Of a DNA stretch of 64,000 bases, positions 1 to 64,000 are shown piece after piece. The notes beneath the pieces were generated by a model. That model was not told the origin of the DNA, searched no databases, and was given only the letters and a program-made list of their open reading frames with translations. Each line of letters begins with the position of its first letter. Within the stretch, counting starts at the first letter, position 1. Location: the NCBI GenBank assembly GCA_963748825.1, contig CAVVKN010000007.1, positions 1 to 64,000 of the forward strand, given 5' to 3'. The translations under genes were made by a program, and so were the position numbers. Source of the DNA: Methanotrichaceae archaeon (lineage in GTDB: Archaea > Halobacteriota > Methanosarcinia > Methanotrichales > Methanotrichaceae).

Positions 1-121
1 ATGCGGCATCACAGACTTTCACCGCAAGACTTACTGCGTGGTAGTGACCAGTACAGAGCAGCAGCGTGCCGCCTGGTTGGATGATGTCCGGGCGATAGTT
101 GATGAAAATTTCCCAAGATGA
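1..121 (+). CDS. 3' end of NAD(P)H-dependent oxidoreductase (flavodoxin-like fold), partial at window edge
   Basis: Frame from base 2 reads CGITDFHRKTYCVVVTSTEQQRAAWLDDVRAIVDENFPR*, resembling the C-terminus of Flavodoxin_2 quinone reductases. Confidence 0.55.
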   Translation, partial: CGITDFHRKTYCVVVTSTEQQRAAWLDDVRAIVDENFPR

Positions 122-196
122 GATTCTTGTGGACGAGATTTGCGGGGTTTAGCGACAGAAGGGCATTTCGAAGTTAGGTGACTGGGAGGAAAAACG

Positions 197-2092
197 ATGA
201 AGAGCTGCAATCTGTTAGAAGATCTAAAGAAGACCTGGCCAGAGAAGTTCGCATCAGAAGAGCAGATATTCAGCCATATCCATGCCGGCGATAAGATCTT
301 CATAGGCACGGGTTGCGGCGAACCCCAATACATGGTCCAGTCTCTGGTGAACTTCGTAACCATTAATCCCAAAGCGTTTTTCGGTATCGAGATCATACAC
401 GTTTGGACGGTGGGCGCTGCTCCTTACATGGACGAAAAATTTCGCGACAACTTCCGGATCGACTCATTCTTCATAAGCGAAGGCACGAGAAATGCGATCA
501 ACAGAGGCGCAGCAGACTACACGCCCATTTCTCTTTCCGCCGTTCCCGGCCTCTTTCGAAGGGAGATAATACCAATAGACGTAGCGCTAATCCAGACATC
601 TCCTCCCGATAAGCACGGATACATGAGCCTGGGAATAAGCGTAGATATCGTAAAGGCTGCCACCCAGAAGGCATCGCTGATCGTGGCCCAGATAAACTCC
701 CATATGCCTCGCACGCAGGGTGATGGATTCATAAATATAAAAGATGTAGATTTCATTATTCCTCACGATGAACCATTGCTGGAGTATACGGTAGAAGATC
801 CAGGGGACAGGATCAAAGCGATAGGCAAATATGTTGCCCGGATCATCGAGGATGAATCTACGCTGCAGGTTGGATATGGCATCATACCCAATGCAGTGGT
901 TGCATTCCTGGGCGAGAAAAAGCATCTTGGTGTACATACTGAGCTCTTAAGCGACGGCATCATTGATTTGATGCAAAAAGGCGTGGTTGATAACACCAAG
1001 AAGTCCATCGATACGGGAAAGACTGTAGCATCCTATTGCATGGGCAATATTGAAACTTACGAGTTCCTGGATGAGAATCCAACCGTTTCCTTTAGAACCA
1101 TCGATTATGTCAACAACCCATTGATTATTGCCAAGAATAAGTTGATGACCGCGATCAACAGCGCCATGGAGATTGATTTAACCGGTCAGGCTACTGCAGA
1201 ATCACTGGCCGGGACATTCTACTTCGGCATCGGCGGCCAGGCAGATTTCATGAGAGGCGCTGCGCTTGCGCCGGGCGGCAAGAGCATCCTGGCCCTTCCC
1301 TCAACTGCCGTCAACGACACCATTTCGAGGATAGTGCCATCCCTCCGGGAGGGGACAGGAGTGACTTTTACCCGAGGGGATGTGCACTATGTAGTAACTG
1401 AGTACGGCATAGCATATCTGCACGGCAAGAACATCAGAGAGCGCGCCATGGATCTTATTGCTATTGCCCATCCCAAGTTTCGGCCGTGGCTCATTGATGA
1501 GGCCAGGAGGCTTTTGCTCATCTACAAAGATCAAGCGTTCGTACCCGGGGTGAATGGGGTGTACCCGGTGGCTTTGGAGACATTCAGGACAACCAGGAGC
1601 GGGCTGCGTCTTCTCCTCAGGCCGGTGAAGATCGGAGACGAGCCCTTGATGAAGGACTTTTTCTATGCCCTTTCCAATGAGAGCATGTACAAGAGGTTCA
1701 TGTCCGTTCGGATGGACATGCCCCATGAGCGGCTGCAGGATTTCGGGGTAGTGGACTATGCAGATAGTATGATGATCCTGGCCATTGTAGAGGGGGACCG
1801 CAGAGAAACCATCGCCGCAATTGGACAATATGAGATAAATAAGAAGATGCATACCGCCGAGGTTGCGCTGGTGGTAAAGGATGAATATCAAAATATGGGC
1901 GTAGGACACGATCTGCTCCTTTATCTCACTCGCCTGGCCAGGCGGAGGGGGCTGCTGGGGTTTACGGCCGAGGTCTTAGTTGAAAATAAGCCCATGCTCA
2001 ATCTCTTTAAAAATATGGGATTTGATACGCAGAAGACAAGTGAGGAAGGGGTCTACGAAATGAGCATGAGGTTCGGAGATCTTGATGGTTAG
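197..2092 (+). CDS. Acetyl-CoA hydrolase/transferase (4-hydroxybutyrate CoA-transferase-like) fused to C-terminal GNAT acetyltransferase, copy 1
   Basis: 631 aa; LQVGYG, HLGVHTE, GIGGQADF and VVTEYGIA CoA-transferase motifs; C-terminal AEVALVVKDEYQNMGVG...VLVENKPM GNAT motifs; GGAGG RBS. Confidence 0.9.
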   Translation: MKSCNLLEDLKKTWPEKFASEEQIFSHIHAGDKIFIGTGCGEPQYMVQSLVNFVTINPKAFFGIEIIHVWTVGAAPYMDEKFRDNFRIDSFFISEGTRNAINRGAADYTPISLSAVPGLFRREIIPIDVALIQTSPPDKHGYMSLGISVDIVKAATQKASLIVAQINSHMPRTQGDGFINIKDVDFIIPHDEPLLEYTVEDPGDRIKAIGKYVARIIEDESTLQVGYGIIPNAVVAFLGEKKHLGVHTELLSDGIIDLMQKGVVDNTKKSIDTGKTVASYCMGNIETYEFLDENPTVSFRTIDYVNNPLIIAKNKLMTAINSAMEIDLTGQATAESLAGTFYFGIGGQADFMRGAALAPGGKSILALPSTAVNDTISRIVPSLREGTGVTFTRGDVHYVVTEYGIAYLHGKNIRERAMDLIAIAHPKFRPWLIDEARRLLLIYKDQAFVPGVNGVYPVALETFRTTRSGLRLLLRPVKIGDEPLMKDFFYALSNESMYKRFMSVRMDMPHERLQDFGVVDYADSMMILAIVEGDRRETIAAIGQYEINKKMHTAEVALVVKDEYQNMGVGHDLLLYLTRLARRRGLLGFTAEVLVENKPMLNLFKNMGFDTQKTSEEGVYEMSMRFGDLDG

Positions 2093-2440
2093 CTTTCTGG
2101 GATGTGGGCTGCGACAAAAATCGGCCCGGAGCCGGAAGAAGTCGATCCGTTTGATAGTCTCATCTGCGGACGCGATCAATACTGATACTGAGCCATGTTA
2201 TGTTAGGTCTTTCACAGCCCATCTCCTTTAATAGTATCACGACCCAGTGAAGCGTGCCTTTAAGCCCTGGCAAAGCTTGTGGCGTTCTTATCAAGTTACT
2301 GGTTCAAGCCGGTTACGGAGTAGTTGAACATTTGGCCAAAAGTCCAGTCGTATTCCGTGACCGTCGTTTTCGTCTTGTCCCTCACGGCTTTGAAGTGGAA
2401 CTACCGGCGAGAAAATAGATATACTAGAAGGAGATTGGCA

Positions 2441-2515
2441 ATGAAGGCATTAAGTGGCATATACCTGGCGGCTCGAACTGCCCGAGATATCGAAACCCTG
2501 GTCCGCGGCAGATGA
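2441..2515 (+). CDS. Micro-ORF 1, 24 aa (MKALSGIYLAARTARDIETLVRGR)
   Basis: AGGAG RBS and AT-rich stretch upstream; repeated at 5417-5491. Confidence 0.35.
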   Translation: MKALSGIYLAARTARDIETLVRGR

Positions 2516-2519
2516 TGAT

Positions 2520-2606
2520 ATGGCTGACAAAAACCGAGCCCAAGGCAAAAGCAAAAAAGCGCTGACTAAAAAGGCAAAGCTAAAAAAGAAGGAAGTGAAA
2601 TCATGA
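2520..2606 (+). CDS. Micro-ORF 2, 28 aa Lys-rich peptide (MADKNRAQGKSKKALTKKAKLKKKEVKS)
   Basis: Purine-rich coding-like sequence; ATGA overlap with next ORF; repeated at 5496-5582. Confidence 0.4.
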   Translation: MADKNRAQGKSKKALTKKAKLKKKEVKS

Positions 2607-2740
2607 GTGAAGCTAGAGACCGAAAAATGAAACGCGAGCGCAAATTCGAAATGCAGAAGGCCGAAAAAGTCCTGCGAGCGTGCAGGAGCAGGAGAGGCTA
2701 TGAGCTCTTTCAAGAGCCAGAGAAGAAAAAGCCAAAATAG
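2603..2740 (+). CDS. Micro-ORF 3, 45 aa basic peptide (MSEARDRKMKRERKFEMQKAEKVLRACRSRRGYELFQEPEKKKPK)
   Basis: Translationally coupled (ATGA) to ORF 2 and followed by a T-rich tract; repeated at 5579-5716. Confidence 0.45.
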   Translation: MSEARDRKMKRERKFEMQKAEKVLRACRSRRGYELFQEPEKKKPK

Positions 2741-2974
2741 GAGCGAGATGGGCTATTTGGGCGGCTCTTCTTTTTTCCCTGATTACTTTCGCATCGAATT
2801 TGGCAATTTTTAATGCCATTAAGTACCGGGGGAGAGGCCCATCTTGACAGGAGCGGCCTTATTGCTATCTTTTTCCGCCAAGTTCTGCAGGAATTCGATC
2901 TGCTCCTACCGGCACGATCTTCTTGTAGTGTTCCTCAGGTGCTGTACAGGTCCTGGCCGCCCAGCTCCTCCGTC

Positions 2975-3023
2975 GCGCGCAGGTCCGCACGAGCGGCTAC
3001 GTGCCCGCCTGCCCGCGCACGGG
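2975..3023 (+). repeat. GC-rich dispersed hairpin motif, copy 1
   Basis: gcgcgcaggtccgcacgagcggctacgtgcccgcctgcccgcgcacggg; matches copies at 7595, 8878 and 9619. Confidence 0.85.
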
Positions 3024-3036
3024 TGTCATCGTGCGA

Positions 3037-5957
3037 AGCGTGCCGCCTGGTTGGATGATGTCCGGGCGATAGTTGATGAAAATTTCCCAAGATGAGATTC
3101 TTGTGGACGAGATTTGCGGGGTTTAGCGACAGAAGGGCATTTCGAAGTTAGGTGACTGGGAGGAAAAACGATGAAGAGCTGCAATCTGTTAGAGGATTTA
3201 AAGAAGACCTGGCCAGAGAAGTTCGCATCAGAAGAAGAGATATTCAGCCATATCCATGCCGGCGATAAGATCTTCATAGGCACGGGCTGCGGCGAACCCC
3301 AATACCTGGTCCAGTCTCTGGTGAACTTCGTAAGCATTAATCCCAAAGCGTTTTTCGGTATCGAGATCATACACGTTTGGACGGTGGGCGCTGCTCCTTA
3401 CATGGACGAAAAATTTCGCGACAACTTCCGGATCGACTCATTCTTCATAAGCGAAGGCACGAGAAATGCGATCAACAGAGGCGCAGCAGACTACACGCCC
3501 ATTTCTCTTTCCGCCGTTCCCGGTCTCTTCCGAAGGGAGATAATACCAATAGACGTAGCGTTAATCCAGACATCTCCTCCCGATAAGCACGGATACATGA
3601 GCCTGGGAATAAGCGTAGATATCGTAAAGGCTGCCACCCAGAAGGCATCGCTGATCGTGGCCCAGATAAACTCCCATATGCCTCGCACGCAGGGTGATGG
3701 ATTCATAAATATAAAAGATGTAGATTTCATTATTCCTCACGATGAACCATTGCTGGAGTATACGGTAGAAGATCCAGGGGACAGGATCAAAGCGATAGGC
3801 AAATATGTTGCCCGGATCATCGAGGATGAATCTACGCTGCAGGTTGGATATGGCATCATACCCAATGCAGTGGTTGCATTCCTGGGCGAGAAAAAGCATC
3901 TTGGGGTACATACTGAGCTCTTAAGCGACGGCATCATTGATTTGATGCAAAAAGGCGTGGTTGATAACACCAAGAAGTCCATAGATACGGGAAAGACTGT
4001 AGCATCCTATTGCATGGGCAATATTGAAACTTACGAGTTCCTGGATGAGAATCCAACCGTTTCCTTTAGAACCATCGATTATGTCAACAACCCATTGATT
4101 ATTGCCAAGAATAAGTTGATGACCGCGATCAACAGCGCCATGGAGATTGATTTAACCGGTCAGGCTACTGCAGAATCACTGGCCGGGACATTCTACTTCG
4201 GCATCGGCGGCCAGGCAGATTTCATGAGAGGCGCTGCGCTTGCGCCGGGCGGCAAGAGCATCCTGGCCCTTCCCTCAACTGCCGTCAACGACACTATTTC
4301 GAGGATAGTGCCATCCCTCCGGGAGGGGACAGGAGTGACTTTTACCCGAGGGGATGTGCACTATGTAGTAACTGAGTACGGCATAGCATATCTGCACGGC
4401 AAGAACATCAGAGAGCGCGCCATGGACCTTATTGCTATTGCCCATCCCAAGTTTCGGCCGTGGCTCATTGATGAGGCCAGGAAGCTTTTGCTCATCTACA
4501 AAGATCAAGCGTTCGTACCCGGGGTGAATGGGGTGTACCCTGTGGCTTTAGAGACATTCAGGACAACCAGGAGCGGGCTGCGTCTTCTCCTCAGGCCGGT
4601 GAAGATCGGAGACGAGCCCTTGATGAAGGACTTTTTCTATGCCCTTTCCAATGAGAGCATGTACAAGAGGTTCATGTCCGTTCGGATGGACATGCCCCAT
4701 GAGCGGCTGCAGGATTTCGGGGTAGTGGACTATGCAGATAGTATGATGATCCTGGCCATTGTAGAGGGGGACCGCAGAGAAACCATCGCCGCAATTGGAC
4801 AATATGAGATAAATAAGAAGATGCACACCGCCGAGGTTGCGCTGGTGGTAAAGGATGAGTATCAAAATATGGGCGTAGGACACGATTTGCTCCTTTATCT
4901 CACTCGTCTGGCCAGGCGGAGGGGGCTGCTGGGGTTTACGGCCGAGGTCTTAGTTGAGAATAAGCCGATGCTCAATCTCTTTAAAAATATGGGATTTGAT
5001 ACGCAGAAGACAAGTGAGGAAGGGGTCTACGAATTGAGCATGAGGTTCGGAGATCTTGATGGTTAGCTTTCCGGGGCTGTGGGCTGCGACAAAAAATCGG
5101 CCCGGAGCCGGAAGATGTCGATCCGTTTGATAGTCTCATCTGCGGACGCGATCAATACTGATACTGAGCCATGTTATGTTAGGTCTTTCACAGCCCATCT
5201 CCTTTAATAGTATCACGACCCAGTGAAGCGTGCCTTTAAGCCCTGGCAAAGCTTGTGGCGTTCTTATCAAGTTACTGGTTCAAGCCGGTTACGGAGTAGT
5301 CGAACATTTGGCCAAAAGTCCAGTCGTATTCCGTGACCGTCGTTTTCGTCTTGTCCCTCACGGCTTTGAAGAGGAACTACCGGCGAGAAAATAGATATAC
5401 TAGAAGGAGATTGGCAATGAAGGCATTAAGTGGCATATACCTGGCGGCTCGAACTGCCCGAGATATCGAAACCCTGGTCCGCGGCAGATGATGATATGGC
5501 TGACAAAAACCGAGCCCAAGGCAAAAGCAAAAAAGCGCTGACTAAAAAGGCAAAGCTAAAAAAGAAGGAAGTGAAATCATGAGTGAAGCTAGAGACCGAA
5601 AAATGAAACGCGAGCGCAAATTCGAAATGCAGAAGGCCGAAAAAGTCCTGCGAGCGTGCAGGAGCAGGAGAGGCTATGAGCTCTTTCAAGAGCCAGAGAA
5701 GAAAAAGCCAAAATAGGAGCGAGATGGGCTATTTGGGCGGCTCTTCTTTTTTCCCTGATTACTTTCGCATCGAATTTGGCAATTTTTAATGCCATTAAGT
5801 ACCGGGGGAGAGGCCCATCTTGACAGGAGCGGCCTTATTGCTATCTTTTTCCGCCAAGTTCTGCTGGAATTCGATCTGCTCCTACCGGCACGATCTTCTT
5901 GTAGTGGTCCTCAGGTGCTGTACAGGTCCTGGCCGCCCAGCTCCTCCGTCGCGCGCA
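3037..5957 (+). repeat. Tandem duplication unit 2
   Basis: Starts inside the last ~19 codons of the upstream oxidoreductase (RAAWLDDVRAIVDENFPR*) and ends at gcgcgca, the first bases of the GC motif. Confidence 0.97.
3171..5066 (+). CDS. Acetyl-CoA hydrolase/transferase-GNAT fusion, copy 2
   Basis: 631 aa; differs from copy 1 by 5 substitutions (Q/E, M/L, T/S, R/K, M/L). Confidence 0.9.
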   Translation: MKSCNLLEDLKKTWPEKFASEEEIFSHIHAGDKIFIGTGCGEPQYLVQSLVNFVSINPKAFFGIEIIHVWTVGAAPYMDEKFRDNFRIDSFFISEGTRNAINRGAADYTPISLSAVPGLFRREIIPIDVALIQTSPPDKHGYMSLGISVDIVKAATQKASLIVAQINSHMPRTQGDGFINIKDVDFIIPHDEPLLEYTVEDPGDRIKAIGKYVARIIEDESTLQVGYGIIPNAVVAFLGEKKHLGVHTELLSDGIIDLMQKGVVDNTKKSIDTGKTVASYCMGNIETYEFLDENPTVSFRTIDYVNNPLIIAKNKLMTAINSAMEIDLTGQATAESLAGTFYFGIGGQADFMRGAALAPGGKSILALPSTAVNDTISRIVPSLREGTGVTFTRGDVHYVVTEYGIAYLHGKNIRERAMDLIAIAHPKFRPWLIDEARKLLLIYKDQAFVPGVNGVYPVALETFRTTRSGLRLLLRPVKIGDEPLMKDFFYALSNESMYKRFMSVRMDMPHERLQDFGVVDYADSMMILAIVEGDRRETIAAIGQYEINKKMHTAEVALVVKDEYQNMGVGHDLLLYLTRLARRRGLLGFTAEVLVENKPMLNLFKNMGFDTQKTSEEGVYELSMRFGDLDG

Positions 5958-6062
5958 TGCAGACAAGAGATGTTCCACCCTCACGAAATCTTGATTTATC
6001 TTTTATTCTTTTTATATTTTGGTTGTCCAAAAATTATGCATTTCAAACCCCAATATATCATT

Positions 6063-6113
6063 TTACATGCAGTCCAAGTAGGACTACCAAATGTTGGAGT
6101 CTATGAAGATCAG
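6063..6113 (-). pseudogene. vapC: VapC (PIN) toxin 5' remnant
   Basis: Reads (L)IFIDSNIW*SYLD overlapping the antitoxin stop; IDSN is the typical PIN N-terminal motif. Confidence 0.55.
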
Positions 6114-6330
6114 GCGTCCCATATTCTCTTTACCTCAAGAGGATCGATTTTGGATCGCTCAACACATCCCTTCAGCTCCGTCTCGAATTGGGTTATATCA
6201 ATTATGGGCTTAATCACCACATTTCCATCAACAAGTCTCACTTCCACTTCATTCCATCTTTCAAACCTGCTTTTTGGATTATATTTTTAGGAAGGGAAAG
6301 CATATCGCCTACAAGTTTGGCTTTAATCAT
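6110..6330 (-). pseudogene. AbrB/MazE/SpoVT-family antitoxin (VapB-like), 1-nt frameshift near 6255
   Basis: Restoring one A gives MIKAKLVGDMLSLPKNIIQKAGLKDGNEVEVRLVDGNVVIKPI...KRIWDA, an AbrB swapped-hairpin pattern. Confidence 0.7.
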
Positions 6331-6369
6331 CCACACATCTCCACTCAGCATTTGTGTATCCAAACTTAA

Positions 6370-7209
6370 TTAATCCGGTCTTCTTACTCCGTTGTAGGCT
6401 CTGCGCTTAAAGGAGACTTCAACATCTACATCTAAAATTTGTCTTTGAAGCTTCGGCAATACATCTTGGAGGTATGTCCCGCACACATCTATGCTCTGGC
6501 CTCTCCAGGCTCGATTTACCTTTATAATTAACGGATTTGAGTTATCCTTTGATCGAGAGACAAAAAATCCACCGTTCTCAGCTATTCTTGCAAATAGTTG
6601 ATATTTATAGAAACCAAGATCGATAAGCAAAATTTTCCCTTTTATCCAGGGGCCGACTCTGATGGTCTTAAGCTCATTAGTGCGTTCTTTGTATATAGAA
6701 ATGCTTTCCGGGGTGTTTCCAACTGCACTGACAAGAACCGCGATCTTAAGGCCGGCAGCTTCTCCTTTGGATCGAGCAGCCGGATAGAGTTTGGCCAGAC
6801 TTGTATGAAGCCGAACTATCGTACTATCCTGAATCAATACATCTTGGAACTTTACTAATTTTTTGTTAAGATTATGGCTTTGTTCTTTGGCAAGGTATTC
6901 AATTCCATGAATAACGCATGCTTTGAGAAAAGCAACGAGTTCTGGAGTAAAGCGGTAATACCAGCTACTATCGCTTAATTTCTCGTGAGCTTCTTTCTCA
7001 TAACTTCGTTTCAGACTGGCTAGTGTTCTCTGAAGACGGACCCCAAAACTCAAAGTCAAAACCCAAAACATGACGACTGCATCTATCTTGCGTTCACGTT
7101 TTATTAAACCAGTATCTATTGCGGTCTTCCTTAAAAATTCAGGCGAAAACATCGTGCATAGATCTTTCTCTATGAAGCTCTGCTCTGCTTTCGAGCAATC
7201 TGTTGCCAT
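6370..7209 (-). pseudogene. IS4-family (ISH8-like) transposase, C-terminally truncated
   Basis: RERKID, IQDSTIVRL and LLIDLGFY DDE motifs; only 279 aa, ends before the third catalytic residue/YREK region. Confidence 0.85.
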
Positions 7210-7342
7210 TTGCTACCCCTTCGAGGGGAGAATTAGATCACAGCACCTATATATAACTAAACTTGAAATAAAAATACCCTAAGTACAAAAAGGATAAGAT
7301 TGTGCAACATCCATCCTAAATGTCCTTAACCGATGACCGATG
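6374..7342 (-). mobile_element. Partial IS4-family element with one terminal end
   Basis: End at 7342 reads CATCGGTCATCGGTTAAGGAC on the minus strand (CAT-type terminus) and abuts the vapC start of the second vapBC copy; no matching second IR seen. Confidence 0.7.
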
Positions 7343-7549
7343 GGAGTCTATGAAGATCAGGCGTCCCATATTCTCTTTACCTCAAGAGGATCGATTTTGG
7401 ATCGCTCAACACATCCCTTCAGCTCCGTCTCGAATTGGGTTATGTCAATTATGGGCTTAATCACCACATTTCCATCAACAAGTCTCACTTCCACTTCATT
7501 CCAGATCCACACATCTCCACTCAGCATTTGTGTATCCAAACTTAATTAA
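7343..7549 (-). pseudogene. Second, internally deleted copy of the vapB(C) relic (direct repeat of 6096-6373)
   Basis: Near-identical to 6096-6373 but missing ~70 bp (6257-6328). Confidence 0.85.
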
Positions 7550-7594
7550 ATCTCTCTTTGAAGCGGCAGCTCATCCAAAAGCGAAATACAGCCT

Positions 7595-7654
7595 GCGCTC
7601 GCAGGCCCGGCCCGAGCGGCCACGCACCCGCCTGCCCAGCGCGCGCGGGAGCCC
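7595..7654 (+). repeat. GC-rich dispersed hairpin motif, copy 2
   Basis: gcgctcgcaggcccggcccgagcggccacgcacccgcctgcccagcgcgcgcgggagccc. Confidence 0.85.
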
Positions 7655-7825
7655 GGCATAGCGGACATCCTTGCTATCCTGCAGACGGAATCATCAAGGC
7701 TGAATCTGGCAATTGTGGCTGTCTGTCAGGGCCACAATGAAATCCAGGAGGCCCTCTTGAAGAATAGCTTGCAGATCATCGAATCTTGAATTCCGGTTTG
7801 CCAGTGTTTTTCTGGCATACCACAG

Positions 7826-8233
7826 TTACACTGTATCCCGGCCAGGTCCCCACTCATCCCCCACCTCAAAGCCTTCGAGGGTGACTTTGAACCTATTGAT
7901 CACGAAATCAATGACCGCCCGGCCACGCAGATCTATACCGGATCCCTCATCGAGCAGTTCCTCATAGAGCTCTTTGGTCACTTCCTCATAGTCATAGTAT
8001 GAATATTCCAGGTTAACGCTATCCTGTATCTGCTTTTGTAGCCTAACGATGGCGTTTTTCATGAGTACGTAGTTTTCCTCTACAGGAGTGTCTAAACCTA
8101 GCTCAGAAAATTTGCTGTCGAGTGCCTGCATACATTCGTAATGGTTGCCACCTAATGCATCAATAATGCCTTTCTTTACGGAAGCTACTTCATTCTCATC
8201 CGCTGTTTGCTCATTTTCCTGCATTCCTATCAC
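7826..8233 (-). CDS. Hypothetical acidic protein (135 aa)
   Basis: Open frame with plausible composition and purine-rich RBS-like upstream sequence; no family recognised. Confidence 0.6.
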   Translation of the reverse strand: MIGMQENEQTADENEVASVKKGIIDALGGNHYECMQALDSKFSELGLDTPVEENYVLMKNAIVRLQKQIQDSVNLEYSYYDYEEVTKELYEELLDEGSGIDLRGRAVIDFVINRFKVTLEGFEVGDEWGPGRDTV

Positions 8234-8356
8234 TTCCTTTCTTCTTGATTATCTCTATAATTCTCTTAGATTTTCTGAGCAAATTCAAAATTTTAAGGAA
8301 ATCGCTAGGCAGAGATCAGAATGGATAAGAAAAAGTCTTTTGAATCCCTGCCCGAT

Positions 8357-8572
8357 TCATTCTTGCGATTGCTTAGTTTGTGCTTCAGCCTTTACATCGG
8401 CTTTCGCCTTATCCAAATCAGCTTTTGTATGGGCCATCTTCTTCTCTACTTCAGCTTTCGCCTTCTCAACTTCAGCCTTTACATCGGCAAATCCTTTCTC
8501 TGCATCAGCCTTTGCATAAGCCAGCTTCTTCTCTATCTCAGTCTTTGCCTTCTCTACCGTATAATTTGTCAT
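8357..8572 (-). CDS. Small Lys/Ala/Glu-rich repetitive helical protein (LEA/stress-protein-like)
   Basis: 71 aa with repeated AKA(E/D)VEK units; GGAGG RBS upstream. Confidence 0.7.
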   Translation of the reverse strand: MTNYTVEKAKTEIEKKLAYAKADAEKGFADVKAEVEKAKAEVEKKMAHTKADLDKAKADVKAEAQTKQSQE

Positions 8573-8877
8573 TTTTTGAATCCTCCTTTTGTGCTTATGA
8601 TCTAAATACGGCTTCTCTGAATTTAAATTTTTTTAATTTAGGAATTACTATATATGTACAATACATAAACACAAATCCAGAAATGTTCAAAATTTCTTTG
8701 ACACTATCTGGACTGGTGGCCAAAATGCTAAAGGTTAACGCTGCAATAATCAAAAGGAGCGGGCATGCTCAAAGCCAGCGGTCGCCAGGTAGATCCTAAT
8801 GGTCTTGTCAGCCAGTCCCTCCCGGAGCTGGCTGTAGCGGCAATTGAGCTGTTCGGAGACGGCACCCCAGCATTCGT

Positions 8878-8938
8878 GCGAAGCGGGCCCATCCGAGCGG
8901 CCACGGCCCGGCGCCCGCCTGCCCGCACGCGGGAGGCC
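8878..8938 (+). repeat. GC-rich dispersed hairpin motif, copy 3
   Basis: gcgaagcgggcccatccgagcggccacggcccggcgcccgcctgcccgcacgcgggaggcc. Confidence 0.8.
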
Positions 8939-9112
8939 GATTGAGTGGCGTCCTGCTTGAACCCAAGCCCTGCTTTCAAACCATTATCTGTAACTGGTGA
9001 TGCGGATATAATCACGACGACGAAATCCATTAGATCTAGATGCCCATTCGTCCGGGGAGCCGAAAGCGAGCTATTGCGAAATAACTTTAAATCCGAAGCT
9101 TACAACAATTAA

Positions 9113-9364
9113 ATGGTTGATTCACTCATGGAAAAGCTGCATTTGCCAATTCTTATCGAAATCGATGAAGACGGCTTGTACATAGTTAGCTGCCCGCTTT
9201 TCAAGGGATGTCACTCCTGGGGCGAGACCATCGATGAAGCCATGGAGAACATAAGAGAGGTCATTGAGATGTGCCTGGAAGAGACAAAAATCGATAATCT
9301 CAATACCTTTGTTGGTTTCAGAGACCTGGAAGTAGTTCAAGATACAAAAGCTTCCTGCGATTGA
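9113..9364 (+). CDS. hicB: HicB-family antitoxin
   Basis: IEIDEDGLYIVSCPLFKGCHSWGETIDEAMENIREVIEMCLE HicB signature. Confidence 0.9.
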   Translation: MVDSLMEKLHLPILIEIDEDGLYIVSCPLFKGCHSWGETIDEAMENIREVIEMCLEETKIDNLNTFVGFRDLEVVQDTKASCD

Positions 9365-9587
9365 TGCCCAAGAACTCTTGAGATTTCTGAAATCCACTGG
9401 ATTTTCTGTTATTAGGATGAAGGGATCTCATGTACGGCTAAGATCTGTTGATGGTCGGGTGACTACTGTTCCAATTCATGGAAATAAGGAAGTGCCCAAA
9501 GGACTCTTGCGCAAAATAATCAGAGAAGATTTGGAGATGAGTCAGGAGGATTTTTTAGAGCTGTATTCAAACTTCAAGGGAAAATAA
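9342..9587 (+). CDS. hicA: HicA-family mRNA interferase toxin
   Basis: GFSVIRMKGSH and TTVPIHGNKEVPKGLLRKII motifs; homology extends upstream of the TTG at 9378 to an ATA at 9342 (IQKLPAIDAQELLRFL). Confidence 0.88.
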   Translation: MQKLPAIDAQELLRFLKSTGFSVIRMKGSHVRLRSVDGRVTTVPIHGNKEVPKGLLRKIIREDLEMSQEDFLELYSNFKGK

Positions 9588-9618
9588 GACATTAGATTGG
9601 ATCTTACACATATTTCCG

Positions 9619-9674
9619 GCGCTCGCAGGCCCCCCGAGCGGCCACGCGCCCGCCTGCCCGCGCGCGGGAAGCCC
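9619..9674 (+). repeat. GC-rich dispersed hairpin motif, copy 4
   Basis: gcgctcgcaggccccccgagcggccacgcgcccgcctgcccgcgcgcgggaagccc. Confidence 0.85.
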
Positions 9675-9744
9675 TGTGCTGGCGTTCCTGGCCAGCAGAA
9701 GATGTTGCCTAACTTATTGTCCACCCGGAGGGGTTCATTCCGTT

Positions 9745-10464
9745 TCAGCTCTCCTCGTAAATCGGCTTTTCCGGCACCAGATAGATCGTCCAGAAGACCA
9801 GTATGGTAACGATTGCTTTAACGATGATGTTGGTCCAGATCATCTGCTGCAAGCCTTCCGCACCCACAACCCCGGCAAAAGCGATGATGGGAAAGATCAG
9901 GCTATCCACGGGAATGGAGACGGAATTGGAAGCAAACACCCGCGTCCATTGCGGCCATTTTTCCCTGCCGCCACGAGTCCAGAGTTGATAGACTTTCGTG
10001 TCAATCAGCTCTGCAATGAGCGCCGTCAGGATGGATGCCAATACAATCCTCATCTGCAGGGAAAAAAGAAATTCCCAGGCAATCTGCCCTCCGCTATTCG
10101 CCCAATCGGTCTGCGCCGGCAGCAGGACAACCAGCTGAAAATAAAGAGCCGCGAGCAGGTTGACGGCTGCCGACAGCCAGATAGTGGTGACTGCCGCCTT
10201 CTGGCCGAGCTGCTTGTGGATCAGGTCGCGCCAGGTGAAGGTTAAAGAGTAAATGAAGCCGGCGTCCATGACCAGGCCGCCGAAGTAGGTGACCTTGGTG
10301 GCGGCAATGTTGCCTGCCAGGGCGAAGAAGAGGTAAAGACCGGAGAGAATTATGGTGGCCTGAGTCCGATCAATCCCTAATTTGCCGCCCTTAATCCGGT
10401 TCTCATCCGCTCTCTTCGTCCTCTGGCCCTCACATTCGCCCTGGCCCTCTGCCTTTATCTGCAT
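9745..10464 (-). CDS. yhhQ: Queuosine-precursor transporter (YhhQ/VUT family)
   Basis: NIAATK, G..IYSLTFTWRDLIHK..G, RIVLASI.A..IAE..D and R...SN.VS..VDS.IF..IAF motifs; 1 bp downstream of tgt. Confidence 0.88.
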   Translation of the reverse strand: MQIKAEGQGECEGQRTKRADENRIKGGKLGIDRTQATIILSGLYLFFALAGNIAATKVTYFGGLVMDAGFIYSLTFTWRDLIHKQLGQKAAVTTIWLSAAVNLLAALYFQLVVLLPAQTDWANSGGQIAWEFLFSLQMRIVLASILTALIAELIDTKVYQLWTRGGREKWPQWTRVFASNSVSIPVDSLIFPIIAFAGVVGAEGLQQMIWTNIIVKAIVTILVFWTIYLVPEKPIYEES

Positions 10465-10465
10465 T

Positions 10466-11830
10466 CTAAATCTTTCTCAGCCATTTTTCTTTCAGTTCCG
10501 CAAATGTACCTGTTCGTATGCTTTCCCTGACCTCTTCCATGAAGCGGAGCATGAAATGGAGATTATGAAGCGTTGCCAGCCGGAAATAGGACAGCTCCCT
10601 GGAGACATAAAGATGGCGAAGGTATGCTCGCGTGTAGGTGCGGCAGGTCGAGCAGGAGCAGTTGGGATCAACGGGCTGCTCGTCCTCTTTGAATTTAGCT
10701 GTTTTGATATTTATGTGGAACTTGTTCTCTTGCGATCCGCCTGCCTGAGGCGAGAGCAAGAGGCTTCCCCGGCGAGCGATTCTGGTGGGCGAGACGCAGT
10801 CGAAGGTATCGATTCCTCGCGCCACGCATTCAAATATGTCGTCGATCTCGCCTATGCCTAAGAGATGGCGCGGCCGGTCGTCATCCAGTCGGGGAATGGT
10901 CCAGTCCAGGACCTGATGCATATCCTGCTTACTGTTTCCCAGCGAGCCCCCAATGGCGATGCCGTCAAAAGGCTGGGCTGAGATGGCCTCTGTGCTTTCC
11001 CGCCTCAAGTCATCAAACCATCCCCCCTGAATTATGCCATAGAGAGCTTGATTCTTATCGTGGTATCGAATAGACTCTTCCGCCCAATCATGGGTCCTTA
11101 GCATGGCTTTTCTGGTGTAATCGTAATCTGAGAGGGGTGAAGTGCATTCGTCAAATGCCATGATGATATCCGTTCCAAGATTGGACTGAATCTTCATCGA
11201 CTTTTCCGCATTCAAAAAATGCCAGGCTCCGTCGGCAAGGGACTTGAAGGAGATGCCCTCATCAGTAATCCGAGTCAAATTCTCCTTCTTCACCGCCTTC
11301 TGCCTTTCTTTTTCATTTACCCTGTATCCTATGCCACTCGAACTCCCATTCTCCCCTTCCGCGCAATTATCATCATATTTTTTCCTGTAATCTTTAAAAA
11401 TCTCCGCTTGATCGCAATCGTTGTGAAGACATTCTTCAGGCTCAGGGCATTTGCCACCTGATCCCAGCTCTTGCGGGAAGATGTTGCCGATCTTGCTGAT
11501 GTTATGCTCTCTGGCAAAGCCTAACGAGAAGGCCTGAAAGCCACCGGAATCGGAGAACAGGGGCCGTTCAAATCCCATGAACCGGTGCAGCCCACCCAGT
11601 CGCTTTATCAGCTCATCGCCCGGCTTCAAGTGAAGATGGTAGGTATTGGCAAGGGTGCACTGCACGCCTAAACTGAGCAGGTCGTCGGAGCCCAGAGCTC
11701 TCACGCTGCCCATTGTTGCCACCGGAACCAGGTAGGGCGTCTGTATATCTCCCCGCCTGGTTTTTATCAGCCCCAGCCTGGCTTTCGTTTCTTTATCCTG
11801 CTTTAAGATCTCAAAAGATAGTGCGCTCAT
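10466..11830 (-). CDS. tgt: Bacterial-type tRNA-guanine(34) transglycosylase
   Basis: ANTYHL, DSGGFQ, MAFDECT, IIQGG, AIGGSLG, RPRHLLGIG, DTFDCVSPTR and CxCxxC...HN zinc site; no archaeal C-terminal PUA domains. Confidence 0.95.
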   Translation of the reverse strand: MSALSFEILKQDKETKARLGLIKTRRGDIQTPYLVPVATMGSVRALGSDDLLSLGVQCTLANTYHLHLKPGDELIKRLGGLHRFMGFERPLFSDSGGFQAFSLGFAREHNISKIGNIFPQELGSGGKCPEPEECLHNDCDQAEIFKDYRKKYDDNCAEGENGSSSGIGYRVNEKERQKAVKKENLTRITDEGISFKSLADGAWHFLNAEKSMKIQSNLGTDIIMAFDECTSPLSDYDYTRKAMLRTHDWAEESIRYHDKNQALYGIIQGGWFDDLRRESTEAISAQPFDGIAIGGSLGNSKQDMHQVLDWTIPRLDDDRPRHLLGIGEIDDIFECVARGIDTFDCVSPTRIARRGSLLLSPQAGGSQENKFHINIKTAKFKEDEQPVDPNCSCSTCRTYTRAYLRHLYVSRELSYFRLATLHNLHFMLRFMEEVRESIRTGTFAELKEKWLRKI

Positions 11831-11983
11831 TTCCTATTACCTGAATGCAATCATTACTGCTATCGTGCCCAGGCCTCCTGCGGTTAGCAGGCGGAAAAAG
11901 CTTTTGCATGACTTGCGCATAACAAGGCATCAGAAAAAACATTGATATACTCCTCAAGGATGTAATAAGGTCGAGGTTTATCG

Positions 11984-12478
11984 ATGAGCGTGCACAGCGG
12001 CGGAATTCTCTTATTCAGGTTTAAAGACAGCAAAATGGAAGTGCTGCTTGTCCATCCTGGTGGCCCTTTCTGGTTTGGGAAGGATGTTGGTGCCTGGTCG
12101 ATACCCAAAGGGGTGTTTGAAGAGCAGGAGAGCCCGCTAGAGGCCGCAAAAAGGGAATTCAAAGAGGAAACCGGCTCTGAGGTTACAGGGCGGTTCACAA
12201 ACCTTGGCACGATAAGGCAGCCCAGCAAAAAGATTGTGCACGTGTGGGCACTTCAATCGGATTTAGATGCAACTTTAGCCACGAGCAATAAATTCACCAT
12301 GGAATGGCCGAAAAAATCAGGAATCATGAGAGAATTTCCAGAGGCCGATAAAGCCGAATGGTTTGATATTGAGAAAGCCAGGAAAAAGATCCTGAAAGGG
12401 CAAGCCGGTTTTATTGATAGACTCCTGGAAGCTGTCAATCATGAGCCAAAAAAAGAAGCTATTGCAGAGCTTTCTTAA
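11984..12478 (+). CDS. NUDIX hydrolase
   Basis: LLVHPGGPFW...WSIPKG...AAKREFKEETG Nudix box. Confidence 0.92.
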   Translation: MSVHSGGILLFRFKDSKMEVLLVHPGGPFWFGKDVGAWSIPKGVFEEQESPLEAAKREFKEETGSEVTGRFTNLGTIRQPSKKIVHVWALQSDLDATLATSNKFTMEWPKKSGIMREFPEADKAEWFDIEKARKKILKGQAGFIDRLLEAVNHEPKKEAIAELS

Positions 12479-13160
12479 CCTTTTCCACCAGCTCCGCCTG
12501 GATGGCGCTCCTGCGATCTCCACCGCAAACGATGCCCCTTACGCCGATGATGTCCGGCTGCAACCGTCTGAGAAGCTCCAGGTGGGCGAAACTGATGCTT
12601 CCGGCAATTGCCACCTCCAGACCGACGGCATGACCCAGAGCAATGAAATCCAGCAGATCCTGCTCGCTCATGAAATCAAAGGTCGACTTTCCGTCTTTGA
12701 CGGCCGTGTCCACCATGACCAGGTCTGCGCCGGCTTTGGCGGCAGCTGCGGGCAGGAGCCGGGGCGAGATGGATCCGACTCGGGCGTAGTCGGAGTAGCC
12801 TGATGCAACTACCTTCTTCCCGGCATCGAAGTCCTTGACCGCTCGCACAATGCCCACCAGCATCTCTTCCGCCTGGGAAGGAGTTTTCACTCCCAAAAGG
12901 CCCGCCTTTACGTACTCGGCGCCGGAGACAGCTGCGCCTAAAGCCGCCAGGCTCGCTGTGCCCGGTTTGAATTCCAGGTCGCCGATGGTGGCGGAAACCG
13001 GCACCTTGCCTCTGGCCAGGTCTGCCACGGCCCGGATGGCCCAGGGAAAGTTCGCGCCAAGTGACCCCTCTTTGGGGTTCTTCACGTCTAAAATGTCTGC
13101 ACCGCCGGCCAGGGCCGCTTGTGCTTCAACAATATTCATAGGGCTAACCAACAATCTCAT
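12459..13160 (-). CDS. mfnB: (5-formylfuran-3-yl)methyl phosphate synthase (methanofuran biosynthesis)
   Basis: MRLLVSP...GGADILDVKNPKEGSLGANFPW, SATIGD, DTAVKDG, DIIGVRG motifs; start trimmed to ATG at 13160. Confidence 0.92.
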   Translation of the reverse strand: MRLLVSPMNIVEAQAALAGGADILDVKNPKEGSLGANFPWAIRAVADLARGKVPVSATIGDLEFKPGTASLAALGAAVSGAEYVKAGLLGVKTPSQAEEMLVGIVRAVKDFDAGKKVVASGYSDYARVGSISPRLLPAAAAKAGADLVMVDTAVKDGKSTFDFMSEQDLLDFIALGHAVGLEVAIAGSISFAHLELLRRLQPDIIGVRGIVCGGDRRSAIQAELVEKVKKALQ

Positions 13161-13187
13161 ATTCATCCAATCCCGAAAGGAGCAGTC

Positions 13188-13877
13188 GTGCGATGCATCT
13201 TCGTCCTCGATATACTTAATGGTGCTGTTGTCCATGCCGTGCGAGGAGAGAGAAGCCGTTATGAGCCTGTAACTGGCTTTTCCCATATCGTGTCCACATC
13301 GGAGCCGCTGGGCATTCTGCAAGAGCTTCGCCCCAGGGAGGTTTACATCGCCGACCTTAACCTGCTGACAGGCCGGGGCGATAATCTGGCGGTCATAGAA
13401 AAGATATCAACCGTGGCCAGGACCATGGCCGATACGGGGATTTCGAAGGCTGGCGATCTGGATCGTCTGCCTGCATCAATCTCACCGGTACTGGGCACGG
13501 AGACGGCCTCGCTTCAGCTCATCGAAGAGGCGGCAAGAGAATGCAAGATAGTAGTAAGCGTCGATATGATGAAAAGGAAGGTGCTGGCCCGCGATCCCGA
13601 ACTGGCCGGGCAGACGCCTTTGCAGCTCTTGCAGATGTTAAATGGCCTGAAGCTGGAGGGCGTTATCCTTCTGGAGCTGGATAGAGTGGGCACATCTGTT
13701 GGACTAGATGAACAGTTTTTGGTGGAGGCAGCAGCAGCCACTAAGCATCCCCTCATACTGGGAGGCGGCGTGAAGGGGGAAGAAGACCTGATGGCTTTGG
13801 AAGAGATGGGCTTTTCGGGAGCACTGCTGGCCACAGCACTGCACAATGGCAGAATACCTGTAGCGCGAGTGCAGTGA
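13188..13877 (+). CDS. HisA/HisF-related TIM-barrel protein (C1-cofactor associated)
   Basis: VLDILNGAVVHAVRGERSRY, YIADLN, LDRVGT and GGGV...ATALHNG; GTG start after AGGAG; divergent from mfnB. Confidence 0.85.
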   Translation: MRCIFVLDILNGAVVHAVRGERSRYEPVTGFSHIVSTSEPLGILQELRPREVYIADLNLLTGRGDNLAVIEKISTVARTMADTGISKAGDLDRLPASISPVLGTETASLQLIEEAARECKIVVSVDMMKRKVLARDPELAGQTPLQLLQMLNGLKLEGVILLELDRVGTSVGLDEQFLVEAAAATKHPLILGGGVKGEEDLMALEEMGFSGALLATALHNGRIPVARVQ

Positions 13878-14195
13878 TCTGGCAATCCCTATTCTTGCAA
13901 GAAAACACGATTAATTTTACAAAAGAACTGGTTTATTGCATCATCCAGGCAGGGCAAGGTTCATCGCATGTTTCAACAGAAATGCACGGTAGCCCACGTA
14001 GTGCACTTTTGAGCCTGAGATGGTAATCTGAGCTTCATTAATGGTGACATGTACTCTCTGGCTAGAAAAGGATTTAGGTCTGGGGATAGTTGCCCGGATG
14101 ATTGGAAGGAAAAAGAGATGACTCTATCCATCTTATCCAGGCGTGGCATGGTTGGATAGATAAGTACATAAAAATATATAAAATTATTGGTTATT

Positions 14196-14933
14196 TTACA
14201 GCTTGCGATGGCAGAACCACCAGTCTTCGCAGACCATATCTCCACTCGTCTTCCTGGTAGCCGCGGTCTTTTCATCGCCGGGAGGCGGAATGATCACCTG
14301 ATCGCCTATCAGCTCGTTGTTAGGCCAGTTAGCGGGAGCTGCTACCTTGTTCTTGTCCACAACCTGCAAAGCCTTTACTGCCCTCACGATCTCATCCATA
14401 TTTCTGCCCACTTCCTGGGGATAGAAGAGGATCAGCCGGACGGTTGCCTCCGGGTCAATGACGAACACCGCCCGAACGGTATTGCTGGCTTTTCCAGGAT
14501 GGATCATGCCCATTCTCTGTGCAATCTTTCCCTGATCGTCGGCAATGATGGGGAACTTGATCTCTACATTCAGATTTTCCTTGATCCACTGTGTCCACTT
14601 CATGTGGGAGAAGACCTGATCAATGGAAAGGCCGATGAGCTCGCAATTGAGCTTCTCAAACTCCCCTCGCCTCTTTTCAAAGGCCACAAATTCCGTTGTG
14701 CAGACAGGCGTAAAGTCTGCAGGATGGCTGAAGAACACAAACCATTTTCCTGCGAAGGCATCGGGCAATGTCATCATGCCATGAGTGGTCTTCACCTCCA
14801 TCCTGGGCATCTTGTCCCCAATAAGCGGAAAGCCACCCTCGCATCCACACATATTATGCATCATTCCCATATGCTTCATTCCCATTCCGCCCATTTCCAT
14901 ATGTTTTCCCATCGGCATTTCCATCTGACACAT
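14196..14933 (-). CDS. Peroxiredoxin (Prx6/archaeal type) with Met/His/Cys-rich N-terminal extension
   Basis: [36 protein letters not shown] and C.DWWFC motifs. Confidence 0.95.
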
Positions 14934-15198
14934 GTATTTTACCTCATTTCTGATTAGATTATGATGTTATTACAACTATGATATTTACGGTCAACCCACT
15001 AATTAAGGGTTACTATCATCAGGTGAGCAAAAATGATCCTATACAGACTTTAGGGTCGGTTTTCATGCAGCACCAGAGGAGAAATATGAAAAATGCGCGA
15101 AAAAATTGACGGTCCTTTGATTCTATTCATGAATACGGCTTGAGCCAATTTTATTTGCCGCAATTCATCGAGATTAAGATAAGATGCAAGCGTAGGGC

Positions 15199-15513
15199 TC
15201 ACGCTTTTACAGGAATCGTCCCCTTTCCCGGCTCATAACCTCTAGAGTTTGCCGAAAATCTATCCGGAGCCATGGACCCAGGATAAACGACAGCTCTTTT
15301 AGCCAGAGCATTCCAGCATCCTCGGCAGTCTAGCTTTTTCTCCAGTTCTTCAGCTACCCAGGCGGGTGCATTAGACTGCCTTATCTCGGCTAGGATTAAA
15401 TGCTTCATGATACTGCAATCTCGTTCATCCTCTGCATCACAGGTGTGTTCAAAAAAAATGCCCATTAGATCGATGCTCGGCTTTTTGGATCCTTCCTCAG
15501 CGGATTTGCCCAT
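15199..15513 (-). CDS. Hypothetical protein (104 aa, Cys-containing)
   Basis: ATG ORF in an intergenic gap; CxxC (CRGC) present; no family recognised. Confidence 0.5.
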   Translation of the reverse strand: MGKSAEEGSKKPSIDLMGIFFEHTCDAEDERDCSIMKHLILAEIRQSNAPAWVAEELEKKLDCRGCWNALAKRAVVYPGSMAPDRFSANSRGYEPGKGTIPVKA

Positions 15514-15637
15514 ATCTTTTAACCCCAGCAGTTTTCACTTGGCCTGTGTGTAACTATTAAGCGTTATAAAACTATATAATCCTTGCCACCAATCCACTAA
15601 CTTGATAACCCATAAAGCGGCATAAAGGCTCGCAAAG

Positions 15638-16819
15638 GTGCCGGCCCTGTCCAACATCATTCCCAACTTTGAGCTCTCTGTGGTCATGAGGCATATCGCC
15701 TACCGAAAGAGAGGCACTTTCCTCTCAGTGGCTGCTATTGCTTTAGCTGTCGCCATATCTCTGATATCCGTCTCCATGCAGGATGGATTTCAGGGTATGC
15801 TTTTTGACATAATCGTCGAGGATCTTCCTCACGTCACAGTCACACCCAGGGAAGGGGATGACTACATCTACCTTTACAAGAGCCTCATGGACAGGATATG
15901 GTCCATTCCAGGTGTGATTGCCGTCTCGCCCAGCCTCGGCAGTGAGGTGACATTCACCTACAAGGATAACGTGGAAAGCGTTGCCCTTTCGGGCGTAAAT
16001 CCGGCTGATGTAGACAAAATATACCACATAGGAAAGTATGTCTTCAAGGGAGACCTCTCTTCCATCCAGAATGGCAAGAAGGTGGTCCTGGGGGAAAAAC
16101 TGGCAGATAGGCTGAAGGTCAAATTGGGACAGACGATCTTTGCCGGCATTCCCGATGAAGGAGGCAGCAGCCTTGTGGTCTCCGGGATCTTCAGACTGCC
16201 CACGGGATGGCCCGAGAATATCGCCTTCGTATCCCTTTCCACAGCCAGAGACTTCTCCGACAAAGGAGATGTGGTCTCATCCGTAGACATAAAGCTGGAG
16301 GATGTCTATTTGGCGGATGGCGTTGCCGCAAATCTGCAGGGGTACGGATACAAGGCAGAGAGTTGGCAGACGCTTTACCCTGAGATCTTGAAGACACTGG
16401 CCATAGAACAGTTTCAGAACCGGTTGATTATGCTATTGATAATGATAATAGCCGCCTTTGGAATTGGCAGCGTAATGTACATGCTGGTCAACGAGAAGAC
16501 CAGCGAGATTGGCATGTTCATGGCCATGGGGGCAAGCGGCAAAAACATCAGAAATATATTCCTGATGGAGAGCGGAATCTTGGGCTTGATGGGCGGAGTG
16601 CTGGGAGGCATCTTAGGCCTTCTCGTCGCCCTTTATCTGAAGAGCCTGGAGATCAAAATGGAAGCACCCGGTGGACAGGAGATTACTCTTCCCGTGGTGA
16701 TCAATGCAGGCAGCTTTCTGGCTATAGTGCTGGTGGCGGCAGCGCTCAGTGTGATTGCGGGTTTGTATCCAGCCTGGAAGGCATCCCGGCTTGATCCTGC
16801 TCTGGCTATTAACGGATGA
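15638..16819 (+). CDS. ABC transporter permease (LolE/MacB/FtsX family)
   Basis: N-terminal TM, periplasmic-type domain, EKTSEIG...A.GA and PAWKASRLDP motifs. Confidence 0.92.
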   Translation: MPALSNIIPNFELSVVMRHIAYRKRGTFLSVAAIALAVAISLISVSMQDGFQGMLFDIIVEDLPHVTVTPREGDDYIYLYKSLMDRIWSIPGVIAVSPSLGSEVTFTYKDNVESVALSGVNPADVDKIYHIGKYVFKGDLSSIQNGKKVVLGEKLADRLKVKLGQTIFAGIPDEGGSSLVVSGIFRLPTGWPENIAFVSLSTARDFSDKGDVVSSVDIKLEDVYLADGVAANLQGYGYKAESWQTLYPEILKTLAIEQFQNRLIMLLIMIIAAFGIGSVMYMLVNEKTSEIGMFMAMGASGKNIRNIFLMESGILGLMGGVLGGILGLLVALYLKSLEIKMEAPGGQEITLPVVINAGSFLAIVLVAAALSVIAGLYPAWKASRLDPALAING

Positions 16820-16833
16820 GTGAAGAGGATTAA

Positions 16834-17994
16834 ATGTATGAGTTTACAGTAGCCAGGAGTCATATCCTCAGAAATCCCAAGCTGGCATTCTTCACAATAG
16901 CCGCAGTGACGCTGGCCGTGGCAGTAATCGTTGTCTTCATGGGCCTTTTGGGCGGTTTTGAGGAGGAGATCATCACCACAACTGTAGAGAACAATCCTCA
17001 CATTTATGTCCAGCCCAAGTCAGACGAGAAGTACATCTACCTTTACAAGACAGTCTCCGCCCGTTTGTGGGATTATCCGGGAGTGGAAGCGGTCTCGGCA
17101 AGGCTGATTGGAAAAGCTGCAGCCAAGTACAAGGATAAAGTGAGAGGAGTCGAATTCCTGGGCGTCAATCCGGCTGATGAAGACCGGCTGATGAAGGTTC
17201 AGAAGGATATTGTCATCGGCAACTTTCAGGATCTGCAGAGCAGAAAGCTTTCCGCTTTTATGGGGACCAAGCTGGCCGAAGAGCTGAAGCTGCAGCCTGA
17301 AGATGATTTTATCCTCGCCAGAGGAAACATGTCCATGCGGCTGAGAGTTGCCGGCCTCTTTGAGACAGGCTCAGCTAAAGACAAGTCTCTGGTCTACATC
17401 CCTCTAGCGACTGCCCAGGATCTGGTGGGAAAAGGAGATGTGGTCTCCGAGGTTGACGTTCGGATAAAAGACATCTACCAGGCGCCTTACATCGTCTCCG
17501 ATCTCAACTCTAGATTTCGCTACCAATCCAAATCCTGGCAGGATATGAATGCCGACATCCTCAAACTGATCCAGACCCAGTCTTTTTTCTCCTGGATATT
17601 TTACCTACTGATTTTCATCATAGCTGGCTTTGGCATAGCCAACACCATGATAATGATAATAAGCAGGAGGACAAAGGAGATAGGCATTCTCATGGCTATG
17701 GGAGCCACTCGCTGGTCAATTCTCAAGATATTCATGCTGGAGAGCCTGATCCTGGCCCCGCCCGCTGCACTGCTGGGCAGCATCCTGGCCTTTTTGGCTG
17801 CCCGGCTCATCATGTCCTACGACATTCAGCTTCCCTCTGAGATCTACATGGTATCAAGGATGAACATAACCATGAAGCCGGAGTTCTTCATTTATGCCAT
17901 TGTCTTCGCCCTGACTGTGAACTTCGTGGCCGGGCTGTATCCTGCCTGGAAGGCCTCCCGCATGGACCCTGTGGAGGCGATTGGAAGCATATGA
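16834..17994 (+). CDS. ABC transporter permease (LolE/MacB/FtsX family), paralog
   Basis: RRTKEIGILMAMGA and PAWKASRMDPVEA motifs; paralog of the previous gene. Confidence 0.92.
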   Translation: MYEFTVARSHILRNPKLAFFTIAAVTLAVAVIVVFMGLLGGFEEEIITTTVENNPHIYVQPKSDEKYIYLYKTVSARLWDYPGVEAVSARLIGKAAAKYKDKVRGVEFLGVNPADEDRLMKVQKDIVIGNFQDLQSRKLSAFMGTKLAEELKLQPEDDFILARGNMSMRLRVAGLFETGSAKDKSLVYIPLATAQDLVGKGDVVSEVDVRIKDIYQAPYIVSDLNSRFRYQSKSWQDMNADILKLIQTQSFFSWIFYLLIFIIAGFGIANTMIMIISRRTKEIGILMAMGATRWSILKIFMLESLILAPPAALLGSILAFLAARLIMSYDIQLPSEIYMVSRMNITMKPEFFIYAIVFALTVNFVAGLYPAWKASRMDPVEAIGSI

Positions 17995-18222
17995 GATATA
18001 AGATACTATTAGGATTATACACTAAAATTGATAATTCAAGTGAGGACATAGGTAAAATACTTAAATGATAACTGGGTTTTATGATTATTAGTGATATTTG
18101 GCCCTTTGGCTGCAAAGGGAGTGGACTATTGCCGTGTTCTAAGAAGGCAGACCTTATCTTGATGGGATCGAGGCGGAGAAGCGCAAGTCCGCTGGTTAGC
18201 TCTATTTACGCTAATTGAGGAG

Positions 18223-19410
18223 ATGTCTGGAATGAATAATTACAGGAACTATGGATTGGCAATGCTATCGTTGTTCTTTTTGACCTTGAGCATTTCTTCC
18301 TCCATGGGGCAAGATGCATCGGAGAATAACTATCCGGGAGGAGCAACAATGATTCAGCCCGGTCAGGCAATACAGGACAGTATAAGCAAAGCCGGAGAGA
18401 TCGATTATTTCGTGCTTCCCGTAGATACGTCAGGCATTGTTTCCATATCATTAGACGGTGTACCCGCAGATATGAGAGCGCGCCTGGTCCTCACCAACGA
18501 GTATACTGGCCTATGGACCGGCTCTGCGGCGGTGGCCGATAAGACTGCCACCAATGCGGGTGATTCCCTCGTCCTGGAGAAGGATTTGCTCGGACCCAGC
18601 GGTTACTGGATCGCTGTTTTTGATGCAGATGGCAAAGCCCACAATACGCCCTACTCTTTGACAGCAGACTTCCGCCCGGCACCTGATACCAACGAGCCAA
18701 ATAACCTCATTGGAGATGCCACGATTGTAAAGCCCAACCAGGTAACTAAAGCCTACATCTGCCCAAGCAATGACGTGGATTACTATCGCCTGGATGTAAA
18801 CTCATCTGGAATCCTGGCCCTGAAGGTTGATGACGTTCCAGAGAATTTAAGACCGCGCGTAGCCGTCACCAACGAATACACGGGACTATGGACCGGCTCT
18901 GCGGCGGTGGCCGATAAGACTGCCACCAATGCGGGTGATTCCCTCGTCCTGGAGAAGGATTTGCTTGGACCCAGTGGCTACTGGATTGCCGTTTCAGATG
19001 CGGACGGCAAGGCCCAATCCGATCCACATACTCTGACTTTTGCATTCGAGCCGGCACCAGACGGCTACGAGCCCAACAATGATGTGGGCGATGCTGCCGA
19101 GGTCAAGCTGGAGCAGAGCCTTACTGCCTATGTCTGTCCCGGCAATGATATGGACTTCTACAAGCTTTTTATGAATACCCCAGGCGTTGTAACCTTCAAA
19201 ATAGATGGCGTTCCTGAAGATATGAGGCCGTATCTCTCGATCCGGGATAAGAACAACCGCCAGATTGCTGATAAGGCTGCCACCAATCCCGGAGACTCTC
19301 TGACTCTGGAAAAGGACTTGGGAGCGGGATGGAGCTATATCGCCGTATCGGATGCGGATAGTAAGGCACATAGCAAGCAATATGCTCTGACTTTAACTAC
19401 GGTGTCTTAG
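18223..19410 (+). CDS. Secreted protein with three PPC-like (pre-peptidase C-terminal) repeats
   Basis: Signal peptide; repeated EPNN...A / D.DYY units; DNA repeat ~18492-18613 = ~18867-18988. Confidence 0.85.
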   Translation: MSGMNNYRNYGLAMLSLFFLTLSISSSMGQDASENNYPGGATMIQPGQAIQDSISKAGEIDYFVLPVDTSGIVSISLDGVPADMRARLVLTNEYTGLWTGSAAVADKTATNAGDSLVLEKDLLGPSGYWIAVFDADGKAHNTPYSLTADFRPAPDTNEPNNLIGDATIVKPNQVTKAYICPSNDVDYYRLDVNSSGILALKVDDVPENLRPRVAVTNEYTGLWTGSAAVADKTATNAGDSLVLEKDLLGPSGYWIAVSDADGKAQSDPHTLTFAFEPAPDGYEPNNDVGDAAEVKLEQSLTAYVCPGNDMDFYKLFMNTPGVVTFKIDGVPEDMRPYLSIRDKNNRQIADKAATNPGDSLTLEKDLGAGWSYIAVSDADSKAHSKQYALTLTTVS

Positions 19411-19458
19411 ACAGATGTGATTAGAGGATGCTATTGATATTAGGGATGGGGAGGATCT

Positions 19459-22400
19459 ATGAGATGCATTTTGGTTATTAGCTTGGCAGTTGTTTTTGCT
19501 TCAATATTTCTGCCAATTTCGGCAGCAAAACTCCCATTACAGTCTTGTGACTGTAATGGGACTTATGAAGTAAATCAGTATTATACGACGGAGGAAGGCA
19601 AACGAGTAGATGGGCCTAAATTTTACCTTCAGTTAGAGGATAATTCTGCAGGTGGACGATTATCCCCTCATATGGTAAAAGGAAAGTCCAATGGAGTAAG
19701 CTTTGAGGGATATGCTGTGAATGCCTATGAAGGCTATTATAATAGAGTTCAGACGTTTCTTAATGGCACTTTTTGGCCAGCCGTATATCCTACCACTATT
19801 AAAACCAGGATTGAGCTCAATTTGTATGACAGCGATTGCACAACTATCAATGGATATTGGACAAATATCTACTCAGGGAATACTTATGTTAATCTAGAAG
19901 GCAAACGAGCATCTAGCGGAACCACTACAGAAGAAACTATCAGTCCCTCTAATACTGAATTAGCCGTGGACAGGGTAAAAGATTCTGCGGGAAATGACGA
20001 TGTATCTAATCCGCTAGCTATTATTATCAGCTTGAAAGAGAATGAAAACCTGGTTCCTAATGCCAAGCTGAAGGTTCATGCCTTCAATCTGCCTGGAAAC
20101 GATGAAAAGCTGGCTGATTACTTTACAGTTAGCAGTTGCACCAATTGTTTCTGGGGCTCCAAGGGAGACAAAAAGATCGCCTTGATTTGCGATGGCTTCA
20201 AGCCGATAAGTCCGGACAGCGGAGGGCCTTTACTGGGGCCAACTTCGAACCCAGGCAGTTCTGGATCATTTGAACCTAACTGCCCGCTTAAGCAGACCCC
20301 ATTGGAGGTGGTCACGGATGGAAATGGAATGGCGAAATTGGAATTCTTCCTTGATCTTGCGCAATTAGGTGATCAAGCTCCACGAAAGGGCCAGCCACTC
20401 TCAATTCCCGTAAAGGTTGAATATTGGGGCAAGGACGGCGCAAAGAAGATCGCTGAAAAAGAGATAGATCTTAATCTGGATTATGTAGGAGTAGTGGAAG
20501 GAATTACCTATGAGGCGCCGCCCGAATTGGATCGATTAACTGGAGATACCGTAATAGATTCGATAACTGGTAAACCCAAGGAGCAGAAAACAGGCAATCT
20601 AGTTGATTATTCAGGTGATCCGGGCACGAGTGCAGGATTAAACAGGTCCGATAGGGTCAGGATATCTGAAGAAGCCAAGCTGCTTCCGGAGGGAGTACCC
20701 ACTGGAAGGCCGCTCAAAGTCAAAGATAAATTGTATGTAGATGATAAGATATTAATTAATGCTGAGAACCTCAAAGTGACAAGAGGAAACATGGTAATGT
20801 CTGGGGGCCTCTGGGTTAGAATGCGGTTCTTTGACGGATTTGTGGGGAAAGTGGGAGTGAGCGGCAATGTGCCCTCGCATGTGGTTGTCATAGGGCCAAC
20901 CCCGGAGAAGACTGGTTTCACCAGTTGGACATCAAGTTTCATCCATTGGGGCTCAATGATTGGCTCTGAAATAGATTCAAGGGCAAATCCAAAGTCATAC
21001 ATGATAAAAGCAGGCATGAAACAAATAGCTCCCGAGCTTGTTCCCTATTATTCAGCCTATTCGAAGGGAAAGAAGATAAAAGAAGTTGTCGAATTGATCT
21101 ATGAGATGAAGCCCGTATACATCAGTGTAGAATCAGCAATAGCGGTTGATTACAATGATCAGGGGCAGATGCTGGTCACAACCCGTGAAGGAAATGCGAC
21201 CATATACACAGAGGCTACTGGTGAGGAAGGCTTTGCAGTCCCTGCTGGCAAGACCGCGGTCATCCCGTCTGATTTAATGCCAATCCTGAATGATACCGAT
21301 GTCAAGACCGCCCAGGATGCCGATGATCTCCTAGCAGACCTAGAAGATCCTTTCGCTTCCTCTCCTGTATTTACCGGATCAGGAGCATCTGCCTTGGGAG
21401 GTGCATCGGAAGGTGCATCGAGCACCAATGGCACTGCTCCTGGATCGGACGGTGCAGGAATGCCTGGCGCAGGCAACGCCACTGGTGAAAATGCCACAGC
21501 AAGCTCAGGAGGCGGCGTAACCACTGCAGGTGGCTCAAATACCCCTGGTGTTTCAGGCGCAGGAACCTCAACAACAACGACAAGCCCTAGCAACAACAAT
21601 CAGATTGGAGATGCTTCCGAGATCATGCTCTCTCAGCCTGTTGGCCAGGTCATCAATCCGGCCGGCTCCAGCAACTTCTATCGGTTCCATGCTGAAACTT
21701 CAGGAATCCTGGAGCTTAAGCTGGAGAGCATTCCCAAGGATATGAGGCCTGAAATCCATTTGCGCGATAAAAACTTTGGAGAGATTGCTTATAAATCCGC
21801 CTCCAATCCGGGAGATTCTCTCAGATTGGAGAGGGATATACTCGGGCCGGGCTGGTTTTATATCGAGGTCAGAGACCAGGATGGAAAAGCTCACAGTGAG
21901 TCCTATGCATTGAAGACGTCTTTCCAGCCCGCCCCTGACCGGTACGAGCCCAATCCTAACTTCTTCCGGTCTGCTGAGGTTAAATCTGCCCAGACGGTCG
22001 ATGCTTACATCTGCCCAGGCGGAGATGAGGACTACTACAGGATCTATGCAGATACCTCAGGAATCATCGAGCTGAAGCTGGAGGCAGTCCCCAAGGATAT
22101 GAAATCAGAGATATCGATCCGTGATATGAGCTCTACCCAGACAGCCTATGCTTCGGCCTCCAATGCAGGAGATAAGGTCCGCCTTGAGAAGGATGTGCAG
22201 GGGCCGGGTTGGTTCTACATCATGGTCAGAGATCTAAACGGAAAGGCATATAGTGAGCCGTATTCTCTGGCGGTCTCGTTCAAACCAGCTGCAGATCAGT
22301 ATGAGCCCAACCCCAACTTTTTTAGGGCTACGGAGATTGCCCTGGGCCAATCGATCAACGCTTACATCTGCCCTGGTGGAGACGAGGACTACTATAAGCT

Positions 22401-22653
22401 TCGGGTGGACGGCCAAAAGATACTGAACATCAAGCTAGAAAACGTCCCTGCGGATATGAAATCAGAGATATCCATCCGCGATAAGAGTTCCAGCCAGATA
22501 GCCTTTGCTTCGGCTTCCAATCCCGGAGACAAGGTTCGTCTGGAGAAGGATGTGCAGGGGCCAGGTTGGTTCTACATTATGGTCCGAGACCTAAATGGAA
22601 AGGCCTACAGTGAGCCGTACACCATTGCCATCAATGCAGGAGCAAGCGCATAG
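19459..22653 (+). CDS. Large secreted/surface protein with S/T/G linker and three C-terminal PPC-like repeats
   Basis: Signal peptide; G/S/T/A linker; D.YEPN...YICPGGDEDYY repeats homologous to the upstream gene. Confidence 0.85.
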   Translation: MRCILVISLAVVFASIFLPISAAKLPLQSCDCNGTYEVNQYYTTEEGKRVDGPKFYLQLEDNSAGGRLSPHMVKGKSNGVSFEGYAVNAYEGYYNRVQTFLNGTFWPAVYPTTIKTRIELNLYDSDCTTINGYWTNIYSGNTYVNLEGKRASSGTTTEETISPSNTELAVDRVKDSAGNDDVSNPLAIIISLKENENLVPNAKLKVHAFNLPGNDEKLADYFTVSSCTNCFWGSKGDKKIALICDGFKPISPDSGGPLLGPTSNPGSSGSFEPNCPLKQTPLEVVTDGNGMAKLEFFLDLAQLGDQAPRKGQPLSIPVKVEYWGKDGAKKIAEKEIDLNLDYVGVVEGITYEAPPELDRLTGDTVIDSITGKPKEQKTGNLVDYSGDPGTSAGLNRSDRVRISEEAKLLPEGVPTGRPLKVKDKLYVDDKILINAENLKVTRGNMVMSGGLWVRMRFFDGFVGKVGVSGNVPSHVVVIGPTPEKTGFTSWTSSFIHWGSMIGSEIDSRANPKSYMIKAGMKQIAPELVPYYSAYSKGKKIKEVVELIYEMKPVYISVESAIAVDYNDQGQMLVTTREGNATIYTEATGEEGFAVPAGKTAVIPSDLMPILNDTDVKTAQDADDLLADLEDPFASSPVFTGSGASALGGASEGASSTNGTAPGSDGAGMPGAGNATGENATASSGGGVTTAGGSNTPGVSGAGTSTTTTSPSNNNQIGDASEIMLSQPVGQVINPAGSSNFYRFHAETSGILELKLESIPKDMRPEIHLRDKNFGEIAYKSASNPGDSLRLERDILGPGWFYIEVRDQDGKAHSESYALKTSFQPAPDRYEPNPNFFRSAEVKSAQTVDAYICPGGDEDYYRIYADTSGIIELKLEAVPKDMKSEISIRDMSSTQTAYASASNAGDKVRLEKDVQGPGWFYIMVRDLNGKAYSEPYSLAVSFKPAADQYEPNPNFFRATEIALGQSINAYICPGGDEDYYKLRVDGQKILNIKLENVPADMKSEISIRDKSSSQIAFASASNPGDKVRLEKDVQGPGWFYIMVRDLNGKAYSEPYTIAINAGASA

Positions 22654-22795
22654 AGACAATTTTGGATCGAGGACGTGATCATCCTCCTGGCGAGGATTCA
22701 CGCCTCAACCATTTTTCGCCTGGAAAAAGAGATTGTTGTGCTGATCGGCAAATCGTGACATGTGTAATTATTAAGCTAAAGTGTGCAAAAGATGC

Positions 22796-23236
22796 CTATT
22801 CTCTATCTGCATTATCTGGTTTTATCCCCTCTCGTTCTAATGCCTTTAGCCATTTTCTATCTTCATTGCTCAGCCGTCTCTCATACAGAGTTCCGATAGC
22901 CAGAAATTTGCTGCTCAGTCCGTCCCAAGATCGATCCAAAGACCGGGGCAAAAGAGTTCGTCGTCCTTTGCCCTTGCTTGAATTGCATACAACGCAACAG
23001 GCAACAAGATTATCCAGAGTGTCGAATCCGCCTTCATCTTCCGATTTTATATGATCAACGGTTGCACCACTACTTTTCAGAGGTTCCTCTTTCCAGTGGG
23101 CATCCCACTGATTATTGCCTGGTTCATGCATGTCAAGTACCTTAATGGCCTGGGCCAAGAATAATCGAGCACCACAATATCGACATATAAAGCCGTCACG
23201 AACGAGCACGTTAGCTTTTGTGTTTATATTCGGCAT
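22796..23236 (-). CDS. HNH endonuclease
   Basis: RDGFICRYCG...TVDHI....GG...LDNLVACCVVCNSSKG; ATG at 23236 with GGAGG RBS. Confidence 0.9.
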   Translation of the reverse strand: MPNINTKANVLVRDGFICRYCGARLFLAQAIKVLDMHEPGNNQWDAHWKEEPLKSSGATVDHIKSEDEGGFDTLDNLVACCVVCNSSKGKGRRTLLPRSLDRSWDGLSSKFLAIGTLYERRLSNEDRKWLKALEREGIKPDNADRE

Positions 23237-23301
23237 CGAATCCTCCTGGTTCCCAATTGTGGCCACCCTGTTCTCAATTTGCGTCCTACTCTTGGGCACT
23301 T

Positions 23302-24225
23302 TCAGAGCCCTCCCCCCAGAGACAGCCCCGCTTGCAGCAGCACATCGGCAATTATGGCCGCAAAAAGCACAGCACGGTAGTTGGCTGACTGGTAGAACAG
23401 CTGCTCCCCCCTCTGGGCCGTCGGGTGGCGCACGAAGTCCAGATTCTGTAGCAGAAGCCAGCCACCTGCTGCAGACGCAGCGGCCAGGTAGAGCCATCCC
23501 AGATTCGCAGCAAGGCCCAGGGCTAGAGAGAGAATGATCCCGATGATCCAAAAGCCAGCCACCATCTTGGCCGTGGCCGCAATTCCAAAGGTAGCGGGGG
23601 TTGTAGGAATGCCTTTCTCTTTATCGCCAGCCACATCTCTTGAGGCATCGCAGTTTGTAAAGCCCCAATCGGTGATGACGATCATGGCCGCCAGGATCAG
23701 GGCTGCAGGATGCAGGCCCGGTCCGGATTTGAGAAGACCGGCCGGTTCCAGTGCCAGCCAGACGCCCAGGGGCACCAGGCCGAAGGACAGCCCCACAAAG
23801 ATCCAGGAGAAGGGCGTATTTCTCTTGGCCCAGGCGGAATAAATGGTGATGAGCAGCGTAGCGGCCAGGAGGATCGCAAAGCTCTCCGGGTTGAGGTATA
23901 GGGCCACAGCTGCAGCTACAAGAAAAAGAAATAGCGACCAGAGCGAAGCCTCGCGCTTGCTCAGCATGGCCGAAGGCAGGGGACGACTCGGCATAGCGAT
24001 GCTGTCCACGTCGATGTCGCAGCAATCGTTGTAGACATAGGAGCTGGTGATGGCACAGTAGGCTCCAATGGCGGCTATGATAAATGGCAGCAAAGCTGGC
24101 AGGGCCCCCTCCACGGCGTAAACGGCTAGTAGGGCAGCGGCTGCGGGCATGGCCAGATCCATTGCCGCGAGGGGCGGGCGTAGCAGCTCGATATGTGCCC
24201 TGAATCTGGAAAGGCTTTGATGCAT
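23302..24225 (-). CDS. UbiA-family prenyltransferase
   Basis: YNDCCDIDVD...PSRPLPS and D..RDVAGDKEKG Asp-rich motifs; multiple TMs. Confidence 0.92.
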   Translation of the reverse strand: MHQSLSRFRAHIELLRPPLAAMDLAMPAAAALLAVYAVEGALPALLPFIIAAIGAYCAITSSYVYNDCCDIDVDSIAMPSRPLPSAMLSKREASLWSLFLFLVAAAVALYLNPESFAILLAATLLITIYSAWAKRNTPFSWIFVGLSFGLVPLGVWLALEPAGLLKSGPGLHPAALILAAMIVITDWGFTNCDASRDVAGDKEKGIPTTPATFGIAATAKMVAGFWIIGIILSLALGLAANLGWLYLAAASAAGGWLLLQNLDFVRHPTAQRGEQLFYQSANYRAVLFAAIIADVLLQAGLSLGGGL

Positions 24226-24960
24226 TCAGATGAGCCCCGCGAAGAGCTCCAGATGCTCCTCGGGCTTTGTCAGGTAATCCAGAAGACCTGGCTCCCTTAG
24301 CGATGGATACATCTCCCGGCCCTTGGCCAGCCCGAGTTTGCGAAGGCTCGAGCTGTCGGGCGCTTGCACCCGGCGCAGCTGTGCCGCCTCAGGGCATCGA
24401 TCGTTCTTTGTCCAGCCCTCCCTGGTGAAAAAGTAAGCTCCCCCAGCCTTCTCCTTGTAGGGATCGTAAAGCGATGAGAAGTTCCTGGCCACGAAGTTGG
24501 CCATCTTCAGCGTCTTATTGGAGCGGTTTATGGTGATGTGGCCGTAACCGGGCGGCACGAGGACCTTGTCACTCGCTGAGGCGTAGACCGCTACCACATC
24601 GCTGAGGTCCTGGTTTTGCAGAAGGTAAAGTGCTTCACCTTCTATTACCTCGTAAAGCTCCGGGTAGGTGACGCTGCCACCGGGCACAAGCGGATGGTAA
24701 TGGCCGGCCGTCTTGATGTATTCGCGACCGAGCATGTTTGGTGGAATAATAGTGATATCATAACGTAGATCCTGCTGTAGGAGCTTCTCTTTATCTGCCC
24801 GGCTCAAGGAAAGGTCGCGATACATGTAATAAAGCTCAAAGTCCTCTGCTCCGGCAAGCCAGCTTTGATCAAAGATCACTCCCTTCATATCGATTAGCCG
24901 ACGAACGTCGCCATCTAGTCCCTTGCCACCAAATTCAAGTTGCATCTTTTCTGTCACCAA
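24226..24960 (-). CDS. pgi: Cupin-type glucose-6-phosphate isomerase
   Basis: LRYDITII, KTAGHYH...YPELYEV..G and VPPGYGHITIN motifs. Confidence 0.88.
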   Translation of the reverse strand: MVTEKMQLEFGGKGLDGDVRRLIDMKGVIFDQSWLAGAEDFELYYMYRDLSLSRADKEKLLQQDLRYDITIIPPNMLGREYIKTAGHYHPLVPGGSVTYPELYEVIEGEALYLLQNQDLSDVVAVYASASDKVLVPPGYGHITINRSNKTLKMANFVARNFSSLYDPYKEKAGGAYFFTREGWTKNDRCPEAAQLRRVQAPDSSSLRKLGLAKGREMYPSLREPGLLDYLTKPEEHLELFAGLI

Positions 24961-25116
24961 ATGATAATGAGGATTTTCAGGATTAAATACGATCGCATTT
25001 TCGGCCGATCTTCTCTTTCCAGTAAAAGAGTAAAAGCACAGCTAAGGTCGGCCAATTCAAAGGCGATATTTAGTCCTTCATCCGGATCTACCGGATATCT
25101 TCAGTTGTCCTGGTTT

Positions 25117-25566
25117 TTAGCAGGCCTGTGGGCTGGTGATGGTAAAGTACTCTGTGAGCACCTTCCTGTAGTCCACAATCACATCCACCTTCCAGGTTCC
25201 CGGCAGGCGGGCGACGTCTGTTCCCTTGATCTTAAGGCAGCTCCAGACTGGTGCGGCCCACATTCCCGTAAATCCATCGATGGGCGGTATGGTGCTGAAA
25301 GACCGGGCATATGTCCTGCCCTCCGGCCAGTACCATCTCCACTCTACGCTGTGTACCTTGGCGTCCCGCCAGATGAGCAGCCAGGAGGCGACCTGCTCGT
25401 CATTGGAGGTATATGTATACGTCCTGTAAAGCGGCATACCGTTCGGGCTGATCTCTTTGGCGATGGTATGTTCGGAAAGCGGAAAGAACATGGGATGGGA
25501 TGCTTGACCTACCCCGCCCATGAGCAAAACCGCCAGAACGACTATTGCTAGAACTCTTTCTCTCAT
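25117..25566 (-). CDS. Secreted Ig-like hypothetical protein
   Basis: Signal peptide; WRWYWPEG...PGTWKVDV beta-sandwich pattern. Confidence 0.7.
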   Translation of the reverse strand: MRERVLAIVVLAVLLMGGVGQASHPMFFPLSEHTIAKEISPNGMPLYRTYTYTSNDEQVASWLLIWRDAKVHSVEWRWYWPEGRTYARSFSTIPPIDGFTGMWAAPVWSCLKIKGTDVARLPGTWKVDVIVDYRKVLTEYFTITSPQAC

Positions 25567-25772
25567 TGCTCCTCACCCATTACTCCGTAAGTTTATTGCG
25601 ACCCTAATAGTATAATAATTAACTGTACCATAAAAAGATGACGATTGATAGGTGGGCGAAAATGTCTGAAGCCTTACTGGGCAGCAGCTGCAGCCCTTAA
25701 GAAATATGCTCCCGGATTTTTTAATAGACAATCCTCGCGAAGGCATTTTTTTACAGATATCTCTAGAAACTA

Positions 25773-26405
25773 TTAAACCAATAACGTGCTTATGCCCCGT
25801 TCTCTGGCAATTTCTCCAGGAAGATCTATCACGCTCGATGCGGCATCGATCACATTTCCGTCACTGGTGGCAACTATGGATCCGCATACCTTGAGCTGAT
25901 GGTCGACATCCCTGGCGCACCTGGCCTCTCCTGGCAGATCCCGCTCTGCGATCAGTCCCCGCACCTCTTTGGCCAGTTCTCCGCTGCGGCTAATTTGCTG
26001 ATCCAAGAGCACCTCTACGCGAGCAGGCCTGGCCTCAACCAGCAGATCCAAAATCTCGGAGAACGCGCAAACGGTAATCTTCGATGCTTTATAGCTTCTG
26101 AAAAATCCTCGCGTATCTCTCAGAAAGCCGTCGTCGCAGAGATAGACGGGATATCCGCCCAAGAGGCTCTCCGTGGTGATGAGGGTGTTGTATCCGTCTA
26201 CGAACACCGCCCTGCCGCAGAGAGTATGCAGCCGCAGAGCTTTGGCCATTCTGCTTAGCGCCGTATCTGCAGAAACGATCGCCCTCAGGAGCACAAACCT
26301 CTGCTCCTCCGGCAGGCGGTGGTGATCGGAGACATAGCGAACTGCAGAGTCACTGGGATAGCCGCGATCTACCAAGTACCTGGCCTCCTGGGCAGCACGT
26401 TTCAG
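25773..26405 (-). CDS. DUF434 domain (PIN-like) protein
   Basis: LKRAAQEARYLVDRGY...V.DHH.L, VDGYNTLIT.E, CDDGFLRD and ATSD motifs; exact start uncertain. Confidence 0.85.
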   Translation of the reverse strand: MKRAAQEARYLVDRGYPSDSAVRYVSDHHRLPEEQRFVLLRAIVSADTALSRMAKALRLHTLCGRAVFVDGYNTLITTESLLGGYPVYLCDDGFLRDTRGFFRSYKASKITVCAFSEILDLLVEARPARVEVLLDQQISRSGELAKEVRGLIAERDLPGEARCARDVDHQLKVCGSIVATSDGNVIDAASSVIDLPGEIARERGISTLLV

Positions 26406-26935
26406 CTCAGCTCCCGTCTTTGCGCCGACCTTCTCACCTCCTGATAGAGATCCTTTCCATGGGCGTCTACGGCCACGATCATGGGGCCGAATTCTTTGGC
26501 CTCAAACTCCCAGAGGGACTCGGCCATGCCCAGTTCCGGCAGGTGCACGCCTCTTACCTGAAGCTGCTGGGCAGCGGCAGCGCCGCAGCCACCCGGATAG
26601 GCCAGATAGACGGCGCGGTTTTGGAAGGGCTCGCCGGGCAGGCCGCCCTTGCCAATGATGGCCCGTACTCCCAGGTCCAGGATCTCATCCGTGTAGCGGG
26701 CCATGCGACCGCTGGTGGTCGGCCCGGCGGAAAGAACCCGGTTGTCCAAGATGAGTGGACCGCAGTGATAGAGGGCGGCCCCCTCGAGGGAGACGGGGCA
26801 TCCCACCCGGCGCATAAGGGCGTGGGCTTTGTCGCGAGCGGTGAAGAGCGGCCCGCTCAGAAATACCACATCTCCGGCCACGAGCTTTTCCACATCCGCG
26901 TCCGAAAGAGGCGTATGGAGATGGTACTCGGTCAT
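26402..26935 (-). CDS. Fe-S hydro-lyase (fumarate hydratase/tartrate dehydratase) beta subunit
   Basis: LSGPLFTARDKAH, YHCGP, AGPTTSGRM, IGKGG, LGMAE and VAVDAHG motifs. Confidence 0.92.
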   Translation of the reverse strand: MTEYHLHTPLSDADVEKLVAGDVVFLSGPLFTARDKAHALMRRVGCPVSLEGAALYHCGPLILDNRVLSAGPTTSGRMARYTDEILDLGVRAIIGKGGLPGEPFQNRAVYLAYPGGCGAAAAQQLQVRGVHLPELGMAESLWEFEAKEFGPMIVAVDAHGKDLYQEVRRSAQRRELS

Positions 26936-27738
26936 TGGATCACCTCCGTTGCAGAGCGGTTGGCCCAGCACTGAAAGTTTATGGCCACGGGCAAAGAGGC
27001 GGTGTGGCAAAAGGCCTTCTCGATTTTTATGCCAAGAGCTGTCGTTTCCCCGCCCAGACCCATGGGACCGATGCCGAGTGAATTGATCCTCTCCAAAAGC
27101 TGCAGCTCCTCCTGGGATTCGCCGGGCATGTTGAGCAGAGCCCGCTTGGCCAGGCGCGCTGCCAGGTCGAAGCTGCCGCCCAGGCCAATGCCCAGGAAGA
27201 GGGGCGGACAGGCATTGGCGGCGCGCTCGGCGACGCTCCTCACAATGAAATCAAAGGGATCGTCGGCGGGATTGAGCATGCCAACCAGGCTCATGTTCTC
27301 CGAACCTGCCCCTTTGGGAAAGGCGGTGAGCTGCAGGCCCCTGCCATCTACATAATCCAGAATAATGTCGGGCATGCCGGGGCCGGTGTTATCCCCGCTG
27401 TTCTGGCGGGTCTGAGGATGGACGGCGTTGGGGCGAAGCGGGATCTTTTTTGTGGCGATTCTTACGCCCTCAGCTATTGCTTCAGAAAGGCTGAAGTCCA
27501 AAATCAGGTCGCGGCCCATCTGCACATGAAAGACTGCAAGGCCCGTGTCCTGGCAGAGGGGCAACCCCCTTTCCCCGGCGATCAACACATTCTCCAGCAT
27601 GAACTGCAGATGGTGCCTGGCGAGGGGATGGCTCTCCCTGGCAGCTGCCTTTTCGATTCTCTGCAGGACCCAGTCGGGCAGAGACGTCTCCGCTCTTTGC
27701 AGGGCACGCACCGTGGCCTCTACCACCTTCTCTCTCAT
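26932..27738 (-). CDS. Fe-S hydro-lyase (fumarate hydratase/tartrate dehydratase) alpha subunit
   Basis: PLCQDTG, PKGAGSEN, ACPP, GIGPMGLGG, HTASLPV..N.QCWA motifs. Confidence 0.93.
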   Translation of the reverse strand: MREKVVEATVRALQRAETSLPDWVLQRIEKAAARESHPLARHHLQFMLENVLIAGERGLPLCQDTGLAVFHVQMGRDLILDFSLSEAIAEGVRIATKKIPLRPNAVHPQTRQNSGDNTGPGMPDIILDYVDGRGLQLTAFPKGAGSENMSLVGMLNPADDPFDFIVRSVAERAANACPPLFLGIGLGGSFDLAARLAKRALLNMPGESQEELQLLERINSLGIGPMGLGGETTALGIKIEKAFCHTASLPVAINFQCWANRSATEVIQ

Positions 27739-28469
27739 GCCCTCTGCCCCTTCTTGCCCGGCTCAATCTTGATGGGCTTGGACTGCTCGGGCAGCTTGAG
27801 GTTGGTCAGCTTGCCCAGAGCTCTTTCCATGGCATCTTTGTGCAGGTCTCCTGAGGTGTGGATGCCTCCAGGAGTTCCGCGCACAGCGCGGCAGGGATAC
27901 TGCTGGCAGAAGAGGCCGGTCATGGAAGCCGCCTCATCCACGGTCTTTCCCACTATGCCCGCCGCTGCATGCCAGGTGGCTCCGCAGGGCGAACCGCGCA
28001 CCACTTTTACCTGGCTGATGCGCCCGTCCTTCGTCTCCACATCCAGCTCGGGCTTGCCAAGTTTCTGGGCAAACTCGTCGATGACTGGAACGCCGCACTC
28101 TTCCAGGGTGCAGCAGATCTCATCAACCTCGATATGTATGCCGTACTTCTCTGCGATCCTCTCCAGCTCGCCGATGGAGCCGGCCCGGCCGATGCCTCCG
28201 GGAATTATGGCAGCTTTGACTCCGCCGATCCCAGCCAGGCGCACGATCTCCGGAGTCAGGTCGGGATGGAAGGTATAGAGAATGAGCAGATCCGCCTGGA
28301 AGATCCTGGGATCAAGGTTTAGCTCTTTGACAAACTCTACCGGGTCCTCGATGAAGCCGGGCAGCACCTGGGGAACCTCGACGGATACGACTGCAAAGTC
28401 CGTCCTGGTCTTGATGGTCTCTAAAAGGCGCTCGCCGTACTTTCCTCTCTTAACTACGCCAACCAGCAT
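27735..28469 (-). CDS. DUF166 family protein
   Basis: HPDLT, CC.L, GKP, VRGSPCGAT and YPCRA...IH..G motifs. Confidence 0.8.
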   Translation of the reverse strand: MLVGVVKRGKYGERLLETIKTRTDFAVVSVEVPQVLPGFIEDPVEFVKELNLDPRIFQADLLILYTFHPDLTPEIVRLAGIGGVKAAIIPGGIGRAGSIGELERIAEKYGIHIEVDEICCTLEECGVPVIDEFAQKLGKPELDVETKDGRISQVKVVRGSPCGATWHAAAGIVGKTVDEAASMTGLFCQQYPCRAVRGTPGGIHTSGDLHKDAMERALGKLTNLKLPEQSKPIKIEPGKKGQRA

Positions 28470-28520
28470 GCTAGAACATCCGCCAGGCGTGTTAATATCC
28501 TTGCCGGATAAAGGATAATT

Positions 28521-29864
28521 ATGAACCCATCAGATACAAAATCCATGATTCCGGCTTTCCTCATCGCGGGCACCCACAGCGGCGTGGGCAAGACCACGGT
28601 TACCCTGGGCCTCATGGCCGCACTTCGCGCCCGCGGCCTGAATGTACAGCCCTTCAAGGTCGGCCCGGACTTCATCGACCCGTCCCATCATACCGCCGTA
28701 TGCGGGCGGCCATCGCGCAATCTCGATCCTTTCATGATGGGCGAGGATGGCGTGCGACGCTCTTTCTGCTCAGCTCTCGCCGGAGCAGACGTAGCCGTGG
28801 TGGAGGGTGTCATGGGCCTTTACGACGGCATGGACGGAACCCAGGTCGCCAGCTCCGCAGAGGTAGCCAAGATCCTGGACCTTCCGGTTCTGTTAGTCAT
28901 AAATGTGCATGGCATGTCGCGCAGCGCTGCAGCCATGGAGAAGGGCTTTGCGGAATTTGACCGAGGCGTGCACCTGGCCGGCACGGTTCTCAATCAGGTG
29001 GGAAGCGAGCGGCACCTGGCCATGCTGAAAAGCTGCATGGACAAGCCCGTCTTCGCCGCTCTGCCGCGGGAGAGGGAGATGGAGATGAAGAGCCGTCACC
29101 TGGGGTTGGTGATGGGCTTTGAAAAGGAGCACGATGTGCAAGCGTTGGCCGCGTTGCTGGAACGCCATGCCGCCATCGACGAAATACTGAAGCTATGCGC
29201 ACCGCCTTGTCCGGCTCTGGAGGAGAAAGCAGATGCCGAGAAATCCGTGCGCATAGGCATTGCCCAGGATGAAGCCTTCTGCTTTTATTACTACGAGAAC
29301 CTGCGCGAGCTGGAAAGACGCGGGGCAGAGCTGGTCTTCTTCAGCCCGCTAGAGGACGATCTGCCCGACGTGGACGGCCTTTACATCGGAGGAGGTTACC
29401 CGGAGCTACATGCCGCCCGGCTGGAGAACGCTCCCGCGAGACGACAGATCAAGCGGGCCTCGGAAGAGGGCATGCCCATCTATGGAGAGTGCGGCGGCCT
29501 GATGTACCTGGGCCATGCCATTGAGCAGGAGACTGGCACTTTTAGAATGGTGGGGGCACTGCCCGGCTCTACTATTATGACGAAACGACTTGCAGCTCTG
29601 GGGTATGTCAAGGCAGAGGCAGTAGGACAAAATCCTGTTGCAGGGCTTGGCAAGACCCTTCGCGGGCACGAGTTTCATTACTCGCGCTTTGACTGCGACA
29701 GGGACGCTCGCTTCGCCTACCGGCTATGCAGAGGCAAAGGCATCAAGGACGGCTGGGACGGGCTGGTGGAGCATAACACCTTGGGCGGGTACCTGCATGC
29801 TCATTTCTATTCCTTTTCCGTTGACAGGTTCATAGAGAGCTGCAGGAACTACAGAAAAACATAG
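28521..29864 (+). CDS. cbiA: Cobyrinate a,c-diamide synthase family (CbiA/CobB; a CfbB paralog is possible)
   Basis: GTHSGVGKT, FKVGPDFIDP, EGVMGLYDG, SRHLGL, GGGYPE, ECGGLMYL and GHEFHYS motifs. Confidence 0.9.
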   Translation: MNPSDTKSMIPAFLIAGTHSGVGKTTVTLGLMAALRARGLNVQPFKVGPDFIDPSHHTAVCGRPSRNLDPFMMGEDGVRRSFCSALAGADVAVVEGVMGLYDGMDGTQVASSAEVAKILDLPVLLVINVHGMSRSAAAMEKGFAEFDRGVHLAGTVLNQVGSERHLAMLKSCMDKPVFAALPREREMEMKSRHLGLVMGFEKEHDVQALAALLERHAAIDEILKLCAPPCPALEEKADAEKSVRIGIAQDEAFCFYYYENLRELERRGAELVFFSPLEDDLPDVDGLYIGGGYPELHAARLENAPARRQIKRASEEGMPIYGECGGLMYLGHAIEQETGTFRMVGALPGSTIMTKRLAALGYVKAEAVGQNPVAGLGKTLRGHEFHYSRFDCDRDARFAYRLCRGKGIKDGWDGLVEHNTLGGYLHAHFYSFSVDRFIESCRNYRKT

Positions 29865-30201
29865 CTGGCAAAAAAGGACGTTATAACAGTATGGAGAATG
29901 CCTCAAAGTGGATCACAAATAAGTATCTTCGTGAAGAAATCATTCGCGATTGGCTCATCGAAATCCGTTTTCTGAGAAATAGCCATTATTCCAATTTAAA
30001 GAATAATTTTATTGAATATTTATATCCAAATGACGTGCAATTAAATGTGAAATACTATGTCTCATCGTTTTCTATTTAGTGAAAATACTTTGATAATTGG
30101 TAAATACTCCTTGCATTCTAAGATATATAGATTCATTATGGAGAAAAGCTTAAATGCATATCCATGTGCACATAGGCCCATAAGCAAATGGAGTGTTAAC
30201 T

Positions 30202-30453
30202 ATGAGCAAAATAACAAGCGGAATTGTGCTCTTCTCTCTCCTGATGGCCCTCTCTCTGGGAGTCGCCTTCGCTGAGTCTGAAGTTGCTGCAACTGAGAAT
30301 GTAACTGAGAACGCCACGAACGTAACCAATATGACCAACGCCACAAATGTCACCATCATCACCAACGTCACCAATGTGATCAACGCTACCAATGTCACCA
30401 TCATCACCAACGAAACAAATGTGACCGTTGAAGCAAGCGAAGTAGCAAAGTAA
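30202..30453 (+). CDS. Small secreted protein packed with N-x-T sequons
   Basis: Signal peptide followed by 11 NxT sequons; downstream hairpin plus T-tract. Confidence 0.8.
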   Translation: MSKITSGIVLFSLLMALSLGVAFAESEVAATENVTENATNVTNMTNATNVTIITNVTNVINATNVTIITNETNVTVEASEVAK

Positions 30454-30491
30454 GCTATTATCGTAATCCGTCCCGTTGGGCGGAAAGCTGG

Positions 30492-30522
30492 GCAGGTTCT
30501 CCCTGCCGGTCATTTTTCTTTT
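30492..30522 (+). terminator. Hairpin plus oligo-T terminator
   Basis: ggcagg-ttctc-cctgcc followed by catttttctttt. Confidence 0.5.
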
Positions 30523-30624
30523 GGCTTGCAGATTCACATTAATAGGTCCTATAAGTATAATTGAAGAATGCGAAGAAATTTTTAGAAAGGCTTATATTTT
30601 TCTGAGAATAGGATTGTTTGAGGT

Positions 30625-31332
30625 ATGAATATGAGAAGCATAAATGCGTTGATATTATTAACCGTACTGCTGACATTTTCGGCAGGCTCCGTCCTGGCAC
30701 AGGATGCCATGAATGCCACAAATGCCATGAATGTCACAAATGACACTGTTGTCGCAGATGTCGCGCCCGTAGAAGAAGCTGCAGCTCCTCTGACGGAAAC
30801 CGTGGAAGCGATTGAAGCTGCGCCACAAGAGACCGCATCAAGGTTCAAGCAGCTCTCCACCTTTGTTAAGGGAGCAACTACGGTCCTGGGAAAGAACACA
30901 GCTCAGGAATACATGGATGTGTCTAAGACCGCTAACCGAGATACAGTATTCACCCGTGATGCGGGCGCTTCCACTCCTGCCGTGAAGGTTGGCATCACCA
31001 AGGTAAACACGGCAGAAGACAAATATGTCCAGATAACCAACCAGGCAGTTGGATCCTGGGACTTGACTGGATGGACCCTGGCCTCGGCCGGAAACACCAC
31101 CTTTACCTTCCCGGCGCTGACCCTGGAAGAGGAAAGCTCTGTGCGCGTTCATGAGGGTGAGGGAGTGGGCAGCAAGAGCAATATCTACACCAACAGCTCT
31201 GCCCCCCTCTGGATCGATAACCTGGTATCCCTGCAGGATGCCGATGGAAGTATCATATCAACTTATGATGTCTCCACAGCTCCTGCAGTAGGCGCGTGGT
31301 TCGATCCACTGGCCAGGCAGATCCAATACTAG
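30625..31332 (+). CDS. Secreted lamin-tail-domain-like protein
   Basis: Signal peptide; YVQITN....DLTGWTL....TFTFP...L....VRVH.G pattern. Confidence 0.8.
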   Translation: MNMRSINALILLTVLLTFSAGSVLAQDAMNATNAMNVTNDTVVADVAPVEEAAAPLTETVEAIEAAPQETASRFKQLSTFVKGATTVLGKNTAQEYMDVSKTANRDTVFTRDAGASTPAVKVGITKVNTAEDKYVQITNQAVGSWDLTGWTLASAGNTTFTFPALTLEEESSVRVHEGEGVGSKSNIYTNSSAPLWIDNLVSLQDADGSIISTYDVSTAPAVGAWFDPLARQIQY

Positions 31333-31423
31333 ATTCCGTTGGCCGCAATTCTAGGGCGGCATATACCTTTTTTAAACATTAGTTCAGAGCAACCGTTACA
31401 ATGACAGTTGAACAAGCTGGCAT

Positions 31424-32161
31424 CTAGATGTAGACCGCCGTTCCTGGCTCTACGTTGATTATCTTTGTGCCACCCCTTTCAAAGAACATTGTCTTCGGGT
31501 AGTTGAACTGACCATCGTAGACCCGAATATCATGGTTCTGGTTGCCAACCACACTAAAGCTGAACCTTCCATCAAGCGGATCTCCACCAGTTCCTTCGGT
31601 GCCTATGTAATTGCCATCCAGGAATATCTGATATCCTCTCATGCCTTGGGATACTATTGTGGCTGTGGAATCACCTGTGGTTGCAGCGGGAGACTGCGTG
31701 ATTGTATATTTGGGTGCAGGAATTTGTGCGACTGGATAGGTAGCCGTTGGTCTTGGATAGACTCTTACGGAAGATTTTGTTTTTGCATAATCCATAGTTT
31801 CTGCCCAGTTCTTTTGGAATGGCTCCCAATTCATTCCGGCTAAAGAATTCAATCTAAAGTCGGAATAATAAGGTGATGAATAAAATGGGTATACTCCATA
31901 AGGTCCTGGGTATGTGCCGTTCCTAAATTGATAAGGATAGGCATAATCTCTGAAAAACTCCGCGCCAAAGTAGGGATAGTATATCATCTCAGAACTCTGG
32001 CGTTGGTTTGGGGAAAATATCGGATCTGTGAAGTATTGGGCGACATCACCGCTATAAGGTCCGACGTATCCTCCACCAAGCCATTCCTGTCCACAAGCAA
32101 TACTAATCAGCAAGCATAAGGTTAACACTGCTATATACGGCAAAAATTTTCTATATATCAT
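31424..32161 (-). CDS. Secreted Tyr/Pro-rich protein with C-terminal PEGA-like beta domain
   Basis: Signal peptide; Y/P-rich middle; IFLDGNYIGT motif. Confidence 0.75.
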   Translation of the reverse strand: MIYRKFLPYIAVLTLCLLISIACGQEWLGGGYVGPYSGDVAQYFTDPIFSPNQRQSSEMIYYPYFGAEFFRDYAYPYQFRNGTYPGPYGVYPFYSSPYYSDFRLNSLAGMNWEPFQKNWAETMDYAKTKSSVRVYPRPTATYPVAQIPAPKYTITQSPAATTGDSTATIVSQGMRGYQIFLDGNYIGTEGTGGDPLDGRFSFSVVGNQNHDIRVYDGQFNYPKTMFFERGGTKIINVEPGTAVYI

Positions 32162-32518
32162 ACGATTTCACAAGATACCGTTATCACTAATGGAATTTAA
32201 CACTGCCTATATTCAGAAAAATTTTATCTGTTCATGGGCATCGTTATCCGAAAGAATATTATGAACGCAACAGGCTTGAGACAAGAATTAGGCGATGTCG
32301 AGGCACTGGGAGGGACCCTTCATGCCTCGACTATCGCCCGGCTTTAGTTCGACGTTCAACGATATAAAGAATGTGCTTGACCCGAATTTCGCTACAATTG
32401 ATTTGTCCTGATACAGTGTTGCTGCACGGGGAAGGATGCATAAGAAGATGAGATTGCTGCAAGCCTGCGAATCCGAATGCAAATAGCGATTCCCATCAAT
32501 CTAAATGCCATTGTTCTT

Positions 32519-32749
32519 TTACCATCTCGGTCCCGCCAAAGCCCGCTTCCCCAGATTTGTTAGTCCGGCCGCACATATGCCGTTGGGGAGGCTAGAATCC
32601 ACCATATTCGTTTCGCTTTGGGTCTTGACATATCCCTGCATCTCCAAGACCCCAAGGCGTGCTCCAAGTTCTTCTGGATCAAGTTTTACCAAAGAATTAA
32701 TCCTATCCGCTTTTGGGTAGGGAACCTTGAGGTCAGCTATTGCTTTCAT
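32519..32749 (-). CDS. Small winged-helix-like hypothetical protein
   Basis: RLGVLEMQGYV...LTNLGKRAL wHTH-like pattern. Confidence 0.6.
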   Translation of the reverse strand: MKAIADLKVPYPKADRINSLVKLDPEELGARLGVLEMQGYVKTQSETNMVDSSLPNGICAAGLTNLGKRALAGPRW

Positions 32750-33332
32750 GATCTCAAAATCGATAGTGTCCGTTGTTTATCACCTCGAGTTAATCATAGT
32801 GTAGCCCTGTTATAGTTATCGTTTCTTGTAAGTGTCCCGAATCTTCATTTGGGGTGGCGATTTTTGGTCGAAACGGTTTTATTGGAAGATGACCTCTTTT
32901 AATACATGGCTATCGAGAGAAGTATTAAGAACTTGATTTTGTTGGTTCTTGCAATCGTAATCGTTGCTTTCCTTTGGAGGACCATGTGGTTCCTGGGCGG
33001 ATTGGCCTTATTCGCAATTGTGGTCTATTTCGTTTACCAGTTGCTCAAAGGCAACCTCTAGTTCGTCCACTTTTTATCGCAAAACAAAACGCGTTACCGA
33101 CAGACAGATTGATCAGAATGAAAATCCCTAGGCGCGGTCTAGCTGATGAAGGACAAAAATAATCAGGATCTAGCGAGCAATTGCGGGACTCAAAAAAGCG
33201 TAACATCCGGGTGTTATGGATAATTATGAACTTTTCTTTAGCAAATTTAAATAAAAAATATACCAAATATATATTAAGAGTCAATTCTTATTGTGGATTC
33301 AGGTTGATTGCATCTCTTAAAAAAATCCACAC

Positions 33333-33424
33333 GTGCTTTGTTTCCAAATAGGACTCCAGGCCATCGTGTCCCAGTTCTCGCCAGAGACTGCTCTCCTTGC
33401 ACCTGCCAAAGAGCGCTTGCAGGT
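33333..33424 (-). repeat. Degenerate copy of the aldehyde dehydrogenase 3' end (35408-35499)
   Basis: LQALFGRCKESSLWRELGHDGLESYLETKH vs LQAPFGGWKESGLGRELGHYGLEAYLETKH. Confidence 0.85.
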
Positions 33425-33438
33425 GATTTGAATTCAAA

Positions 33439-34218
33439 TCAGGTCGAGCAAGGACACCATCTCTCCAGGCCAAGCAGATATGCGGCACCTGCTGCGGTGG
33501 TCCCATAGAATACAACTCTTTTGTCTTGGCCGATGGCCGTTTCCATTAGATCAACAATGGTGCCGTTGGCAAGTGTCGATCCGGTTATCAAGATGAGCGA
33601 GCAGCTCTCCAGCATCTCTCCTGCCTGCATTCCGTCCAGAACCCTCACATGGCAACGGACTGTTCCGGCCTCAGCCAGATCCGAGACCATAACCCTTTCC
33701 GGACCGAGGGCCTGTACCAGGGCTTCGAGAAGCGCGGGCTGCAAACCTACCAGCCCCACCTTCCCCACGTCCTGTTCAATTATCCATTTCGCCAATGAGG
33801 CTGCGCATCTCCTGGGTCCATCATCTCTGCAGTGAACCGTTTCTTCGATCTTTCCCAGATATCTGAGCACGGCATTCATGGTTGCGATCAGCACAGCCCG
33901 CTCGAAGCTACCGCTAAGCGGCAGCTCCAACACATCACCTAGAGACCCGTGAAAGCCTCCCGTTGCTGCGGTGAACGCCTGCCCAACAGCGCCTCTGTAG
34001 ACGGCCTGCATGAGCACCTCTTTCCCCCTGATGATGGGAAAGTCCTTCCTGCCTGTATCTCCGATGGCCTCGGCGACGCTGAGAGGACGGCTTACCACCA
34101 GTTCATCTCGCAGATTCACAGATTCGCAAACATTGCTTTGTGACTCAAGCTCTGCAATGAAGCGGCTCTTAGCCTCCTGCAGCAGATCTTCTTTCAACAT
34201 CTTAGCCTCAAGTTTCAT
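33439..34218 (-). CDS. Rossmann-like DUF364-related protein
   Basis: AIG...RKDFPI..GKE, GQAFT, ITGSTLANGT and FYGTT.AGAA..LGL.R.C motifs; overlaps modA stop. Confidence 0.8.
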   Translation of the reverse strand: MKLEAKMLKEDLLQEAKSRFIAELESQSNVCESVNLRDELVVSRPLSVAEAIGDTGRKDFPIIRGKEVLMQAVYRGAVGQAFTAATGGFHGSLGDVLELPLSGSFERAVLIATMNAVLRYLGKIEETVHCRDDGPRRCAASLAKWIIEQDVGKVGLVGLQPALLEALVQALGPERVMVSDLAEAGTVRCHVRVLDGMQAGEMLESCSLILITGSTLANGTIVDLMETAIGQDKRVVFYGTTAAGAAYLLGLERWCPCST

Positions 34219-35018
34219 CTCACCGGAATGAATCCGTATTTATCCAGGATGGCCTGACCCTCATTGGACATTATCAGATCGATGAACGCCTGCGCCTCCT
34301 TTGCATATTTTGACTGCGAGAGCGCGCCCACCGGGAAATCTCCTATCACATTATATTTGTCGGGAATGAGAATCTTAGTGACCTTGCCCACCATCTGCGG
34401 GCTGACATCGGATATGAAGGCAAATCCCGCATCTGCTTCACCCAGGGCGACTTTGGAGACGACGCGGTTTACAGTGGTCTCCTGGGAGACGACATTGGCC
34501 AGGACCGACTCTTTGAAGACAGGGCCATATTCCGGGTCCGCGGCGAGCTTTTCCAGAACCTGAAGGGCATAATCCCCAGCAGGAAGCTCTTTGGTCCCCA
34601 TTAAGATCTTGACACCAGGGACGGCCAGATCCTTCAGACCTGTGATGTTGGCTGGATTGCCATTGGGCACTATTATGGCAACTTTGTTCCGGACGAAGAT
34701 CTCAACGGTTTTATTTTCGATGAAGCCTTCCGACTTCAAGGCATTCATGTGCTTGAGGTTTGCTGACACCAGAACGTCGGCATAGGCTCCCTGCTCAATC
34801 TGGGCGCGCAGAGCAGGCACACCGTCGAAGTTGAATCTTACGCTCATATTACTGTGGTTCTCGTAGATCTCGCCAATCTCATTCAACGCCCCTGTAAGCC
34901 CGGCACCGCAAAAAACGGTAAGCTCTCGTTGCTCCTCGGCCAGACCCGCAGATGCATCCAGTAACAGGGCTGCAAGCAATGCAATAGATATTAGATATGA
35001 TATTCGATTATTGGTCAA
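34215..35018 (-). CDS. modA: Molybdate/tungstate ABC transporter substrate-binding protein
   Basis: Signal peptide; QIEQGAYADV..SAN, P.G.YA, V.LGEADAGF and IL.KYGF motifs. Confidence 0.92.
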   Translation of the reverse strand: MTNNRISYLISIALLAALLLDASAGLAEEQRELTVFCGAGLTGALNEIGEIYENHSNMSVRFNFDGVPALRAQIEQGAYADVLVSANLKHMNALKSEGFIENKTVEIFVRNKVAIIVPNGNPANITGLKDLAVPGVKILMGTKELPAGDYALQVLEKLAADPEYGPVFKESVLANVVSQETTVNRVVSKVALGEADAGFAFISDVSPQMVGKVTKILIPDKYNVIGDFPVGALSQSKYAKEAQAFIDLIMSNEGQAILDKYGFIPVR

Positions 35019-35389
35019 TGGTCATTCCCCCCGAACCACTTACTTTAATTTTTATGAAACCGCTTGCCGATTATGGCAGCCGCCATTTCAGATTATTATA
35101 TTACAATCTCTTCCGGTCCTGGATCATCCAGACCCTCGGTTCCTGCCAGGTGGTATAGGCCGGGGACGTTCAATTTGCCTCCGGCCTTCGGTCATGCCAA
35201 AAGTTGGTGGACACAACTTTAAAATATGGCTCCATGAAGTGAAGTGCTTAATCTGTTCCATCGTCTTGACCTCGACTCACCTCCGTAAGCCAAAATGCCT
35301 GCTGATTATAAGGAATTATTTGAGAAGAAGGCGGCAAATTTCGGAATCATGCAGATGGATTATGAAAAGGTGTGAGCAGATAGGTGCGC

Positions 35390-36823
35390 TCACATCCCCA
35401 GGCGGATGTGCTTCGTTTCCAAATAGGCCTCCAGGCCATAGTGTCCCAGCTCTCGCCCAAGGCCGCTCTCCTTCCACCCACCAAAGGGCGCCTGCAGGTC
35501 CACCACGTTGTTCACATTGATCCCGATGCCTCCCGCCTCCAGACCCTCTGCGGCGCATAGCGCCATCTTGAGATCGTTGGTAAAGATGTAAGCTGCGAGG
35601 CCGTACTCGCTGTCGTTAGCCAGGGCAATGGCCCCCTCAAGCGTCTTGAACTTCATAATCGGTGCCACCGGCCCGAAGGTCTCCTCTCGCATGACTCTCA
35701 TGCTGTGGTCGGCCCCACCCAACACAGTGGGTCGGAAGAAGTAGCCCTTCTCATAAGCCTCGCCTTCCGGCTCCCGTCCGCCCGTGAGAAGCTCTGCCCC
35801 TTTTTCAATCGCATCGGCCACATGCCCCTGCGTCCTATCCCGCTGCGCCCGGCTGAACATGGGACCCAGGTCCACATCAGGCTCAAGGCCATTGCCGATC
35901 TTCAGCCGCTCGGCACGCTTCACAAGCTCCTCAGTGAACTGCTCGGCCACCTCCTGCGCCACATAAATTCTATTGACGCTGATGCAGATCTGGCCCATGT
36001 TGGAGAAGGCACGCTGGGCGGCGGCAGCAGCCGCTGCCTCTAAATCGGCGTCCGGGCAAACGATAAAGGGCGACTGGCCACCCAGCTCCAGGGATACGCG
36101 CTTGATATGGGCTGCAGCGTGGGACATGATCCAACGACCGGTCCCTGTCTCACCGGTAAACGCAATCTTTCGGGAGATGGGATTTTCCACCAACTCTGCC
36201 CCCACCTCGCCGCCCGGCCCGTGAACCACATTGGCTGCGCCAGCCGGCAGTCCGGCATCGCAGACCGCCCTAACGAATTCAGTGGCGGCGAGAGGAGCGA
36301 GGCTGGGCGGCTTGGCCACGAAGGTGCAGCCCGCGGCAAGGCAGGGCGCGACCTTCCAGGCTAAAAGATCCACGGGAAAGTTCCAGGGGGTGATGAGAGC
36401 GGCGACGCCCACTGGCTGCCTCAGCACGATGCTTCTGCTGTGCGGAGAAGAAATCCATTCGCCAAAGTTTCGCTTGCCCTCTTCAGCGTAGTAGTCCAGG
36501 ACATCCGCCGAGGAGAGGATTTCCATCCTGGCGTTCTTGAGGGGCTTGCCCTGCTCCAGAGTAAGCAGGCGTGCTATCTGTTCGGCTCGCTGCCGTACTA
36601 GGTCAGCAGCAGCGTGCAAGATCTTTGCTCGCTCCTGGCAGGAGGTTGCAGACCAGATGGGAAAAGCCCTCTTGGCCGCCTCCAGGGCCAGGCAAGCATC
36701 CTGGCGCGAGCCTACGGCGACTTCTGCCACAGGTTCCTGGTTAGCTGGATTATAGATGATCTCGACTTTGCCGGACAGGGAGATAACCTGCTCTCCGTTG
36801 ATAAGCATATGAGATTGGTGCAT
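35390..36823 (-). CDS. NAD(P)-dependent aldehyde dehydrogenase (SSADH-like)
   Basis: ITPWNFP, AFTG, LELGG, GQICIS, EETFGP and PFGGWKESG motifs. Confidence 0.95.
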   Translation of the reverse strand: MHQSHMLINGEQVISLSGKVEIIYNPANQEPVAEVAVGSRQDACLALEAAKRAFPIWSATSCQERAKILHAAADLVRQRAEQIARLLTLEQGKPLKNARMEILSSADVLDYYAEEGKRNFGEWISSPHSRSIVLRQPVGVAALITPWNFPVDLLAWKVAPCLAAGCTFVAKPPSLAPLAATEFVRAVCDAGLPAGAANVVHGPGGEVGAELVENPISRKIAFTGETGTGRWIMSHAAAHIKRVSLELGGQSPFIVCPDADLEAAAAAAAQRAFSNMGQICISVNRIYVAQEVAEQFTEELVKRAERLKIGNGLEPDVDLGPMFSRAQRDRTQGHVADAIEKGAELLTGGREPEGEAYEKGYFFRPTVLGGADHSMRVMREETFGPVAPIMKFKTLEGAIALANDSEYGLAAYIFTNDLKMALCAAEGLEAGGIGINVNNVVDLQAPFGGWKESGLGRELGHYGLEAYLETKHIRLGM

Positions 36824-37184
36824 AATGACCTCTTGGTAGTCATCGTCTAGCCACTTAAAGACTGTTATCTTAGATTTCGACAATATTACCGTTTATCAAT
36901 AGTTTGAGATCCAGGGAATGCAGAAATTAAGAAGGAATTACAGGACCCCAGCATAGAACTCAATTAATCTTCATTGGCATGGCCTTGGATTTGCTTGAAA
37001 AAAAGATGTCTTGCAGAACAAAATACTTATATCTCTTAAAAGGACTGATGTAATAAAGTAATTACATATGTTAAGGATCTGGATAGTACGTCATCAGTAT
37101 ATTTCGAAAGAAGCTTGCAAGGAAATGGATGCAGCTTACAAGGCGAATCCGCGATGATGCAGTACTTATTGATGGATTGGTGGA

Positions 37185-40181
37185 ATGAGCATTTGCTTTG
37201 ACAACAGGCGAAGCTACTTTCGCAGCGCTCTGATGCTGGCTGCCACCATTGTGATTGGGTATCTGGCCCTTTTAATTTTATTAAGAAATGATCCGGTGTT
37301 TCGTCTCACGCTCAATGATTTGCTCTTTCCTGTATTTAATGGACTGGCAGCAGTCGGTTTGCTCTACGCGGCCTTTCGCTCTGATATCTTTGGACGGCGT
37401 GCACGCATTGCATGGACCTTTCTGTTTCTGGGCCAGATTTCTTTTACGCTGGGAGACATAACCTGGGCTGTCCTGGAGCTGGGCTTCCATCAGGAACCAA
37501 TAGCTTCAGTATCCGACGCTTTTTATCTAATGTTTTATCCATTCCTTGCCATAGGCATTCTTCTCTTACCCGCAGTGCCATTAACTCGCAAGGAGAAACT
37601 CAAGTTATTGTTGGACACCGGAATCGTAATGATCTCGGCAGTTCTGGTCTTCTGGGCTTTTTTAATTGAGCCAACTATCGCGGCCAACAGAGAAGATACA
37701 ATGGTTTTGGCAATCTCCCTGGCATACCCAGTAATGGATTTGATTTTATTTTTTGCCTTGCTGCAATTGCTGTTTAGGAGGCTACGGTCGGCGGAACAAA
37801 GGCCATTATTACTGCTGTCTGTCGGTATTGCCACGGGGATCATCACCGATGTTGTTTATCTCATGCAAACTCTCCAGGAAACATATGCAACAGGCAACTT
37901 TTTGGATATGGGATGGCTGGTCAGCTACGCCTTTATCGGGCTGGCTGGAGTATTGCAGGCAGATATCAGTAAGCTTGACCCATCTAGTCGTTCTCATGAA
38001 ATTGAACCGCGTCGCGAACAATTCGCCTGGCTTACCTATTTACCCTACATTTGCGCTGTAGCTGCCTACCTTATGCTCATCTGGAGCCATTACAATCTAC
38101 TAGATTCTTTTTCAGTGTTTTCCTTGGGCATAGGCGCCATCATAGGACTCGTGATCCTTCGCCAGGTCGTGGCACTTGATGAGAATGTGAATCTGTTTAA
38201 GGCTGCCCAGATGGAGATCGATGAGCGCAAGCGAGCAGAAGTGCGACTTCGGCAAAGCGAAGAACGTTACCGCGACGTCTTCGAGGCCGCACCGGATGTG
38301 ATCTTCACTATCTCGTCAAAGGATGCAACGTTCACATCTCTCAATCCAGCCTTTGAGAAGTTTTCCGGATGGCCTGCAGCAGAGTGGCTCGACAAACCAT
38401 TTATAAAAATCATTCATCCGGAAGACATTCCTATCGCCCGAGAAATGTTTAGCGATAGCCTGGAAGGAAAAAATGCACGATCCCATGAACTGAGGTGCTT
38501 AATCAAATCCGGCGAGTATCTAACTGCTGAGATCATAGGCGTTCCCCTGATTGAAAGCGGAAAGATTGTAGGAGAGCTTGGATTTGCTCGAAACATCACC
38601 GAGCGCAAGCAGGCGGAGGCGGAATTACAGAGGGCCAAGGAAGCTGCGGAGGCGTCAACCGAAGCCAAGTCTGAATTCCTGGCCAATATGAGTCATGAGA
38701 TACGCACGCCAATGAATGCAGTTATCGGCATGACAGGACTGCTACTGGAGGCGGATTTAGCGCAGGAACAGCGAGATTATTTGGAGACTATTCGAAGCAG
38801 CGGAAATACATTGCTGTCCCTCATCAATGACATCCTGGACTTCTCAAAGATCGAAAGCGGCAAACTGGAGATGGAATGTCAGCCTTTCGACCTGAGAGAC
38901 TGCGTGGAGGACTCTTTGGATCTGGTGGCCGCCAAAGCTGCTGAGAAAAGGCTGGAAGTCATATACATTTTTGAGAATAATGTACCGGAGATAGTAATTG
39001 GGGATGTTACCAGGCTCCGCCAGATCTTGGCCAACCTCTTGGGTAATGCAGTGAAGTTTACCGAAAAGGGAGAGGTGGTGCTGGCAATTAGCTCTTTGCC
39101 TCAAGAGCCTGGAAAAATCGAGCTGAATTTCGCAGTTAGGGACACGGGTATTGGGATATCCAAGGATCGAATGGACAGGCTGTTCCGGTCCTTCAGTCAG
39201 GTCGATTCTTCTACTACCAGACATTATGGAGGGACCGGGCTAGGCCTGGCCATAAGCAAACGCCTCGTAGAAATGATGGGTGGAAGGATCTGGGTAAAGA
39301 GCGAACCGGGAAAGGGCAGCACTTTCCAGTTCACCATAATCGCACAGTCACCTGCACCCAAAGAGGCAGTCTCTACGAATTCCAGCCTGACAGGGAAGCG
39401 AATCCTTGTGGTCTATGGAAATGACATTTCCCGAAGCATGCTGGCAGAAGCCGCGCGTTCTTGGGGAATGATTCCGGCAGTGGCTGCTAGCGGAAAAGCC
39501 GCCCTGGAAATGCTCGCTGCAGAGACCTTTGATTTTGTGATTCTGGATGCAGTATTGCCTGATGTAGACGGCCAGTCCCTATCCAGAAAAGTTAAAAGAG
39601 GCAAGAATGCGGATATTATATCTGTGATATTCACACCAATCGGCCGCAGCCTCCTCCGTGAGACACAGGTCGACGGCTGGCTGACCAAGCCCATCAAGCC
39701 CATCCAGCTTCGCAATCTTTTGATAGAATTTCTATTGCCAGAAAAAGATTTGCTGCCGAACATTGCCGGCTCCAAGCCCTCTCCCAGCGAGATTAAGGAT
39801 CGCAGTCTACGTATTCTCATGGCAGAAGACAATCCCGTAAACCAGAAGGTGGCCCTTAGCATGCTAAAACGCATCGGATATCAGGCTGATGTAGCTGCTA
39901 ATGGCTTCGAAGTTTTGCAGGCATTGGAGCGGCAGCCCTATGATGTTGTGCTGATGGATGTGCAGATGCCGGAGATGGACGGCTTTGAAGCAACGCGCCG
40001 CATTCGCAGCTTGGGATCCAAGATTTGCATAATAGCAATGACTGCCCACGCGCTTAATGGCGATAAGAGAGCCTGTCTAGATGTGGGCATGGACGAGTAC
40101 GTCAGCAAGCCGATCAGGATGGAAGAGCTGCAAAAGGTTCTGGAAAGATGCGTCGCAACCAGGGACTGCAGCGGCTCATAA
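37185..40181 (+). CDS. Membrane-bound hybrid sensor histidine kinase (TM-PAS-HisKA-HATPase-REC-REC)
   Basis: [28 protein letters not shown] motifs; final REC with AEDN...[10 protein letters not shown]...KP. Confidence 0.95.
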
Positions 40182-40483
40182 AAGCTCGTTCTCGACGCAA
40201 TTCATCTCGTCATCGGGACGAAAGACTTGGGATGAATGCCCTGCTCATGGAGCGATCTAAGCCAGGAGGCTTGCCACCCCAACGCCTCAGCGACTACGCA
40301 TATCTTGAATTCTCGGTCGTTGTGCCGTCTCATTTTCATCTACATTGATGTTGCTTAACTCATTGTCCACTCGTATGGGTTCACTACAATCTATAATTTC
40401 GCTTTTTCATCGGTCAATGTATTATTAACATTATGAGAATGGTATTATAGTTAAAGATAAGAAGCTGGATCACCATCTGAGAA

Positions 40484-41074
40484 ATGAAAAGGAGAAATGA
40501 AAAATCTTGGAAATTTGGAGGCTTGGATATGGATGCTTTTGTCGAATCTATTGATTCCTGGCGAGATTTCTATATGCTGACCGGTTCTGCATCTGCAACT
40601 CTCGTTGGGCTGATCTTTGTTGCAGTCACATTGCATATTGATGTCATAGCCGAGGAAAAAAAGTCAAGCGACATTCGCATGCTCGCAGAAGAAATATTTA
40701 TAAATTTCTTGATGATTTTATCCTTTGCCTTCATTTTCTTGATACCGTCAGATACACCCACTGGAGTCGGCTATCCGCTTCTCATTCTGGGCACGATACA
40801 AATAGTGCATACAGCCATTCTGTGGCTGAGATTCTTAAGAAGCAGGGGCGAGCATAGGGTCTTCGCATCAAGCATGATCTTAAGCGGACTATTGATTCCC
40901 AATACGATCTGTTACTTGACTTTGATTGTTATCGGCGCAGACGTCCTGCAGGGCGGGACTCACTACCTGGGTTGGATGGTGATGGTAATAGTATGGTTGA
41001 CCATCTCAGCAGTCAAGAATACCTGGCATTTGATGATGAGAGTTGCCGAACTGAAGCGAAACCGCCAGGATTAA
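40484..41074 (+). CDS. Membrane protein (W..F....GSASATL.GL.FVA family)
   Basis: About five hydrophobic helices and a conserved-looking N-terminal motif; start may be 40529. Confidence 0.75.
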   Translation: MKRRNEKSWKFGGLDMDAFVESIDSWRDFYMLTGSASATLVGLIFVAVTLHIDVIAEEKKSSDIRMLAEEIFINFLMILSFAFIFLIPSDTPTGVGYPLLILGTIQIVHTAILWLRFLRSRGEHRVFASSMILSGLLIPNTICYLTLIVIGADVLQGGTHYLGWMVMVIVWLTISAVKNTWHLMMRVAELKRNRQD

Positions 41075-41123
41075 GGAATCATGCATAGAAAAATCTCTGG
41101 GCCGAAAAAGTATTTAGGCTTGA

Positions 41124-42359
41124 ATGGCTAGCATTGTCTCCGATGCAGCCGCCAAGAGAAAGGGGATGTGCCCTCTGAACGACGATCTCTGGGTCATCTC
41201 ATTCCTGGGCAAAGACCGGCCGGGACTGATTCGCGATATCCTGGAGCAGCCTGCCCAGCAGAACGTGAATATCGTAGATATGGATCAGCGAGTGATGCAG
41301 GGCATATTCGTCATGTCTGTGGTAGCAGATTTTGCCAATGCACGCGTCACAGCTCGCGAGCTTGAGGCATGGCTGTCAAAGAAAGCAGGGAACCTTGGCA
41401 TTCAGTTCGGCTTCCTGCCCCTCGGCCAGTACCGGGGCCGGAGGCGGTCGAAGAAGAGCCTGCACGTCGTCACCATTCTGGCCAAAGACCGGGCAGGCAT
41501 CATCCGCGATGTGGCAAACGTGGCTGCTGGAAATAAGATCAATATCGAACGGGCATCGGTCACGGCACGTGGCGATCTCATCTCCATTGAATTTCTCATG
41601 GACTTTTCCGATTGCGATGAGGATGATTGCAAAGCCAAGCTCAAAAAGGAATGCGAGCTGCTCGGCCTGGACGTGGTGATTCAGGAGCTGGGCCGCTCCC
41701 GCAAAGAGAAGCGGCTCATCGTCTTTGACATGGACATGACCATTGTCGATTTCGAGATCATCAACAAGCTGGCCGGCTTTGCCGGAGTGGACGAGCAGGT
41801 AAAAGCGATAACTGAGAAGGCCATGAACGGAGAGATGGACTTCAAGGAGTCGCTGCGCCAGAGGGTGCTCCTCCTCAAGGGAATGCCGCAGAGCACATTG
41901 CAGGAGATTGCATCCGACCTGCAGCTTACCCCCGGATCGGAGGAGCTTCTGCATCATCTAAAGCACGTGGGCTACAAGATCGCCCTCATCAGCGGCGGCT
42001 TTACCTATTTTACCGATGTGCTCAAAGAGCAGCTGGGCTTTGACTACACCTTTGCCAATGAGCTGGAGATTGAGGACGGCGTTCTCACCGGCAAGATCAA
42101 AGGGGATATCATCGATGCCGAGGCCAAGGGTGGCATCATCTACCGGCTGGCGGAGCTGGAGAAAATCAGCCCGGACAGCATCGTGGCCGTGGGAGATGGA
42201 GCCAACGACTGCCTCATGATCAAGAACGCAGGCCTCGGTGTGGCCTTCAATGCCAAAGAGGTTTTAAAGAAGGTATCCGACGGATCACTGTCCCGGGAGA
42301 ACCTGCTGGGGCTGCTCAATGTCCTGGGCCTGGCAGAGAAGGAAAAAGAGATGCTTTAA
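41124..42359 (+). CDS. serB: Phosphoserine phosphatase with two ACT domains
   Basis: GKDRPG and AKDRAG ACT motifs; FDMDMT, ISGGF and VGDGAND HAD motifs. Confidence 0.95.
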   Translation: MASIVSDAAAKRKGMCPLNDDLWVISFLGKDRPGLIRDILEQPAQQNVNIVDMDQRVMQGIFVMSVVADFANARVTARELEAWLSKKAGNLGIQFGFLPLGQYRGRRRSKKSLHVVTILAKDRAGIIRDVANVAAGNKINIERASVTARGDLISIEFLMDFSDCDEDDCKAKLKKECELLGLDVVIQELGRSRKEKRLIVFDMDMTIVDFEIINKLAGFAGVDEQVKAITEKAMNGEMDFKESLRQRVLLLKGMPQSTLQEIASDLQLTPGSEELLHHLKHVGYKIALISGGFTYFTDVLKEQLGFDYTFANELEIEDGVLTGKIKGDIIDAEAKGGIIYRLAELEKISPDSIVAVGDGANDCLMIKNAGLGVAFNAKEVLKKVSDGSLSRENLLGLLNVLGLAEKEKEML

Positions 42360-42408
42360 TTTTTATTAAAAAATATTGAAATATTTAGATCAAAGGCCGC
42401 TCTGGGCC

Positions 42409-42780
42409 TCACATTAATTCTTTAGGATTAGGATATTTTACGTCGAAGGTGTACCAGCTGTAGCCATTTATCCCTTCCTCATAGACCGAGGAATAGTTCA
42501 GATCCATGCTGAGGCGGAAGAAGCCATTCGGCCGGTTATTGGGTGCACCCCAGGAGTTTAGCAGTATCCAGTAGCGGTTATTGGGATCGGTATCGTTGTA
42601 GCCCAGGCAAAGGACGGTATGAGCACCGTTATCGGGACCATCGGAGTATGAACTGCCCCTTCTGGGCGTCCAGACTGCTTCCTCTGGCTCAGAGTTCCAG
42701 AACTCCATGAAGGGAGACCAGTCGTCCAATGCGTAATTGAAGATCACTGCCTTATTGGAGGCAAGGACTTGCCATGCTCT
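42409..42780 (-). pseudogene. C1 (papain-like) cysteine peptidase, C-terminal fragment
   Basis: AHTVLCLGY and YWILLNSWG (catalytic His/Asn) present; catalytic Cys region absent, cut at the hicA relic. Confidence 0.75.
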
Positions 42781-42789
42781 GCGCCTCTT

Positions 42790-43139
42790 CTAGCGCTCCA
42801 GCAGTTCCAGAAACTCCTTCTTGCTCATCCTCACATCGCTCATTATCTCCATCAGAATTCCCTGCCAAAGTTCTTCTCCTAGATACACGGGGATTACTGT
42901 GCTCCTGCCATCGGGATGCTTCATGATAAGGTAGCTGCCTCTTTGCCTTACTGGATGAAAGCCAATTTTTCTCAGGGTTTTGACGACAACCTCGGCTTCA
43001 ACAGGTCTCAACTCAACAACTTGCACACCCACAAAGCTTCCCATAGTGCTGCTTCCTTCTGTCTCCAGATAGAGCAAAATGGCCTCCTTGATTCTGCTCA
43101 TTAAATCGTCAGGGCTTTTTGGCCTGTGTGTGACAGCCG
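42790..43139 (-). pseudogene. Degenerate hicB-hicA pair fused in one frame, 5' end cut by IS1
   Basis: HicB tail (LMSRIKEAILLYLE...FVGVQVVE) runs into HicA (GFHPVRQRGSY...TVIPVY); catalytic GSH is GSY. Confidence 0.75.
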
Positions 43140-43640
43140 GGTGGTGATTCAACTATAGGTTGTTATAAATAGACATATACTGCATATGCACATGGGTGTA
43201 GCAAAATGGGAAAAAGAGGTCCAAAACCACGATTCTTGGATGTGGCATGTCCAAATGAGAAGTGTACTCTATTTGGAGTTGCTGGAAAAGGAAACGTTAC
43301 TGTCTATGGCACCTATGAGAGAAGTTCCGGCAAGGGCAGGAAATTTGTCTGCCATACATGCGAAACTACGTTCTGTGATAGAACTAACACGCCATTTTAT
43401 GACCTGCGAACAGATGAAAAGAAAGTCGAGATGGCTTTAAAAATGGCAATGCACGGAATGAGCGTCTTAGGGATCGCAGAGACCCTAGAGGTAAAACCGT
43501 CTACCGCAAGCACTTGGGTCTCCAGAGCGGGGATTCATTGCGAAAAAGTTAATGAAATTGTTTTAAACGACGTCGAGACGCCAAAAGTTGAGATGGACGA
43601 ACTCTGGACATTCGTGGGAAAAAAACGTTGCCCCGGAAAG
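43140..43640 (+). mobile_element. Partial IS1-family element (Zn-ribbon + HTH + start of DDE)
   Basis: End GGTGGTGATTCAAC; CPNEKC/CHTC; EMDELWTFVGKK followed by an A7 run; remainder missing (ORF 43206-43652). Confidence 0.8.
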
Positions 43641-44300
43641 GGCACAATCTAGAAATCCAGTGATATAGTGAAGGCAGGATACATCCACCCGAAAATATTT
43701 TAATCTTCAAGCGAAATGTACCCTGTGTGACCCTTCAATGACACAAATACAGCTTACCATGAAAAACTTTCCCTTCGTCGAACAGTTGAAAGCGATTTTC
43801 GAGGGATATTCGGACGATTACGAGTACACTTCGAATGGAATCTTCCGCAAAATTAAACCACAATTATGTACTGATTGCGGGACTCCCATGAACCATAATG
43901 GCTTCAATAATCATACCAAGAGGCTACTCGGAGATGTTAAGATAGGCAAATATCTGTGTCCCAATTGCAGCAAAAATATTGAGGAAGAACATGGGTTTTG
44001 GGAGAACGCGACGAGCGCATTTTTCGGATTATTTGGCGGTCTTTGTCAGCTCCTGAGGGTTAATCATGTCTCCCTGGAGGTAATCGAGAAAGTATCAAAC
44101 TACATCTATCCGCGCAGCAAGGACACCATTTGCACGATGATCAAATCTGCGACAGACAATATGGTGGTTCCCAATATCGGAGATGTTCAATTTGTTCACT
44201 ATGATGAGCAACATCCCAAGACAGGTAGAAGTCAGAAATACCGACTAACTCTCCTCGATTATAGGACGAAACAAGTGATTGCAGATGAGTTATTCGACTC
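43641..44300 (+). mobile_element. Truncated second IS (ISNCY-like archaeal transposase, ORF from 43738)
   Basis: CTDCG...HNG...YLCPNC zinc finger and HYDEQHPK...RLTLLD DDE start; homology stops near ADELFDS. Confidence 0.7.
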
Positions 44301-44359
44301 CGATCTGCTGTCCCGGCCGGTGAAGTTATGGCCCCGGAAGAGGTTTTTGGTATCGTTAG

Positions 44360-44553
44360 CCCGCAGACCCCTATATAGCCCGGATGCAGGAGTTGTGTGG
44401 AAGTGTGGACTATTGCGGTCTGCTCCACTCAATCAAACCGGATCGTAATCCTTGCGAGGCTTAAAACCCCCAACTGCTCAGCGTCCTGCACATTCATTAT
44501 GGCAACTGCTTTCCACCCGCTTCCAACCCTAAGAACGCCGCTCTAAGCATCAT
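44360..44553 (-). pseudogene. AMP phosphorylase/thymidine phosphorylase-family N-terminal remnant
   Basis: MLRAAFLGLEAGGK/AVAIMNVQDAEQLGVLSLARITIRFD*VEQTAIVHTSTQLLHPGYIGV with one frameshift and one stop. Confidence 0.5.
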
Positions 44554-44652
44554 TTCCAGCATATATCTTCTGCGAAAAGAACAAAATATCAATAGACGGG
44601 AGCAAATTTAGATCTTTCTAATACCTGAAGAAATTGCTGAAAAAAAAGAGCG

Positions 44653-46329
44653 TCAAAGGAAGTCTTCTGACCCTTCCTCATCTCGAACGCCTTCATCCTG
44701 ATGAGGCGGGTTGATAAGATCCGGCAAATTCAAGGCAGAGGCAGGTATGCCCATCGATATGGATGTCTTTCGCAGCTCCCTGATGATGGACCCGATTCTC
44801 TCGAAGGAAAAGAGTATCTCGGAGACCATCTCACCTGAAGTGCTTTTTGCGGCCAGCCTGATGAGGTATGTCTTGTAATGCCAGTTTAACACCTGGCGCA
44901 GCAGTTCATCATTAGCGCGCATTTTTCTATCGACATCTTCCGGCATTTCCGGGAATGCTGCCATAAGATATTCGATATTCTCCCGACAAGGGCTCGCCAT
45001 CTCCAGCATTTCAATGTAGGAATCCTGAGATAGTGTCATCTTCTTCTCACTCATCAGCTCAAATTTTTTTGCCATGGATACCATCTGCTGCGCCATCAAA
45101 CCGCCAAGGTCGGCAACTCGTGCTAGAATAGCAATGTGGGCGGCATCTTCCACTGATATCTCTCGATTGGAAAGAGAGACGATGGCTGATATGATCTGAG
45201 AATGCAGATAATCGACATAGTCCCTCAAATGCACAATTCTTGAACACATGTCTGCACTGCCGGATGCGACCTGCAGAGTACTCTCAAATATATCTTTGCA
45301 GATCCTCAGCATGTGCACAATCTCCTTCTCCACCAGAGCTATGGCTGCTGAGACATCATCGGGCAGCTTTGGGGAGATATGCTCGGTCACGAATACTATC
45401 TCTCCATCCTTTTGCGGCAATATCCTCATGATGAAGCTGGAAAACGGCCTTATAGCCAGCAGAAATATAATCGCAGAGGTAGAATTAAAGATGAGATGAG
45501 CATTTGCTACCTGCTGAGCGGCAGTGCCTCCCATGTTTTCAACAAAGAACGAAAAGTCCTCAATTAACGGCAGGAAGAGAAGCACACCCAGGAAATTGAA
45601 GAGAAACTGAGCAAATGCTGTGCGCTTTGCCGCGGTATTCATGGAGAGGGAGACGACAAGCCCGGTTGTTGTTGTTCCGATATTGGCTCCCAGTATCACC
45701 GGAATGGCCTGGGCTGCCGTGATCAGGCCGCTTTGGGCCATGACGACGATCAGGCCAGCTGTGACAGAGCTTGACTGGAATATATTTGTTATGACAAAGC
45801 CGATGACAATTGCCGTCAGGACATTATCGGCCATGGAGAGCAGAGCTAGAACATCGGCATTTCCCTGCAATGGGGATACTATCGATGAGATCAGATTCAG
45901 GCTGTAGAAGACCAGCCCGAAGTAAAATACCGGCTTGCCATAGGCTCGATAGGGGCCGCGAATCAGGCTGGCGGCAAATCCCAGGATCACAAATAGCGGG
46001 GCGAATGCCGTCAGTTTAAAAGCAACAAGCTGCGCAGTGAGGGTTGTGCCTATGTTTGCCCCAATAATTAGTCCGAGGGAACCCAGGAAAGAAATTGCTC
46101 CCGCATTTACGAGCCCTACGGCGATGATGGTGGTGGCAGTGCTGGACTGAAGGATGGCCGTGACCGCCGCCCCGGCAAGAGCGCCGCGAAGAGGGGTCCT
46201 TGTCGCCTTTTGCAGCAAGGCTCGGAAGCGTTCGCCTGCCACATGCCGCACTTCCTCTGAAAAATTCTCGATGCCGTAGAGGAATAATATGACCGCGGGA
46301 ATTACGGCATATAATAAATCCCATATCAT
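44653..46329 (-). CDS. Na+/phosphate cotransporter family protein
   Basis: Two QSS...GANIGTT repeats and a helical PhoU-like C-terminus. Confidence 0.92.
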   Translation of the reverse strand: MIWDLLYAVIPAVILFLYGIENFSEEVRHVAGERFRALLQKATRTPLRGALAGAAVTAILQSSTATTIIAVGLVNAGAISFLGSLGLIIGANIGTTLTAQLVAFKLTAFAPLFVILGFAASLIRGPYRAYGKPVFYFGLVFYSLNLISSIVSPLQGNADVLALLSMADNVLTAIVIGFVITNIFQSSSVTAGLIVVMAQSGLITAAQAIPVILGANIGTTTTGLVVSLSMNTAAKRTAFAQFLFNFLGVLLFLPLIEDFSFFVENMGGTAAQQVANAHLIFNSTSAIIFLLAIRPFSSFIMRILPQKDGEIVFVTEHISPKLPDDVSAAIALVEKEIVHMLRICKDIFESTLQVASGSADMCSRIVHLRDYVDYLHSQIISAIVSLSNREISVEDAAHIAILARVADLGGLMAQQMVSMAKKFELMSEKKMTLSQDSYIEMLEMASPCRENIEYLMAAFPEMPEDVDRKMRANDELLRQVLNWHYKTYLIRLAAKSTSGEMVSEILFSFERIGSIIRELRKTSISMGIPASALNLPDLINPPHQDEGVRDEEGSEDFL

Positions 46330-46384
46330 TCAAATTCCTCAAGCATGCGGCAACAAATGATAATAACTAGCATCTCTCTTAGTA

Positions 46385-48421
46385 TCATTCCGCCTTTATT
46401 ATCTTAGACGCAGAAACCTTCAGCTCAGGGGTTCCTGACAATGGGTCCACTGCCCAGCCGGTGAGGATATTGGCAGGTGCCTGGCTGAAATGAAACGGGA
46501 TGAATATCGTTCCCTGCTGCACATTATCCGTTATAATGGCTTCGATCGCTATCTGACCCCGTCTTGTCTTCACGATGACCATCTCCCCATTACTTATCCC
46601 TAATCTCTCTGCATCTTCATGATTGACCTCTACCGCCGGACCGGGCATAGCCATCTCCGGCAGATTTGTACGTCTGGTCATGGTATCAGTATGAAACCTG
46701 TGGCCGCTTCGCCCCGTAATCAGCAGCAACGGGAATTCGCTGTCTGCAGTCTCATAGGCTTCCTGATACTCGGCCGGCCTGAATTTGGCTTTGCCCCTTG
46801 GAAATCTATGGACGTGCATGATGGCAGTTCCAGGATGGCCAGGGTGAGGACACGGCCATTGAAGGCCGCCCATAGTATCCAGCCGGGAATAGCTGATTCC
46901 GCCGTATGTAGGCGTAAGGGAGGCTATCTCCTCCATTATCTGAGACGGGGAGCTGTATTCTCCGAAGAGGCCTGACAAACGCAGCATTCGTGAGAGGACC
47001 TTCCACTCCGGCTGAGCCTCTCCAGGGGGCGCTACGGCCTGTCTGATCCTTTGCACCCTGCGTTCCATGGATGTAAAAGTGCCGTCCTTCTCAACAAATG
47101 ATGCTGCAGGGAGGACGACATCGGCCATCACGGAGGTCTCGGTGGGAAATATGTCCCAGACCAGCAGGAACTCCAGCGACTCCAGGGCCTTTTTGATCAT
47201 AGTGCTGTTTGGATAGCTGAGCATGGGATTCTCCCCTACTATGATCAGCCCCTTTAGCTGCCCGGCCTCTGCAGCTTGCATCATCTGCAGTGCCGTCATC
47301 CCCGGCGTATCGGGCAGAGAAAGTCCCCAGGCGCTCTCGAACTTCTCCCTGGCCACGGTCACCTGCTGGTATCCAGTGTATACCCCGGGCAGCGCCCCCA
47401 TATCACATGCTCCCTGCACATTCTGATGGCCTCTCAGAGGATAAAGCCCAGTCCCTTCACGTCCTATATTTCCGGTGGCCAGGGCCATGTTGGCCAGACC
47501 CTGGACGTTATTCGTTCCGGATTTATGCTGGGTTATGCCCATGGCATAGGCGATAGCTCCCCGGTCTGCGGACCCATAGGCAATAGCTGCCTCCCTGATC
47601 TTTGCAGCAGGAATGCCGGTGATAGCCTCGGCCTTACCGGGCGAAAACCTCTCCACAACCTGCATCAGCTCCTGCAGCCCTTCGGTTCTACTGGATATGA
47701 ACTCTTTATCCTCCAGCCCTTCTTTGAAGATGACGTGGAGAAAGGCATTGATCCAGGCGAGGTCAGTTCCTGGGTTTGGGGCCAGGTGAATGTCGGCCAT
47801 GCGGGCCATGCTTGTGCGACGTGGATCAACCACGATCATCTTCGCCCCCTGCTTTCTGGCCAGCCTGACATAAGGGACAAACATGGTGTGGTGATCGGTG
47901 GTGTTGGATCCGACCATAAGAATGCATTGAGCATCAGCGATACTCCGGATGGAGTTGGTCATTGCCCCGCAGCCAAGAGCCCTGGTGAGGCCCACCACCG
48001 TAGGGGCGTGACAGAGACGCGCCACATTGTCTACATTGTTGGTCTGAAGGGCAGAGCGTGCCAGCTTCATCAACAAGTAGTTCTCCTCATTGGTGCCCTT
48101 GGCCGAGGTGAGTACGCCCAGGGAGACGGGATCGGCTTTCTTGATCTCATTGAGTTTGCCAAGGGAAAGGGACAGGGCCTCTCTCCATGAGGATCTAACC
48201 AGAGCCCCGCCCTTCCTGACCAGAGGGAAACGCAGGCGGTCTTCATGACCAGGGAACTCCCAGGCATGGCGGCCCTTGATGCATAACCGACCCTTGGACA
48301 CCGGATGTGAAACCTCCGGTGAGGCCTTAAAGATCTGTCCTTCATTCACATGCAGGACCAGACCGCAACCGCAGCCGCAAAAAACGCATGTTGTATGAAT
48401 GTCTTGGGTTGTTCCCATCAT
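46385..48421 (-). CDS. fdhA: Formate dehydrogenase alpha subunit (Cys-type, Mo/W-bisPGD)
   Basis: CVFCGCGC...LCIKG 4Fe-4S site, ARLCHAPT, LRGHQNVQGACDMG, EKDGTFTS.ERR motifs. Confidence 0.92.
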   Translation of the reverse strand: MMGTTQDIHTTCVFCGCGCGLVLHVNEGQIFKASPEVSHPVSKGRLCIKGRHAWEFPGHEDRLRFPLVRKGGALVRSSWREALSLSLGKLNEIKKADPVSLGVLTSAKGTNEENYLLMKLARSALQTNNVDNVARLCHAPTVVGLTRALGCGAMTNSIRSIADAQCILMVGSNTTDHHTMFVPYVRLARKQGAKMIVVDPRRTSMARMADIHLAPNPGTDLAWINAFLHVIFKEGLEDKEFISSRTEGLQELMQVVERFSPGKAEAITGIPAAKIREAAIAYGSADRGAIAYAMGITQHKSGTNNVQGLANMALATGNIGREGTGLYPLRGHQNVQGACDMGALPGVYTGYQQVTVAREKFESAWGLSLPDTPGMTALQMMQAAEAGQLKGLIIVGENPMLSYPNSTMIKKALESLEFLLVWDIFPTETSVMADVVLPAASFVEKDGTFTSMERRVQRIRQAVAPPGEAQPEWKVLSRMLRLSGLFGEYSSPSQIMEEIASLTPTYGGISYSRLDTMGGLQWPCPHPGHPGTAIMHVHRFPRGKAKFRPAEYQEAYETADSEFPLLLITGRSGHRFHTDTMTRRTNLPEMAMPGPAVEVNHEDAERLGISNGEMVIVKTRRGQIAIEAIITDNVQQGTIFIPFHFSQAPANILTGWAVDPLSGTPELKVSASKIIKAE

Positions 48422-48804
48422 ATCTGTATTCTGAAGAACTCAGTGATATGGTTTTTGGTGAGTATTACCGGTGGACTTCAGGGATTCTCCTTGAGCTTTA
48501 CCTGGAACTCAAGCTCCCTCCTGCTTGGATATAGATCTCTCTGCCAAAGGTTTATGCAATTGGTTTTCGCCATATGGACGGGCATTCTCCTGGTTGAGAT
48601 CGAGAGTCCTCCTTCGGGCATAAAAAAGAAAACTCTAGGCGAGATGGTTGATCAAGTCAGATCGGAATCTATTGTCGACTTGATGGCTATTGGACTAAAA
48701 GTTGGGAAGTAGAGTTATAATTTGAATGATGCGCAGGTATGTAACAGGAACATATTTATAAATATAAATAGAAACTAGAAACTTATTATAAGGAGATAAT
48801 ACTA

Positions 48805-51537
48805 ATGGCGTCTGAGTCTGAAAATAAGTGGCATGCCCTGAATACTGACCAGGTTCTGCAAAAATTGGATAGCAACTCACGGGGTTTGAGTTCGGATGAG
48901 GCTGTCAGACGCTACAAGTCTTTCGGCCCCAATGAGCTGGAGGAAGGCAAGAAACTGAGCAAGCTCGCTCTGGCAATCGAGCAGGTGAAAAATCCTCTTA
49001 TCGCCGTCCTCGGCCTGGCTGCCGTCATCTCCTTTCTGGCTGACAAGATGATAGATGCAGCCGTTATAATTGCCGTAATTTGCATCAACACTGCTCTGGG
49101 TTTTTTTAAAGAGTATAAAGCGGAAGAGGCCATTTTGGCGCTCAGATCCCAGGCTTCGGCCGAAGCCAGGGTCTTGCGGGATTGCCCGGAGGCGGGAATC
49201 TGCCAGGAGATGCGCATCAAATCCCAGGAGGTAGTTCCTGGCGACATCATTCTTCTGGAGGCAGGTGCAAAGGTCCCGGCCGACTCGCGCATCATCGAGC
49301 AGGCGAATTTAGAGGTGGATGGATCCATGCTCACCGGCGAATCGGTGCCTGCGAGAAAAACGGCCGACACTCTGGAAGGAGGCCTGGTCATTGCGGAAAG
49401 GGACAATATCATTTTTGCAGGAACGGTGGTCACATCCGGAAGGTGCAAAGCCGCTGTATTTGCCACGGGAATGAATAGCGAGATGGGAAAGATTGCCCGG
49501 CAGATAACCAAAACACAGAAGGCCAAGACTCCCCTCAAGAGGCGCACTCTGGATCTCTCCAAGAAACTGATGATTCTGGCACTCTTCGCCAGCAGCCTGA
49601 CAATGGTGGTGGGTTTTTGGCGAGGATTTGAACTCATCGAGCTGTTTCTCTTTACACTGGCCATGGCAGTCTCAGCCATCCCCGAGGGCCTTCCCGCAGC
49701 CATAACCGTCACCTTAGCGGTGGGAGTCAGCCGCATGGCAGGCCGCCACGCCATCATCCGCAGACTTGATGCTGTGGAGACGCTGGGGTCGGTCACCGCG
49801 GTTTGCACTGATAAGACCGGAACTCTGACCACCAATCAGATGACGGTTCAAAAGATTTTCCTGGCGGGCCGCATGGTTGATGTCTCAGGGATAGGATTTC
49901 AGCCCGAGGGCGGCTTTGAGCTGGATAAAGTGCCGCTGAAGGCATTGGAGGACGAGAGCCTGGCCATGTTTCTTAAGATCGCGGCCCTGTGCAATGATGC
50001 ATCTCTTAAAACCCATAAAGAAGAGAAAGATAGATGGGAAATTCTGGGAGACCCGACAGAGGGCGCTTTGGTGGTGGCTTCGGCCAAAGCCGGTCTGCAT
50101 AAGAGCGAGCTTGATGAAAGCTATCCCCGCATCGACGAGATACCCTTTGATCCAAAGAACAGGTACATGTCAACCATTCACCGCACTGCTTCGGGAGAGG
50201 TGCTGGCATTGCTCAAAGGAGCGCCGGAGACGATCCTCGATATGTGCTCCCGGGTTTTGGAGAATGGAAAACTTGCGGACCTCACCAGGGAGAAAAAGGA
50301 TGATTATCTTGTGGCCGGCTCCCAGATGGCTGGAGAGGCCCTGAGGGTCCTGGCCATGGCCTATGTCGCTATTGCCCCTGAAGAGATTGAAAATTTTAAA
50401 AAGAACGGCCCTGGCAATCTGATTTTTTCCGGTTTTTCAGGTATGATCGATCCACCCAGGCCTGAGGCCATCAGGTCTGTAAAGCTTTGCAAGAGAGCGG
50501 GAATAAAGGTTACCATGGCCACGGGAGATCATAAGGTAACCGCACAGGCCATAGCCAGGGAGATTGGAATCTATGAGGAAGGGTCGAAGGTTCTGACCGG
50601 CCTGGACCTGGACAGCCTGAGCGATAAAGAGCTGGACGATTTAATTCAGGATACCACCGTCTTCGCCCGCGTCTCTCCCAAGCATAAGCATCGCATAGTG
50701 CAATCGCTGCAGAGAAGAGGTCACATCGTAGCCATGACCGGAGACGGAGTCAATGACGCTCCTGCCCTCAAGGCGGCAGAGATCGGCATCGCCATGGGCA
50801 TAACAGGAACCGATGTCACCAAAGAGACTGCGGACATGATTCTGACGGATGACAACTTTCAGAGCATAGTGAACGCGGTGGAAGAGGGCAGGGTTATCTT
50901 CGAGAATATCAGAAAGGTGGTGAAATATCTCATCAGCACAAATGCGGGAGAGATCCTCACCATCCTGGTGGCCCTGGTATTCCTGGCTATAAATGTGCTG
51001 ATCTTCACTCCGGTGCAGATCCTGTGGGTCAATTTGGTGACCGACGGGCTGCTGGTAATAAATCTGGCCATGGAGCCCAAAGAAGAGGATGTGATGGACC
51101 AGCCACCCAGAAACCCCAAGGCAAACATCATCAATATGGATGTCCTGAAAAATGTGTTGTTTGTTGCTGTTTTCATGGCCGCAGGAACGCTCTTTGTGTT
51201 CATTAGGGAGCTGAATGGCGGAGACATCTACAGGGCTCAGACTTTAGGCTTTACCACCCTGGCCATGTTCCAGATATTCAATGCACTCAACTGCAGGTCC
51301 AGAGACAAGTCCGTCTTTCAGATCGGACTGTTCAGCAACAAATATCTGATAGCGGCCATAGCCGTATCCTTAACCCTGCAGCTGTTGGCGACAACGTTGC
51401 CATTCTTTCAGATGGCACTGGGAACGGTTGCGCTCTCGCTTAATGATTGGGCTACCATCTTTGCCGTCTCAAGTACGGTATTCGTGGCCGATGAGCTGAG
51501 GAAGCTGGTAAAAAGAAAAAGGATGCAAAGTGACTGA
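48805..51537 (+). CDS. Cation-transporting P-type ATPase (type IIA, Ca2+-like)
   Basis: LTGES, IPEGL, DKTGTLT, KGAPE, MTGDGVND and QILWVNLVTD motifs. Confidence 0.96.
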   Translation: MASESENKWHALNTDQVLQKLDSNSRGLSSDEAVRRYKSFGPNELEEGKKLSKLALAIEQVKNPLIAVLGLAAVISFLADKMIDAAVIIAVICINTALGFFKEYKAEEAILALRSQASAEARVLRDCPEAGICQEMRIKSQEVVPGDIILLEAGAKVPADSRIIEQANLEVDGSMLTGESVPARKTADTLEGGLVIAERDNIIFAGTVVTSGRCKAAVFATGMNSEMGKIARQITKTQKAKTPLKRRTLDLSKKLMILALFASSLTMVVGFWRGFELIELFLFTLAMAVSAIPEGLPAAITVTLAVGVSRMAGRHAIIRRLDAVETLGSVTAVCTDKTGTLTTNQMTVQKIFLAGRMVDVSGIGFQPEGGFELDKVPLKALEDESLAMFLKIAALCNDASLKTHKEEKDRWEILGDPTEGALVVASAKAGLHKSELDESYPRIDEIPFDPKNRYMSTIHRTASGEVLALLKGAPETILDMCSRVLENGKLADLTREKKDDYLVAGSQMAGEALRVLAMAYVAIAPEEIENFKKNGPGNLIFSGFSGMIDPPRPEAIRSVKLCKRAGIKVTMATGDHKVTAQAIAREIGIYEEGSKVLTGLDLDSLSDKELDDLIQDTTVFARVSPKHKHRIVQSLQRRGHIVAMTGDGVNDAPALKAAEIGIAMGITGTDVTKETADMILTDDNFQSIVNAVEEGRVIFENIRKVVKYLISTNAGEILTILVALVFLAINVLIFTPVQILWVNLVTDGLLVINLAMEPKEEDVMDQPPRNPKANIINMDVLKNVLFVAVFMAAGTLFVFIRELNGGDIYRAQTLGFTTLAMFQIFNALNCRSRDKSVFQIGLFSNKYLIAAIAVSLTLQLLATTLPFFQMALGTVALSLNDWATIFAVSSTVFVADELRKLVKRKRMQSD

Positions 51538-51544
51538 AAAAGTA

Positions 51545-51700
51545 CCATCGAGGTCTTCATCAAAGATACCAAAAACCTTCTCGTGGATTGGGTGGAAGAC
51601 GGCTGGCTTGAGGTGACAAACCCCTCTCGCCGCGCTCGTGCCTATAAATTATCGGCAAAATATCGGCAATACGTCGGCAGCTTATCGGTAATGCCTCGGG
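51545..51700 (+). pseudogene. C-terminal winged-helix fragment, probably of a Fic-family protein
   Basis: KNLLVDWVEDGWLEVTNPSRRARAYKLSAKYRQY; no N-terminal part present. Confidence 0.4.
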
Positions 51701-51903
51701 AAGAAGAGAAGAACGAACGCGGATTGAGTACAAGCGCATTTCTATCACTTCATGCAAAAGCTTTTTCCCGTTTGCCGCCGCTAAGCCGTCATCGGGAGGA
51801 TAATTGCATTTGACCCTGAGCCTCAAGTTCCATAATCTCATTTTGAAGTCCTGCCTCGCTTTTCCGATCGCCCTCGTCAGCCCCGGCCCGGAGCCCTGTC
51901 TTC

Positions 51904-52110
51904 ATGCCCGATCCCGTCCGCTGGGGTCCGGACAATCCCCATCCTCTCTCCCAGATGAGGACATAGCCCGGTCTGGGATGGCAAGTACGACGAGTACGGC
52001 CGCCGTCGCAACGTGGGACGAAGGCCGGGGCGCCTGCCCCGGGCAGAAGATCGAGACGGTGGACGAAGCCCCGGGAGCGAGGCCCTGGCATCCGGCCAGA
52101 CCACTTTTGG
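51904..52110 (+). pseudogene. N-terminal remnant of a site-specific DNA methyltransferase (type III Mod-like)
   Basis: MPDPVRWGPDNPHPLSQMRT*/VWDGKYDEYGRRR/QKIETVDE spread over broken frames; family assignment from recall of the N-terminus. Confidence 0.55.
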
Positions 52111-52255
52111 GGAGCTGTCCACTACCTTGCAGGAGGACTTTCGAAACCGGCTCATCGGGGGCGAGAACAGCAGGTAATGGCCTCGCTGCTTAAGGAGTTC
52201 CGGGGTAAGACCTGCATCAGAGGCCAGAACCTACGCAGATGATGGGATGTAATAA

Positions 52256-53047
52256 ATGGTGAAATCCAGCAAGGCGATCTACTCTAGCAAAATACTAAAA
52301 GCAGGATCGATCCTAGCAGAGACAAAGATACTGCTAGCTGACTGGGACAACTCAGTTTCTGTGAATCAAAATCTTGATCGTTTTCGTCAGAGTAACATTC
52401 TTGGAAAGGCATCCCGTTCCAGGGTAGAAGACATCTTGCAAGTATTTAGGCAGCGCTACTTGGTTGAGGAGCAAGTTAGAAAAGCGCTTGTTAGCCTAAT
52501 GAAGGCAAGATTCTCAGCAGATAGCCTACATCTGATTTTGTACTTTCATGCGGCAAGATCCGATCCGCTCATTCACGACTTCGTAATTGAAGTTCTATGG
52601 CCGAGGTATCAGATTGGAAGGCAGGATATTCTAGTAAAAGACGCTGAAAACTGGATACGAGAGAAAATCTCCAAAGGAGTAACGACTAGACCCTGGTCAG
52701 ACAACACTATAGAGAAATCTGCTCAGGGATTGATGAGCACATTAAGAGACTTCGGCGTTCTACAAGGACTAAAGAATAAACGTCTTGCTCCGGCTTATTT
52801 GCCTGTGGATGCCTTCTCTTACGTCGCCTTTTTCCTGAGCAGACTTCAGCCATCCGGCAAACGTCTTCTGGAAAGCAAAGAGTGGCAATTATTCTTCCTG
52901 AGAACAGAGGCCGCAGAGCACCTCTTTATGGAAGCCCACCAGCAGCATTTACTGGATTATCATGCCGCTGGTTCCGTAGTCAGGATTGTATTCCCGTCTG
53001 ATTCCATCGAGGAGTATGTTCATGTTATCCTTAAAAGAACGTATTGA
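52256..53047 (+). CDS. brxA: BREX protein BrxA (DUF1819-like)
   Basis: YSSKI.KAG..L.ET, NILGKASRSR and WS..T..K......LRDFG.L motifs; first gene of the brx operon. Confidence 0.85.
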   Translation: MVKSSKAIYSSKILKAGSILAETKILLADWDNSVSVNQNLDRFRQSNILGKASRSRVEDILQVFRQRYLVEEQVRKALVSLMKARFSADSLHLILYFHAARSDPLIHDFVIEVLWPRYQIGRQDILVKDAENWIREKISKGVTTRPWSDNTIEKSAQGLMSTLRDFGVLQGLKNKRLAPAYLPVDAFSYVAFFLSRLQPSGKRLLESKEWQLFFLRTEAAEHLFMEAHQQHLLDYHAAGSVVRIVFPSDSIEEYVHVILKRTY

Positions 53048-53600
53048 GCTTTTGGAAAATGACCTAAAGGCAAAGCCGCCGCGGGTAAGCGTTTACCATG
53101 ATATGCCGTTTGCCATATTAAGGTATGAGCCTCAAGAGGAGTGGACGCTGCGTAAAGAGCTAAGCTTGCTGAACACCAGATTGAACGCTATGGGAAAGGA
53201 TGTAGTGCTGATATCTTTGGCTGAATTGCTTTGGGAAGCCATAGAAAAATCCGAGGGGTTGGAAGAAATAACAAACCTCGAAAAGGATATGGGATTTGAA
53301 AAGGCGCAGGAGCAAGTTACCATCTACCTTTCCGATTCTGATTATCGACCACTTAGGGAAATGCTGGCTGAGCGCTTGGAGTTGCTTGATCCAGATAAAC
53401 ATATTGCTTTTTTGATAAGATCCGCTTGCATGGCTCCGGCGATATATCCTATGTCCAGGCTTCTTGACGAAATGCATGGCTACACCAGGGTAACAACAAT
53501 ACTCTTCTATCCGGGGACAATAGAGGGAACAACTGGCCTTCGTTTTATGGATTTAGATGACAGAGAAGTTCAGGGAAATTATAGAGTGAAGATTTACTGA
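53022..53600 (+). CDS. brxB: BREX protein BrxB (DUF1788)
   Basis: PFAILRY.P.EEW, LFYPG...G...LRFM and NYR motifs; overlaps brxA. Confidence 0.88.
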   Translation: MLSLKERIELLENDLKAKPPRVSVYHDMPFAILRYEPQEEWTLRKELSLLNTRLNAMGKDVVLISLAELLWEAIEKSEGLEEITNLEKDMGFEKAQEQVTIYLSDSDYRPLREMLAERLELLDPDKHIAFLIRSACMAPAIYPMSRLLDEMHGYTRVTTILFYPGTIEGTTGLRFMDLDDREVQGNYRVKIY

Positions 53601-53630
53601 TATTTACTGATGTTAGTGGGAGATTCAGGA

Positions 53631-56600
53631 ATGGAATTAATCGGGGATCTACTCTCCAGGGATCTAAACCAGGTCATTGAAGAGATAATACAGGTGGATC
53701 AGCTGGATGAGCAGACAGTCTACTCGGAGATTACTGAGTATGTGGCAACGAGCCGGATTAAGGATCACTACAGGTCGCTCCTGAAGGCAATCGCAGAAGC
53801 TCCATCTGAGCCTCATGAAGGTGTAGGGATCTGGATCTCTGGTTTCTTTGGCTCCGGTAAATCTTCCTTCGCCAAGAATCTGGGCTACGTATTGGCCAAT
53901 CCCACGATACTGAGAAACAGTTACAGCGACCTCTTCAAAAATCAGCTTAAAGACAGAAGGATCAGCGAATTGGTGGATTTCATCAACAAGGGATTTCCCA
54001 CCGAGGTGATCATGTTTGACATCTCCAAGGCCAAGGAGGTCAAAAGAGGAGATGAGAAGATTGCGGAGGTCATCTACCGGCGATTGCTCTCCCATTTGGA
54101 CTATGCTGAGGATTACGATATTGCCGAACTGGAGATCGAGCTGGAAGGCGATGGACGGCTCAATGAGTTCTTAGGGTTTTCCAGAGAGGTCAACGGCAAG
54201 GAGTGGAGCGCGGCCAGAAAAGGAGCTATGAAGATCAATTACGCCTCTGCAATCCTTCATAAAATGAATCCAGAGACATTTCCAGAAGCCGATTCCTGGG
54301 CCAAATCTCTCCAGGGAAAGCATCCTACTCTTACTATCGAACTGGTTGTTGATCGGGCCTTTGAGCTTACGGCAAGGAGGCGCCCCGGAAAAGCTCTTTT
54401 CTTCATAATCGACGAGGTCGGACAGTACGTTGCTCGCAGTGTGGACAGGATTGAAGATCTCCGTGCCTTAGTGGAACAGTTCGGCAAGGTCAGCAAGAAT
54501 CGCTTGAAGGCAAAGAAGGCTATCGCTCCCTCATGGATCGCCGTTACATCTCAAGAAAAGCTGGAAGAAGTTGTGGCCGCTCTGGATTCAAAAAGAGTAG
54601 AGCTGGCAAAACTCCAGGACAGGTTCAAGTACAGGGTGGATCTTGCTCCCGCTGATATTCGAGAGGTAGCAAGCCGCAGAGTGCTGGCCAAAAAGGATGA
54701 TGCGATAGCGGTCTTGAAGAGCTTATTTGATAGAGCCCAGGGACAGCTGAACCTCAGCTGCCGGCTGGAGAGGACATCACGAAGGAGCGAGGTCCTGGAA
54801 GAGGAGTTCATCCAGAGTTACCCATATCTTCCTCATTTTATCGATATGTCCATCGACATAATGTCTGGCATCCGATTGCAGCCGGGCGCAGACAAGCATC
54901 TGGGCGGAAGCAACCGGACAATAATCAAGCAGGCCCATGAGATGCTGGTCAATGAAAGGACGGCTTTGAAGGACAAACCAGTAGGTGCCCTGGTGACTCT
55001 CGATAAGATCTTCGACCTTGTGGAGGGGAATATCTCCACGGAAAAAAGAAAAGATATCGATGACATCAGACGAGGTTTTAAAACTGAGTCGGAATGGGCC
55101 TTGCGGGTGGCAAAGGCGATATGCCTGCTGGAGTTCATCAGGGACCTTCCCAGGACCGAGGCTAATATTTCAGCCTGTCTGGTAAATGAAGTCAGCAGGC
55201 CCGCGCCCTTAGCCGATGTGAAAACGGCTTTGGATCTCCTCTTGGAGGCAAAGTTCGTTCGAAACTCGGAGGATGGGTGGAAGCTGCAGACTGCGGAGGA
55301 GAAGAGCTGGGAGACGGAGAGAAGAAGCCTGGAGCCGAAAGCGAGGGAGAGGAGAGATATTCTCAACGAAGCCGTATCCGGCATGTTTGGCGAGCTGGGG
55401 CTTAAAAGCTATCGTTTCCAGAAGCTGAAGACCTTTAAAGTGGGAGTCAGCTATAACGGTGACAAGGTAGAGGATGGACAGATATCGCTTTCCATCATGA
55501 GTTCGGACGATATCTCGGCTTTCCAGGCCAGAAAAGAGGAGATCAGGGCGGAGAGCAGGCAGGAAGGCCGCAAGAACGAGATATATTTTGTGTTTCCGCT
55601 AAACGCTGAGATCGATGCAACGGTTTCAGATCTGCATTCCTCCAGGGAGATGGTCAAGAAGTATGATCATCTGCGGGCACAAAACAAGATCGCAGGGGAG
55701 CAGGCTGCACTGCTGGAAGGCGAGAAGAAGGAAATTAGCAGGAAGAAGTCCAGGCTGCAGGAAAAGGTATCTGAGGCTTTTATGAGCGGGGCCTCCATGT
55801 TCCGGGGCAGCTCCAAGGACGGATCGGATCTGGGAAAGAGCCTTGAGAATGCAATCAAGAATCTTTTGGATGATGTCGTCCTGGACCTTTATCCCAGGCT
55901 GCCCATGTGGGCCCGCCCGCTCAAAGGAAATGAGGCGGAGGAGCTGCTGAAGGCTGCCAATCTGAGCGGGCTTCCTGCTATCTTTTGCAACAGCGAGCTG
56001 GGGATGAATCTGGTTGTGAGAGACAGCCAGAAATTTGTGATCAATTGCGAAGCTGAGGTGGCAAAGGAGGTTCTCGACCACTTAATCCGGGAGCACGGCT
56101 TTGGAAACCGGGAGACTCGGACCGGCAAGGCTCTTGAGGCTCACTTCGGGGGGCTGGGCTACGGAGGAGACCAGGATATGCTCAGGCTGGTTCTGGCGGT
56201 GCTTTTCCGGGGTGGGGCGATTGAAACATCCTTCGGAGGTCAGCGTTTTGATTCCTATCAGGACACGGCCAGCCATGAGGCTTTCAATAACAGCCGAACA
56301 TTCAGGTCAGCTCTCTTTACTCCTGCAACGGTCATTCCCATCCAGAATCTCACCCGAGCGGTAGAGAGATTCGAAGAGATAACCGGCGGGACTGTGGATG
56401 TGGACAAAAATGCCATCGCATCCGCCTTCAAGCAGTTCGCTGAGAAGGAGATGCGAGGGCTGCTCCCTATCGAGGAGAGGATCAGGGCAAACGGCCTGCC
56501 TGGGCAGGATAGGTTCGAGAAGGTCAAAGAGATCCTTCAGCAGGCAAGAAAAGGGACAGCAGAAGAGGTTGTGGGCATTCTGGCAGGGGAGGGCAAGTCG

Positions 56601-57278
56601 CTGAAGGAATCTCTGGACAGCGTTCACAGAATCAGGGATTCCATGAACGATGAGGCCCTTAAGTCCGTCAAAAACGCGCGCTCGGCTCTGAAAGAAATGT
56701 GGCCAGTCCTAAAGGTTTGTCTCGAAGATGATGACGAGATCAAGGAGATGGCTGCGGACCTTGATGCGCTTCTGCTGTCTGCGGATTTGTATGATAAGCT
56801 CAGCGAGATGAAGAGAGCTTCAGCGGAAATATCAGGGCGCTACTTCAAGATTTACACCAGTACGCATGACTCAAGGAGGGATGCCTTCCAGGCAGTCATC
56901 GATGAGATCAAGCTAACTTCTGATTGGGGGACGATCAAAGAGAGCATGAGAGAGTCGATCTTGCGAGAGCTGACGGCAAAGGGATGCGAGGATCAAGAAA
57001 TTGGGCAAAACAGCGTTTATTGCTCCAATTGTAGGGCAAGCATCCCGCAGATGGAGTCCGACAGCCGGGCCCTGGCAGAGATCAAGACCAGTGCACTGCA
57101 AAGGATGGCGGAGCTTATGCAGACGGCAGGCGGGCCAAAGCGAGTGGAGAGGGTGCGCCTTTCCAAAATATACAAAGGCAAGGTCGACTCCAAGGAATCA
57201 GTGGATAGAGCTGTAGAAGCACTGCGAGAGCACCTGATGAAGCTTCTTTTGGAAAACGCAAGCATAATCCTGGAGTGA
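53631..57278 (+). CDS. brxC: BREX P-loop ATPase BrxC
   Basis: EYVAT, WISGFFGSGKSSFAK Walker A, IIDEVGQY Walker B, VTSQE, LQDRF and YPYLP motifs. Confidence 0.95.
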   Translation: MELIGDLLSRDLNQVIEEIIQVDQLDEQTVYSEITEYVATSRIKDHYRSLLKAIAEAPSEPHEGVGIWISGFFGSGKSSFAKNLGYVLANPTILRNSYSDLFKNQLKDRRISELVDFINKGFPTEVIMFDISKAKEVKRGDEKIAEVIYRRLLSHLDYAEDYDIAELEIELEGDGRLNEFLGFSREVNGKEWSAARKGAMKINYASAILHKMNPETFPEADSWAKSLQGKHPTLTIELVVDRAFELTARRRPGKALFFIIDEVGQYVARSVDRIEDLRALVEQFGKVSKNRLKAKKAIAPSWIAVTSQEKLEEVVAALDSKRVELAKLQDRFKYRVDLAPADIREVASRRVLAKKDDAIAVLKSLFDRAQGQLNLSCRLERTSRRSEVLEEEFIQSYPYLPHFIDMSIDIMSGIRLQPGADKHLGGSNRTIIKQAHEMLVNERTALKDKPVGALVTLDKIFDLVEGNISTEKRKDIDDIRRGFKTESEWALRVAKAICLLEFIRDLPRTEANISACLVNEVSRPAPLADVKTALDLLLEAKFVRNSEDGWKLQTAEEKSWETERRSLEPKARERRDILNEAVSGMFGELGLKSYRFQKLKTFKVGVSYNGDKVEDGQISLSIMSSDDISAFQARKEEIRAESRQEGRKNEIYFVFPLNAEIDATVSDLHSSREMVKKYDHLRAQNKIAGEQAALLEGEKKEISRKKSRLQEKVSEAFMSGASMFRGSSKDGSDLGKSLENAIKNLLDDVVLDLYPRLPMWARPLKGNEAEELLKAANLSGLPAIFCNSELGMNLVVRDSQKFVINCEAEVAKEVLDHLIREHGFGNRETRTGKALEAHFGGLGYGGDQDMLRLVLAVLFRGGAIETSFGGQRFDSYQDTASHEAFNNSRTFRSALFTPATVIPIQNLTRAVERFEEITGGTVDVDKNAIASAFKQFAEKEMRGLLPIEERIRANGLPGQDRFEKVKEILQQARKGTAEEVVGILAGEGKSLKESLDSVHRIRDSMNDEALKSVKNARSALKEMWPVLKVCLEDDDEIKEMAADLDALLLSADLYDKLSEMKRASAEISGRYFKIYTSTHDSRRDAFQAVIDEIKLTSDWGTIKESMRESILRELTAKGCEDQEIGQNSVYCSNCRASIPQMESDSRALAEIKTSALQRMAELMQTAGGPKRVERVRLSKIYKGKVDSKESVDRAVEALREHLMKLLLENASIILE

Positions 57279-57305
57279 TGAAGATGAAGGAAAAGATGGG
57301 CAATT

Positions 57306-57785
57306 CTATTCTTGGCGGAGGAAATCGCCCATATCATCTTTTTCTGATATCATCCATCTTCCTTTTCCCAAAATTTTATCCAATTTAACTTTCTTGGCTT
57401 TCTCCAGAGGAGAGGAGCCGTGGCATCTTATGTAGCATTTGAAAAGGAGATCTTCATGAATAGCCCTCTTGTGAGGATCGCTCCTGAAGCTCTCGATCAG
57501 GATATCTCTCGTCTTGAGAATCTGCTCAATGGCATCGCCTAAATCGCCTTTCTTGAGCTCCACCAGGCAGAGCACTTTTTGGCCGCCTCTGGTGAAGAAG
57601 ACCGCAAGATCGCACAGCTTGCCATCATATCCCATGTCCTTACGAAATGGTCCATTTGGACCTTCGTCAATTCTGAAAAACAAGACGACTTCATCAGTGG
57701 CACGTCGCACACTCACAGTGACTTTATTCTCCGTGAAGCTGTTGCCTTGCCACAGGCATCTCGATAGCAGAGTATTAAAAGGCAT
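57306..57785 (-). CDS. Hypothetical protein, putative PD-(D/E)xK nuclease fold
   Basis: KLCDLAVF....LCLVELK..D...AIEQI..T pattern; 10 bp downstream of the AAA ATPase. Confidence 0.65.
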   Translation of the reverse strand: MPFNTLLSRCLWQGNSFTENKVTVSVRRATDEVVLFFRIDEGPNGPFRKDMGYDGKLCDLAVFFTRGGQKVLCLVELKKGDLGDAIEQILKTRDILIESFRSDPHKRAIHEDLLFKCYIRCHGSSPLEKAKKVKLDKILGKGRWMISEKDDMGDFLRQE

Positions 57786-57795
57786 CCTGCTTCAC

Positions 57796-59181
57796 CTAAA
57801 TCTGGAAATAAATATTGGATACCTGCTCTGACACATCCCCGAAGGTTCCCCAGTCAATCATCCCGTCCTCAGAAAGCACATTTTTGGCCGTGCCGTCTTC
57901 AAAGAGGTAAACCGACACCTTATCCTTGGAGAGGAATGCCTCCGACGTCTTCAGGTAAAACTTCTCCGCTGCCTCATCCGGCCGCTCCTTTTTTGCGCCC
58001 TCCATGATATTGACCAGATGATCGACGATGTAAGGGCTGTGGGTGGTGACGATTATCCTGATCCCCGAGTTCACGAGGATGGCAAGCAGCTCTATGATCT
58101 TGGCCTGGGCCTCTGGATGAAGGTTCATTTCCGGCTCGTCTATGACCAGAAGATCTCCTGGCATGGCTACGTAGGTCAGATAGAGATACAATGGCGAGAG
58201 TGACTTTACCAGGGAGGCAGTGGCAGGGATCTCTACAGTCTTTCCGTCTGCGCCCGATGGCTTGAATAGAACTCTGTTGGCCTTGAGCACAGGGTCCGAT
58301 TGGATGAGTTGCAGATCTCCTTTTAGAAGCTCTGTGCGAAGGAGGTTCGCCAATTCCAGGTACCGTCTCACATGAAGATCATTGTCGGCGGTCTCTTCTC
58401 TGTCTTTGAGATTGCCTCTATCCCTGATATCGGCGATCATGCTCATTAGATTGTCTATTGGATATGATTGATTGAATGAACCGGAATCAATCCGGTTCCT
58501 CAGATCCCCAATTTTTGGAGGCGAAAGAGCCAGGGAGGAATAAGCGATCCTTTCCGGTGGGAAAAAGAAGATTCTGGGATAAATGGAACGAATCAGGGGG
58601 GTTAATACTGCAGAATGAGAAAATTCATCAATTCCCGTGGATAGTGGTTTTGAATCATCCTCGCTGCCTGCTACATAGAATTTTATTGATCGTTCCCCTT
58701 TAATTTTCTGGATATGAAGTGTCTCTAACCTCCTAAGTCCTAACGGTATCTTCCATGAAGAAGCATAATTCATGATACCCTCGGACCATTCGTTCGTCAT
58801 ATCACTGGGATCGAGACTAAGCTCAAGTTCTTCAAAAATTGAGTCATCAGTTCCCAGGTATTTTCCCAACGAGCGAGACGCTGTTCTTGCAAGATCATTC
58901 AGGAATTGGGACCCTCGGATTTGCTGAAATTCAATGAGGTCTATTAGCGCAGTGCCGTTCTCGGCAAACGAAGAGTTTGCCTCGTCTACTTCAGAATAAT
59001 TGATGGATCCAAGCCTAAATCGCTCCAGTAACTCGAATATACATAAGGATGAAAAAGCAGATGCGATCAGATAAGCCGTCCAGGTCTTGCCGGTATTATT
59101 TTGGCCGATAAAGACGGTCAGAGGTTTAATATTAATATTTGCCTCCCTTACTGGCCCCAGATTTCTGATAACTGCATGCAT
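57796..59181 (-). CDS. ABC-like AAA ATPase (AAA_15/AAA_21, AbiEii-type)
   Basis: NLGPV, IGQNNTGKT Walker A, PPER, IDEPEMNLHP Walker B and TTHSPY motifs. Confidence 0.9.
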   Translation of the reverse strand: MHAVIRNLGPVREANINIKPLTVFIGQNNTGKTWTAYLIASAFSSLCIFELLERFRLGSINYSEVDEANSSFAENGTALIDLIEFQQIRGSQFLNDLARTASRSLGKYLGTDDSIFEELELSLDPSDMTNEWSEGIMNYASSWKIPLGLRRLETLHIQKIKGERSIKFYVAGSEDDSKPLSTGIDEFSHSAVLTPLIRSIYPRIFFFPPERIAYSSLALSPPKIGDLRNRIDSGSFNQSYPIDNLMSMIADIRDRGNLKDREETADNDLHVRRYLELANLLRTELLKGDLQLIQSDPVLKANRVLFKPSGADGKTVEIPATASLVKSLSPLYLYLTYVAMPGDLLVIDEPEMNLHPEAQAKIIELLAILVNSGIRIIVTTHSPYIVDHLVNIMEGAKKERPDEAAEKFYLKTSEAFLSKDKVSVYLFEDGTAKNVLSEDGMIDWGTFGDVSEQVSNIYFQI

Positions 59182-59272
59182 TCGCAATTCTATTGGCAAA
59201 GCATTGGTTAAATTAATATCGCTTCCACTCCTCATCGAAATCATTTTAGACTCTGAAGATGTGTGATTCCTC

Positions 59273-62200
59273 ATGGACCGATCAGCGATACACGACATGA
59301 CTTTGCGGGCGCGAGAGCTTCTCATGGGCGAGACGCAAGACTTGCTGCAGGGCATTTACGGCCTGGACAGCAAGGGCAATTTTGAAGATGTGAAAAGGCT
59401 GCCCGCGGCCTTGTCCCTGCCGGAGATCGGAGCGACCAGAAAGCGCCTGGAAAAGTTTCTCAAAGACGAAGAGCAGGCGGGCCTCCCGCGCCGGGAGGCT
59501 GTGGCAAAGCTGGTCAAAGAGGCGGCCTTCACCCACCTCAACCGATTAGTTGCCTTCAAGATGATGGAAGCCCGAAAGCTCATCCGCGGAACTGTGGATC
59601 GCTATCAAGAGTCCAATGCCTTCAAGTTTTATTTAGCCGAGCACGATGATGAACTCCGGCTCTACGAGCAGGGAAGCCAGCCCCAAAGCGAGGTAGGCGA
59701 GGGGCCGAGGGACCTGGCATACAGGCATTTCCTGCTCTGGCAGTGCGAGCAACTTTGCAAAGAGATCAAGGTGCTCTTTGATCCTGAGAACCTGGCCAGC
59801 CAGCTCTTTCCCCGGCCCAGGGCCCTGAAGTCGCTCCTGGAGATGCTCAATGACCCGGCGCTACAAGAAGCCTGGAGAGAGGAGGAGACGGTAGGCTGGA
59901 TCTACCAGTACTTCAGCGAAGAAGAGAAGAAAGACGTCTTCGACCGGCTCTACAAGAAGAAGCAGAAGATCCGGCCCGAGGACATTCCCGCAGCCACGCA
60001 GCTCTTCACGCCCCGCTGGATTGTCAAGTTCCTGGTGCAAAACACCCTTGGCAGACAATGGATGCAGATGCACCCGGACTCCTGCCTTGCGGCCGCCCTG
60101 GATTATCTCGTCCCCCTGGCAGGAGAGATCCCGGCAGAAAAGATGAAGCCCGTGAGAGAAATCGAGGTGCTCGATCCGGCCTGCGGCACCATGCACTTTG
60201 GTCTGGTGGCCTTCGACCTTCTGGCAGAGATGTACCGGGAGGAGATGGAGCGGGCCGGGAGCCCCGGTTGGCCGGAAAAGCCCTCCGTCGCCTCAGCGGA
60301 GACCATACCGGCAGCCATCATCGCCAACAACATCTTCGGCATCGATATCGATCTGCGGGCGGTGCAGCTCTCCGCCCTGGCGCTCTACCTGAAAGCCAAG
60401 AGCCTCAATCCCAAAGCACAGATCACAGACAGCCACCTGGCCTGTGCTGAGCTGCAACTGCCCGACGACGCCAAGCTGGAGGTGTTTCTCCAGTCTTGCA
60501 AGTTCACCCTGCCCGTTTACGAGAGAATCATCCGCAAGCTGTGGAGCACCATGCGGGGCGGATCGGGCATCGGCGCCGGATCGCTGCTGCCCCTGGAGAG
60601 CGCCATAACTCTGGAGGTGGAGCGGGAGCGCCGCTCTCATCTCACCAGCTTGCAGAGGTTCGAAGACCTGGCCGATGCCCCAGAGGATGTGGCCCGCACG
60701 GCAGTGTGGGGGCCGGAGTTCTGGGACGTTTTGGGCGACCAGATCGTGATGGCCTTCAACAGCTTCGCAGACGAGCAGGCGGCAGCGGGCGGGGATGAGA
60801 GCTACTTTGTGGGCGAGGCGAGCAAAGGGATGCGGCTGCTGGACATCATGCGCCGCAAGTACGACTGCGTTTTCACCAATCCGCCCTACATGACACGAAA
60901 GAACATGCAAGAGCCGCTATCAGACTTTTTGGAAGCCAACTATTCTGAAGCCAAGGGCGACTTTTACACAGCCTTCATCAAGCGATGTCTGGAGCTGACC
61001 AAGGATTTTGGGCGCTTCGGACTCTTGACAGTCCATTCCTTCATGTTCGTCAGCTCTTACGAGAAGCTCAGGGAGAAGATATCAGCACTCAGGCGGCCAT
61101 TGAATCGGGCTGCCACCTCGGGCCGAGGTCGGAGTTTGAGATCTCCAATCCCAATGCGCAAGGGTTTGTGGCCTTCACCTGTCGCAAGGGCTCGGATGAG
61201 GTCCGGCTCTTCAATCCGGACGACAGCTGGTACGGAACCTGGTACAGGCTCATAAAAGCGGAGGGCGAGGAGAAGAGAACGCTCTTCGAAAAGCAGCTTG
61301 CTGGGCAGGCGGAGGGCGTTTACGTCTATCAGCAGGCGGCCTTCAACTCCATTCCCGGCAGCCCCTGGGTCTACTGGATCACGCCCGGGCTGCGGCGGTT
61401 GTTCGTGGAGCTGCCCAAGCTGGGGGAGATAGCGCAACCGTATGCATAGGAATGAGAACGGGAGATAATTTTCGCTTTCTGCGATTCTGGTGGGAAGTGG
61501 GCGTTGATCAAATAGGTATTCGGTATGAAGAGCAGAGATGAGGCGCATAGAGTCAGGAAGAAAATGGTTTCCGTATATGAAAGGGGGAAGTTTCCAACGC
61601 TGGTATGGGAATCAAGAATTTGTTGTTGAATGGGACAATGATGGACAAATAATTAAAGAGAACACAAAGCAGAATTATCCTGGACTAGGGAATAATTTAG
61701 GTTGGAAGATCTGAATGCAGAATCACTATTTCCAGCGTGGTGTAACCTGGACTGAACTGACTTCAGCACGTTTCAGCGCCAGGCTTTCTCCGGGCGGTTT
61801 CATCTTTGATGTTGCAGGATCGTCATTATTTCCCGACGGATGTCTCTTTAATTCTGGGAATTATGAACTCGACATTCTCTCAATTGCGCTCAATATTATT
61901 AATCCTACTAGTTCATGTTCAAGTCGGCGACTTGGCCCGCCTGCCTATACCCACCGAGTCCAGCAAGCAGCTTGAGAATCTCGTCGATCGTGCCATCTCC
62001 CTGGCCATGAAGGAATCCGCCGAAGACGAGACCACCTTCGACTTCATCGCCCCGCCCTGGACCGTCTCCCTGGACGACACCCTCACCGAGATCTGGCTGC
62101 GAGACGAGATCCTAGGCGATGTGGAGAAGGCCATCGACGAGGAGGTCTACCGGCTCTACGCCATCTCCGACCAGGATCGAAAGGCCATCGAGTCCGAGCT

Positions 62201-63129
62201 GGCCCAGCCCGTCGCCGAGGGCGAAGAGGCAAGAGGAGAAGCCGGATTACATCGATGATGAGGAGCTGGCCCGCCGCTGGATCTCCTACGCCGTGGGCAT
62301 CGTCATGGGCCGCTTTTCGCCTGACATCTCTGGTGCCCTGGGCCAGGGCCGTTTTTCTTCGCCGGTGGCAGCACAGCTTCGCTCCCTGGCCGACAACGAC
62401 GGCGTGGCCACCCTGGATGAAGGCCATCAGGACGATCTGGCCCGCAACGTCTGGAATACCCTGGAGACCGCTCTGGGCGAGTCCGGGGCCTCGGAGATCG
62501 TGGAGACCGTATTGGGCGATGGCCACCCCGAGTCACTGCTGCGCCGCTACCTGGAGCGGGACTTCTGGAAGCGACACCTCCAGCAATACCGGAAAAGGCC
62601 TGTCTACTGGCTGCTGCAGTCTCCGGCCAAGAGCTTCAGCGTCTACGTCTTCCACGAGCGGGCCACCAGGGACACCCTGCCGCTCATCATGGGCACGCGC
62701 TACGTCACCGGCAAGATCAACCAGCTCAAGAACCGCATGGACGAAGTCCAGATGGAGAAGAAGACAGCGGAAGGCCGGGCTAAGAAGATGCTGGAAAAGG
62801 ATCTGGAGGACCTGGAGACAAAGCTTCTGGACCTGGAAGCCTTCCAGGCTGCCATCCGGCGTGTACTGGGGCAGAAAGACGAACGGGGCGAGACGGTGGG
62901 CTGGGCACCGGAGATCGACGACGGCGTCATCCTGAACCTGGCTCCTCTGCATGGGCTGATGCCCTCCTGGAAGGAACCGGAGAAGTTCTGGAAAGAGCTG
63001 GAGGAGGGCAAGTACGACTGGTCCTACACGGCCATGCGCTACTGGCCGGACAGAGTGGGGGAGAAGTGCAAAAAGAACAAATCCTATGCGATAGCGCACG
63101 GAAGGATGGACGTGTACGAAGGCGGATGA
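59273..63129 (+). pseudogene. pglX: BREX adenine methyltransferase PglX (BrxX), with multiple frameshifts/stops as assembled
   Basis: PAATQLFTPRWIV, LDPACG, NPPY (60878-60889), TGDN.RFLR.WWEV, KW.PY.KGG...WYGN, Y.KRP.YW and IDDGV..N motifs spread over several frames. Confidence 0.93.
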
Positions 63130-63198
63130 CTGCTTGCTTATCTTGCGCAATCTATTTACGGACTTTGGACTTAGAGGAAAATTAGAAGGATGGATAAA

Positions 63199-63639
63199 AT
63201 GAGCGGTTCCGATGATTGGATCCATGCCGGTTTCAGCCAGTTTAAGAAAGCTTTCAGGGACCACTGGGAAAACGGATCAAAAAGAGAAGATCCGTCGCAC
63301 TATCTGCTGAGATTTTATTCTGTAGAATGCGGATTAAAATCCATGTACATTTATAGTAAAGATTAAACATATAAAATGAATAGCAAGAATATGCCCAATC
63401 ATGGGCATAGACTCGATTGGTGGCTTGAGGAACTCATGATCTCTGCAAGCGACATCAATCCTCCTCCAAAATTCACATTAAATAGTAGCATAAACATAAA
63501 CTCACCCAGAGAAATCTATAGATCACACGAAGCCTGGCGGTATGGAGTAAAAATGGACCCGACAAAAGAGAAGCTCCTGCTTGAGTGGTTTGATAAAGCT
63601 GAAAAATATATTAAGGATTACTTACAGGAGGCAATGTGA
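63199..63639 (+). pseudogene. HEPN-like protein with an in-frame TAA at 63364
   Basis: FYSVECGLK ... HGHRL ... HEAWRYG all in one frame, interrupted by a single stop. Confidence 0.6.
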
Positions 63640-64000
63640 TGATCCCGGATAATATTAGCCTCTTTACCTGGCTTGACGTTGAAGAGGTCCTTGTAAGATT
63701 GAGTCAAACAGGAGACTGGCCAAAATGGTTGCACTATGCTCGGACATATTGGGACCAGCTTTCGCTAAGCATACACCCGGGCAAAACTGAGGATGCAAAG
63801 AAATGGCTTGCTGGTGAATTTACACCCAGATTTAATGAAGAAAAAATGGAAATTGAACTGGAACGAGATATCGATAACGAACCCAGAGTACTTCCCGTCT
63901 ATCTGGAAGAGACTGAGGAGGAACTTGGGAGACTTCGAGTCAAGCCATCATTTACTAGGCCGGTTGCAATTCGACAAACGGTGCTGGAAGATCAACCTTT
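63639..64000 (+). CDS. 5' part of a large protein (possibly ParA/MinD-like ATPase), partial at window edge
   Basis: MIPDNISLFTWLDVEEVL...WPKWL..A.TYWDQL; overlaps the HEPN stop and stays open to the end; no ATPase motif inside the window. Confidence 0.6.
   Translation, partial: MIPDNISLFTWLDVEEVLVRLSQTGDWPKWLHYARTYWDQLSLSIHPGKTEDAKKWLAGEFTPRFNEEKMEIELERDIDNEPRVLPVYLEETEEELGRLRVKPSFTRPVAIRQTVLEDQP

Follow-up and report, generated by a model that had tools for sequence, protein, structure and literature searches.

The tgt–yhhQ locus

The window, that is, the whole 64,000-nucleotide stretch of DNA that was analysed, carries two genes on the reverse strand, tgt and yhhQ, in a genome that is 94.9% complete and that is referred to Methanothrix from the names of its close homologs. 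The features on which the analysis depends are the following.

10466..11830 (−): tgt, bacterial-type tRNA-guanine(34) transglycosylase of the short-loop, insertion-bearing subfamily; ORF of 454 aa
11549..11551 (−): Asp94 in DSGGFQ, corresponding to Z. mobilis Asp102 (D102); invariant column
11282..11518 (−): insertion after DSGGFQ, about residues 105-183, with the conserved start GFAREHNISKIGNIFP; placed from alignments and the AF2 model
11141..11152 (−): DECT motif, D227-E228-C229-T230, corresponding to Z. mobilis D156 and C158, the Cys being kept
10934..10951 (−): pocket loop, G294-G295-S296-L297-G298-N299, one residue short of GGL(A/S)(V/I)GE, with Asn in the place of Glu235
10799..10801 (−): Asp344 in TFDCV, corresponding to the catalytic nucleophile Asp280 (D280) of Z. 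mobilis
10565..10660 (−): zinc site, C391-x-C393-x-x-C396 ... H422 (CxCxxC...H, from the alignment)
10462..10468 (−): gene junction, with the tgt stop TAG at 10466-10468, the spacer base at 10465 and the yhhQ ATG at 10462-10464
9745..10464 (−): yhhQ/QPTR (PF02592), 'type B' paralog linked to Tgt; 239 aa when counted from the first ATG
12459-13322 (−): MfnB (PF04476; NF002575, 372 bits), 629 bases from the Tgt start

By its profile, its catalytic residues and its fold, the tgt product is a bacterial-type tRNA-guanine(34) transglycosylase, for which exchange of G34 is predicted. Its score on TIGR00430 is 463.3 bits (NCBIfam cut-off 306.75), a profile with matches, at E≤1e-60, in nine bacterial controls and in 0/4 archaeal control genomes, and PF01702 is the only Pfam domain recovered (E 4.4e-128), with no PUA or other domain. 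On the arcTGT model TIGR00432 and the DpdA model NF041059 it stays below the NCBIfam cut-offs (123.4 against 350 bits and 30.6 against 200 bits, respectively), and the alignment shows invariant or almost invariant Arg/Thr residues in the PTRxAR segment. The AF2 model (pLDDT 85.3) has the TIM-barrel Tgt fold, devoid of the arcTGT C-terminal or PUA domains, and superposes on the T. maritima and Z. mobilis enzymes (2ash, 1ozm) with target-normalised TM-scores of 0.92-0.94, which shows that it is no chance ORF. The assignment in the earlier note, based on the missing PUA domains, the DECT motif and the zinc site, is thus confirmed by profile and alignment. Two insertions depart from canonical Tgt, the long one after DSGGFQ, whose middle (residues 115-176, nt 11303-11488) is of low complexity, varies in length and is modelled with pLDDT <50, and a second of nine residues near residue 361; an in-frame variant of the long insertion, 78 nt shorter, was seen in one RNA-library contig.

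The downstream product matches PF02592 (Vut_1; 115.8 bits, cut-off 27.2, E 2.9e-33) and TIGR00697, the queuosine precursor transporter (80.4 bits, NCBIfam cut-off 50.95), although its true start may lie further in, since the N-terminal ~35 residues are hydrophilic. A cognate QPTR gene therefore follows tgt at a distance of one base (TAG-A-ATG), as the earlier note had described. In all four runs (four studies), RNA-library contigs of 90-99% likeness match portions of both genes, and the junction is spanned by two contigs; all are assembled contigs of libraries that may include DNA, in which depth is no basis for ranking genes, uncovered parts are not evidence and small word shares name no habitat. 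Co-transcription of tgt and yhhQ is inferred.

The methanogen context proposed before is supported by the names of the close homologs, and the MfnB gene lies about 0.6 kb from tgt, as described there. Synteny is limited to the tgt–yhhQ pair, as the NUDIX, MfnB and HisA/F-related neighbours recur in one of ten family loci; on these grounds (1/10), the NUDIX gene at 11984-12478 was rejected as a part of the system. An Rfam scan of positions 8500-13500 at E≤1 detected no preQ1 riboswitch, returning only a chance IRES match of 14.9 bits, and no dpd-like genes were seen as neighbours. An IS transposase, a HicAB pair and repeats are located within 4 kb of the pair, and GC content at the locus is 0.52, with a range of 0.44-0.61 across the window.

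Conservation of the pair and the 7-deazaguanine gene complement

The gene for Tgt is present in 54 of the 58 other genomes of the genus and in 75 of the 104 other genomes of the family, single-contig ones included, and of the 76 Methanotrichaceae genomes with Tgt, 70 have a PF02592 gene immediately downstream in the same orientation; the pair also occurs in the cultured M. soehngenii GP6 and M. thermoacetophila. Two YhhQ types can be distinguished in the family. The divergent 'type B' paralog, which forms a long-branch clade in the tree (100% support; branch of 2.8 changes per site), was detected in 70 genomes and in 0/29 of those lacking Tgt, whereas the higher-scoring 'type A' is found in 37 genomes, 19 of them Tgt-less; 13 genomes hold both. 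Split frames were observed in a few relatives, affecting tgt in G033 and G055 and yhhQ in G192.

The host genome also encodes an arcTGT of its own (C10:37578-38858; 598 bits on TIGR00432, cut-off 350), together with an ArcS-like gene, QueC and QueD; the presence of arcTGT, QueC and QueD indicates that archaeosine synthesis is separate. Profile searches of this 94.9%-complete genome found no QueA, QueH or QueF, and for QueG only matches below the cut-off (68.6 against 200 bits), and QueA was found in none of the 104 other Methanotrichaceae genomes. A separate arcTGT and the absence of queA and queG were both proposed earlier as checks on the salvage reading; the genome has the former, and neither queA nor an above-cut-off queG was found in it, and tgt without queA, queG/queH or queF is the gene complement of salvage of the C. 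trachomatis type. With QueC and QueD present and QueF absent, preQ0 is the only 7-deazaguanine made by the cell. The four GUN tRNAs (Asp, Asn, His and Tyr) all carry U33-G34-U35. In a search for queuine-releasing enzymes, the IU-nucleoside hydrolase family PF01156, to which QueK belongs, gave no match; neither did Qng1 (PF10343), for which the control genomes were equally silent.

The pocket loop and the short-loop clade

The preQ1 pocket loop GGL(A/S)(V/I)GE, with Glu235, is replaced in the window Tgt by GG-SLGN. Its GGSLG portion (residues 294-298) does lie at 10937-10951, where the earlier note had placed it; the Gly that was assigned there to the position equivalent to Val233 is, nevertheless, not borne out by the alignments. 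HMMER against wild-type chains, MAFFT and hhalign of profiles all agree in placing the gap after GG, so that Ser, Leu, Gly and Asn correspond to 232, 233, 234 and Glu235, respectively, and Gly falls under Gly at 233 only in HMMER alignments to V233G mutant chains. The pattern published for queuine-salvaging Tgts is GG[LS][AS]G, that is, Gly at 233 (PMC11570991); without a gap, GGSLG agrees with it at four of five places, with Leu at the fourth, and the alignments that place a gap put Leu at 233. Judged from sequence, the pocket appears to bear no positive sign of queuine use, with Leu at 233 in the best alignments and Cys158 kept rather than changed to Val.

In a Tgt tree built with the loop and insertion columns removed, 44 of the 46 short-loop Tgts, including that of the window, group in one clade with a support of 99. 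Its members have in common a loop one residue short, without an equivalent of Glu235, and an insertion following DSGGFQ; they also come from Archaeoglobus, ANME-1-like archaea, Thermoplasmatales, candidate-phyla-radiation bacteria, Actinomycetota and intracellular bacteria. Among 80 named loci compared, queA was within the locus in 0/37 short-loop cases and in 30/43 with a full-length loop, and yhhQ in 4/37 and 0/43, respectively; genome-wide, QueA was absent from the five other short-loop carriers tested (5/5). Archaeal families of the same class that do have QueA possess a canonical GGLSIGE Tgt belonging to a separate clade.

Candidate substrates and comparison with known systems

The archaeal methanogen host, the separate arcTGT, the failure to find QueA, QueH, QueF or an above-cut-off QueG, the GUN tRNAs and the conserved pairing make salvage at position 34 the best reading of the locus. 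The YhhQ/QPTR paralog would import a 7-deazaguanine base for which the cell has no synthesis of its own, and the homodimer-type bacterial Tgt would put it in place of G34 in the tRNAs for Asp, Asn, His and Tyr; the base would most likely be queuine released by neighbouring bacteria, whose insertion would yield Q34 in one step, without QueA or QueG/QueH. Both the transported base and the tRNA position are inferred. That the module serves to import some 7-deazaguanine base and to place it at position 34 is probable; that this base is queuine is evenly poised, and the full reading, a two-gene module for queuine import and insertion at G34, is likewise preferred with belief and doubt in about equal measure. 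The proposal of queuine or preQ salvage into Q34 in the earlier note thus stands on gene complement, tRNAs and pairing, and loses its argument from the pocket Gly. It was also overstated, as the Tgt annotation of this gene already exists for cultured Methanothrix and for Archaeoglobus fulgidus, and bacterial queuosine genes had been reported in DPANN and Methanosarcinales (Castelle et al. 2021; PMC8204110).

An unlikely alternative is that Tgt places preQ0 (7-cyano-7-deazaguanine), drawn from the precursor pool that the cell keeps for archaeosine or brought in by YhhQ, at position 34, giving preQ0-34 or a further archaeal derivative. Bacterial Tgt accepts preQ0, and in Z. mobilis Glu235 supports the Leu231/Ala232 peptide flip for binding of the preQ1 aminomethyl group, a flip that a nitrile would not need. 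The missing Glu235 equivalent and the status of preQ0 as the sole 7-deazaguanine made by the cell would fit such a route, and preQ0 salvage has been proposed for archaeal COG1738 proteins (Zallot 2017; PMC5372724). Nevertheless, a self-made base would require no extra, strictly Tgt-linked transporter paralog, the other YhhQ paralogs of the family, which also occur without Tgt, suit the import of preQ0 for archaeosine, and the same Tgt clade extends to candidate-phyla-radiation bacteria, Actinomycetota and intracellular bacteria.

About as unlikely is the salvage of preQ1, in which YhhQ would import preQ1 and Tgt would insert it as the final wobble base, as proposed for Bartonella; preQ1 would remain final because QueA and QueG/QueH are missing. 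The E. coli-type QPTR transports preQ1, the tgt-only B. henselae salvages it (PMC11570991), and the bulky Leu297 aligns with Val233. The Bartonella Tgt, however, keeps the canonical loop GGLAVGE, whereas here Leu231 is deleted and Glu235 replaced, and the GGLSIGE enzymes of the QueA-bearing families of the class stand in a different clade. Another target or base (DNA, another tRNA position or an unknown base) is improbable: the ~80-residue insertion by the Asp94 strand is uncharacterised, as is the remodelled loop, but the scores on the DpdA and arcTGT models are far below their cut-offs, the PTRxAR Arg/Thr residues are conserved and dpd-like neighbours were not seen. That the contig is a chimera or bacterial contamination, or the gene a decaying relic, might be suggested by the IS transposase, the HicAB pair and the repeats nearby and by the split frames of a few relatives, and a chimeric or bacterial contig was listed as a refutation in the earlier note; such an artefact is hardly credible given the distribution of gene and pair over the genus and family, the cultured strains included, the GC content inside the range of the window and the full set of intact catalytic residues.

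Methanothrix, an acetoclastic methanogen, is one of the most abundant of its kind and forms close consortia with bacteria. The conserved pair of importer and transglycosylase predicts a cross-domain micronutrient dependency that would tune the decoding of NAU/NAC codons. The texts consulted still assign queuosine to Bacteria and Eukarya only, and archaeosine only to Archaea (PMC8204110, PMC5372724), and the literature search found no report, for any archaeon, of queuosine or another 7-deazaguanine at position 34. The prediction is open to direct test, since the genes are present in cultured strains, namely M. soehngenii GP6, M. thermoacetophila and Archaeoglobus fulgidus. The analysis also marks out an uncharacterised Tgt subfamily, whose substrate matters beyond this Methanothrix genome since it is common to candidate-phyla-radiation bacteria, Actinomycetota and intracellular bacteria. 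It is conceivable, and somewhat less likely than the reading of the locus itself, that the short-loop, insertion-bearing Tgts form a specificity class of their own, one that has given up preQ1 and that, with lineage-specific YhhQ paralogs, provides Methanothrix, Archaeoglobaceae, ANME-1-like archaea, Thermoplasmatales and DPANN with Q34 from bacterial queuine. Queuosine would in that case be found in all three domains of life, with these methanogens relying on syntrophic bacteria for a translation micronutrient.

Compared with canonical bacterial Tgt (Z. mobilis and T. maritima; 1pud, 2ash), the window enzyme is alike in fold, catalytic Asp and zinc site, at 34-37% identity, and differs in its shorter loop without Glu235, its two insertions and the lack of a QueA/QueG partner. 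The QueA-linked Tgts of other Methanosarcinia families are likewise bacterial-type and found in archaea of the same class, but they have GGLSIGE, no insertion and an adjacent queA, features in keeping with completion of Q on the tRNA rather than with base salvage. To the subfamily of the window belong the Tgts of A. fulgidus, A. sulfaticallidus, Geoglobus ahangari and ANME-1-like 'Methanospirareceae' MAGs, with GG-SLG(K/N)SK and an insertion of 34-41 residues; at the ANME-1-like loci a type B YhhQ lies directly downstream of tgt, as in Methanothrix, whereas the Archaeoglobaceae yhhQ belongs to another clade and is near tgt in only three of six loci (five Archaeoglobaceae and one f35). The YhhQ of E. 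coli, which imports preQ0/preQ1 and not queuine according to the sources cited here, is also a PF02592 protein, but with ≤26% identity to the archaeal and actinobacterial YhhQ compared. Tgt-only genomes are predicted to salvage queuine (PMC11570991, PMC11130926), and for C. trachomatis bTGT and QPTR direct queuine salvage has been shown (Yuan et al. 2019, as cited in PMC11130926 and PMC11570991). Like C. trachomatis, the Methanothrix genome is tgt-only for the Q-specific steps and pairs Tgt with a PF02592 transporter, with Q34 proposed to arise in one step; unlike it, Methanothrix is an archaeon with its own archaeosine pathway, its Tgt has the loop GGSLGN instead of the published GG[LS][AS]G and an insertion of ~80 residues, and the two genes are joined in a putative operon.

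A bacterial-type Tgt in a methanogen genome

The proposed 7-deazaguanine-base salvage pair consists of two adjoining ORFs:

10466-11830, minus strand: tgt, ORF of 454 aa, bacterial-type Tgt
9745-10464, minus strand: yhhQ, ORF of 239 aa, PF02592 at 115.8 bits

The first ORF has PF01702 as its sole Pfam match (E 4.4e-128) and scores 463.3 bits against the bacterial Tgt equivalog TIGR00430 (cut-off 306.75), with the arcTGT (123.4 bits; cut-off 350) and DpdA (30.6 bits; cut-off 200) models below their cut-offs, which bears out the bacterial-type assignment of the earlier note. Alignment with the solved T. maritima and Z. mobilis Tgt structures falls into two blocks (residues 6-104 and 184-450; E about 1e-88), and hence about 80 residues are inserted after DSGGFQ; among 11 Methanotrichaceae sequences compared, this insertion is 34 residues long across most of the family and 64-88 in the window's own genus, and in one RNA-library contig 78 nt (11390-11469) are missing in frame within this variable, low-complexity segment. 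Asp94, Asp227 and Asp344, the equivalents of Asp102, Asp156 and Asp280 (Z. mobilis numbering), are all conserved, as are the zinc site CxCxxC...H and Cys158. The AlphaFold2 model, built from a 45-sequence input, has a pLDDT of 85.3 (residues 115-176 under 50), and its top Foldseek matches are 2ash and 1ozm (target-normalised TM 0.93-0.94, rmsd 1.8-2.2 Å).

Close homologs (65-98% identity) belong to named Methanothrix and Methanotrichaceae, and two loci identified by exact look-up are those of Methanothrix soehngenii GP6 and M. thermoacetophila, whose protein already bears the annotation queuine tRNA-ribosyltransferase or Tgt. TIGR00430 is above cut-off in 37/61 sampled family genomes and, in a class-wide sample at E<=1e-60, is matched in 54 of the 58 other same-genus genomes and in 75/104 of the family, single-contig genomes included. 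A chimeric contig or contamination is rejected, since the gene occurs in those same-genus genomes and in cultured Methanothrix, and the GC content of the region (0.52) is unremarkable within the window.

The assembly (2.88 Mb, 94.9% complete, 1.7% contamination; the window is contig 7) also encodes a true arcTGT (598 bits), followed after 2.3 kb by an ArcS-like gene, as well as QueC and QueD. QueA, QueH and QueF were not found by profile search in this 94.9% complete genome, and QueG matches were below cut-off only (68.6 and 43.6 bits vs 200), so that the separate arcTGT, the lack of queA and, at the model cut-off, the lack of queG anticipated by the salvage proposal are borne out. An IU-nucleoside hydrolase was not found in the same genome either; the Qng1 search was uninformative, as control genomes gave no match. 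The genome has the full set of four GUN tRNAs (Asp, Asn, His, Tyr), each carrying U33-G34-U35.

The linked transporter and its surroundings

The second ORF scores 80.4 bits against TIGR00697, the queuosine precursor transporter model (cut-off 50.95), and is separated from tgt by a single base (TAG-A-ATG), as the earlier note had described. In 70 of the 76 Tgt-bearing Methanotrichaceae genomes tgt is followed immediately by a same-strand PF02592 gene, and in two of the remaining six tgt is at a contig end. Two score groups of YhhQ exist in the family: type B, the Tgt-linked group (95-117 bits), occurs in 70 genomes and in 0/29 of those lacking Tgt, and type A (145-189 bits) in 37 genomes, of which 19 lack Tgt, with both types together in 13. 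The type B copies form one clade of the YhhQ tree (support 100%), whose branch measures 2.8 changes per site, and stand-alone paralogs fall in other clades; a second clade joins the YhhQ neighbours of the short-loop Tgts (pocket loop one residue under canonical GGL(A/S)(V/I)GE) of Archaeoglobaceae and Thermoplasmatales with copies from three Methanotrichaceae genomes without type B. Four Methanotrichaceae genomes (G028, G018, G059, G019) carry such a substitute YhhQ (G018 being assigned from score and position alone), which adjoins tgt in two and lies elsewhere in two, as if a paralog had displaced type B.

Three ANME-1-like 'Methanospirareceae' loci (L124, L125, L128) contain near-identical tgt and type B yhhQ, their Tgts scoring 643-667 bits to that of the window; since the ANME-1-like YhhQ copies are nested inside Methanotrichaceae diversity, the tree suggests that the whole module may have moved between these lineages. 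Pieces 90-99% alike over both genes were found in 4/4 RNA-library runs (four studies), and records 3 (10225-10662) and 10 (10364-10572) span the tgt-yhhQ junction (10465), which is compatible with co-transcription, although single transcripts cannot be read from assembled contigs and the libraries may contain DNA.

Synteny is limited to tgt-yhhQ, the NUDIX, MfnB and HisA/F-related neighbours recurring in one of ten family loci; mfnB, rightly placed nearby in the earlier description, is 629 bases from the tgt start. The surroundings include:

6370-7209: DDE transposase ORF (PF01609), about 2.5 kb from the module
8357-8572, minus strand: 71-aa ORF of Lys/Ala/Glu-rich repeats (KADxxKAKAEVEK), from 33/54-nt direct repeats
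9113-9587, strand opposite to yhhQ: HicB-like antitoxin and HicA toxin pair, 160 bases downstream of yhhQ
12459-13322, minus strand: longest MfnB ORF, with a Pfam match from residue 57 only
13119-13877, plus strand: HisA/F-related ORF, overlapping the longest MfnB ORF by about 200 nt
14196-14933, minus strand: 1-Cys peroxiredoxin (AhpC-TSA and 1-cysPrx_C), whose N-terminus is unusually extended by about 35 Met/His/Gly-rich residues

Given this overlap and the position of the Pfam match, the true MfnB start is probably near 13160. Three intergenic copies (7603-7651, 8893-8938 and 9634-9673) exist of a GC-rich repeat, about 35-50 nt long, one of them just downstream of yhhQ; the repeat may be a small inserted element, because exactly at 9635 and 9666 the contigs of relatives part from the window.

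The short pocket loop and its distribution

The loop of the window Tgt, GGSLGNSKQDM, has one residue fewer than GGLAVGEGQDEM of Z. mobilis. The GGSLG coordinates of the earlier note (10937-10951) are correct; its placement of a Gly at the Val233-equivalent position is not supported and seems less likely, since the gap falls directly after GG in HMMER alignments to T. maritima and to a Z. mobilis chain with wild-type loop (W95F mutant), in MAFFT alignments of four different sequence sets and in hhalign when a 45-sequence short-loop profile is compared with a 36-sequence canonical one. These alignments would equate Ser296 with 232, Leu297 with 233, Gly298 with 234 and Asn299 with Glu235, and Gly298 falls under position 233 only in HMMER alignments to V233G mutant chains. 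These comparisons clearly show a remodelled preQ1-type loop, with one residue lost and the canonical-invariant Glu gone. Read without a gap, GGSLG matches the published pattern of queuine-salvaging Tgts, GG[LS][AS]G (PMC11570991), at four of five places.

Two kinds of bacterial-type Tgt occur in Methanosarcinia. QueA was found in 0/104 Methanotrichaceae genomes, and the loop reads AIGG-SLG(N/Q)(S/C)K in 11/11 sequences compared; in four other families QueA is present in 31/32, 10/12, 1/2 and 1/1 genomes, mostly adjoining tgt, and the QueA-linked Tgts lack the insertion and carry the canonical GGLSIGE loop. In a tree with loop and insertion columns removed (FastTree, local supports only), the Methanotrichaceae clade (support 99) lies within a larger one (support 99, 61 rows) that contains 44/46 short-loop sequences, and the QueA-linked archaeal Tgts form a separate canonical clade.

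In a census of named loci with one genome per species, 37 of the best 80 of 600 matching stretches have the short loop, with queA in 0/37 of the loci and yhhQ in 4/37, versus 30/43 and 0/43 for full-length loops. The carriers among these best 80 include Thermoplasmatales SG8-52-3, a Nanoarchaeota MAG, Bipolaricaulota, many candidate-phyla-radiation lineages, Paracaedibacteraceae, a MAG labelled Rickettsia typhi, Micavibrio, Bdellovibrionales and Actinomycetota (Mycobacterium, Arthrobacter, Rothia, Bifidobacterium, Varibaculum and freshwater acI); still shorter loops (GGSF-KEDM, GGAL-EKENL) occur in candidate-phyla-radiation and Actinomycetota relatives. QueA was not found genome-wide in 5/5 further short-loop carriers tested, and the short-loop clade tracks tgt-only genomes in bacteria and archaea. 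In the phylum sample (TIGR00430 above cut-off in 71/401 genomes) the loop is GG-SLGKSK in Archaeoglobaceae (A. fulgidus, A. sulfaticallidus, Geoglobus ahangari) and GG-SLGNSK, with the same YhhQ downstream, in the ANME-1-like MAGs; one further family among the fetched loci has a canonical Tgt with queA adjacent, and an Aenigmatarchaeota protein is of the short-loop type too. Archaeoglobaceae carry the short-loop Tgt in 41/70 sampled genomes, QueA being absent from the two complete genomes tested, and could provide a model hyperthermophile for a tRNA test.

Salvage and the identity of the base

The pair fits a salvage module because the cell, as predicted from its gene complement, would be unable to make preQ1 or to complete Q on tRNA, yet retains an intact G34-type transglycosylase coupled to a private transporter paralog. 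What the earlier note observed is borne out, and its queuine-salvage interpretation is supported in part: it stands as regards the Tgt/YhhQ pair, the lack of QueA and the archaeal host, but not as regards Gly at Val233. Queuine itself has about an even chance of being the base: direct queuine salvage is reported as predicted for tgt-only genomes and shown for C. trachomatis, whose QPTR carries queuine and not preQ0 or preQ1, the E. coli QPTR carrying preQ0 and preQ1 and not queuine (PMC11130926, PMC11570991). PreQ0, proposed for salvage by Zallot et al. 2017, who reported COG1738 homologs in Archaea (PMC5372724), ranks next but is unlikely; a loop without Glu235 might suit the nitrile, and the base is made by the cell itself. 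PreQ1 has a precedent in Bartonella, where, however, the canonical loop is kept, and is rather doubtful here; other targets are very improbable.

According to Castelle et al. 2021, 34 archaeal genomes, among them 'some Euryarchaeota (Methanosarcinales)', have all or part of a bacterial queuosine pathway (QueA, QueH, Tgt) (PMC8204110), and our literature search found no paper tying queuosine to Methanothrix, Methanosaeta, methanogen tRNA or the Archaeoglobus Tgt. The family carrying the pair comprises ecologically important archaea, and salvage is directly testable in cultured strains. The pair in the window is of the same kind as the known Tgt and QPTR salvage pair, but its host is an archaeal family.
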